64,000 nt of DNA, from NCBI RefSeq assembly GCF_009914755.1, contig NC_060940.1; one strand, 5' to 3'. Within the stretch, counting starts at the first letter, position 1; each line of letters opens with the position of its first letter. This stretch comes from the human T2T-CHM13v2.0 reference genome, Homo sapiens. The notes under the pieces are model-generated. The model was not told the origin of the DNA, searched no databases, and worked only from the letters and a program-made list of their open reading frames with translations. The translations under genes and the position numbers were made by a program. Below, piece by piece: positions 1 through 64,000 of this stretch.

Positions 1-251
1 AAAATTTTGCCTATTCATAGATCTCAAGTTTCGTGCACTTGCAAGAAACTAATTAAAAGGCAGCCGTGCACGATCTACAAAAACAGCCATAAAGACTGTT
101 ACATTTTAAGTTACAGGAAACAAACCTGCTCCTCTACTATAGCAAGAAACAACTGACTTCCCCTTACATACCCTAAAAAAAAAAAGACTTACACGAGAAA
201 TTTAAACATGGAAGCAGAAATACACCAAGAAAGAGACATGTCAAACCCCAC

Positions 252-354
252 CTGTATATCTGTTTTCAACCATTTGGAGTCAAGGCGAGCCTGGGCAGCC
301 AAACACAAATATTCAGAGGGCATCTTTTCTCCAGCTTCCTCCCAGTTCTCAGGC
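252..354 (-). pseudogene. HERC2: HERC2 duplicate (HERC2P-type), exon 2 with start codon
   Basis: Minus strand reads TTGCAG|GCCTGAGAACTGG...ATG (323-321) and encodes MPSEYLCLAAQARLDSKWLKTDIQ|GTGGG, against the recalled HERC2 N-terminus MPSESFCLAAQARLDSKWLKTDIQ. The 103-nt exon has canonical AG/GT. The substitutions and flanking mosaic point to a paralog, not the parent gene. Confidence 0.93.
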
Positions 355-596
355 CTGCAAGTAAACATACATGTTGAAGACCTAACGCTTTTTAATATTT
401 TACAAAGACACTCCCGAAAAGTTTAATGCAGAAAAAAAAGAACAGAAAGATGGGAGAGAAGAGCTCGGGGAAGGGAATGAAGAGGAAAGAGAGATAGAGG
501 GAAGAGATGGAGGGAGAGGGAGGTGGGGAAGGGAAAGCCTCCTTCCTAGATAGGCAAGGTATGCCGGGTTTCTGCACCACGCTGGCGAGACCTTGA

Positions 597-991
<395 letters not shown>

Positions 992-1139
992 AGGAAGCCC
1001 ATCGTTTGAACGACAAATGACAGCAGCGTGAATCTGCCGCTTTACCCAACAGCAGGGCGCCTGCATGAAACAAATTACTCAAAAGGCTCACCTGCAGAAA
1101 AACCCACAGCCACCACCACTTAGAGATAGAGAGAGGCAG

Positions 1140-1610
1140 GGGGCTGCGCCGCGGGCGGTCCGCGCAGCAACCCCCCCCCCCGCCCCCCCACCCCTTGTGC
1201 CTCCCGCCAACCCCGCACCGCCTCCGACGCCGGACGCCCCGGTGCCCCAGGCCAGGACCTGAGGCGCAGGGCCCGGCCTCCTCGCCCCGCAGGCGTGCGC
1301 ACACAGCCTCCCAGCAGCCGCTGGCTCAGCCGGCGCCCGCGATCCCGACGCCTCTCGCTACCCGAGGGGCGTGCCCGCGCGGGACTGCCGCCCCCTCCAC
1401 CGACCCGCGCTTACCGCCAATCGCAAGGCGGCTCTGCGGGCGCAGCCAATGGGGAAGAGGAGCCCTTCCCTGCTCCTCCTGACTCTCCCGCTTCCCGCAA
1501 TCCCGTTTATCTTCCTACTTGGAGCTCACCCACTGCAGCCAGGGCCAACCGCCGGCGCCGGAAGGCGGGATTTCCGCGGCACGCACGCACGCCCGCACTC
1601 CCACGGGAGT
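1140..1610. promoter_or_regulatory. CpG island / HERC2-paralog promoter
   Basis: Dense CpG. CCAAT boxes at 1417 and 1446, ETS-like CCGGAAG at ~1558, adjacent GGCGGGA, and GC boxes. Confidence 0.85.
1259..1337 (-). pseudogene. HERC2: HERC2 duplicate, non-coding exon 1 (5' end approximate)
   Basis: Minus strand GGCGCCGGCTGAGCCAGCGGCT...GGCCGGGCCCTGCGCCTCAG|GT resembles the recalled HERC2 5'UTR and would splice to GCCTGAG of exon 2. Confidence 0.8.
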
Positions 1611-1715
1611 CAGTTTCTCACCAGCTGAATTATTTGAATTTAGCACCACTAAAAGTGGAGCAATCAGGTACGGAGTGCCTCCAGAGCTGATGTAGCAGAA
1701 ATCACTGACACCATC

Positions 1716-1988
1716 TTTTTTTTTTTTTTTTTTTTTGAGACAGTCTCATTGCGTCGCGGAGGCTGGACTGCAGTGGCATGATATCAGCTCACTGCAACCT
1801 CCACCTCCCGGGTTTAGGTGCCTCAGCTTTCCGAGTAGCTGGGATTACAGGCATCTGCCACCCACCCGGCTAATTTTTGTATTTTCAGTAGGAACGGAGT
1901 TTCATCACAAACTGCTGACCTCTGGTGATCCGCCCGCCTCAGCCTACCAAAGTTCTGGGATTACAGGTGTGAGCCGCCGTGCCCGGCC
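1716..1988 (-). mobile_element. Alu (S-type, internal deletions)
   Basis: Poly-T followed by reverse-complement Alu ending ...GCCCGGCC. Confidence 0.92.
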
Positions 1989-2011
1989 TATTTCAGATAT
2001 TTTAAATATTA

Positions 2012-2491
<480 letters not shown>

Positions 2492-2628
2492 TTAAAGAGG
2501 CATCCTGACATCTCCACACTTGCACACTGAAGAACGCAACATCATGATTAACTTTTTAAAGGAATATTACAAAAATCACAGCATCCGAAAATTTTTTGGT
2601 CATTGCAATGATCTTGATCAGGCAATGA

Positions 2629-3007
<379 letters not shown>

Positions 3008-3097
3008 GCAAAAGAGACTTTTTAATTCTCCAGAGGAATCTGAAAAATAAATTGTATTTTCACTGGATGCCTTGGCTGAGAGAAGACTGAAAGACTA

Positions 3098-3539
<442 letters not shown>

Positions 3540-3688
3540 TTAGTATCATTTTTCCTCCACCAACAAACCTGACTTCACCCTGTTTCTTCTCTTTGCCTAC
3601 TACCAGTTATCTCAGTAACTTATCTCCCTGAATAAAGGAATATGATAAGTTAAAATAAAATAATTTATTTTAAAAACTTGTTTAAATA

Positions 3689-4014
3689 GGCCGGGCACGG
3701 TGGCTCACACCTATAATCCCAGCACTTTGGGAGGCTGAGGTGGACGAATCATGAGGTCAGGCGATCGAGACCATCCTGGCTAATATGGTGAAACCCTCTC
3801 CACTAAACATACAAAATTAACCGGGCCTGGTGTCGGGTGCCTGTAATCCCAGCTACTTAGGAAGCTGAGGCAGGGGAATCACTTGAACCCGGTAGGGGGA
3901 GGTTGCAGTGAACCAAGATCGGGCCACTGCACCACTGCCCTCAAGCCTGGGCGACAGAGCGAGACTCCATCACACACACACACACACACACACATACACA
4001 CACACACACACACA
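3689..4014 (+). mobile_element. Alu with (CA)n tail
   Basis: Alu 3689-3971 followed by a (CA)n microsatellite. Confidence 0.93.
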
Positions 4015-4126
4015 CTGTTTATAAATAAATTAATAATTTATTTTTAAAAATTAATAGACTGAATCTGTAGGCTTTGTAATATCTAGTTTATCTACTCCAA
4101 TACCTCTTGGAGGCATACTTCCTTTA

Positions 4127-4597
<471 letters not shown>

Positions 4598-4773
4598 GTA
4601 TGTGATCTTGAGCAAGTTTCTAAGCCTCTTTGTGCCCCAATGTCCATTTCTTACAATAGGGATAATAATAGTAACCTTTAAGTGAGTCATTACGCATAGA
4701 GTTTAATTAGAAGAGCTCTTGACATACAGCAAATACTAAAAACATTCAGTAGCATCCACAGTAGAAAACGCAG

Positions 4774-5380
<607 letters not shown>

Positions 5381-8300
5381 GATGTATTTGGATGGTTAAT
5401 GCATTTTTAATGTATAATCATCTACTGTAGTTAAAAGATGATCAAATGTGCTGATTCACTCAGTGTGTTTCAAATGCAGGACTTAAGGAACAATATGCCA
5501 TAAGCCACCAACTTATTGTTTTCTTTTAAATTATATATCTAACACGCATACATACACACACACACACACACATATATACAAAATGTTAATAATGATGAAA
5601 ATTTTGAGCATCATGAAGAATAGTATATATGTAATATATGTTTTTTCACAAGAGTTTTCCAACTTCTGTACTTTTTTTTTTAGTAGAATACATTAGATAC
5701 TACAAAAGAAATGAAAACAAAATGATGTGGAATAGCATGTAAACAATAGAAGGAAGTTTTTGAAGACTGTTACAACACAGCTTCCCTAGCTAATAATACC
5801 TGAGAAAACCTGCACATGTGGCATATATGTGTCGCTACCTTTTAGCATATATAATGGGTTTATTAATATTTCTTCATAGCATTGATGGGATGAATATATA
5901 AAATAGTATCTATAAATACCTAGACCTTTGCTGGGTGTATAGTAAATATTGTGTTAAAATAGAACTCTTCCATCTTTCTGCAGAAATACTCTATGCAGTG
6001 ATTACTTCTGGCTGTGATACATAAAAACAGGAAAATCTCAATAGAGAAAAAATATGTATTGATGATACATAATCTGGATTTTTCCAAAGTACAAAAACTA
6101 TGAATTGGGTTGCAAGGATTTCATGTTAAGACAACAGTAAGAATAAAGACATGGAGTAGAAGATACACACGTTGAGTAGGTTTAACAGGCCTGAGCAAAA
6201 GATGCATATAATGAAACGTCACAAGAACAGACTAGAAATTCCTCTAAGCCTGTTGCGAGAGCCAAAGAAAATACATCTGTATTTGACTGTTGATAATGAG
6301 GAATTTCTGAAAGGTTGACCTATAGAAGTTCTGAAAAAATGCTTCTAAACAAACCAGATTCCTTTGTCAAACAGATAAGGGAAATTATGGATATGTAATG
6401 CCACTTTAGAAATTTCAAATGCACATTAACAAAGCAACAGCAAAAAGCAAACCCCATTTAACATTGTTTAACCTAGATTTTATGAACTTATTTACCAAGG
6501 AAACTCTCCCATCTGTATTTCCCTACTTGTAATACTTATTAAGAATCACTATTTTGGTGTCGTTGGAATTTACTTAGAGAAATGCGGTCTAACCTCTGCT
6601 TTAAGAAGACAACTCTGGCAGAACTATCAATTGGAAAAAGAGAGTTTAGATGCTAGGAGGCCATTATAATAGCTCACTTGAGAGCTAATCTGTGCATGAC
6701 TCTGATGGGAGAAAATAAAACTGAGAAAAAGGCATGCATTGGAGGCAACAATCCTTGGAATGTGATTGACTGTAGAGAATAATGAATGTGGAAGACCCAG
6801 AACAGACTTTAAAATGTTAAGCCCAAATGACTGTCTGACAGGTGGTATCTGTAACAAAAATTGGAAACTCTGAAGGAAGAACAAGATTCTGAGGAAACGA
6901 CTAATTTTTTAATGTGTTGAGCTTGAGGGCCTGCTTTGGAACTAACAGGCAGCTGAAGATTTCATTTCATGTCAAAGAAACTTAATTTAAAATCCATCAA
7001 GTACTAAACTCAGAGCTAAATGTGAAGGACTGAAATACCAACTTGCCCACCATGTTAGGTTTATGAGAGCTCAATGCAGAAATGCCTCTGAAGTGGGAAA
7101 ATCTATAATTTCTCCGAAGAAGCACTGTCTGTGCTCTGGAGGTCAGAAACTTTCTAGACTCATGTCTTCATTAGGGCAGATCGAGAAGCCTTTTAGAAAT
7201 TAAATTTTGGACATGCCCATGTGTCCTCTGAGCCTGTCCTTTCTGTCAGAAGTCACGCAGAGACCCAAATGTCAAAAAGGGACACACTCTTTTGTTGATG
7301 CACAAGATTGTGGCATTCCAATCTCTTTCTGAAAATACATTATTGGATTCTTTGCAGCCAAATTCTTAAGAAAAGTTTGGTATTGGAGACTAATATTCCA
7401 TGAAGAATTACCTGAAGCATGAGGAAATCATCCCTTTAGATCAGTGGATTTTTTGCTTTAATTTTTAAATTGACACATCATTGTACATATTTATAGGGTA
7501 TAGGGTGATATTTTGATTAGATCAGTGTTTTATATAGCATGTTATGTAAAGCTTCTGAGAAGAGTCAGGGAGCATCTTAGAAAGCAAAATGGAGTCTGTA
7601 AACAGACATGTAATGAATACTAAGACATGTAATGAATCTTCATGCCCTCCCAGATATTTCAGAGACATCCAGTTATGTTGGGATCACGTGGAAAGATCTA
7701 AGAGACTCTGAGGTGAAGTGCCATGAATCACTCTGGGGCTGAGGCAGTAAAAAGCCCCTGCCTCCTTCCCAGGTTCTCTCCTTTTCCACTTCCAGTACTT
7801 TGAAGGTTACGTGCAATGTGTGTCATAGGTTAATGATAGAGGAGTTTATTCTGACTGACATTGAACTTTATGGGAGCAACCCACAAACTTTGGTGTGGTT
7901 GAGCCACTGAGAATTCAAGCTTAGTATCTTCTTGTTGCTGTTGCTGTTTACCAACACTGTGGTATTTCTACAGGGCTCAAGCGGGCAGAGAAATTCCATG
8001 TGAACAAGAATGTCTCATGTTGGGCTTCTGTATAAATTGTGCTGTTGAAAAATGTTAAGCAGATAAAAATTTTAGAAATTCATTGCTCCACACTGTATCG
8101 ATACTATTTTTGTCTCAGTCGAAGCCATCCTAAAGTTATATATACTTAGATCATATAATCTTCAATAGAATTGTTTTTACCAAGTTGCTTTTTGATGTTA
8201 TAGATGAGCCTTAAGTAATTCACAACTGAATTCATACACAAATGTTATTGAGTCTATTTCCCACCATGTTAGAGAGGTTTATGAGAGCTCAATGCAGAAA

Positions 8301-11300
8301 TGCCTCTGAAGTGGGAAAATCTATAGTTTCTCCAAAGAAACTATTATAGTTGTAACAGAAAGAATGATGGAAAATAATAAGATAGAAAATCGTATGAAGG
8401 AGTACAGAAGATGGGGCACTATTGAAGGGATTATTTAACAGCAATAAGGATGAAAATGTGTCATTGAAATTCTTTAGGTTCCACATAGAAATTGCACCAG
8501 TTTATCCCGGCAGACATATTGTTTAGAAGTTTTTAAGAAAAGAAATTTTTGAATCATGGTTTTACACTGTTTTAGGTCATGGGAACTAGTAAACATGTTT
8601 CACTCTGCAGACTATTAGTCAACATTTAGATCATGCTTTTCAATAAAGAATGTCAAATTGTGAGAGGAGAATCGATAGATCTAATTGTTACAGTCACTCA
8701 ACTGACATGTTGACGGGCCTGGAAAATTTCTCACATGAATAATGGGTGAAGAGTCAAAGAATGATTCTTTTGGGGAAAAGAAGACCTGCCAGGGTTTTGG
8801 AAAGGGTATGTGTATGCATTTAGTATTGTTTAGTGTGGTAGCTCTATGGTCCTGACTGTCACATATTTATTGGGCTGCCATGTGTTAGGTGGAAACACAA
8901 AGCTGTCATTTTTTTGTAGGACAGAAAAGGCTGAATACTGACAATTTCATATGGTTCCACCTAATAGAATAGGAAACACAGGTATCTCTGAATTGTTTAT
9001 CTAAGGTAGAATTTGGGGAAGAACTTAGAACTTATAAAAATTAAATTTTAGACTAAAATATATAGATATATCTAGAGTTGTTCAAAAATGAAAATAGAGC
9101 TGAAATATCAAGTGCTATAATGGAGTTCACATAAGAATTCCATGCTTTATATTTGAGGTTGGATATGTGCTTTTTCTTTATCCCTTTCATTTATATGGAT
9201 CTAATCTTCTATAATGTTTAAAACATTTTGATTGAGATGTTCTTTGGCATTCTTTTTTCTCTTGATTTAAAGATCTGCTTTACAACCAAACAGTAAGATT
9301 AAACAAAACAAAACAATGCCCATGGCTTCATGATCACTCTACCCATTTAGAAAGGCCTTGTGCATGGCCTATTATGGTCATCTTGAAATTCTTTGTAATT
9401 TTTTATCAAAGGGTTCTACATTTTCACTTTTTACTGGGCCCTGAAAATTATGCACCCAGTCCTCAATCCGTGGTCTTCTTAAATTTGCATGCAGATTAGA
9501 ATTATAAAGGTACATTAATTCTAGGCCGTCAAAGCCTAGCTTATAACTTTCAAATTACATTTGGGAATTGTTCTTATATAACAGCATTTATTGCTCCAAA
9601 GATCATTATGTAATAACTACTAAATAATCTATATGATTGTACATTTGGGAAACCATGAAAACTTTCTAAAAGAGCTCTGCTGTTTTATGTAACAATCATG
9701 AAATATTTCCAAATGCATAAATATAAACAATTACAATAGAAAATCTGAGAGACAAAAAAAGCTATGATAGTATACCAATGCAATTTCTTGAAAACAGATA
9801 CACATGAAACAAAGAATAAAGGAACAGCAGGAAAATGTGCCACTATTGTGGTTACAGCTTTGAGGCAACACATTAAAATGCCAACCAGACACAGGTGGCA
9901 ACAGATGTATCTACCACCAAAAAAAAAAAGTTAAATCAAGTGAAAAATTTCAAATGAAGTAACTGTTCAGTGAAAAGGAAAAAGAATAAAAACCACATCT
10001 GCTTACATGGCAATGAAACATGAAAGATTCTGCTAAACATTTATGTTGAAAATTAAGATGGAGGTAATTATGCACACTCATCCAAAAATAGAAAACAAGG
10101 AATTAGTGGACCAATGCCAATGTTAATTTTGAAAACCTCAAGAAGAAGAAAATTAAGATATGGTTGATAGGTTCTCTACAATATAGCAAGAAAACTCTGC
10201 CCAAATTCTAAAGGATACAAAGTCTACTCAATTTAAAAACAAATGGCACGTTTCTGTTTCTTAAAAGACATACGCATAATCTGTGAGTGCATTTTCTACT
10301 TTAGAGACCATTTGAATTAAAATCCTTAAGTTCTTATGAATGTTTTCAAAATATGTACAGTAAATGAATAAAGCCCACAGTTATTTAAGGATAACATTTA
10401 AAATTATTTACTAAATCTTTAATATTAAAATAATAGTACATGCCATCCAGTCATAATCAAAAAAGCCAAGGTGATTATGGAGTATTGAGGCTGAAAAGAG
10501 CAAGATCTAAACCAACCTATTCTGGACTTCACTGTCAAGGAAAAAAATTGAGAGGAAAATTTTCAGAAAATACTTATACTTGTGAGATTGGTGATGAGAA
10601 ACAATCTGTGAAATATTGCCATTTCTCTGGAGTAAAAATTTTAAATGATTGGTTATCACGATGTCCCTTTCTCTTCACACTCAACATCTTTCTGATTTGC
10701 TCCTCACATCTCAGGCATGCTGAGGCTATAATGTCTTTCCGTCTACCTTAGGTTTACTATTTTAAAATTGATTTTTGATGTTGTTGTGAACATGAATTTT
10801 GTATTAATACAGGAGGATGGGGTGTGTATTTCTGAAAGTCCAGAGTTGTAGGGGCAAAGAAGAGATTTCTGGAGTTCCCCTGCGTGCCTGCTTACAGAGG
10901 TTTCCTTCCTGATATTGTCAACTTCTACAATTCTTGCTCTGGCTCCATTTTAAAGCCCTGAGCAGTTAAGTGTCTTTTCCCGACCCTCATTTATACTACC
11001 ATGAGGCTCCTTTGTAACATGAAATGTACAATGTGACCAATTGTTGGCTGCCCAAACAAACATACGTTAGGACTTTTCACTCTGGCCTCCTATACTGAAA
11101 CATCATTCACATTTAGTAAAGGAAGGGGCACTCTGTTAAACTCACCACATTCTTTACTTTATGGAGTCAGATAGAGATATTCCACTAAGTCCTTTTGCTT
11201 GATCCCATAGAGACCATCCTAGGAAAACTGAATTAATATGAGAGCAGGTAGAGTGAATATTCATTAAAGTCATTTACAACAACATCCAATAGTGTCTCCA

Positions 11301-12779
11301 AGTGGAACAGATATTTAGAGACCATTTGGCAGGAGATAGGATGGGGAAAGAGAGTGGCTGATGCATGCTGAGAAGTAGGAGGAACAATCCAGCTTTTAAA
11401 ATATTGTTCTTGTTAAGAGTCTGTTTATCAGGTTAAACACAGTCAAGTGGTCAGTTGGGTCTAATAATTCAGTAACTGAGAACAGATGGAGAATACATGG
11501 ATATGTGTCTGTGTGTACACTCACATGCAAAACCAGTTGCCCTGACTTTATCTTACTTACATCAATCTATTTACTGATTTTGATAGGAAGAGTATGTATT
11601 TTAGATACCTCAAGAGTATCTCCTGAAATACTTCCATATTCTTGCCTTTTGAAGAATCTTTTTAAAGGAAGAAAAATAATTATTAGCAAAGAATTCACAT
11701 TCCCAATGGCTCCATTTTCATCTCCTTAATCAGGTGTTAAAATTCATGGCTTGGGAAAAGTGGGATGTTTACAAGGCCTATCTATACCATTTATCTATAC
11801 CATTAGTTTTAATAGCCTGTTCACTTGAACAATTTCTAAGTATGTGGTAAAAGAAACTAAACTAAAATAATAATGCATTATATTTGAAAACATCAGTATC
11901 CTGTACACAAAACTTCCATAAGTAGTTCTTCCTAGATTGAAACTAGAACTAATCCATTTCCAAAATCATCTATATTTTTCTGAAGACAAAAAAAATGTTG
12001 CTACAGATAATTGCCATAGGCTGCAAATATTCTGATTCATCCAGTATTTCTCTCTTGTTGCATGTTGTATAGATAAATATAATGCATCAATATTAGGATA
12101 GCATATATTTTGTTAAATGTTAATGCAGAATTCTAAATTTTCTAGCATTCACAGAAAAGCAAGCTACTGATAGTAAGTAGTATTTAAAGAGAAATCTTAT
12201 CTACTACAATGAATTGAGAAATCCAGGATATTAAGACCACAAAAATGATTGTTTAGATGATTTAATTATAGCACAACAGGCTTTTCTGCTGATAATGTTA
12301 TAATTATGTTTTAATAACCCAATCTCAACAAACATAGCTAGAGTACAAATGATGAGCACAAAAATCCATCTCATCTGTAGCTCAGACTAGTATTTCAAAT
12401 GTAATTTCTCTATTAGTAATTTAGTCTGATTTTTATAATTCATTAGAATAAATCAATAACTGACTTAGAAATCACTTCTGTGATTTTTTTTCCACAGAAA
12501 CATTAACAATACCACAAGCATTAAAATGTTGAGAAATATTTGTATATGATGATGTCAGTGGATGTTCCTTTCCTCAGCTAATAAATTCTAGTATAAAGTT
12601 TTCAGATCTGTACACAAAAATGGATCATAAAAATATAATCATGGTAGAAACTAGCAATTTTATGAATGTGGAGAAAGAGTTCAAATAGTACTTTTGTACT
12701 GTACTGTGTCCATGCAAAGCTTCATTCAATCAAACAAAAACAATACTGAATTTATTATGTTAAAATATTTAAGGACACT

Positions 12780-13134
12780 CTGGTAGATGAGATCATTTTC
12801 CTGCATTTGTTCACACTCTCTCCTATCTCCATCTCTAAGGGACAGATATAATTCCCCACTCCTTGACTTTGATCCTTGCTGTGTGATTTTGCTTAAGCCA
12901 AAGGGGTATCTTAGAGGATTTCAGGCAACAGAAGCCTGGCATGTTTTTGCACAGGCAGGTTGCACTCCTGACTTTTGCCATAACAATAACATGCTTCAAG
13001 TACCCGGGAGGGCTGAGGAGAATCACAAATACGTAGAACAGATCTGGACACCAGCTGCAGCTTCAAGCCAATGCTAGCCAAGCCCAGCCTAGATCAGCTG
13101 AACTGCGTCTGACCAGAGGTGCATGAACAAGGAA
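12780..13134 (+). mobile_element. MLT1-type MaLR LTR, 5' part (remainder apparently at ~16300-16680)
   Basis: AGCCAAGCCCAGCCTAGATCAGCTGAACT...GCATGAACAAG is typical of MLT1H/I/J. After the ABHD17A insert it resumes as AATGTTTATT...[Alu]...GCAGAATCATGGTGGCAATGGCTAA. Confidence 0.65.
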
Positions 13135-16626
<3,492 letters not shown>

Positions 16627-17639
16627 GTTTTGCATAGATTTTTTAATGCAGAATCATGGTGGCAATGGCTAATGGCTACCAAGGTGCCATCATTCAACAA
16701 TCCTGTTATTCAGTCATCACATCTACTAAGTGTAAGCCATAATATCTTCTAAAATGAATTATAACTATTTTCTAATTGAAATAAATGGTATCACAATATT
16801 TCACTAAGTAATCTCTGCTAGTTTAGTCTCTATTTCATCTCCACGGAATGCCTTCTGAGTTCCTATAATTGTGACTAATTCTCTGAGACGACATCAGAAA
16901 TATCAGTATAAACTATGAAACCTACAAAGGGGATTCCTCTTTTTCCTTTTTATTATAGAGATGCTTTTCTGTTTGTTTTCTGCACGCAAGTATGGTCTTA
17001 ATCAATTTTGTATGCCCGTACCTAGGAGAGCCCCTGATTCATAATAAGACCTCAATAAGATTTGTTGAATAAAGTGAAAATATTATTTTTAGCTTTCCCT
17101 CACCATTTTCTTCAAAACAGACTAGTTCATAACTGAAATAGGCATTGTTTCTAGAAAACAGTCACTCCAACTGATCCCCTCATTTAATCATTTTTGTACT
17201 CCCTGAATCTATCATAATACCTGGCACATAGTGGGTAAGTAATCAATATTTGTTCACTGAACTAATGGAAGCATGAGTGAATGAAACAATACAGGCATTT
17301 TAAAAGTATAATTCAAGAGTGAAAGCATATTACTTGTCATTAGAGTGATTTTAAACAGCTAAGTATATGATAATTAGGAAGATTTACTTTCCTGCTTCAT
17401 TTAAATTTTAAATATAGTGATCGAGGTAATTATGATTTTCATTCATTTATTCAATAAATGAATGTTTAATATTTTTTATCTCACATGATAGATTGATACT
17501 GGTCAAAGACATTACAATGATATTATACATAAAGATTTGTTTTAAATTTACAATATCTTGAAATTTTTCTCTTGTTAATCTACAAAGTATATTTATAGGT
17601 TAGGAAATATACTTTTTAAAATGTCAGATAATGATATTT

Positions 17640-17965
17640 TTATTTTCTATTTTATATTATTATTATTTTTGATACAAGGTCTCACTGTGTCACCCACACT
17701 GGAATGCAGTGGCATAATCATGGCTCACCACAACCTTAACCTCCCAGACCCAGGTGATCCTCCTACCTCAGCCTCCTGAGTTGCTAGGACTACAGGTGCC
17801 CGCCACCTTGCCCGGCTAACTTTTTACTTTTTTTTTTTTTTTTTTGGTAGAGATGAGTTTTCACCATGTTGCCCAGGCTGGTCTTGAACTCCTGCGCTCA
17901 AGCAAAACGGCAGCCTTGGCCACCCAAAGTGTTAGGATTACAGGCATGAGCCACCACTGTGGGGC
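17640..17965 (-). mobile_element. AluJ-like
   Basis: Diverged antisense Alu. Confidence 0.9.
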
Positions 17966-18642
17966 AGATAATGATAGTTTTTCAAGAATCGGTAAAACAT
18001 TGTCCTTCAATGAATTAGTGCAGAAGCATGAAAAACATCTATTATGAGCAAATCTGTGAAACAGATGTTGAAATTAGTATTCTAATAAGGCTTTTGTGCT
18101 TTTTGATGATACAAAATAATTTTGCTATGACAATACAGTTACTTAAATGAGAAGTATGAATAACTTGCTTTGATATGTTTGTGGTATGTTTCACTTATTT
18201 TTTGAGAAGGGTAATTATTAAATTTAAACTATATATGTAAAGAGTGCACATCAAATATTTTAAAACCCTGAAGAGTTAGGTCTTCATTTCAAGAATTGTT
18301 AAGTGTCTTAAGAACATGTTTATTTTCTAGAAATGTTGAGCCTCTTCTTGGGTAATGTGATTCTTTTAAAAATTTTGGAAGGATTTCTTATTACATTAAA
18401 AATGAATGTACACAATAGGAAGTTACTAGGATAAAGTGAATTTAGCAGCTATCTTGCTTTGTTATATGTCTTATAAATTAAAATTACATTTTCATAATTA
18501 AAAGCCAAGCTCATTTGCTTTGATAAGACTAAGAGGAAAGGAGTATTAAATGAAGTTAAATTAGATTTTACCGTCTTTTTAATAAGTTTCAGGCCTGGTT
18601 TGATAATATATTCCCAGATGCATAATTTAAAAATGATCTTTT

Positions 18643-18967
<325 letters not shown>

Positions 18968-19925
18968 TTAGTGAGAGCTGGTTATAGTTTGGAACCTCAT
19001 TTGTGAAATAAACCATATTTCAAAATATTTTAAGCAGAAATACATTTAAGTTTTAGCCTATAAATTACCAGAATTTATCCTAGTCACCTAAATAAAAAAT
19101 ATAAAAGTTCTACATTTTAACGTCCTTTCAACATTTTATGACCAGAAAACCCAGCAGATAAACAGCTCAGGTCTTAATGGGAAATGATAACATAAGATCA
19201 GAGGCATCCACATAAATAAATTTGTATCCAACACAAAACAATTACATACGCTTTAATCAAAAAGAAATTACCAATGGCCAACCCCAATCCCACTACTTTC
19301 AAAAAAAAGTCCTCAAGCTTTCCTTTCCAGTTGAATGTACACTGATGGAAATGGTTGTTTTATGCAGACAATTGATGTTTTTAAATGAAATGTCTAATAG
19401 GGAAGTCAGTGCATTACACTACCCATTCGAGAAAGCAGCCTTCCATTGAATTTACTCAGACAAACTAATTGCTGAATTAGATGACCATGGAAAGTTATTG
19501 AGGGCATATCCAGCGCTTCCTTCTGAACCAAAACTAAATCAGTTTTGGTCAGTACTGCATTTCTATTCAAAATCAAGAACTGTTCGTCCCTCTGGAATAT
19601 TAGTATCATAAGCCTGGGGAGGTGACAATGTCATGTAATGGAGTTGTGGGGAAAGGAGTCAGAGTGTTGTGGCAATTCCCCGACCAAGGGAAAGAGTCTG
19701 TAGAAGTTCATAGAATCAGCTGACGTGCTATGGTCAAAGAATTCGGAATTAGCAATTGACCAATCAATTATGATTAACTCATTCTGTATGACTATCATAG
19801 GCTATTAAAAATAGGAAAGGGTGTTTCTAAAGTGTGTTTCATAACAAGTGATTTAATGATAAAAGCTTGGACAGTTTTCAGAATACAAAAATTCCGAGAT
19901 ACTAATATCTTTAAAAACTCCTGTC

Positions 19926-19927
<2 letters not shown>

Positions 19928-19960
<33 letters not shown>
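19928..19960. repeat. (GT)n microsatellite
   Basis: Direct reading. Confidence 0.97.
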
Positions 19961-19963
<3 letters not shown>

Positions 19964-22010
19964 CACTACCTGTGTAATCATCTATTGAGATTTAAATTAG
20001 AACTTTTCTCAGTGTATCACAGTTCTAAAGGTACTATTTATTATATTGGTATCCTAGGAACAGAGTGAAAAAAGGCAAAGAGGTAATTTAGCACAGTCTT
20101 TTTCTACTAAAATCAGAGTGTCTCTCATCTCTGCCTGAATCCACTACATTGTGATTACTGAAATACATATTATAGAATATCTACTTATTTTGTGGATTTA
20201 GGCAATGATTATGATTATTGCTTTTCTCACATCTAATTTATATTATACATGAAGACATTTTGTAAAGAAGTTTTGGTCTCTATAAAAATGAATGCTTAAT
20301 AGAAACGTAATATTATTTTATGTTATTTGAATTGTTAGGTTTAAGAAAATAAAATGTTTTTTAAATCTATTACTTTTAACGACACTGTAACATTTATTGG
20401 TTTTGCAATAAAATAAATCCAGAAAATTGCTGTGATATTACTTTTTATGTTTCTTATTGAAAGTAGGTCAATTAATTTCTAAGCAATGGGGCAATATAAT
20501 TGTCAACTAACAGTGCTCAAGCAGTTAGGATTTTAACTGCTGACATTATTTTCTTTGAAAAATGATAGATGTCATTTAGTGTTTAAAGATAAATTGCTGC
20601 ATAACTGTGACTTTTTTGCTGATAACTTTGCCGTAAGCAAACATAATATGACCAAGAAATTTCAAAGTAAGTTTGCTAGGTGAGCAAATCTAAATTAAAA
20701 AGGGTCTCATATTTCCTCAATCAGATATACTAAGATCAACCAAATGTTGTTTTCAATCTATAATATTAAAGGGCAATTGAGTCTGACTCAAACATCTGGA
20801 AACGTTAATGTTAACACTTAGGAATATGTCTCCCCATAGGAAAATCTTCACTGGCCATGGGCTATACCACATTTATCACAGGTGATTTTCAAAGGGACAA
20901 ATATTGCCTATTTCACAAACAGGTCTGGAATGCAGGAAACTGCCAGAAATTAAGTGAGAGTTTGCACAATGGCTGACCCAGAGGAAGATGTCAGAGTCAC
21001 AGATGGAAAAGGGAGGTTCATGACTCCCCTCTGTTGCCAAGGTTCCCATTCTCAATTCAGAAGGATTTGCAGAGGGGGTGAAGGAATATTGAAGTTTCTG
21101 AGATATTCCTTATGGACCAAGCTATAATCCAGTTATCTATTTACATCAGATCTCAGCTTTTTTTTTTTTTTTTTGAGGAGGGTGCGGGAGGGGATGTGTG
21201 CAGAACATACATATAGGGCTTGTCCTAAAGGATGAAATAAAATTGTGTATGCTATGACCTCTCTAGGAAGCCTCTAAACTTTTCTTATAAATTGTCTTCT
21301 AACTAAAATATTTCTTTTGGTCATCCTTGGAGTACTCCCAGGTGACACACAGCTCAGGCTAACATTTCTACAGGACTGCTGCCTTGATCTCTAGAGAGTC
21401 CAGTGGTGTTCCATACCAATATGTCTGAGAGTCACTGCCAAGCTTCCACCCACAACCTTAACACACAGAGAAAGCTGACACTTTCTGTTATCTATAATTT
21501 TCCTTGAGAAAAACGTGGCAATATGTATCAAAATACAATTATTAGTTTCAATATGTAGAATGCATTACAAGAAAAAAAAAGATGCCAAAAACATTTTATG
21601 TCTGCTGATATTCCTATTAGTCTTTATTATCATGAAAATCTGGTCACAAGCTAAATATCCAACTTTAGGTGACTGGATGAAGTAAAACTGTAATCTTTCC
21701 ATATGATAGAAAAATATGCCAGCACTGACAACCAGATAGCAGGATATTTAATGCCATGGTAAAATATTTGTTTTGTGTGGTCAGGTGAGCAGTTCAGATC
21801 ATAAAATCAAACGTGCCCTACGGTCTTATTTTTTTAAGTAAAGTATTGATGTATTTATATGTATAATTAAGTATAGAAAAAAGCCTAGATGGCTTCTCTT
21901 ATAAGTCTTTTCATTGTTTTATAAATGTATCAATATTTATTTTTCACTTTTTCCATCAGATTTCCTAGAATAATAAAATTCAATTCCCTCTGATGAGCAT
22001 TCATTATTCT

Positions 22011-22100
22011 TTTATTTTTTGAGACGGAGTCTCACTCTATCTCCTGCAGCTAGAGTGCAGTGGCCTGATCTCAGCTCACTGCAGCCTCCGCCTCCTGGGT
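22011..22100 (-). mobile_element. 5'-truncated Alu
   Basis: Right-arm fragment flanked by TSD TCATTATTCTT. Confidence 0.88.
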
Positions 22101-22757
22101 CATTATTCTTACAGTAAGAAAAAATGAATGTTACTAAGTATCTTCTCTGTCCTAGATCAACTAAGTATATACAAGGTGCCAAATACAATTAATAAAATGT
22201 TTTATCCATTCATAGGTTTTTGCAGTACAATTTTTTTTTATGATTCCATTGTCTTATAGTCTCCACTAATAATTTTGGTGTGAATTTATACTGTAAAGGA
22301 AAGGTGACAGCCTTATACAATCTCAGAGCTTAAGTACTATCCACATGCTAGTGCTTACAAACATACACTTTCAGTTGTGTGGTCTCCCTGAGTTCTGCAC
22401 ATCCCTCTTGGGTATCTAATAAGCATCTCACAGTTAACAACACCACTGATTTCTAATCAATCCCAGGGACCCTCCGCCAGGCCTGCTCCTCTCTCAGAGT
22501 TCCTTTTCTCACTTAGTGACACTATCATCCCACCAAACCTCGCTATCATCTTTCTTCTGTCTCCCAAATTTCCAATCCATTAACAAATCCCAATAACCCT
22601 GCTTCCAATATTTGTCTAAATCTATGCACTTCTCAGCTTATCCACTTTTATTATTCTAGTTCCAATTATGTGGTCTTCTGTCTGTATTACTTTCTTTTTT
22701 CATTCTTTCATGCAGGGACCATTTTTCATAGTGAAATCCTCATAAAACATAGATTAA

Positions 22758-23113
<356 letters not shown>

Positions 23114-24170
23114 TAGCTCTGCTTACAGTTTTTAAATGACTTCTTAGTCTACTTAGGAGAAAATATAAACTCTTTACCAGAGCCTACTGGACTTCCCAAA
23201 ACATGATGTATGTTTATCTCTTCCCTTTAGCTCACTTGGTTTTAGCCGACTGACCTTCTGTTCTCTGAGTAAAACAAACTTATTCCTGCAACGGGGCCTT
23301 TACGCCTACTTTGCCTTCTGCCCCAGAAACAGTTCTCACAGGTTTTCCCATGACTCTTTTCTTCTCCTTATTCAACATCACCCCAAACATCTCCCCCTGA
23401 GTGGCCTTCGCCAGGACATTCTTCTTAAATATCTTTCCTTACCTCATCCTGTTTGGTTTTGTTTATAACAGGTGTCAGCTACAATACTGGTTTTGTTTGT
23501 TTATTTACTTTTTCTTACAATGGAAAGCCCATGAGAGCAGGGTTGTGTCTGCTTTATTCACAACTTTAACCTCAGTGCCAGTACAGAACCAGGACCGTAC
23601 TAGAAACTCAATGAACATTTGTTGAGTATTTTGAATGAATTAATTATTAAAACATTAAAAAGTGCCATTTTCCAAGTAAAAATCTTTTTCTACTTCCTTA
23701 ATGACTCTAATTGCAGACAATTCTAGGTAGAAATGAGGTTCATATTAATGGCAGGCCGAGAAAGGCATTTTTGGGTGAGTCTATGCAGGCAATTTTTGCT
23801 TTTATGGCTGATTTCCTTCCGTATACTTCAATACAGGTATGTCCCTATTGAGAGAGATGGCATTTTTCATAGTATAAAGGTGGACAGTGAACTTAATATT
23901 ATAATAAAAAATAAAGTAAATTTTATACAAACACTAAGAAGTGATCATCTAAATCTACAGTTTAGAATCTGAAACCTATTCCTATGTTGACATCTTCCAT
24001 GGCCCTACTCCTAAATTAATAAATTCTGACTTACAGAAGGCTATTTTCTGAATCCTTTCGTAGCTGACATTGTGGTGGGTGCTGTTACCCATTCCTTGAT
24101 ACTGACAGTACAATGGCCATCCCTGCCAGGGCACGCGTACATTATCAGTAGTCAAAAGTTTGGCAAAGTA

Positions 24171-24546
<376 letters not shown>

Positions 24547-26619
24547 TTAAAGGTGAATGTTTCAGTGACACCTGTGCAAGATAGGACTTTCTGCTCTCCT
24601 CTATAAAAATCTAAATTTCTATCATATAATTCTAGCAGACCTTAAAAGGATAGACCTCAAAGGCAGCGTTGCATTTGATATTCTCTTGCAACCCCAGAAT
24701 GAAACTTAAGCATGAATAATTGGAGATCTGCACACTTCCATAAAGAAGAAAGAATGGGACTCAAGTTCACACAGAAACTAAAAAAGAAAGGCAGGATGAC
24801 TTCCCTCTGCCACCTTGAAAAGGCTTTGAAACCTACAAAACAAGAAATGGGGAGGGGAGTTGCTGAATGGGTAATAAATATGTGAACCCTCCTCCTAAGG
24901 GTTTTTATAATCCTTTCTATCTTGGGTATCTACGTGTTCCTCTGTGAATGTGTTTACTTCTAACTGCACTTCTTATGGAACAGCTCCATCCTTATTATCC
25001 ACAACAGGGTTTCTGTTCTGCTTTCATCTTGTATATATCTTAGAAAAACAACCTGAACAGATGTCCAGTTAATATGTATATTTATGTATTTATAAATTAT
25101 ATGTATGTGCTATTGCACTAGTATATTACATATTTTATATACCTTACTACAACCAAAGAAATATAAAAGAATGAGATGGAATACATATATACTTAAGGTC
25201 TAGGTTTTCTTCCTCCACCCTCTGTGGAATGCTTACCCCACTTAAGAAACCCCTAAGATTTCACCGTGCCCTCACAGTGAGATTGTACTCACTCTTCAAT
25301 GAGAGGAGCTGATTAATGTTAAAGCTCTTTTGGTTTTGTTATCAATTATGCACTTGAATTTTCAAATAATCTAGCTGTACATATTATACTACAGTGGACG
25401 ATACTATGAGGTACCAACTGGACCAGCTCAGCAGAGGCTGGGAGGTTTGACTCATCAGTAGTCATGACACCACTTCTCTCTTAGACTTTTCCAGTAGAAT
25501 TTATTTTTGGTTTTGACAGCAAGGGTGACAGCTCTGTTCTCTATAGGTATCTATGGTAGAATAAGCATTATTACCTCGCAGAAGGGAGAAGTCTATGGTA
25601 TTTGACACCAACCCCCAAGTCCTTCTTACACATCCTCTCCTTGAGATATAGGGACTCTTGTGAAAAATGGAAACCCAGGAACTGGCTCTGCATAAATTTA
25701 AGCTTCGTCTTGGCAGGACAATTATGAGAAGCCTACCACTGACTCTGAAATATGTTGTATGCAATAAAAACTCTGTACTATTTAGGTGTTGTTTCTGACC
25801 CACGATACTAGAAATAAGCATCAACTACCCATACAAAGTTTTGCTTAGGAAAAATGAAAGTATATTCAAATACAAATTTTTATAAAATGACCATTAACTA
25901 AAAAGAAAAGCCTTCCTTTCCCCAAACATCAATAGATGCAGAGTGGAGGATAATATTTACAACATGCAACATAATGTTTGGTTCTAATTAATAGACTATT
26001 TCAATGAAATATTATTTTGATAAATATGTTCATGCTTCATTTGCCATGTATTAAAAACAGCAATACACATTCACTTGATGAAAAATATTATTGAAGATAA
26101 GACAGAAGTATTTCATAAACAACCATTAGGTAGATTATAAGATAACATACGAAAGGTGATATTGTAAATCAATATTAGAAACACATATTCTTCATCTATG
26201 ACCTAACTTGTATTGAAATGCTGCAAAAACCTTAGAGCAACATTCAGAGAATTACCTGAAAGATAACTCTGGCATCTTCCATGGCCTTACATGTGTTTTC
26301 TTTAATGGTCACAGTGATTCCCATGTTCAAAGTTATTCACTGAGGACAACGCATGTCCTGAGATTCTCATCATTGAAAGGCCGAGGCTGAGGCTTGCTTT
26401 TCACATATACAGATTGTCCAACATTAAATTACCGCTGCATATTGACTGCATACAAAAATCATTAAACTAAATCTTTCCAAAAGTCCTGATGCAAATAATG
26501 TGCTACAATATTTTAGGTAGGATTATCTGATAGGATTAACAAATTTATCAAGTATAACAGAAAGTAACCACTTATTATTTATTATTGGCTATACCAAAAA
26601 ATATAGGATCAGGACTTAC

Positions 26620-26740
26620 CTGAATAACATGCTTCAGTTTATCAATAATCTGATTTATCACAGGATCAGTTCCTTTGACTTTGACTTCAGGAGTTCCAGA
26701 CTGGGCTTTGATTCCATTTCCAACCACACGCTGAGTATAA
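26620..26740 (-). pseudogene. GPC5: Isolated GPC5 (glypican-5) coding exon
   Basis: CCCTTTGCTAG|T TAT ACT CAG... translates to YTQRVVGNGIKAQSGTPEVKVKGTDPVINQIIDKLKHVIQ|GTAAGT, against recalled GPC5 YTQRVVGNGIKAQSGNPEVKVKGIDPVINQIIDKLKHVVQ. 121 nt, open frame, canonical splice sites. Confidence 0.93.
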
Positions 26741-27142
26741 CTAGCAAAGGGAAATGTGGAAGATATATGACTTAGTACCTGATCAGAGTATTATCTGCCA
26801 CAGCTATCTGAACATAGTTGAGGTCAGAATTTCCTCCTTTAGAGAATACACCAATGTATTTTTTTCTTGGAACAGAAACTGGCACAGCTATAATGTTTTT
26901 CCAGGTAAAATGCTAGAATGTTTATCGTGCCATTAGATCATTCTAAAAATAATGTTATTCTCTCAATGGACCCAACCAAAAATTACTTGTTTTTTAATAC
27001 TACTTAACAATATGCTACAAAGAGTTAACATATATCTCACTTTGTTACCAGTTCTTGCTGAAGTATCCGTATGTCTGTACCCCTATGGTCTGGGTCAGCT
27101 TATTTTAGGCAGTCCCAATCTTATGTTTTAAATATTAGGCTA

Positions 27143-27435
27143 CTATATATGTGTGTGTGTGTATTTATATAGAATACATATATAGACTATATATAGAATT
27201 ATATATAGAATATATAGAGAGAATATGTAGAGAATACATAGAGAATATATAGAGAGAAGACATAGAAAATATATATAGAATATATAGAGAATAAATATAT
27301 AGAATATATAGAGAATATATATATATATAGAATATATATAGAGAATATATAGGATACACATAGAGAGAATATATATATAGGATATATAGAGTATATATAT
27401 ATATGGAATATATATATACACACACATTATATATA
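27143..27435. repeat. Complex TA-rich low-complexity repeat ((TA)n/AGAATATAT units)
   Basis: Direct reading. Confidence 0.95.
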
Positions 27436-28664
27436 TTTCCTAATTAAGTCCTTCAAGAAATAAGTGATTAAACTTTTTAATAATGATAGTATCAATTGGA
27501 CATGATAAAAAATAATATTATTAATAAACTCTTTGATTTTTAAAATAACCTTGAGCCCATTTTTTGTAGGCATAGAGGGGCTTAGAGATAAGAATTTCAG
27601 TATCCATCAGGGATTTGGCAGTATACACCAATAACAAATAGTAGAAGGAAAACAGTTATATCTATTTTGTTAATGTGTAATAATATTCTTTATTTTAGAA
27701 AAATAAAATTATACATAGTATAACCATATGCAATATATAATATGTAAACATATATATAACTGTACAAGTCAATATCATAAACTATAACTGTACAAATTAA
27801 AATCATCACATTTATAAGCAACTAAAATACGCAAAGTATTTCCTAAGTAGAGGAAACAATCCGCTTTCACCTAGGTTCACCTAAACAAAGATCTGGTAAA
27901 TCATGTGGTATGTAAAAGGGTCATTTCACAGGTGGTGAAAGCCATTTGAAATTTCACTACCTTCCCCAAATTACAATCATATGTCAACTTAGAATTAATA
28001 AAAATATTTAAATTCATTAGTCACAAAGATGTCTTAAGTGCATGCTATATTCCAAGTCCTGTACGAGGTCTTTAGGATTATAAGAAGGTGTAAGACTCAA
28101 TTTTTGTCCTCATAATGCTTATTACTTAACCAAGAATATAATATATTAATTAACTCATTCATTTGTATGTTTATTCATTACATTTTATTACACTTAAAAA
28201 ATACCATAGTTTTCAGCCATGCGAATACCCTTGTTTGCCTGACAGAATAGTGAAATATAAACACAACTGAACCGTTAAAATACAACATTATGAAAGTAGC
28301 TGGAAGGAACTGCACGTGCCAAGTGTGAGGAAAAATAAGACAAGTAGTAGATATTCTGGATATAGAGAAGTCCATTTGGACTCAGACACTAGGGAAAAAC
28401 TAAAGGAGAAGTTATAACTTGAGGTAGCCTTGGATGTATTGAGGTAAGAAGAGGACATCTATGGTATGGTTAATGAGAACTTCAGGGCAAACGATGTCAT
28501 CCTAGCAAGGAAAACGGCAAAGGTACGTGAACAAGGCAGACAGGGAGAACGGACCTCTATTTACAAAGCAGAGAGTACAAACGGTGGAAAGCAATGGATA
28601 GAGGGCCACATCCTGAAGATTCCACCGTGAATGTTGAAGACTCTCCACTGAGTGGTATAATGGG

Positions 28665-28850
28665 CTCTGGAGATTCGTAAGGGGGAAGTTGGCAGGCGGG
28701 TGAGGGATTAAAAAAGCTACATGTTTGGTACAATGTACACTACTCAGGTGACAGGTGCAATAAAATCTCAGACTTCACCACTATACAAGTTATCCACGTT
28801 ACTTAAACCACTTGTGTTCCAAAAGCTATTGAAATAAGACATTTAAAAAG
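28665..28850 (+). mobile_element. Old L1 3' end (L1PB/L1MA-like)
   Basis: GGTACAATGTACACTACTCAGGTGACAGGTGCA...CTCAGACTTCACCACTATACAA...GCTATTGAAATAA. Confidence 0.8.
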
Positions 28851-29137
28851 TTAAAACAAAACACTATCATCTGAGTAATTTGTTTGCTTACATTAAATAT
28901 CATAATACTTTTCAGCAAAAAAATATTTTAATGTAACTTTCATTCCCTATATTTGAGCAGAGTACTGCACTATCCATAAACACCCTCTGAATTTTCTACA
29001 GTAATGGAAAAAATCTTTGAAAAACATAAAAGAAGGTTCTATGTTTGAGAATATGGCTATATGAAAGGGGTTTCAAGAAATATCCAGTTCTTCCCAAGAC
29101 GATGTACTTCCAGTGACCAGTTTTAAGAAGTGGAACA

Positions 29138-29450
<313 letters not shown>

Positions 29451-29676
29451 CTAGGTCCTTCAAGTAATAATAAGTGATTAAACTTTTTGATAATCATAAT
29501 ATCAATTGGACATGATAAAAATAATATTAATAAATCTTTCGATTTAAAAAATAACTTTGAACCCACTTCTTTTTGTAGGCATGGGGGGAGCTTAGAGTTA
29601 ACTATTCCAGTTTCCGTTAGGGATTTGGCAGTATACATCAATAACAAATAGTAGAAGGAAAATAATTATACCTGTG

Positions 29677-29680
<4 letters not shown>

Positions 29681-29771
<91 letters not shown>
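29681..29771. repeat. (TA)n(GA)n compound microsatellite
   Basis: Direct reading. Confidence 0.97.
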
Positions 29772-29775
<4 letters not shown>

Positions 29776-30011
29776 GTTTCTTAAATTATCTGTAGCACTG
29801 CTATGTTATTCTTTACTCTCCCAATACCCCAAGTAGATTGCATATGTGGCTCTTTTATTAATGTGTTGAATATTCATAATGATAATGAATAATATGAATA
29901 AATAAATCGATAAGTGCATAACTATGATTTAGGCATTGCTTTACTCTATCTGGAGATTTCCATTCATAATAAACATCTTTTAGTGACCGTGAGTAAGAAA
30001 CTCATAGAACT

Positions 30012-30771
30012 TCATTAGAGAAATGCAAATCTAAACCACAATGAGATACCATCTCACTCCAGTTAGAATGACAATCCTTAAAAAGTCAGGGAACAACAGA
30101 TGCTGGAGAGGTTGTGGTAAAATAGGAATGCTTTTACACTGCTGGTGAGAGTGTAAATTAGTTCAACCATTGTATGGAAGACAGTGTGGCAATTCCTCAA
30201 GGATCTAGAACTAGAAATAGCATTTGACCCAGCAATCCCATTACTGGGCATATACCCAAAGGATTATAAATCATTCTACACATTCTCACGTATGTTTATT
30301 GTGGCACTATTCACAATAGCAAAGACTTGGAACCAACCCAAATGCCCATCAGTGATAGACTGGACTAAGAAAATGTGGCACATATACAACATGCAATACT
30401 ATGCAGCCATAAAAAGGATGAGTTCATGTCCTTTGCAGGGACATGGATGAAGCTGGAAACCATCATTTTCAGCAAACTATCACAAGATCAGAAAATTAAA
30501 GTCTGCATGTTCTCACTCATAATTGGGAGTTGAACAATGAGAACACATGGACACAGGGAGGGGATCATCACACACTGGGGCCTGTGGGGGGTGGGGGGTG
30601 GGGGGTAGGGGAGGGATAACATTAGGAGAAATACCTAATGTAGGTGTCGGGTTGATGGGTGCAGCAAACCACCATGGCACGTGTATACCTATGTAACAAA
30701 ACTGCAAGTTCTGCACATGTAACCCAGAGCTTAAAGTATAATTTAAATAAATAAATAATAAATAAATAAAT
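30012..30771 (+). mobile_element. 5'-truncated L1PA (ORF2 end and 3'UTR)
   Basis: ORF 30184-30450 (WQFLKDLELEIAFDPAIPLLGIYPKDYKS...) matches the L1 ORF2 C-terminus. L1PA 3'UTR, (TAAA)n tail, TSD AAACTCATAGA at 29998 and 30772. Confidence 0.95.
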
Positions 30772-30799
30772 AAACTCATAGACCTCAAAGTATGGGAAG

Positions 30800-31178
30800 C
30801 CTAACTGCCTACGGCCACTTGCTGCTTCACTCTAAAATCTGTTTCTGCATCTGCCCCTCAGTCAATGACTGAGGGCCACAAGGTGGCTAATGCACATCCC
30901 TCTTTAGGAGACACAGGGCTTCTCTGAGGACCAGTCTTGGCTCAGGATTCCTGAAGCCTTTTCGTACCCTTCCTTAGACTGCACATTACGCTCCAATGCT
31001 TCCACTCAACCTTCCTTTCCTCTTTCCTTCATTCTAGGTCAGACTTGCCTCATAGTTGAGAGCTCTTCCAGGCTTACTCAGCTTCCTCTCCATTTTCTCT
31101 CACAGGGATTTCCCTTAATAAAATCCTCTTGTGTATAACTCGTTTTCAACATCTACCTCTTGGAGGACCTGGACTAAC
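30800..31178 (+). mobile_element. Old ERVL-class LTR fragment
   Basis: AATAAAATCC...CATCTACCTCTTGGAGGACCTGGACTAAC end resembles ERVL LTRs; subfamily uncertain. Confidence 0.5.
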
Positions 31179-31496
31179 CCACCATATAATATCTGTATTA
31201 TAATTACTTCCATTCTACAGGTTGAGAATCTGGGATCTGGAGAAGTTAAGTAACATAAGTTACTCAAGTAAGGCCACACAGTGTATATAAAGTGTGCTGC
31301 AAGGAGTTAAACCCAGGGAAAGCGCACTCCAAAATAGAACCATCAATAAGTGTCAATCCTGAAACCAACTAATAAAAGGTAAAGATACAATTAGCTTGGT
31401 GCAAAAATGTTATTTTTTTCTCTAATTACATTTTCTAAGGCTTCACTGGTTGTAGTTAAGAAGGGATGAATGATTTTCATCAAAACTCTCCTCAAC

Positions 31497-31680
31497 AAGC
31501 TGGGTTTGGTGGCATGCACCTGTAGTCCCAGCTACTCAGGAAGCAGAGGCAGGGCGATCATGTGAGCCCAGGAGATTAAGGCTGCAGTGAGCTGTGATTA
31601 CATCTCATTGACCATGTGACTATGAGTATAAAACTCATAGACCTCAAGCCTGGGCAACAGAGCAAGACTCTGCCTTAAAA
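31497..31680 (+). mobile_element. Alu right monomer (FRAM/AluJ) with an internal foreign insert
   Basis: GCACCTGTAGTCCCAGCTACTC...GCTGCAGTGAGCTGTGAT [insert] AGCCTGGGCAACAGAGCAAGACTC. Confidence 0.85.
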
Positions 31681-32249
31681 AGTAAAACTAAGCAAAACAA
31701 AACAATCCTCCTCAACAAATGGTTGCATATAACCAGCTAAACAGTAATATAACAGTTGTTGGCAGGGTGAGAAGAAACTAGCAGACTGTAGGTTTGTCAT
31801 ACTGTTTTTCTGTTCCTGCAGAAACACAGATATAATATAGGCAATGAAAACTGAGACTCATCTCTTAATTTCAGTTAAGCTATTAATTGATTTACATCAT
31901 TTACTTACAGGCCAGAAAAGTTTCTTTCAAAAGGCAGGAATGTTGTTTCATGTTAATCTAAGGACTTGCTTACCTTTTGTTTCTGTTCTTAATGATCACA
32001 GTTACTAATACAGTAAAATAATATTTAGATAAAATACATTAGAATTATAGCTGATCAAAAATCTCATTCCAAGCTGTTATATTGTTGACTATCTCACAAT
32101 CACTCTTCTTATGAATCATGTAAATAAGGGAAAATACTGCAAAGTAGACACACATTACTTCAAATGAAATATGATTTAATAAAATCAGTTATTCTTTGCC
32201 AATTTTGTAATGTTCAAAATAACCACAATTGAAATAGTGACACATACAC

Positions 32250-32830
32250 ATCAGAACAGTTCAAATGAAAAAGAGAAATGATACCAAGTGTTGGCAAAGA
32301 TGTGGAGCAACTGGAACTCTCTCCCATTGTGGATGAAAATGTAAACTGACGGACACCACCATTTCCCATGTGTGCTAAATCTAACCATATTCTATGACCC
32401 TGAGCATATACGCAGCAATATTTACCAAAAGACAAATACATGAATGCTCAGAGAAGCACCGTTCAAAATAACCACGAATTGAACATTATATTTGTATAAT
32501 GGTATAGTATATAGCAATGAGAACTAACAAGTTACAACTATATGCAAAAAGATTGACAAATCTTATAAACTAAATATTGAATGAAAGAAGCAAGATACAG
32601 AACATATTCTATGATCTAATCCACTAAAAATTGTAAAACTAATCAGTTATGTTCCAAATCACCATAGGAGCTACCCTATGAAATAGTGTCTAGAAGAAGT
32701 AATAATATAAAATTTCATGATTTGAGTGCTGGATACGCAGAAGGGCTAAGTTTGTTTAAAAACAAAAAAAGTATTGGGCTGTACAGTTAAGATTTGGGTA
32801 TTTTACTGTTTGTACGTATTTTCAGCCTTA
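32250..32830 (+). mobile_element. Ancient L1ME-like fragment
   Basis: ATACCAAGTGTTGGCAAAGATGTGGAGCAACTGGAACTCTC is an L1M ORF2-end motif. Confidence 0.7.
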
Positions 32831-33120
32831 GAAAATTATGTTAAAAAGTCTTTATGCTCTTTTTCTTAATATATTTACCATAGACAAATTTTCATTAAGC
32901 CACAGTATAAATAAAAAAGACCCACACCAGTATTTTTAACATGACGTGGATGAAGTGGTTCTGTCATCATTAAATGAGTACTTTCGGATCCAAGTCTGAC
33001 ATAAAAACTTACTTCCCTGAAGACTTTAATTTTGCATGCAAAATACACTGTTTCTAAATTAAATTTTTTTGTAACAAAGAGTTTTTGAGTTCCCCTCATG
33101 AAATTTTAATAAATCATTAA

Positions 33121-33569
<449 letters not shown>

Positions 33570-35135
33570 ACAGGCAAATTTTTCGTTGGGGAAGTAGTAG
33601 ACCAACCATCTGTGCTTATTTCTTCTAAACAGAGCTAAGAATGAGTGACAGCAGTTGAACGGGAATACTTGCTCCCCAAGCGCGACTTGTTTTTCATGAA
33701 CAAGGAAAAAAGGCAAAAGCCCTGCTACATTTCCATTCACAAAATTGTTTTCAAATGATGATTAACAAGATCTTAGTTCCCTCTCTGTTGAACACATAAC
33801 ATATTAAAAGGCAGTGCTAATAAATCTATATACGGCACGTAAGGAGGAAGGAGGAAGTCATTTCTCCTGACCTGACCAACTTGTCTTATTTGAAACTGAT
33901 ACCAGGCCCTATTGGCTGACAGGAATTTCACTTTATTTGGAATACAACAGAATTTGGCTCAGATTCACACTAAAAGTATAGTATTTTGATGTCATTAACA
34001 TTACTTTAATAAAGGTATTATCATGCTTTGTACAGCAACCAACACGAAAATGTTAACATACCACTGCAATAAATAGAATAAAAACATGTTCAGAAAGACT
34101 TAGAAACTCATTAAAGAATGGATATTAATCACTTTTCACCCTAACTCCTCATTTGGCGAGGTATGAATCTATGCATTCCAGTTTAGTCAGGTGGCAAGTA
34201 AGTAGTCCCATTGCATTTCATAAAATAAGCTGCTGTGTGAATTTGAAAGATAATATTTCCACATGAAAAACTAATGACTGCACATGTAAAATCAGTAGTG
34301 TTTAGGAAGCTGTCATTAAAAAAAAAAAAAACTACCTAATTAAAAAGTAGCACAAATGAACTTTTGCCTATGTAAAAAAATAGAACATTGCTTAGCCTTT
34401 TCTTAAATCTCTCCCCAATTCTTACCAAGAAAGGATAAATACCTTTATTATAGTCAAAGCTCTGTTTTTATGGTTTTAAATTTTTTAATCTAAAATTCAA
34501 AGCAAATAATAAATCCTTAATTTATAATTATCCCAATTGGATTCAAAGTGATGGTCCAAACATAAAATGATCAGTCATAACTATAATCAATCAGATAATG
34601 CTATATGAGTTTGAAATGTTAATCTAACTTGCCTTTTCCAGGTATGCATTTTAAGATTAAACTCTTCTCAGTAAGATCAACGCTATCCTTCATGGATTTA
34701 TGATGTTTGATAATCACCACGTTGTACTGATTTGCTGTCTCACTTCACTGTTTGATATCAACATATGAAAGTAAAAATGCTATTGAGGGGATAACTATTA
34801 TCTGAGCACTAATAAATTAAATGCTATTTTAAGCCAACAACAAAATTGTGTAGGGTACAATTTTTATTTAACCAACTTTCCATTATAAACATTATAAAAT
34901 TCTGAAAGATCCTAGAATCTTATATAGCTATTTTGTATTTTTTTCAAATGTAATTGACACCAGCAAGAATTAAATTTCATATTTAAAAAGCTTCTGACTA
35001 CATTACAACATACTTAAAAATGACTTGCAAGATATGATAATTCTAAGATTACCAACATATCATGCAAATGAAACACCCAGGTACTTCCTACCAACACATG
35101 ATATAATAAAATCCAGAAGAACTTCTGAATTAGAG

Positions 35136-35582
35136 TGTAGTAGTTGCCTAGGACCATCATACCTAATTATCACACACTTGGTGGGTTAAGAGGACAGAAA
35201 TATATTCTCTCATAGTTCTGAAGCCTGGACCTCTGAAACTAAGATGTTGGTGGGGCCATACTCCCTCTGAAGACCCTAGGGAGGAATTCTCCCTCGCTTC
35301 TTCCTGGCTTCCAGTGGCTCCTGGCAATCCTTGGCCTTCTTTGATTTATGACTGCATAACTCCAATTTCTGTCTCCATCTTCACATGACCTTCTCTGCGT
35401 GTGTCTTTTCTTGTATCTTATAAGGACATTTACATTGGATTTAGGGCCCACCTTCATCCAGGATGACCTCATCTCAATCATTGGGTTAATTATATCTGCA
35501 AAGACCCTACTTCCAAATAAAGTCGCATTCTAAAGTTACTAGTGGACATAAATTTTGGAGGTACGGTATTTAAATCACTACA
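35136..35582 (-). mobile_element. MLT1B/C-type MaLR solo LTR
   Basis: ACAGAAATATATTCTCTCATAGTTCTG...CTTATAAGGACA...GGATTTAGGGCCCACC...CTGCAAAGACCCTACTTCCAAATAA. Confidence 0.85.
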
Positions 35583-36492
35583 CAGAACATGTAAAGACAA
35601 AAATCTGGAAGCTACCTAAATGAAAATGGATATTCCCTTGAACTTCGACAAAATCATACTCTATTTTTCCGTGAGAAACATTCTATTACTATAAAACAAT
35701 ATTCATATTTCACAAGTACACCTCTTAAATTATAGCTTGGCCTTAAGAGAAATAATTAGCTTTGAAAATTATCAGTACGTGATATCTAATATTTCCTGTA
35801 TTTTTGATAACTTCTACCTCCTAGCAAAAATAAACAATGCAATGGACAATTTCTGTGTTCTAAATTCACACACACAAACAGGAAAGGCACTTTAAAAAAT
35901 GATTTGTTCTCTTTGAAAGCAGAAGTCCAACCACCTGCTCTGAATCTAAAAGTTTCCTGAAAGCAATGAAGGGCTAGTTTATTATGAAGTTGTTGATAGC
36001 TGATTCTGTGGAGACTCACAAAGAAACAAAGAATAAATTTTAATCACACTGAATGCTAATGTGATAGTAAGGTTGTGATGATATTCAAATATGACTAATT
36101 TCATTAAATTAACTACACTCAGGCTTAGCTTTGTTGTCCAAATTTATTACAAATAGCTCAAAATAAATAATTCAACTCTTCTGTTTTCTATTTATTTTTG
36201 TTGATGCTTAAGAGTAAAAAGGTATTTCAACTGAATTTTTTTTTTTTTTAGCAATCAGTTCTCTTGTTTTATCACCATAAGACTGTAAACGGCCGAACAG
36301 GTCACTGCCTTCAACAAGAAATGCACCTAGAGCAGGAATATAGTACTTGGCACTCATCTCTAGACCTATAACCTAATAGATTTTTTTTTTTTTGTCTTTG
36401 GTGACAGTAACGTAAATTTAGAGCTGGAAAGGACCTTAGAGGTCATCTAGTCCCACTCAAGTATCTTTTAAAACAAAATAAAGAAGTATGTT

Positions 36493-36823
<331 letters not shown>

Positions 36824-37563
36824 TTATACACTGTGTGTTTCCAGAAAAGCCTCTGAGACAGCTTAGAATGAAAGGCACAGACGCTATAAAACAAGGGCAA
36901 AATGACAGAATAATGAAGAGAAGGAGGTGACAATTACATGGGACAACCTAGGGAAGGAAACACTACCCTTCAGCCTAAAATTTAGTCCTAAGCCTCTTGT
37001 TCTTTAGGGCCAAAAGGAAAACCAGAATTCAAATAGGTGTCGTTAGTTAATAAAATAGTATCTGCATATGTCAGCAGCTATTTTTTGGTAACTCTAAACT
37101 CTTAAGCAAAATATATAAGTCTTTAAGCAACAGACAATGGACAATACAATAAAAATAATCTTCAATAGTAATTTCAAAACTTTTAAAGATGTAAGTACAA
37201 ATGACCTTTTCTTACAGGATGCTTTTGAAAGCTGCCCGCATGATGGTATTTTAAATTACATGATGTTACATTGCCTCCATGATGGTATTTTATTGGGACC
37301 TGGTTATATGACTTGGTGAAGAATGTAACCTTTGAGAACTTAGAAGAGTGAATGGTTAATATTTCTCTGAATTTTTTTGTTTTTAATTGACATTTTATTT
37401 TATCCCTCATAGACAATATATGTTCTGGGAAATATACTGAAGTATAGTAAAAAAGAATCTCAGGGTTAAAGTGTTGAGGTAAATGAGAAAGCAGAGGTTG
37501 TGTCTGAAGAACCGTGTGGTCGGTCGCACTGCACCACACAGCAAACAAATATGCGTGAGCACA

Positions 37564-37870
<307 letters not shown>

Positions 37871-38304
37871 ATGAGTGAGCACTTTACCAGCAAATAAACA
37901 CCAATGAGAGAGGGAACAGCAGTCACAAGATGTGTTTTAACAGAGATAGTTAATTAAATATTTTCTAATACACTTATTGAACCTAGATTTAATGGAATTT
38001 TTTTCCTTTCCTGACTTTGGCAAATGTGTGTATTTTTATAGAGAACATGGTTTTACATATGCAATTTTCAGACTTTAAGTCAGGCCCATCACCAACGCTC
38101 TATGAGTTGAGTGGCCTTGATATGTGGTCCATGTATTTTTGAATCAGGGGTGGGAGGCTATCAAATGAGTCAAAAGCTGATTTTCCTAGCTTTCATTATG
38201 AACACCTCTCTGGCTGCTCTTCTTTTTGACTTTACCAAACAAATTAGTTAGTATTCCTAAATGCAAGGTATATTAACATAAGAACTAAATAAATTTTTAA
38301 AATA

Positions 38305-38316
38305 AACACACACACA

Positions 38317-38350
<34 letters not shown>
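38305..38350. repeat. (CA)n microsatellite
   Basis: Direct reading. Confidence 0.97.
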
Positions 38351-38351
<1 letters not shown>

Positions 38352-38659
38352 CACTCTCCATATTTACTTCTACTTTGAATAGCAAACAAGCTGTGTTCCT
38401 GGGCCTGTGGAAGAAATATGAAGTTTGAAAAGATTTTTAAATAACTTTTTCTTAATGAAAATAACTCTGTAGTAATTACTGTTTTAAAAAGCCATTAGAA
38501 TTTGAGCATAACACAGTTTCAATCTTGTCTCTATTCCAACTTAAAGTCCTGTCCAACAATCTCATTTTATGTTCTGTTGAATCACAAAATAAAAATTTGT
38601 ATATTTTAAAGTATTTGATGGAGGAGGAGGAGGGAAGAAAGAAGAGGAGGAGGAGGAAG

Positions 38660-39049
38660 AACATGCCAAATGCAGCTGGAGAAGGCCATGAAAAGAGAAT
38701 TCTCACGCACATATGCCTGATAACAAGAACTATCACGAAAGACTGCAAAAACCACAATCTTGCCATTGCAACCTTGTAAAAAAACACTTCTGCAAGGACA
38801 TATGTCCAGCAAATGCCTGTCCAACCTTGGACTGGCACCACCCTTGTTATTGATCCTTGTAATCAAGGATAACTATGTCAAAACAATTGTGTAATCCTCC
38901 ACATTTTTTCTTTAAATACCTTTGTCTTCCTTTACCTCCCTGAATGCATACATAGTTGACTATGGCACATGTATTCCTACTGAAATACCCTATCCCCAAC
39001 CCAGTGTTCTTTACAGAGTCTCTCTCTCTGTTCGTTATTTAGGTTGACA
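38660..39049 (+). mobile_element. ERV1-class LTR, 3' part (MER34/MER39-like)
   Basis: GCCTGATAACAAGAACTATCAC...GGACTGGCACCACCCTTGTTATTGATCC...TTATTTAGGTTGACA; subfamily uncertain. Confidence 0.65.
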
Positions 39050-40528
39050 CCTTGCACCTATTGATTGATAACATTTATTTTCCAGGATGCACTTATCATT
39101 GTTGTAATTAAGTATTAATAGTGCAATCATTTGCTTAATGCTCATAACTTCCTTCTTGACTGTACATTTGTTGAGGTCAAGTAGTATGTCTGTTTAAATC
39201 ATTCCCTAGTTCCAGGGCTTGGCAAATTCCTTGGACCAGATGAGCTCAATGCATATTTGTTATGTGAGTGAATATATGACTGATACTAAAGTAACTTAAA
39301 AAATAATTTATACCAATGATTTATCTCTCTCAGAGTTGGTCCTTATAAATGCTATATGAATCACTCCAAAACAGTACCGACTCTCGTAACAAATCCCATG
39401 AATGTGTAATTTCATTTTAATGCTGAATTGGCCCAATTTTAAACAGCATCTGGATGATCCTTTGTAATGGAGTCCCATCTAAGTTCCTATTAAAAAAGAA
39501 AGAAAAAAAAATCAGTAAAACAAAGCAAACAATGTAAACTTAAAACAACACTAATTAGTAAAACTGACACCCAATATGCAGACTAATCTAGAAGGAATTT
39601 TTACTAACTATAAGAACAATTAAGTTAAACTGGCCCATCCATATTTTGTTTTATGAAATGGAAGAATTTCCTCAATATAAAACTCATGTAAGACGGTAGT
39701 TGCCTCTTCCCAGCCTGTCCCTGAGTCAGACTCTCGGAGTGTCCCAGAAAATGGACACTTACTCCTTTACGGCTCCATTCTTACTTTTTGAGGGGACAGG
39801 TCCTAGCCACTCTCACATATCTTACATACTAAGCTCCTAGAAAGATAGAGGATACAATAAAAACCAACCAACCAACCAACCATGTGTCAGGTGCCTGTCA
39901 GGCCTGGGCACACAGTTCACTCAAGAAAAGCCCTGGGAGGGGAGGCAGCAGAATTGCCAGTCTAGCAATTTGTAACTCCAGTGGCCCAGGTCTTAGCCAC
40001 ATGACCTGGCTGGCATTGTTCTCTCCCTTCTTGCTTCCCTCCAAGCATGAACTCAGCCTCTTTTCTTTCCTTCCCTCCCTATGTTACATTGTTATTTCAT
40101 ACAATGGGATTTTAATAAGTTTGGGGAGCCAGTAGAGAGGGATTATAAAGCAAAACAGGAAACTACTGATAAGCAACTTGCATCATACCAACTGGCCGTT
40201 GAAGATTATTTTTCAAGTAAAATACAGCCTTCCTTTAGAACCTCTACCCAGAAAGCAGTAACATCAATAATCTATAAAGTAGCACTCATTCTTGCCACCA
40301 CCAGCACGCTGCATTATCCGTGCATGCTAGGTATTGTGTATGTCTTGTACGACAAGCCAAACAAAATACTAGAGGTCTCCACTTTAGCTTAGCTGAGCTA
40401 TTCCAATAAATACTTGCTCACTACTGAGAGGAGCTGTGCATCCCCTGCAGATCAGAGAAAGGGCCTTAGCCAATTTCTCAAAGGTAGAAGAATCATTTAA
40501 AAAATGATCATTTCCTGTTAGATATTAA

Positions 40529-43230
<2,702 letters not shown>

Positions 43231-43342
43231 ATATCAAGCCCTGGTTTGGGGTAATAATCACTACCTTCTAGGTAACCAGAATGCAAAAAATATAACAGAA
43301 AAAAAATCCTAAAAATCATCCTGCATACAAGAAAAATGAAAC

Positions 43343-44077
43343 CGCCATTCTCCATTCTCAATTAACCAGGGACACAATGCACTGCAGAAAGCCTCAGGGA
43401 CCTCTGCCCAAGAAAGCCTGGGTGTTGTCCAAGGTTTGCCCCCACTGAGATGGGATAGAAGTCTCTGACTTCTGAACTGGACACAGGAGTTCTCAAAATC
43501 ACCAGACAAGGCAGTGAGATGGCATGGTAAATGGTAAGGGAGGTCTCTTTGCGGTTGAGATAAGAGGAATGCTTTGGTCTCCTGCTCATCCCTGGGAATG
43601 GAATGTCTCAGTGTAAAGCTGACCATTCCTACTCATTCTATTCTGAGATAGGAGAAAACCACCCTGTGGCTAGAGGTGAGATATGCTGGCAGCAATACTG
43701 CTCTGTTACTCTTTGCTAAACTGAGATGTTTGTGTAAAGAGGAACATAAATCTAGCCTATGTGCACATCTGGGCACAGTACCTTTCCTTGAACTTATTCA
43801 TGATACAGATTCCTTTGCTCACATATTTCCCTGCTGACCTTTCCCCACCTGTTGCCCTGCTACACTCCCATCACTAACATAGTAAAAATAATGATCAATA
43901 AATACTGAGGGAACTCAGAGGCCAGCGCTGGTGCGAGTCCTCTGTATGCTGAGCACCGGTCCCCTGGGTCCACTGTTCTTTCTCTATACTTTGTTTCAGT
44001 GTCTTATTTCTTTTCTCAGTCTCTCCTCCCACCTGACGAGAAATACCCACAAGTGTGGAGGGGCTGGCCCCCTTCGA
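43343..44077 (+). mobile_element. HERV-K LTR5A/B-like LTR, 5'-truncated
   Basis: AACCAGGGACACAATGCACTGC...CAATAAATACTGAGGGAACTCAGAGGCC...GTGTGGAGGGGCTGGCCCC. Confidence 0.8.
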
Positions 44078-44505
44078 TGTCTATTATGGTGGAGTGTTTC
44101 CAGTTCTGTCTTTCCTAATACTGCCCAATAGAAACTTGACTCCTAGAGTTTGTGTAATTTTAATATATTTTAGCCATTTCCCTGTCAATTTTTATACCAT
44201 ACAATAACAAGGAATTTGACTAAATCTCTTAGGGTTTTTTAAAAAATTATATGAGAAGCTAAAAAATTTATTTTTACTAAGGTAAAAGAAAAAGGAATAA
44301 TCACAACAATAGCCATAATTCTTCTGTCTATGAAGAGCCCTTCAGGTGGTGACATCAGAACTCACAACAACAGCATAAGGGAAGTAGAACAAATGCAGCC
44401 AAAGTCCCCCGTACACCTCCCTTTTCTCTTCTAACCACAGAATTCAATCGTGTATCCGTTTACTCTGGAATGAAAGTATCTGTAGAAACCATGAATGTTT
44501 CATCT

Positions 44506-44840
44506 GTTTTTCTTTTCTTTTCTTTTCTTTTTGAGACGGAGTCTTGCTCTGTTGCCAAGGCTGGAGTGCTGGTTGCTCTGTTGCTCTGTTACTCTGTTGC
44601 CCAGGCTGGAGTGCAGCTTACATCTTTGCTTCCTGGGTTTAAGTGATTCTCCTGCCTCAGTCTCCCGAGTATCTGTGACTCCAGGTGTGTGCCACTATGC
44701 CTGGCTAATTTTTTGTATTTTTAGTAGAGACCATGTTTCACTCTGTTAGCCGGGATGGCCTCAATCTCTTGACCTTGTGATCCACCCGCCTCGGCCTCCC
44801 AAAGTGCTAGGATTACAGGCATGAGCCACCGTATCCAGCC
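44506..44840 (-). mobile_element. Alu with internal TGCTCTGT duplications
   Basis: Antisense Alu; TSD TCATCTGTTTTTC. Confidence 0.92.
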
Positions 44841-44858
44841 TCATCTGTTTTTCTAATG

Positions 44859-45816
44859 TGTAGTGTCCAGCCCTACGGGGTTTAGCAGGTGTTCTCCCTG
44901 TGTGCGGAGACGAGAGATTATAATAAATAAAGACACAAGACAAAGACATAAAGAGAAAGCAGCTGGGCCCGGGGGACCACTACCACCAAGACGCAGAGAC
45001 CACTAGTGACCCCGAACAGCTGGACGGGCTGATATTTATTGCATACAAGACAAGGGGGCAGCGTAAGGAGGGTGAATCTTCTAAGTGATTGACAAGGTGA
45101 AGCAAGTCATGTGATCACAGGACAGGGAGCCCTTCCCTCTTAGGTAGCCGAAGCAGACAGAGAGAAGGAAGCATATGTCAGCGTTTCCTTCTATGCACTT
45201 ATAAGAAAGAACAAAGACTTTAAGACTTCCTTCTACCATTATCTACTATAGACTTCAAAGAGGAACCAGGAGTATGGGAAGAACATGAAAGTGGACAAGG
45301 AGTGTGACCATTGAAGCACAGCACCACAGGGAGGGGTTTAGGCCTCTGGATGACTGTGGGAAGGCCTGGATAATTTATCCAACCTCTCACAAGAAGCTGG
45401 TGGAGCAGAGTGTTCCCTGACTCCTCCAAGGAAAGGAGACTCCCTTTCATGGTCTGCTAAGTAATGAGTGTCTTCCCAGACACTGGCATTACCACTTGAC
45501 CAAGGAGCCCTCAAGCGGCCCTTATGGGGGCGTGAGAGAAGGCTCACCTCTTGCCTTCTAGGTCACTTCTCACAATGTCCCTTCAGCACCTGACCCTATA
45601 CCCGCCGGTTATTCCTAGGTTATATTAGCAATGCAATAAAGAGTAATATTAAAAGCTAATGATTAATAATGTTTATAATAATGATTGATAATTGCCCATG
45701 ATCATCTCTATATCTAATTTGTATTATGACTATTCTATTCTAACAATTTTCTTTATTATACTGAAACAGTTTGTTTCAGTCTCTTGCCTTGGCACCTTGG
45801 TGACCTTTCGCCCACA
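44859..45816 (-). mobile_element. LTR13A-like (HERV-K family) solo LTR
   Basis: Minus strand begins TGTGGGCGAAAGG...GGTGCCAAGGCAAGAGAC; 6-bp TSD CTAATG on both sides. Confidence 0.88.
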
Positions 45817-45825
45817 CTAATGGTC

Positions 45826-46080
45826 ATATAATATAGTTTAGATGTCTCCTCCAAATCTCATATTGAATTTTAATCCCTAATGTTACAGGTGGGGCATGGT
45901 GGTAGATGGTTGAATCATGGGGATAGATTTCTCATGGCTCTGTGCTGTCCTTGTCATAGTGAGTACTCACGAGATGTGGTGGTTTAAAAGTGAAGCATAC
46001 CCCTCCCTGATCTTTCCTGTTTCAACTCCTACCATGTGAGATTCCTGCAGCTCTTTCATTTTTCATCATGATTATAAGCT
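45826..46080 (+). mobile_element. MST-type MaLR LTR fragment
   Basis: CCTCCAAATCTCATATTGAA...GAATCATGGGG...CATAGTGAGT...CACGAGAT. Confidence 0.75.
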
Positions 46081-46177
46081 ACTTTAGATGTTAATATTGT
46101 TACAAAATTTCACTGAATTTTCTTGTAAAATTACCTGACAAAGTTTATGTTATTATACCATTAATGTGATAAATAAA

Positions 46178-46510
46178 TATATTATGACATTACAACATAT
46201 TATGATATCATAATTCATATGTATTATGACATCACAATATATTATGACATCATAATGCACACACAACATGACATCATAATATATTATGGCATCATAATTT
46301 ATACTACAACATCACAATATATCATGACATCATAATGCACATGTATTATGACATCAAAATTCATAGGCATTATCACGTCACAGTATATTGTGACATCATC
46401 ATCAGTATGTGTTATGACATCACAATATATTATGACATTATACTTCATATGTATTATGGCATCACAGTACATTATGACATCGTACTTTGTATATAATATG
46501 ATGTATCATG
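46178..46510. repeat. Degenerate minisatellite, ~16 units alternating ~18/24 nt, core TATTATGACATCA(C/T)AAT
   Basis: Repeated TATTATGACATCACAATA / TATTATGACATCATAATGCACATG. Confidence 0.9.
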
Positions 46511-48367
46511 AATTATTATGTAAATGATATGTATTACATATCTATTAGATGGCTCTGGATGTCTTGGGCTCTGTGGGGCAGGCTGGGGGTCAGAGGAGAC
46601 ACACATGCTGCAGATGGGGAGACTGGGGCACAGGGTCCTGGGGTTCCAGGAGCAGTGAGGAGGCCAGGATTGGCCTGTGGGGACTTTGATGTTGGCTCTG
46701 GGTGAGGTGGCTACTGTAGGTGTGAGCACAGCAGTGCTTGGGGGCTCAGGTGGCTGCCAAGGGGCAGATGGATGGAGGGGACAAAAGCTACAGCCCAGCA
46801 GGAGGGCAGGGTGGCCATGAGGGTTGTAAAAGTGATGCCAACAGCATTTGTGGGGGATTGGCTGTGGGTGTGAAACAGCAGCAGCGGAACAATTCCCAGT
46901 CATTCTGGCCTGGAACAGTGGCAGGTGAACTCTGCCCAGTTGTGGAGGGGTCTGTCAGGAAGATGGGGCTTCTGGTTTCAGAGGAGCCCAGAGATGTGCT
47001 CAGGCAGATGAGGGTCCTCATGGGATAGGCATGGGAGAGGCAGCTGCAACTTGGGGACCACTGGTGGTGGGCTGAGCCCCTGAGACCTCTGGAGTGAGCA
47101 GGAAAGAAAGTGAGGAGGAGCCAGCCAGGGAGCCAGAGGCAGAGGGAAGAGAGGAAAGTAGACCCCGGGAGGAGCAGACAGGAAAGGATGAAAATTTCCC
47201 CTCACCTGCCTCAGCAGCCTCTGCCCCTGCCCACACACCCTTGTGCACTCCCCCTGAGTCCCTGCTCACCTCTGCCTACCCAGCCATCCCAGGATGGTGT
47301 GGGCTCAAGCTCTGGGGGTAACTGAAGAGCCACTTTAAGAAGGCACAGTCTAGAAGTGAGCAGCATTGAGTCACTGTTGTCTCCCAGTCCTGGGAACATC
47401 CTGTGCCACAGTTTGCTGAGCTGTCTTAATCACCAGTGGGTCCCCATCTCCCACCCCTGGAATCCCAGAGGACAGCTCAGAGTTGTGATTGGTGCCTCTT
47501 CCCAGCGTCTCTCTACACAGCTCCCGGCTGTGCTTCAGCATCCTCCACCGAAAGGTGGGCCTGTCGCTGCATGTGAATGGCAAGGAGGTCACTGTGGGGA
47601 AGCGGCTGCCTCCTTTCTCTTTCCTGGGCCCCTGGTGCTTCTCTCCTGGGGGTAAGGCAGTTGAGCCTACCCACAAGTCCAGGCAGGAAGGCAGCCCCAC
47701 CCCAGCACCCAGAAATTAGAAAAACTAGCTGAGGTGTGAGAGGGGGAATGGTGACAGCCCTGGAAGTCAGGATAAAAAAGAGACGAAGCCTCCAGGCCGC
47801 CATCCTCACCAGTGCCCACCGGGCCCTGAAGCTCTGCAGGGGGTGGCTTATGGGCTCAGAGGCTTGTGGACCAAGGCTTCTCAGCTGCTTCTGAGGCTCC
47901 CAGCTCTGCAAGGGGCTGGGTTTCTTCTCCTGGTAAACTGCTCCCAATGCCTGTCCTGACTCACTCACTTAGCTGGGCTACCTGCTGGGCCTCCTTCCTG
48001 GTGGGCCCTCCCCATGTGCCTCCCTGTGCAGGTGGGGTATCCCCTCGAGACTCCATTATTCTTTGAGGCTTTCAGGCCAGGATGAAGAACCCCAGCCTCT
48101 CAGCAGGAGCAGCCACTTGGGGGAAGCAGAGGGAATAGAAAGGCACACATTGCCAGCTCTGAGCATGACTGGGTGGGGACATTGTGTTGAAGCTCCTGGG
48201 AGCCTCATTCAGCCCAAGTAGATGTCCTTGACATGTCAACACTCTCCCTACACAGGAGAAAAACATGAGACTCGGAGTGGGCAGGGTGATCTTGAATCGG
48301 GGGTCTGGTCAGATGGGTCTCTGTTCCTCGCCTCAGCTATGGCCTTCATGTGTGCTTCCACCAGCAG

Positions 48368-48962
48368 AGACCCCTTCCTGGACTTTGCCCCAGTGGATGG
48401 ACAGGAAACTGCCAGCCATGCTGGCCACCACAACCAACTTTCACTGCCTGGCTCCTAGCAACCCCACTCTCTCCATCTCCTGGCTGAAGAACCACAAGAG
48501 GTCTAAGGAGAGCATCACATCAGGATATTGAGGTGGGCCTGGAAGTTGGTGGGAGTGTGGGCTGGATGTGGAAGGTGGGACCTGTCTTTTGCTTACCTGT
48601 CCTTCCACCTGGAGCTATGGCACCAGAAGTAGACCCTGATCATGGAGTGTGGTGCCCTCAGACTGCTTTCATCCCACCTCTGTGATGAAGAACAAGTGCA
48701 GCAGCCTTCAGCAGACATGCATGCTGGACAGCTGGGTGAGGACTGTGGCCTGTGGGCAGGGTGCAGGGAGCTAGGCAGCCTCTGAGCTCCCATCTATTCT
48801 CTCAATGTGCCCTCCTGACCAACTCTTTCTACCTGCAGGACTGCTGACCAACCAGATGCAGTAAGGTGAAATTCCACTGCAAAGTGTATGGCAACTTAGT
48901 ATGTGGAGGTGAACAACAGCAAGGTGGGTGTCAATGGCATGCCCTATGTGACTGTGCTTAGG
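48368..48962 (+). pseudogene. FGFR3: Unprocessed FGFR3 fragment (three Ig2-Ig3 exons, degenerate)
   Basis: 48368-48532: TPSWTLPQWMDRKLPAML...FHCLAPSNPTLSISWLKN..|GT. 48615-48735: LWHQK*TLIME/VVPSD...KNKCSSLQQTCMLD|GT. ~48806-48962: AGLLTNQ../VKFHCKVY../VEVNNSKVGVNGMPYVTVL|GT. These match recalled FGFR3 (MDKKLL, SISWLKN, FHCKVY, VEVNGSKVG) better than FGFR4. Short introns are retained. Confidence 0.88.
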
Positions 48963-49499
48963 TTAGCTGCTGCTGCTTGTCAGGAGCATGGGGATGGCAT
49001 GCCGATGCTCCACTTCACTAAACTCTACCATCATTATAGAAGTTTTGGAGTAGCCTATGAAAGACAGAATCATGTCATTATCCAAGAGACAAAATCCTCT
49101 AGAGTAAGCAGTTCTCCTGGATATAAACTTGGTGCTGGTTCATTTAGCATTTGCTACGAACCAATGTCTAAAATTAGAGGCAGTTTCTCCTAAAGTGAGA
49201 TGACATGAGTCAGTTGATAAAAGTGTGAAGCACTCCTGTGAGTATTGTCCCTCATAATTCATTCAAAAACATTTGCTTCTGTCTTTGCAACTTCATGCTC
49301 TCTGAATTCCCACACTGAGTAAAAACCTCCTTGGTGGGCTTATAATCAATCTCACATATTTAACAATTTGGATTTTATCTTACGTTCCGCTATAAAATAT
49401 GGAACAAAATCGGTTTGATTTACAGTAGATGTAAAATAGAAAAATTAGGATGGGCTATTCTGGACATGTAGAATTAGTTCCTTTCATGGGTTTTCTACA

Positions 49500-50640
49500 A
49501 ACCTGTATTTATTACACTAAAATAATGCTAAAATATATTTTGTTTTATTGTGTGGAGTTTAAATGGATACACTGGATAATGGAATAACATTAACTAAATA
49601 AACATTGATGCCTATTTTTTTCAGTGTTTTAAAATTTTTTAACAAAGATTTCTTTTTACGGTAAAATTGCACTTCATTAAATCTACTCCTAAATATTTCT
49701 TTCTTTTTCATACATACACAAATGGATTGTTTTTTTAATTTTATTTTCAGGTTGATCATTGTTAGTACATAAAAGTACAATTGAACTTTGCATATTGATT
49801 TTGTATCTTGTGACCTTGCTGAACTCATGTATTGGTTTTAGTGGGTTTTAATGAGTTTTTTATAAACTTTTATATTCACTTATGTCCTCTGCAATGATAG
49901 ACAATTCTAACATCTTATTTTCCCACATTGATGATTTTGTTTTTTTCTCTCATGTAATTTCTTTGGATGTTAACATTTTTGCCTTGTTCTAAAATGTCAA
50001 GACACAACAACCAGTATTTTACTATTATGGCGTTAGGTGTAAGTTTTTCACTGATGCTCTTTAGCAGATTTAGGAAGTTTGCTTGTACCCTTCCTTTCCA
50101 GGGAGATTGTGAATGAATATTGGATTGGTCAAATGCTCCCTGTGTCTGTTGAAAGGCTCTTTCTGTTAATTTCCTTTATCCTATTACTTTGTGTAAGGCA
50201 CTGATTGATTATCGGATAGATCAATATTGCATCTGTAAAATAATTCCATTTGGTCATGGTGTACATTCATTTTGATATATTCTTGATTCATTTCGCTTTT
50301 TTGAGAATTTCTCTGTGTGTATTCATCAGGGAAATTCATCCATACACATATTTACTTCTGATGCTTTTGTCTGCCTTTAGTATCAGGGTAATACTGGCCT
50401 CACAGAACAAATTGGGAAGTGTTCCCAATAACTGTCCCATATTTTCTGGAAGGTCTTGTAAAGAGTTGGCATTAATTCTTCATTAAATGTTTAGTAGAAT
50501 TTACCAGTTAAGCCATGTGGCTCTGGGCTTCTCTTTTTGTGAAGATTTTTAATTAATTGAATCTCTTTACTTGTTATATGTGTATTCATATATTCTGTTC
50601 CTTCTTGGATTTGCTTTTATAATTGGTGCCTATTGAGGTA
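49500..50640 (-). mobile_element. Old L1M fragments (antisense)
   Basis: GATTTTGTATCTTGTGACCTTGCTGAACTCA, GTATCAGGGTAATACTGGCCTCA, AGTAGAATTTACCAGT. Confidence 0.85.
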
Positions 50641-50844
50641 TTTATTTCTAATTTGTAGTATTTCATGTGTTTAGGTTTTCTAGACAGTTGGCACAGAAGA
50701 TTCAAGAAGTTTAATGTAGGAGAATGTTTAATGTAGGAGAATGAGGCTTTGGTGTCATCAATGAATGACTTGAAGTTTCTTATGTTGTAATGAAAGATAT
50801 GACCGTAACTGCCATAGTTAATATTTATTGTGCAAGTCAAATAA

Positions 50845-51868
50845 GAAGGCAGGAGGAAAGGACATCCATCACTCAATCACACACCAGTGTACTCATTAAA
50901 GCCTTTGAGAAGGACCCTCAACATTTTCCAAGAGAATTCCTTTCCTGGAATCACCATTATAGAGAAACTGGCTAAACAGACAGGCATTTCAGAGTCCAAA
51001 ATTTACATTTGGTTTCAGAACCAAAGACCTCAGCTCCCAGGCCACAGCAGAAGCGGGCTTGTGAATTCCCTGGCAGCGGGTCCAAGACCAAGACCTCATC
51101 TGACTGTTTGGCTGGAACAAAACATGTGCACTACCCCAGGCAGGTCTCATCTTCTTCCTGCCTCCTATTCTGTCAGCAGCCACCTGTCATTTGTACCAGC
51201 TCTTCCTTCACCTCCCACAACCTGTGATTTTTTGGATCCCTCTGCAGGCTGTGTGAGCCAGGCACCAAGGGTCACGATGCACATAGCACCCTGGCTGTGC
51301 AGATGGGAGAGTTCTCTCAACCTCTTCTGGCACTTAGGAGTCATATGTCAATGGTACCAACTCTAGGAGGGAGGCTCTCCCATACACAGACTTGTTTCTG
51401 GCCTCAGTCGAAAGGAAAACTTTAGGATGACAAGAAAAATAAGACACTGGCCTGGAAGTTCTGCCTTAAAGGGACAGCCACAGCCTGGTCATCCTTAGCC
51501 ACAATTTTAGAGTCTGGGTCAACAGGACACATCCCACCTTCACAAGTGGTGGAGCTTAGGCAACGGGTCCCAGGATGCCATGATTCAATGGCAACCTGGA
51601 GCAGGAGCACCTTAGTAGCCCATGCACATAGGTCTACCTGTGGCAGAAACAGGCACAAGCCATGAAAGAGCCATCTATCTGCTGGAGCAACCACACCAGT
51701 CATCTGCATGATCTTCTACAAGTCCCAGAGTTTCAGGAAAAGGCACAATCTTTTCGGAATGCAGATCCACAAGAGGAGGGCCCTCCGTGGTCTGAATCAC
51801 CACTCAGTGAGAAAGAATTTCAGGCTCTGCTTAACAGGCTGCAGAGCTCACCAGGGGATCAGCTTTAG
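50845..51868 (+). pseudogene. Intronless DUX-family (DUXC/DUX4-like) pseudogene: one homeodomain plus C-terminal activation motif
   Basis: EGRRK/TSITQSHTSVLIKAFEK [insert/frameshift] FPGITIIEKLAKQTGISESKIYIWFQNQRPQLPG resembles DUX4 HD2. The end, LHDLLQVPEFQEKAQSF...ESPLSEKEFQALLNRL...* (51868), resembles DUX4 LLDELLASPEFLQQAQ...APLSEEEYRALLEEL. Multiple frameshifts. Confidence 0.88.
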
Positions 51869-52545
51869 CAGGCAGGCATCCTTCTCAGCACTGCCATCCA
51901 GGACTCTTTCCCTTGGACACAAACAGCAAAATGCCAGGAAGACGGGACCAGGAACACAGTGTGGTCAGAAGCAAGACTGATGCAAGAAGCAACCACTTGG
52001 AAATCCAAAGGGAGCATTTTGGCCCTCTCCTGTGGGCAGCCCTCAACTTTGGTGCTCACTTCCTAACCTCAGTGACGGTTTCTGAGCTTCATCCTGCCTC
52101 TGGAGTCCACATGGGCTCCAGGCGGTGAACAGTTTCACTGAATCCTGATGCAGCAAAGCAGCATTCTCATGACAAACAGGACCTCTTCACTTTGATCATA
52201 AGCTCCTGGGCCATCTGGACAATGCACAAACTGGAAACCCAGCAAGGGGAGGAAAGTAGCTCTAAGGGGGACACATTCCCACTTCTTTCCCTTCTAGCAA
52301 GTTTGAAAGCTAATTGTAAATGCAGGTGGATATGTAGAAAATGAGGGCATGCTATAACTTCTCATCACATGAGGTTATGACCAGGAGTTTTTAATCCTAG
52401 CTCTGAGAGCTGCAAATGGGAATTGGAAGTTTTTCCACTAAGCATCTATCAATGACTGATTGTGCAAGCTTATCTTCATCATGCTGAGGAGTCTTCACTG
52501 AGAATTTTCCTATTGAACAAATAAACATAGAGATAGTGACAAGTA

Positions 52546-52846
52546 GGCCAGGCATAGAGGCTCACGCCAGTAATCCCAGCATTTTGTGAGACCAAGGTGG
52601 GCAAATCAGTTGAGGCCAGGAGTTCGAGACCAGCCTGGGCAACATGTCAAAACCCCGTCTCCACTAAAAACACAAAAAACAGCTGGGCATGGTTACTCAT
52701 GCTGGTAATTCCAGATATTCGGGTGGCTGAAGCCTGAGAATCTTCTGAACCCAGGAGGCAGAGGCTGCAGTGTGTTGATATTTTGCCACTGTACTCCAGC
52801 TTGGGCAACAGAGCAAGACTCTGTCTCAAAAAAAAAAAAAAAAAAG
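52546..52846 (+). mobile_element. Alu
   Basis: Full diverged Alu with poly-A. Confidence 0.93.
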
Positions 52847-53924
52847 AAGCAAGTGAGTAAGAGAGAGAAAACTATAAAATCACTGAACAAAGTGTAAAGA
52901 TGTTAATTTTCCCACAACGTTAGAAATTTTGTGTATATTTACATGCATATCTACACATAAAGCTGATCTCCTTATATGTTAAATCAGTTACATGTTCAGT
53001 GAAAAATACATTATTTTCTCTGTTTTAACACTGAAGAGGGGTGCACGTGGTCCAGACATGTCCTGTTGGAGTTGAATGGGGCATGTTCTGGGAAAAGGGG
53101 AAAGGCAGAGTAAGGGCCTGGTGCATTTAGGTGGGGTAAAGTGGGACTCTAATAGAGAGGCATCCAGGGTCTGGGCCCTAGCAACACTGAGGCTCACGGG
53201 GGCTTCTGCAGGTGAGGGAAATGGTGCAGGGTGCTGAAGGCTAAAATATCCTGTAACAGGCGAAGATCTGGCCAGATCGTCCTGCATTCCAGCATCATTG
53301 CCAGCCAGGCCTAACTTGACCCTATATTGAAGACACCTGGGATGGACAGGCGTGAGCCTCCAGGCTTCAAAGAGCCCCCAAATGAGATCTGCCCTGCGGC
53401 AAGGGTCCAGACCGTTACGGCCAGGCCAATTTAAAAGAGCCCCATCTCCTCTGTTCTCAGAGGCTTAAGCGGGTGGAGAACAGATAAGAAGTGAACTGAA
53501 GTCTCCTTGAAAAAAACAAAGTCCCATGGGGTTTGCCACCCCCTCCCCCCACCCACCTAAAACTGGAACCAGTCAGCCACCTCTGTCTCTTCTCCATGCC
53601 AAGAACCTCTGTTCAGGGCTCCTGGCAAACCCCTCCTCCCTGCTGCCTCCCCGCCACAGTACGCTTGCCAGGAATGCCCGAGATCTGGCACCTGAGCATG
53701 TTGCGTGGCAGGCGGGGGAGCAAGCGGGACAAGGGCGGCGATGTGTCCTGCACAAAGGCCCAGGCTGCAGACCAACTCGCCTCGCAGCAGGTAGCAGCTG
53801 TGTGCCCCCTGCCAGGCCACTCCCCCTCGCGGAGCAGCAGCTCCCGCTGCCACTTCTGTTTGTTGAACACAGGATGTATGAATGACGGCTAGGGAGCCAA
53901 GGATGGGGATGGTGGCGACATCTG

Positions 53925-54444
53925 ATACTGTTGTAGTAAAACTCCAGCCAAGGAACACGAAGAGACCTTTGGAGACCAAAGAGAACTTTATTTAATTCAG
54001 GCACCTGAGCCAACAGCAGGCTCATGCCCAAAATGGCTGCCGACCCCTGCAAAGAAAGCAGGCTTGCTTAAGTGCCGTTTGAGGCGGGAAAACAAGGCAG
54101 GTTACAGGTTTCAGACAAAGACAGTAAATTATCCAACCCGTGACAATTCGGAGAGAACTTACAATTTAGTTATTTTGTCCAGTCAACTTTGAAGCTGAAC
54201 AGAGCTGGGGTAAGGGAAAACACGAATTACAGGAATATGCGGGGGTCTGGAGGCAGGCAATAAGCTTGGAAGATTGAGATAAGCTCGCAGCTGCAACTTG
54301 TTAGCAATGCTGGAATGGACTGCTGAAATTTCTTAGCCTATGTATAACTTCTAAGTAACCTATGCTGAATGTTAACTATTACCTATGTTAGGTTTATTAT
54401 TTTAAACTTTATTATTACTTATTTTATTTTATTTTCTTTCCACA
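53925..54444 (-). mobile_element. LTR-like insertion within the CpG island (family not identified)
   Basis: ~520-bp block with a TGTGGAAAG start and AATAAA (~53990) on the minus strand, interrupting GC-rich sequence a few bases inside the intron. Confidence 0.55.
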
Positions 54445-54455
54445 GTATCTCTTAC

Positions 54456-54830
54456 CATCCGGCCCAGGCAGCAGCCAGCCCTGCCTGGGCCGCGGCCGCC
54501 GGCCTCATGAGCCTGGCATTCCTGTCGCCCCCTCTCCCATAGCTTGCCTCCTCCTTCTCACAGTCGGGCGCCCGGCTCCTCGAGACGCAGGACCACCTCA
54601 GATCTCCAGTCCTGCACCTGCCGGCTGAGCAAACGAGGAGACGGGGAGAAAAGCTGTCTGTCGTTCCTGAAGGAACAGGACCTCCGCACTCCAAGAAGGA
54701 ATCCGGCGCCCAGTGGGGGCTGCAGGAGCAGAGGACCGTGGCGGCAGTAGCAGGAGAGGCAGGAGTAGGAGCAGTGGCTTCTCTGGAGGTGGCACTGTCT
54801 GCCCCCTTGAGCCTCTTCCTAACGCAGTCT
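54456..54830 (-). other. Orphan CpG-island first exon with a 5' splice site (duplicated gene 5' end)
   Basis: GC/CpG-rich; minus strand ends ...CTGGGCCGGATG|GTAAGA, and intron-1-like CpG sequence continues at 53.3-53.9 kb. Parent not recognised with confidence (PCMTD1 is a guess from recalled pericentromeric neighbours). Confidence 0.5.
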
Positions 54831-56182
54831 TGATTCAAAATCCCTGCTCACCACGGATGCACAGTCACAGCTGAAGATTGTAGTTATCTAGGAGGATTCT
54901 TTCTTAGTTGTAAATCTATGTTTTATATAGGAGTTTTTTCGTTGTTTCTCTCATTCTTTTTTGAAATTTCATATTACTATTTTTTTTTTTTTTTGGTAAG
55001 TTCCTTGACATTCGTGTTTTGTGAGTTTGGTTTTACCTACGTATTATGATTTTGGATGTAAATCTGCAACTCTATATACATGTTAAGTCAATGTGATGTT
55101 TAATCAAAATATGAATCAGCCATATCTACCACCAATAAAATCGTGTGTTTGTTTGCCTCTATAAATATAGTCTATTTCTTCTTAATTATCTTGCATATTT
55201 CTCTTCTTGGCTGGTGTCAAAAGTTGTTTTATCTTGTTCAGGACAGTAGTCATATAAGTAGTCTTAACTTACCCACGTATTTATTGAACAAATCTATATT
55301 TTCTTTGTGTGAGGAAAACACATTTATAATTTGAAGGTAATTTTCCAAAAAGTTTGTAACTCGGTATCTCTTTTATGTATCACTTTACAATATTTTAACT
55401 GTAATAAAACACAACAAAATTTACCAGTCTATACATTTGTAATTGCATAATTTATTAGTGGTACATATATCCACATTGTTATGCAACAGGCTTCTAGAGC
55501 TTTTCCATTGCAAAACTAAAACTCAATACCCATATACGTCAACTGCCCATTTTACCCTCTCCTGAGCCCTTAACATTTTACTTTCCATTTCTGTGAGTTG
55601 GACTACTTAAGATATCTCATAAGTGGAATCACACAATCACTGTCACTTTGTTTCCTGGCACATTTCACTTAACATCATGCCCTAAAGGTTTATTGTCATT
55701 GCAGCATGTGATAAGATTTCCTTTTAAAATCATATTTCATTGTATGTATATATCATATTTACTTATTTATCTGTCAAGGGACATTCAAGTAGCTTCTACC
55801 TTTTGGATTTTTAGAATAATTCTGTCATAAACGTGGGTATGTAAATGTTTCTTTCAGGTCCCGCTTTGCACATTTAGATAGATATCTAGAAATGGTATTG
55901 CCAGACCACATCATAATTCCAATTTTAATAATCTGAGGAAACTCTGTACTATTTTTCATAATGGCTGCATGATTATTTTTTCCACCACCCAGTGCACAAA
56001 TATACCAATTTCTCTACATCCTTGAAAACACTTGTTATTTTCTCTTATTTGATAGTGGCCATCCTAATGAATGTGAGGTAATATCTCACTGGGGTTTTGC
56101 TTTTCATTTCTCTAAAGATTCATGATTTGCAGCATCTTTTAAAATTCCTCTTGGCCGTTTGTATATCTCCTTTGTAGAAACA

Positions 56183-57060
56183 TGTGGGTGTGAAGGATTA
56201 CCTAGGTGCCGAGGCAAGAGACTGAAGGTAAAAACTGTTGCAGTATAATAAAGAAAACAGTTAGAATAAAGAATAGTTATAACACAAATTAGATATAGAG
56301 ATGATCATGGACATTATCCATCATTAGTATAAACATTATTAATCACTAGCTTTTAATATTACTCTTTGTTGTATTACTCATATAACCAAGGAATAACTGG
56401 TGGGTATAGGGTCAGGTGCTGAAGGGACATTGTGAGAAGTGACCTAGAAGGCAAGAGGTGAGCCCTCTGTCACACTCACATAAGGGCCGCTTGAGGGCTC
56501 CTTGGTCGAGCGGTAATGCCAGTGCCTGGGAAGGCACCTGTTACTTAGCAGACCATGAAAGGGAGTCTCCTTTCCTTGGAGAAGTCAGGGAACACTCTGC
56601 TCCACCAGCTTCTTGTGGGAGGCTGGATATTATCCAGGCCTGCCCGTAGTCATCCGGAGGCATAAACCCCTCCTTGTGGTGCTGTGCTTCAGTGGTCACG
56701 CTCCTTGTCCACTTTCATGTTCCTCCCATTCTCCTGGTTCCTCTTTGAAGTTCTTAGTAGATAGCGGTAGAAGGAATAGTGAAAGTCTTAAAGTCTTTGA
56801 TCTTTCTTATAAATGCATAGAAGAAAACACTGATGTATGCTGCCTTCCCTCTCTGCTTTGGCTGCCTAAAAGGGAAGGGCCTCCTGTCCCATGATCACAT
56901 GACTTGCTTGACTTTATCAATCACCTGGACGACTCACCCTCCTTACCCTGCCCCCTTGTCTTGTATGCAATAAATATCAGCGTGCCCAGCCATTCGGGGC
57001 CACTACTGGTCTCTGCGTCTTGGTGGTAGTGGTCCCCCAGGCCCAGCTGTTTTCTCTTTA
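56183..57060 (+). mobile_element. LTR13A-like LTR, 3'-truncated
   Basis: TGTGGGTGTGAAGGATTACCTAGGTGCCGAGGCAAGAGAC...; reverse-complement homolog of 44859-45816; stops at CAGCTGTTTTCTCTTTA. Confidence 0.88.
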
Positions 57061-57729
57061 TCAGAAAGCTTACTACATTTGAGGTAGTCCCATTTTCCTG
57101 CTTTTTTCTTGTTACTTCTGCTTTTAATGTCATGTTAAAAAAATTATCAAGACAAATGTCATGATTTTTACCTTATATTTTAAGACTTTTATAGCGATCT
57201 TACTTACATTTAAGTGTTTAAGATAGTTTTCTATATGGTGCAAGTGAAAAGTCCAATTTTATTTTCTTCCATTTTGATACTCAATTTTAGAACACTATTC
57301 TGTTCTTCCCTGTTGTTCGGTCATGGCAGCCTGATTGAAGATTATTTGATGATATTCATAAAGGTTTATTTCTGGGTTCTCTATTCTGTTCCATCATCTA
57401 TTTGTCTTTCTGTTTGTATTGCTATAGCTTTATAATATATTTTGGAATCAGGAAGTGTGATACCTCTAACTTTGTTCTTCTCCACAGCTACTTTGGCTAC
57501 TCATTGTCCCTTGAGATTCCATATGAATTTTAAGACTTAATATTTCTGAAAAAAAATGTAACATTGGGATTTTGATAGAAAATACTTTGAATTTGTGCTT
57601 CACTGTGAGTAGTATTGACATCTTAATAATATTAAATTTTCTGACCCTTGAACAAGAAGTCAAGAGTGTTCTGTTTTAAGTTTCACATATTTTTTCATTT
57701 GCCAGTTTCCTTCTGCTTGTGATTTGCAG

Positions 57730-57843
57730 CTGAGGTCTTTTTACGCTGCCCATGCTGGTCTCCAACTTTTGGGCTTAAGCTATTCTCCCTCCTCAGCCTC
57801 CTGATGTGTTTCAATTACATGGATGAGCCACTGCACCTGGCCT
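57730..57843 (-). mobile_element. FLAM / Alu left monomer
   Basis: GCTGGTCTCCAAC...ATGAGCCACTGCACCTGGCC. Confidence 0.8.
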
Positions 57844-58860
57844 CTTCATTGTTTTTCTGATATTTTTAGGATTTGAAGGTAATTTTTGAAAAGATTGATA
57901 AATATGTATCTCTTTAGAAAGTTTTTCACTATTAATGTAGTCAAAACCACATAAAATTTACCATCTTAAATATTTTAAGTACATAGTTAAATAATATTAA
58001 ATATATTCACATTGTTATGCAACATATCTCTAGAATGTTTTTATGTTGCAAAACTAAAATTCAATAGCCATGAAACAACAACTACCCTTTTATCTCCTCC
58101 CCTGAGGCTCTGACTGATACTATTCTACTTTCTGTTTCTAAGAGTTTAACTATTTTAGATATTTAACTGGAATCACACAGTGTCCTTTTATGACTCATTT
58201 ATTTTATTTACATAATGTCCTCCAGATTTATCCTTAGTGTAAAAATAATCAGATCTCCTGCTTTTAAAAAACTGGATAATATTCCATTATTTGTATATTC
58301 CAATTTGTCTTTATTCACTGATTCATTGAGGGACATTTGGGTTGCTTCCACCTATCAGCTGTTGTGAATAATGTTGTGCAATGAATATGGATATACAAAT
58401 AACTCTTCATTTGGCCATATATATGACAGTTTATTTCTGTGCTCTATTCTGTTCCATTTGTCTGTGTGTCTGCCTTTATGTCAGTACTAAATAGTTTGGT
58501 TACTGTAATTTTGTAATACATTATAAAGTCAAGGAGTGTGATGCCTCCAATATTATTTCTTTTTTTGAAGGTTGTTTGGCTCCTGAGAGTCACTTTAGAT
58601 TCCATATAAGTTTTAGAAATGTTTTTTGTATTTCTGCCAAGTGAAATGACAGTTAAAATTTGATAGAGATCTCATTGAATCTGTAGATCATTTTGGGTAG
58701 TGTGGACATCTTCACAATATTGTCTTCCAACCCTTGAACGAGAGCATGCAGAAGAGTGCGTTGTTTAATTTCCACATATTTGTAGATTTTCCATATTTCT
58801 TCTGCTATTGATTTCTAATTTTATTCCCTTGTAATAAAAAATGATTGTAATATTTTAATC

Positions 58861-59155
58861 TTTTTTTTGAAACAGAGTTTTGCTCTGTTGCTCAGGCTGG
58901 AGCACAGCGGCTCAATCATGGCTAACCAGAGCCTCGATCTCCCAGGCTCAAGCAATCCTCCCCCGTCAGCCTCCTGAGTAGCTGGACGCACAGGCATGTG
59001 CCATTATGCCCAGCTAATTTTTAAATTTTATATTTTCTAAAGAGAGGGTCTCTTTATGTTGCCCAGGCTGGCGCCGAACTCCTAAACTCACTAATCCTCC
59101 CACCTCAGCCTCCCAAAATGCTGGAATTATAAGAATGAGCCACAATGCCTAGCCC
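58861..59155 (-). mobile_element. AluJ-like
   Basis: Antisense Alu; TSD ATATTTTAA. Confidence 0.92.
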
Positions 59156-59304
59156 ATATTTTAACATTTTAAAATTTGGTAAAACTTGTTTTGTGTCCTA
59201 GTAGGTTATCTACTCAGGAGAATGTTTCATGACCTATTGGAAAAAGTGTGTATTCTGATATTGTTGTGTGAAGTGTTTTTTTTTCCTTTTTTTTCACTTC
59301 TATT

Positions 59305-59742
59305 TGTAGCCTACACAGACCTATTGGACTGAACAAAGCAGGGTGAATGCAGGAATAAAAGACAAGAGACAAAGGGGTATATTTGGAAAAAGGGGTCAGG
59401 GGCACCTTGCCTCTAGTGGACAAGGTACCTGAGCTTTACACAGCCCTCCATATTTATTAGGTAAAAGAGATAGTGAGAAGGCGGGGGTGGTTTTCCACCA
59501 GCAGCTTGATTCACAGCTGACTCGAGAGACTGCATTCTTAGAACAATAGGCACTGGATTTCTCAGTAGATAACTTCAAGGAGCCTGGTGCCAGGGAATGA
59601 GGCCCTCAGCAAACCTTTTGGTGGCAGGGCAGTGTGAGTTTGCCCACATCCTGCATTCATGATAAACAGTTTGCTGTTTGATCATATAGCCTCCAGTGGA
59701 ATGCTGAGTTGGTCATGTCCCATGGGCCTTCAGCTTCCTGAA
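59305..59742 (-). mobile_element. LTR3-like (HERV-K/HML-6) solo LTR
   Basis: Minus strand GAAGGCCCATGGGACATGACCAACTCAGCATTCCACTGGAGGCTATATGATC; 6-bp TSD TCTATT. Confidence 0.85.
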
Positions 59743-61169
59743 TCTATTCACTGTGATGAGTGTTTTCTATATGTCTGTTCGGTTTACAGAGTTTGCTACT
59801 GATAGTCGGATAATTATGTCTCTTACTATTTTTGCATAGCTATTTCTTTCTTCATCTGGGTCGATCTTAGCTTTATACATTTGGAAACCCCGATGTGAAG
59901 TGTACATATATTTATTATTAACACAGCTTCCCCAGTGAATCAACACTTGTATCATTATATACTATCTTTATTTGTCCTTTAATTCAGTTTTGACTTAATG
60001 TGTATTTTGCATAATTATGACCCCTCTTGCTCTCATTTGATTGCAATCTTCCTAGAAGATATTTTTCATACTTGCACTTTTAGCCTATCTGTGTGCTTAG
60101 ATCTAAAGTGAGTTTCTTATAGACAGCAGAAAACAAATCGTTTTTTCTTTCAATCTCTTTAGCCAATTTACACATTTCTGTTGGAAATTTTACTCTATGT
60201 ATATATTCATTTTAATTGTGAAAAGAATGGACTACTTCCATTTTGTTAATAGTTCTATTTGTTTCTTGTAGGTATTTTCTCCTCTTTTCTGCTCTTACTG
60301 CCTTCCTTTTTATTTAATTGATTTTTATAGTGACATATTTCTATTTAATTTGCCAAGGCCAAGTTGCAAGATAAAAAGTTTGCCTTTAATCTAGTCTCTC
60401 CACATCAGATCAAGCCTATGGACAGATCTAAAAACATGAGGTTTCCCTCTTCTGGGGCCCCACTTTTTGGACTGCTGTATGATCTCTGGAGGTTTGATGA
60501 GTCCACACCAAGCAAAAGTGGACAGCAGTGTTCTACCTGTGAACACTTGTTTCTTGTAGGCCCTACTGTCTCTCAGGGCACCACCTCTCTTATCCTTTAA
60601 ACAGGAGTGATATTGGCAGAGAAGGGGCATTCACTCCTATCTGGCAGAAAAGGAGGATTCAGGCCCTTTAACCTCCCTAAGGTCAGAAAAGTCAGAGCCC
60701 TCAGAGATGCACTTGCAATGTGGCAGCCACTGGGCACAGGGGCTACTGAACAACTGTATTGTGCCCAGCATGAACTAAGATATGCTGGGGAGAAATACAA
60801 GAAAATATTTAAATATTTAGTTACATATACATATGTGCATAAAAATATATAATGCTGGGTTAAAGAAACATATGTCTATGTGTGTGTACGTATATATGTA
60901 CACATATATATGTTTCTTTAATTATTTCATTCTGATTATATGTTAAAATATTTCAGATATATTGAGCTATGTTGTTAACATCAATTTCACTCATTTTTCT
61001 TTTTCTTTATGCTGCTACTAGCAAATTCTAATTGTCACATGTGGCTCACATTTTACTTCTATTGCACATTGGTGCAATAGAGGATTGCCTAATTTCAAAG
61101 CTCAGTTTGCCTCAAAAGCCAAGAGGCCAGAAAGATTGTAAAATCTAAAAATTAAAAATAATTGTAATT

Positions 61170-61475
61170 GGTTGGGCATGGTGGCTCATGCCTGTTATGC
61201 TAGCACTTTGGGAGGCCGAGGCAGGCGGATCACTTGACCTCGGTTCGAAACCAGCCTGGTCAACATGGTGAAACCATGTCTCTACTAAAACTACAAAAAT
61301 TAGCTGGGCAACATGGTGGGTGCCTGTATCCCAGCTACCTGGGAGGGTGAGGCAGAAGAATCACTTGAACCTGGCAGGCGGAGGTTGCAGTGAGCCAATA
61401 TCTCATCACTGTACTCGAGCCTGGGTGACAGAGTGAGACTCTGTCTCAAAAAAATGTAAATAAAAATAAAAATAA
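61170..61475 (+). mobile_element. Alu (S-type)
   Basis: Full Alu. Confidence 0.93.
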
Positions 61476-61505
61476 TTGTTATTATTTTGTTTCTATTTTG
61501 AATAA

Positions 61506-62085
<580 letters not shown>

Positions 62086-62756
62086 AAAAACTGTCTTAAA
62101 ACTATTCTTTTAATGCTTAGCAATACTAATTTTTAGTGAGAAACTTAAGATTACTTAATTTAACATAACCAGACTTTAAGATTTTAAATTACTAAAAAAA
62201 AAAAAAAGAAACTTAAAATGATGACAGAGTTACTTCCTCTAATGTTTTTTGGTGAGGGTTTCAAATACCTATGTCATATATTGAAACCTACAGTTCTATA
62301 AGCCCTACCCTTAAATCAAAACAACCCTGATGCTATTGTGAACAGGTACTTAGCACAAATCCTACCCTTAGGCAAATTTATATAGTGATTTCAATTGTCC
62401 TTCACATTCCCTTTCCTGTGATAAGTGTCTGGGTTTAGGGGGTCACAGTGTGAGGTTCCACCATCTTCAGCTATCTGAGACATAGCTTCTATTAATAAAT
62501 GTTCCTCTTAAATGTTTCTTTCTGAGAAACTTGATTTGTCAGCCTCATTCTTCAAACTCTCAGCTCCTTTGGCCTTTAAAGGTAGGTTTATATATATATA
62601 TATACTCACAAGAAAACACCCTCATATATATAGTCTGTCAATTTCTCAAACATTGTTATGTGGTTCATGACTGTAATGTGTGCCACATGTAGTTTTGTAC
62701 ATGAATAGTATATTTTTTATAGCTACTTTCTATTACACATCACTAAAATACATGTT

Positions 62757-62932
62757 CAGTAAGTGCTCACTTAACATCATTGATAGGTCCCTGGAAACTG
62801 ACTTTAAGTGAAACAAAATACTATATGCCATGGAAAATTAACTCTTGTTTATATCAATTAGCCAATGGTAAAATTGGTTTTATTATATAGTACATTGTTT
62901 TACTTAAAGTCACAGTTTCTGAGAATCTATCA
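62757..62932 (+). mobile_element. Tigger-family DNA transposon fragment (MER82-like)
   Basis: CAGTAAGTGCTCACTTAACATCATTGATAGGT...GGAAACTGACTTTAAGTGAAAC, with the inverted ACTTAAAGTCACAGTTTC. Confidence 0.65.
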
Positions 62933-63039
62933 AAAAAGGGAGAACATACTGTCATTAGTATTACAGTATATGGTACATTATAGCATTACACTATTATAGT
63001 ATGTTATTGTAGTCTTAGCAATTGGTAGTATAATGTGTT

Positions 63040-63354
63040 TCAGTTTCTCCCAAGGTCACAGAATTATCCAGACCAACCAATAACAACTTCCTGTGGGAAC
63101 CAGGTGCATCTCACCCTCTTGATACTACAAAGCCTTCCCCAACACCCCCTGTTTGTTCTCTCTGCTCCCAAGTGCAATCCCTGTGTGGGTCTGTATACCT
63201 TATATAATTTCCTTCTTCCATGATTATATGTAACGAATAACTGCTGTCAATCTCATTTGTCCAATGATTGGTGCCATGGTTTTAACTGTTCCAGTAGTAC
63301 AAGGGTGGTAATTTATCCCTCACCAATGGGGTAAAGGGGAGGCTAATCAAACAA
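63040..63354 (+). mobile_element. Old LTR fragment (ERVL-like)
   Basis: GAATAACTGCTGTCAATCTCAT...TCCCTCACCAATGGGG...CTAATCAAACA end; subfamily uncertain. Confidence 0.45.
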
Positions 63355-64000
63355 TTCACAATACAAACTGGATTAACCAACTATGACTAAGGACATCGGC
63401 TCAACTTTAACTGCTTTTGGCCTACTGATTTCATGATACATTAAAAGTCACCTCAGTCAGAGCCACCAGTTTCTGGTGGGCTTTTGCTTTGGTCTAAATA
63501 GCCATTTGTGGCCTTTATCATGAGTTGCCTTCCCTGACCACATTAAAGCACACTCATCACCTAGACATATATGGTCAGTTGACTCTGCTGCAGCCTGATG
63601 TGTCATCATATTTAGCCTTTGTTTGGCATGCAGCTTGCAAGACACTTGCCTTTCAAGGCAGTGAAAACACAGAACCTTAATCAGTGAGTACTTCAGTCCT
63701 GATTACCAAGAGTCAGGCTATATCCCTGTGGTCACTTCATCTGGTCTGCTTACCATTACTAAATGCCCGGGTAGTCATATGAACATTGCTTATTATTGCA
63801 CACTCTCAGGAAAGGCCCAGGGACGGTTTTTTGTAAAATTGCAAAAAACAAAAAGGACTTTTACTTTGGAGAGAATTATGCACGTCACTCAGTTGCTCTA
63901 ACAAGTGCTACCGTCATGGGAGCAAGAACAGTGACCTTGTCTTTCCTGAGCTGCCGCTTCCTTTGCTCCTGTCACATGCACTCTCACGATGAGGGGCTCA

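What the first reader, a model, noticed from the sequence alone, without database searches (positions are those of the whole stretch)
50845..51868. CpG-poor, intronless DUXC/DUX4-like relic retaining the C-terminal activation motif
Seen: an HD2-like homeodomain with no intron before IWFQN, ~1 kb of linker and a recognisable LxDLL..PEF / PLSExEFxALL C-terminus, plus a short extension (QSSPGDQL) that DUX4 lacks as I recall it. It is far less GC/CpG-rich than D4Z4-type DUX4 and no first homeodomain is visible. Established: intron-containing DUX genes have an intron within each homeobox, and DUX4 is considered a retrocopy of DUXC sharing this C-terminal domain. Inference: this may be an old, independent DUXC-type retrocopy, informative about the lost primate DUXC. 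ORF 51662-51868 covers only the activation motif.
Basis: partly seen in the sequence, partly recalled or inferred. Interest (0 to 1): 0.7.

Follow-up and report, generated by a model that had tools for sequence, protein, structure and literature searches.

The report
Old DUXC-type retrocopy relic
This is a dead, front-truncated retrocopy of a long-lost DUXC-like double-homeobox gene of our ancestors, and following it led to an intron-containing relic of the likely parent gene on chromosome 10, which bears on where the disease gene DUX4 came from.

Summary
Window 50843-51868 encodes a second homeodomain (Pfam E 4.4e-9), a collinear linker and a DUX4/DUXC C-terminal activation domain, with no intron at the homeobox 46/47 site. 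GC is 50% and CpG o/e 0.11, against 73% and 0.76 for DUX4.

The element is longer than reported. A 3'UTR runs to about 53005 and is split by an Alu.

It is a 5'-truncated processed pseudogene with 3 stops, 6 frameshifts and a 22-nt insertion. Four near-identical copies lie on 16p11.2.

It belongs to an old, CpG-poor family on chr1, 5, 7, 8, 12, 16, X and Y. Copies are 64-74% identical at DNA level. I infer at least six insertion events. Some copies keep both homeodomains without introns.

T2T chr10:43.457-43.463 Mb holds an intron-containing relative. Its GT..AG introns sit exactly where the retrocopies are spliced. This is a candidate unprocessed human DUXC pseudogene.

An AU test rejects nesting within human-lineage DUX4 (p 9e-44). 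The C-terminal tail matches DUXC, not DUX4. Deeper placement is unresolved.

The window copy has no function. Its value is evolutionary.

The parts
50843..51006 (+). Part derived from exon 3: N-terminal 46 residues of homeodomain 2, with the 5' truncation point about 12 nt into exon 3
   Evidence: Local alignments to the chr12 and chr16:38.93 retrocopies and to chr10 exon 3 start at 50843-50846. The upstream sequence has no homology to exon 2 or intron 2.
50911..50932 (+). 22-nt insertion that shifts the frame inside homeodomain 2
   Evidence: It appears as a gap in the alignments to chr12 and chr16:38.93. The 16q11.2 paralogue L005 has a similar insertion in its frameshift-aware alignment. 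The two halves of the homeodomain are in different frames.
51007..51868 (+). Coding part derived from exon 4: helix 3 of homeodomain 2 (IWFQNQR), decayed linker, C-terminal domain and stop
   Evidence: Pfam PF00046. tblastn with DUX4. A frameshift-aware alignment to pangolin DUXC covers residues 111-443 with 3 stops and 6 frameshifts, and ends at the same C-terminal residue.
51698..51868 (+). C-terminal activation-domain homologue with a DUXC-type tail and stop codon, lying inside the stop-to-stop ORF 51632-51868
   Evidence: BLASTP of the ORF against black rhinoceros DUXC gives E 1e-14 and 45% over 83 aa, reaching the ..SPG tail. Against human DUX4 it gives E 5e-5 and 39% over 69 aa.
51869..52545 (+). 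3'UTR, proximal part
   Evidence: Collinear with the chr5, chr12, chr7, chr8 and chrY copies and with the chr10 last exon at 65-76% identity.
52546..52845 (+). Later Alu-like insertion ending in an A-run; not part of the retrocopy
   Evidence: Absent at this site in the chr5 and chr12 copies. It matches Alu-like stretches elsewhere in other loci, in either orientation. The Alu name rests on recall of the sequence type and no repeat library was run.
52846..53005 (+). 3'UTR, distal part, up to the decayed polyadenylation site
   Evidence: Homology to chr5, chr12 and chr7 resumes at 52869-52872 and ends at 52965-53005. In chr5 and chr12 it ends 15-20 nt after an AATAAA, with unrelated sequence beyond.

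Best explanation
The element at window 50843 to about 53005 is a non-functional, 5'-truncated processed pseudogene.

Inferred history:
- A spliced mRNA of an intron-containing double-homeobox gene with a C-terminal activation domain (DUXC-type) was reverse-transcribed and inserted in the germ line of a distant ancestor.
- The copy lacks exons 1-2. It keeps most of exon 3 and all of exon 4: homeodomain 2, linker, activation domain and 3'UTR.
- It then decayed neutrally. It lost its CpGs and gained 3 stops, 6 frameshifts, a 22-nt insertion and an Alu.
- It was later carried along by pericentromeric chr16 duplications: first 16p11.2/16q11.2, then four near-identical 16p11.2 copies.

The source gene, or a close paralogue of it, survives as an unprocessed pseudogene at T2T chr10:43,457,212-43,463,323.

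Shown: the anatomy, the absence of the intron, the copy family, the intron-containing relative, and exclusion from crown DUX4.
Inferred: LINE-1-mediated retroposition, germ-line or early-embryo expression of the source, and the age.
For: (1) Domain content and order match DUX4 and DUXC.

(2) The chr10 locus has four coding exons with canonical splice sites.
- Exon 1 runs from the ATG to homeodomain-1 residue 46, followed by GT.
- Exon 2 follows an AG and starts IWFQNQ.
- Exon 3 ends at homeodomain-2 residue 46, followed by GTAAGT.
- After an intron of about 490 bp ending TTAG, exon 4 carries the rest of the protein and the 3'UTR.
- The chr12 retrocopy aligns to these exons with the junctions closed.
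- The window is closed at the exon 3/4 junction, 51006|51007.

(3) The chr12 copy has both homeodomains in one frame (DUX4 aa 12-277, E 1e-25). The chr16:38.93 copy covers aa 28-143 (E 3e-21). So the family derives from a double-homeobox mRNA.

(4) The shared 3'UTR ends just after an AATAAA in chr5 and chr12, with unrelated flanks beyond.

(5) The window's 5' end (50843) differs from that of the chr7/8/Y group (50980). Copies of that group share a 5' flank of their own.

(6) Phylogeny.
- The window, the chr10 locus and the family consensus form one group (UFboot 99, SH-aLRT 93).
- Primate DUX4 is a separate clade at 100.
- The AU test rejects relics plus human DUX4 (p 9e-44).

(7) The tail ..FQALLNRLQSSPGDQL ends at the same residue as pangolin DUXC. 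The SGxVNSLAAGP motif after homeodomain 2 is present in the relics and in DUXC, DUXB and DUXBL, and absent from primate DUX4.

(8) Age.
- K2P to independent copies is 0.33-0.50 and to the 16q11.2 paralogue 0.093.
- All 30 loci are CpG-poor, with o/e 0.06-0.25.
Against: - No target-site duplication or A-tail is recognisable at the window copy. I looked by eye only.
- The chr10 locus is further from the retrocopies (K2P 0.45-0.51 to the window, chr5 and chr12) than chr5 and chr12 are from each other (0.354). It may be a paralogue of the true parent rather than the parent itself.
- Deep placement is weak. AU tests do not reject relics as sister to primate DUX4 (p 0.18) or grouped with DUXB (p 0.36). 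The grouping with other C-terminal-domain genes has only 78% support.
- The consensus row in the trees is my own construct with a very short branch, which may pull the group toward the base.
- A DNA profile of the family matches D4Z4 only at the homeoboxes (E 1.7e-41) and the C-terminal domain (E 2.7e-6), not downstream of the DUX4 stop. So no 3'UTR link to DUX4 was found.
- The truncation point lies within 12 nt of an exon boundary. This could be chance or could reflect an alternative transcript start.
- No other species' genome was examined, so the ages rest on divergence alone.
Confidence: 0.85

Rival explanations
1. It is a decayed copy of the D4Z4/DUX4L 3.3-kb repeat family, and its differences are explained by CpG decay alone.
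For: It shares homeodomain 2 and the C-terminal domain with DUX4. The ORF search picked up 122 weak D4Z4-like matches (E 0.004-9.6) in acrocentric and pericentromeric regions.
Against: - The AU test rejects relics plus human DUX4 (p 9e-44).
- No D4Z4 locus is among the 37 DNA matches.
- The element carries a 1.1-kb 3'UTR shared with an intron-containing chr10 gene and not found in D4Z4.
- It keeps a DUXC-type tail and a post-homeodomain motif that primate DUX4 lacks.
Confidence: 0.02
2. It is a retrocopy of an early, already intronless DUX4-lineage retrogene (stem DUX4), not of the intron-containing gene. The chr10 locus would then be only a cousin.
For: Relics as sister to primate DUX4 are not rejected (AU p 0.18). 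The chr10 locus is more distant from the retrocopies than they are from each other. An intronless source would also yield intronless copies.
Against: - The retrocopies share 5' and 3' untranslated sequence with the chr10 exons. The chr12 copy aligns to the chr10 last exon over its 3'UTR at 69% across 907 nt.
- No such 3'UTR is detectable in D4Z4.
- Ancestral motifs lost in all six sampled primate DUX4 proteins are retained in the relics.
Confidence: 0.08
3. It is an unprocessed genomic fragment of a DUXC gene, for example a remnant of an old tandem array, moved by segmental duplication.
For: DUXC genes form arrays in other mammals (PMC13558733, passages read). The window copy lies in a duplication-rich pericentromere and has four near-identical copies.
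Against: The exon 3/4 junction is closed at the exact splice site. Sequence upstream of 50843 shows no similarity to chr10 intron 2. The family ends at a polyadenylation signal.
Confidence: 0.01
4. The 68-codon ATG ORF (51662-51868) encodes a functional activation-domain micropeptide.
For: The frame is open in all four 16p11.2 copies, at 100, 100, 100 and 99% identity.
Against: Those four copies are recent duplicates and are not independent. The 16q11.2 paralogue has 2 stops in the same stretch and the chr5 copy has 1. No promoter, transcript or annotation overlaps it in the hub's gene table. An open run of 78 codons in 50% GC DNA is not unusual.
Confidence: 0.02

Closest known systems
DUXC, the intron-containing double-homeobox gene with a C-terminal activation domain, known from Laurasiatheria and Xenarthra
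   Same: - Two homeodomains are present at family level (chr12 and chr16:38.93 copies and the chr10 locus).
- There is an intron at position 46/47 of each homeobox plus one between them (chr10 locus).
- The C-terminal domain is shared.
- The same short tail follows ..FQALLxxL, and the stop is at the same residue as in pangolin DUXC.
   Different: - The human relics are single, CpG-poor and dead. DUXC of cattle is GC-rich and sits in a subtelomeric tandem array on chromosome 7 (bioRxiv 10.64898/2026.03.05.709741, passages read).
- Orthology is not shown, and trees leave the deep placement open.
- Published work states that no DUXC orthologue was found in primates (PMC3004920, passages read).
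DUX4 in the D4Z4 macrosatellite, with its DUX4L copies
   Same: Intronless coding region, homeodomain 2 and a C-terminal activation domain. Both are thought to descend from DUXC by retroposition.
   Different: - DUX4 has 73% GC and CpG o/e 0.76, sits in 3.3-kb tandem units and has an open frame.
- Its protein ends 8 residues earlier.
- It lacks the SGPVNSLAAGP-type motif.
- It shares no detectable 3'UTR with the relics.
- The relics lie outside the primate DUX4 clade.
DUXAP1-10, the processed pseudogenes of DUXA
   Same: Dispersed, intronless, dead retrocopies of a germ-line or embryo-expressed DUX gene. Several lie in pericentromeric duplications. Likely DUXAP loci on chr10, 14 and 22 appeared as weaker matches that cross the exon 1/2 junction. 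Their names are recalled and were not checked.
   Different: DUXA has no C-terminal activation domain and its parent gene is alive. The parent of the present family is itself a pseudogene.
DUXBLP, the unprocessed DUXBL pseudogene at 10q22.3
   Same: A decaying intron-containing DUX gene on human chromosome 10. A homeodomain-1 exon was seen at chr10:80.887 Mb, 72% identical to elephant DUXB-like protein.
   Different: It is a different locus, 37 Mb away, and DUXBL proteins lack the C-terminal domain. The 10q11.21 locus carries that domain and the 3'UTR shared with the retrocopies.

Membership tests
Processed pseudogene (retrocopy) | Introns of the parent gene are absent exactly at the splice junctions | tested here: met
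   The window is continuous across 51006|51007, where chr10 has a GTAAGT..TTAG intron of about 490 bp. The chr12 copy closes all three coding junctions.
Processed pseudogene (retrocopy) | Ends at the mRNA 3' end, with a polyadenylation signal and A-tail | tested here: inconclusive
   Family homology ends 15-20 nt after an AATAAA in chr5 and chr12. In the window the signal and tail have decayed to TTAAATCA..GAAAAATA.
Processed pseudogene (retrocopy) | Target-site duplications and flanks unrelated to the parent locus | tested here: inconclusive
   Flanks are unrelated to chr10 and to the other copies. No duplication was recognised by eye.
DUXC-type gene (source of the relic) | Two paired-type homeodomains | tested here: met
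   Met for the family: chr12, chr16:38.93 and chr10 have both. The window copy itself has only homeodomain 2.
DUXC-type gene (source of the relic) | Intron within each homeobox at position 46/47 | tested here: met
   chr10 exon 1 ends ..ESRIQ followed by GT. Exon 3 ends ..ESRI(stop) followed by GTAAGT. Exons 2 and 4 start with (I/M)W.QN after an AG.
DUXC-type gene (source of the relic) | Conserved C-terminal activation domain, absent from DUXA, DUXB and DUXBL | tested here: met
   BLASTP of the window ORF against rhinoceros DUXC gives E 1e-14. The domain is present in the window, chr16:38.60, chr5, chr12, chr1, chr8, chr7 and chr10 rows. Function was not tested.
DUXC-type gene (source of the relic) | Orthology with laurasiatherian DUXC, by tree or synteny | tested here: inconclusive
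   The best tree puts the relics with the C-terminal-domain genes (support 78), but alternatives are not rejected. Synteny could not be tested because no other mammalian genome is held.
DUXC-type gene (source of the relic) | GC-rich tandem-array organisation | tested here: not met
   Only one set of exons lies in 30 kb around chr10:43.46 Mb. The chr10 exons have GC 0.54 and CpG o/e 0.17. This feature is common in DUXC but not universal: single-copy DUXC is reported in tapir, pangolin and armadillo (PMC13558733, passage read).
D4Z4 / DUX4L repeat copy | Nests within primate DUX4 and lies in a GC-rich 3.3-kb unit | tested here: not met
   AU p 9e-44 against nesting with human DUX4. GC 0.50 against 0.73. 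No D4Z4 match at DNA level among the 37 matches.

The most novel reading that the evidence does not exclude
The intron-containing locus at T2T chr10:43,457,212-43,463,323 (10q11.21) is the long-missing primate DUXC, preserved as an unprocessed pseudogene. A partial inverted duplicate holding exons 1-2 lies at 10p11.21.

On this reading the window relic and its relatives are a fossil series of that gene's mRNAs. They record its 5'UTR, splice pattern, C-terminus and 3'UTR before it died. Together they would give a concrete ancestral locus and sequence for the gene from which DUX4 was retrotransposed.

The papers I could read say that no DUXC orthologue has been found in primates.
Probability: 0.5. 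Interest if true: 0.7.

Novelty: new member of a known kind. Interest (0 to 1): 0.55.

Why it matters
DUX4 causes facioscapulohumeral dystrophy and acts at human zygotic genome activation. It is held to be a retrocopy of DUXC, a gene described as lost in primates with no trace found (PMC3004920 and PMC2965761, passages read).

The window relic itself does nothing. Its family and the chr10 intron-containing locus are physical remains of a DUXC-type gene in the human lineage. They open three lines of work:
- dating the loss of the gene;
- comparing the sequence of the ancestral protein and transcript with DUX4;
- asking whether DUX4 and DUXC coexisted in early primates.

There is also a practical point. 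These copies carry DUX-like homeobox and activation-domain sequence in duplicated regions of chr16, 7, 8 and Y. They can attract cross-mapping reads or probes in DUX4 work.

Tried and rejected
- **First DNA consensus.** It was dominated by the chr7/8/Y group and by an insertion those copies share, so I did not use it. I replaced it with frameshift-aware protein-to-DNA alignments.
- **First tree.** It is invalid. For chr12 and chr16:38.93 my script overwrote the homeodomain-1 block with homeodomain-2 residues. This was corrected and the tree was redone.
- **Homeodomain-2 versus homeodomain-1 identities.** These are off register and meaningless, so I dropped them. The homeodomain-2 assignment rests on position, on exon homology and on 31 of 59 identities to DUX4 homeodomain 2.
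- **Lesion counts for chr10 (4 stops, 11 frameshifts).** Up to two of the frameshifts are my own artefacts, because the spliced construct was off by +1 and -1 nt at two junctions and +3 nt at a third. An in-frame TAG at homeodomain-2 residue 46 and a TGA in helix 3 are seen directly.
- **chr5 as a single-homeodomain splice isoform.** Rejected. It has a complete homeodomain 1 including exon 2, followed by an internal deletion.
- **chr7/8/Y copies as an exon 1-exon 4 isoform.** Rejected. Their upstream sequence is a shared non-homeobox flank.
- **Weak C-terminal-domain-like match at chr10:80.841 Mb (E 1.08).** It was not confirmed by tblastn on L078.
- **3'UTR homology between the family and D4Z4.** None was found.
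- **Pfam on the C-terminal ORF.** No family was found.
- **Rows left out of the trees.** Sheep DUXC, a second camel DUXC, Rhinopithecus DUXB and P0258 were left out of both trees for being partial or misaligned. Saguinus DUX4, otter DUXC and orca DUXC were also left out to save time. In one search every relic copy other than the window, chr10 and the consensus was left out.
- **Literature.** Searches and passages of PMC3004920, PMC13558733, PMC3141429, PMC2965761, PMC12376486, PMC10514451 and bioRxiv 10.64898/2026.03.05.709741 gave no description of a human DUXC relic. Clapp et al. 2007 (PMC1950813) is not held. Supplements were not opened and could list such loci.
- **HGNC names.** DUX4L47 (typed as a processed pseudogene in one table) and DUX4L50 occur in papers without coordinates. 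I recall, but could not check, that some DUX4L numbers map to chr16p11.2.
Full report
**1. What is in the window**

Translation of 50700-51960 in three frames and the ORF list show three pieces.
- The N-terminal half of a homeodomain lies in one frame, from 50844 (RRQEERTSITQSHTSVLIKAFEKD).
- Its C-terminal half and about 100 further residues lie in a second frame (FPGITIIEKLAKQTGISESKIYIWFQNQRPQLPG...).
- A third frame holds a 78-codon stop-to-stop ORF, 51632-51868. It ends ..HLHDLLQVPEFQEKAQSF..PLSEKEFQALLNRLQSSPGDQL.

Pfam scores the second piece as Homeodomain (E 4.4e-9, 36.5 bits, cut-off 22.9) and finds nothing for the ORF.

I took human DUX4 from a D4Z4 unit of the same assembly (L061). 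By tblastn it aligns to 50917-51609 and 51653-51841 with a linked E of 2e-18. The alignment includes a collinear W-rich block in the linker.

No other homeodomain is found in the 64 kb. The remaining hits are GC-rich, low-complexity stretches at 1.1-1.5 kb and 13-16 kb.

The region has GC 0.498 and CpG o/e 0.11. The DUX4 CDS has GC 0.732 and o/e 0.756.

**2. It is one of a family**

A DNA search of the window's own genome with 50800-51900 gave 37 matches.
- Four copies on 16p11.2 (32.62, 33.10, 33.59 and 34.34 Mb) are about 100% identical.
- One copy at chr16:38.60 Mb is 86% identical, or 88.9% over 4.1 kb including flanks.
- Older matches at 64-74% lie on chr5, chr12, chr7 (four places), chr8 (two), chr16:38.93 Mb, chr1, chr10 and chrY (many, in triplicate).
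- Short pieces lie on chr22.
- A later search with the chr12 copy's 5' region added a fragment on chrX.
- None of the 37 matches lies in a D4Z4 array.

All 30 fetched loci are CpG-poor, with o/e 0.06-0.25.

Homology between copies runs from window 50933-50980 to 52541. It resumes after an Alu-like insertion (52546-52845) and continues to 52965-53005. The unit therefore includes about 1.1 kb of sequence after the stop codon.

In the chr5 and chr12 copies it ends 15-20 nt after an AATAAA, and the sequences beyond are unrelated. That is the anatomy of an mRNA 3' end.

**3. Other copies keep both homeodomains without introns**

- The chr12 copy aligns to DUX4 residues 12-277 in a single frame (E 1e-25).
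- The chr16:38.93 copy aligns to residues 28-143 (E 3e-21).
- The chr5 copy has a complete first homeodomain, followed by an internal deletion into the second.
- The chr7, chr8 and chrY copies all start at window position 50980. They share a non-homeobox 5' flank of their own and an internal insertion. I therefore read them as one truncated insertion spread by duplication.

On this reading the family records at least six insertion events: the window lineage, the chr7/8/Y lineage, chr5, chr12, chr16:38.93 and chr1. The chrX and chr22 fragments were not examined further. Independence is inferred from different truncation points and flanks, not proven.

**4. An intron-containing relative on chromosome 10**

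The chr10 match (L027) showed a gap of about 490 bp at the point corresponding to window ~51004. Reading it gave an exon preceded by a polypyrimidine tract and CAG. That exon encodes ..[34 protein letters not shown], then an in-frame TAG, and is followed by GTAAGT. After an intron ending ..CTCTTAG the next exon starts ATGTGGGCTCAGAAC.

With 30 kb around it, tblastn with DUXC proteins found a first-homeodomain exon 3.4 kb upstream, 66.7% identical to reindeer DUXC residues 20-64. That exon is open from an ATG (MAL...) to ..ESRIQ followed by GT. A short exon starting IWFQNQ after an AG lies 2.9 kb downstream.

Aligning the chr12 retrocopy to this region shows four blocks that abut in the retrocopy at exactly these exon ends. 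The last exon's 3'UTR is included, at 69% identity over 907 nt.

My reading of the coordinates (T2T chr10):

| Exon | Coordinates |
|---|---|
| Exon 1, coding part | 43,457,212-43,457,391 |
| Exon 2 | 43,460,257-43,460,368 |
| Exon 3 | 43,460,758-43,460,910 |
| Exon 4 | 43,461,407 to about 43,463,323 |

This is the gene structure described for intron-containing DUX genes, joined to a C-terminal domain (..SLLDELLTTSEFQK....SQEEFQALLDALQSSLG). That combination is DUXC-type.

The locus is a pseudogene. Stops and frameshifts are seen directly. One search counted 4 stops and 11 frameshifts, of which up to two frameshifts are artefacts of my splice-boundary choices.

A partial, inverted duplicate with exons 1-2 only lies at chr10:38.108-38.112 Mb (10p11.21). 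It is 92.8% identical over 3.1 kb and 94% over 561 nt.

**5. The window copy in this frame**

Local alignments place the start of homology at 50843-50846, about 12 nt into exon 3. The exon 3/4 junction lies at 51006|51007 with no intervening sequence.

A 22-nt insertion at about 50911-50932 is absent from chr12 and chr16:38.93. The 16q11.2 paralogue has an insertion at the same place.

A frameshift-aware alignment to pangolin DUXC runs from residue 111 to the last residue, 443, with 3 stops and 6 frameshifts. The relic's stop codon falls at the same position as the DUXC stop.

The copy is therefore a 5'-truncated retrocopy lacking exons 1-2. Whether truncation so near an exon boundary is chance or reflects another transcript start is open.

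**6. Relation to DUX4, DUXC, DUXB and DUXBL**

Named relatives came from protein searches and a representative search.
- DUXC of monk seal, bear, dog, rhinoceros, pangolin, dromedary and whales ends ..(F/Y)QALLxMLxxSPGPxx or similar.
- The relics end ..FQALLxxLQSSPGxQL.
- Human and New World monkey DUX4 end at ..ALLEEL.
- The window ORF scores 53.5 bits (E 1e-14, 45%) against rhinoceros DUXC and 26.6 bits (E 5e-5, 39%) against human DUX4.
- A motif after homeodomain 2 (SGPVNSLAAGP..) is present in the relics, DUXC, DUXB and DUXBL, but not in the six sampled primate DUX4 sequences.

I built a reference-anchored alignment of homeodomain 1, homeodomain 2 plus 18 residues, and the C-terminal domain. 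It has 199 columns and 33 rows; the rows left out are listed under Tried and rejected.
- In the JTT+G tree the window, chr10 and the family consensus group together at UFboot 99. Primate DUX4 is a clade at 100.
- An LG+G quick tree gives 93 and 100.

AU tests:

| Constraint | Result |
|---|---|
| Relics + human DUX4 | 83.7 lnL worse, p 9e-44 |
| Relics + all primate DUX4 | p 0.18 |
| Relics + DUXB | p 0.36 |
| Relics + all C-terminal-domain genes | already one side of a branch, support 78 |

So the relic is firmly outside crown DUX4. Its deeper position cannot be settled from about 200 decayed columns. The C-terminal domain and tail are the characters that tie it to DUXC. A first tree was flawed and is disregarded.

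**7. Age (inference)**

K2P distances over the exon-4 part:

| Comparison | K2P |
|---|---|
| Window to 16q11.2 paralogue | 0.093 |
| Window to chr7/8/Y group | 0.33-0.48 |
| Window to chr5 and chr12 | 0.375-0.40 |
| Window to chr10 | 0.48 |
| chr5 to chr12 | 0.354 |

Roughly 0.17-0.2 substitutions per site per lineage is the range I recall for repeats of early primate to early eutherian age. Loss of CpGs from a once GC-rich transcript would inflate it.

I therefore place the insertions broadly at tens of millions of years, before the catarrhine radiation, and cannot be more exact without other genomes. The four 16p11.2 copies are recent.

**8. Function**

None is expected. The copy lacks a start, a promoter, the first homeodomain and an intact second one. 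The open C-terminal ORF is interrupted in the 16q11.2 and chr5 relatives. No annotated gene overlaps it in the hub's table.

**9. Literature**

- Leidenroth and Hewitt 2010 state that they found no DUXC orthologue in primates or Glires, and note that missing anchor genes could hide some (PMC3004920, passages).
- Snider et al. 2010 call DUXC lost in the primate lineage (PMC2965761, passages).
- The 2026 survey filtered for two intact in-frame homeodomains and so excluded pseudogenes (PMC13558733, passages).
- Zhong and Holland 2011 list DUX4-like loci on chromosomes 3, 4, 10q26 and Y, and DUXBLP (PMC3141429, passages).
- Four full-text searches gave no paper describing a human DUXC relic.
- Supplements were not read, and Clapp et al. 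2007 is not held.
- HGNC names such as DUX4L47 exist as processed pseudogenes. Some may denote these very copies, which I could not check.

**10. Verdict**

In itself it is an ordinary dead retrocopy. Its interest lies in the family and in the chr10 intron-containing locus, which may be the missing primate DUXC.

Noticed in passing
L027 / L064: T2T chr10:43,457,212-43,463,323 (outside the window): An intron-containing, four-coding-exon DUX pseudogene with a C-terminal activation domain and the 3'UTR shared by the retrocopy family. It is a candidate unprocessed human DUXC relic.
   Followed up: yes
L075: T2T chr10:38,107,963-38,112,892 (10p11.21): An inverted partial duplicate of the chr10 locus, 93-94% identical. 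It holds exons 1 and 2 and ends at about the start of exon 3.
   Followed up: partly
L007-L009, L011, L012, L014-L026, L028-L030 (chr7 56.9 and 65.2-65.6 Mb, chr8 47.2 Mb, chrY 7.5, 8.1 and 23.8-25.9 Mb): A subgroup of copies that all start at window position 50980. They share their own 5' flank and an internal insertion of about 500 bp before the C-terminal motif. I read them as one truncated retrocopy multiplied by pericentromeric and Y-ampliconic duplication.
   Followed up: partly
L068: T2T chrX:127,387,189-127,387,369: A fragment 80% identical to the 5' untranslated part of the chr12 retrocopy. It may be another copy or a piece of one.
   Followed up: no
window 52546-52845: An Alu-like element with an 18-nt A-run, inserted into the relic's 3'UTR. 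It is absent at that site in the chr5 and chr12 copies.
   Followed up: partly
window 49800-50640: AT-rich sequence directly upstream of the relic that looks like LINE-1 by eye (recalled; no repeat library was run). It is shared with the 16q11.2 paralogue, whose homology spans 49312-53393.
   Followed up: no
proteins P0041 and P0094: Records named as Helicobacter pylori and Plasmodium vivax proteins are 90% and 60% identical to human DUX4. They are almost certainly human DNA contamination in those public assemblies.
   Followed up: no
protein P0109 (407 aa, source gives no species): An intact DUX4/DUXC-like protein, 44-47% identical to human DUX4, with a C-terminal domain ending ..FQALLDLLQ. 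It groups loosely with tree shrew and primate DUX4. Its species is unknown.
   Followed up: partly
window 1100-1550 and 13200-16300: GC-rich, proline/alanine/glycine-coding stretches near the HERC2P5 end and ABHD17AP7. They give spurious tblastn hits to the low-complexity linker of DUX4.
   Followed up: no
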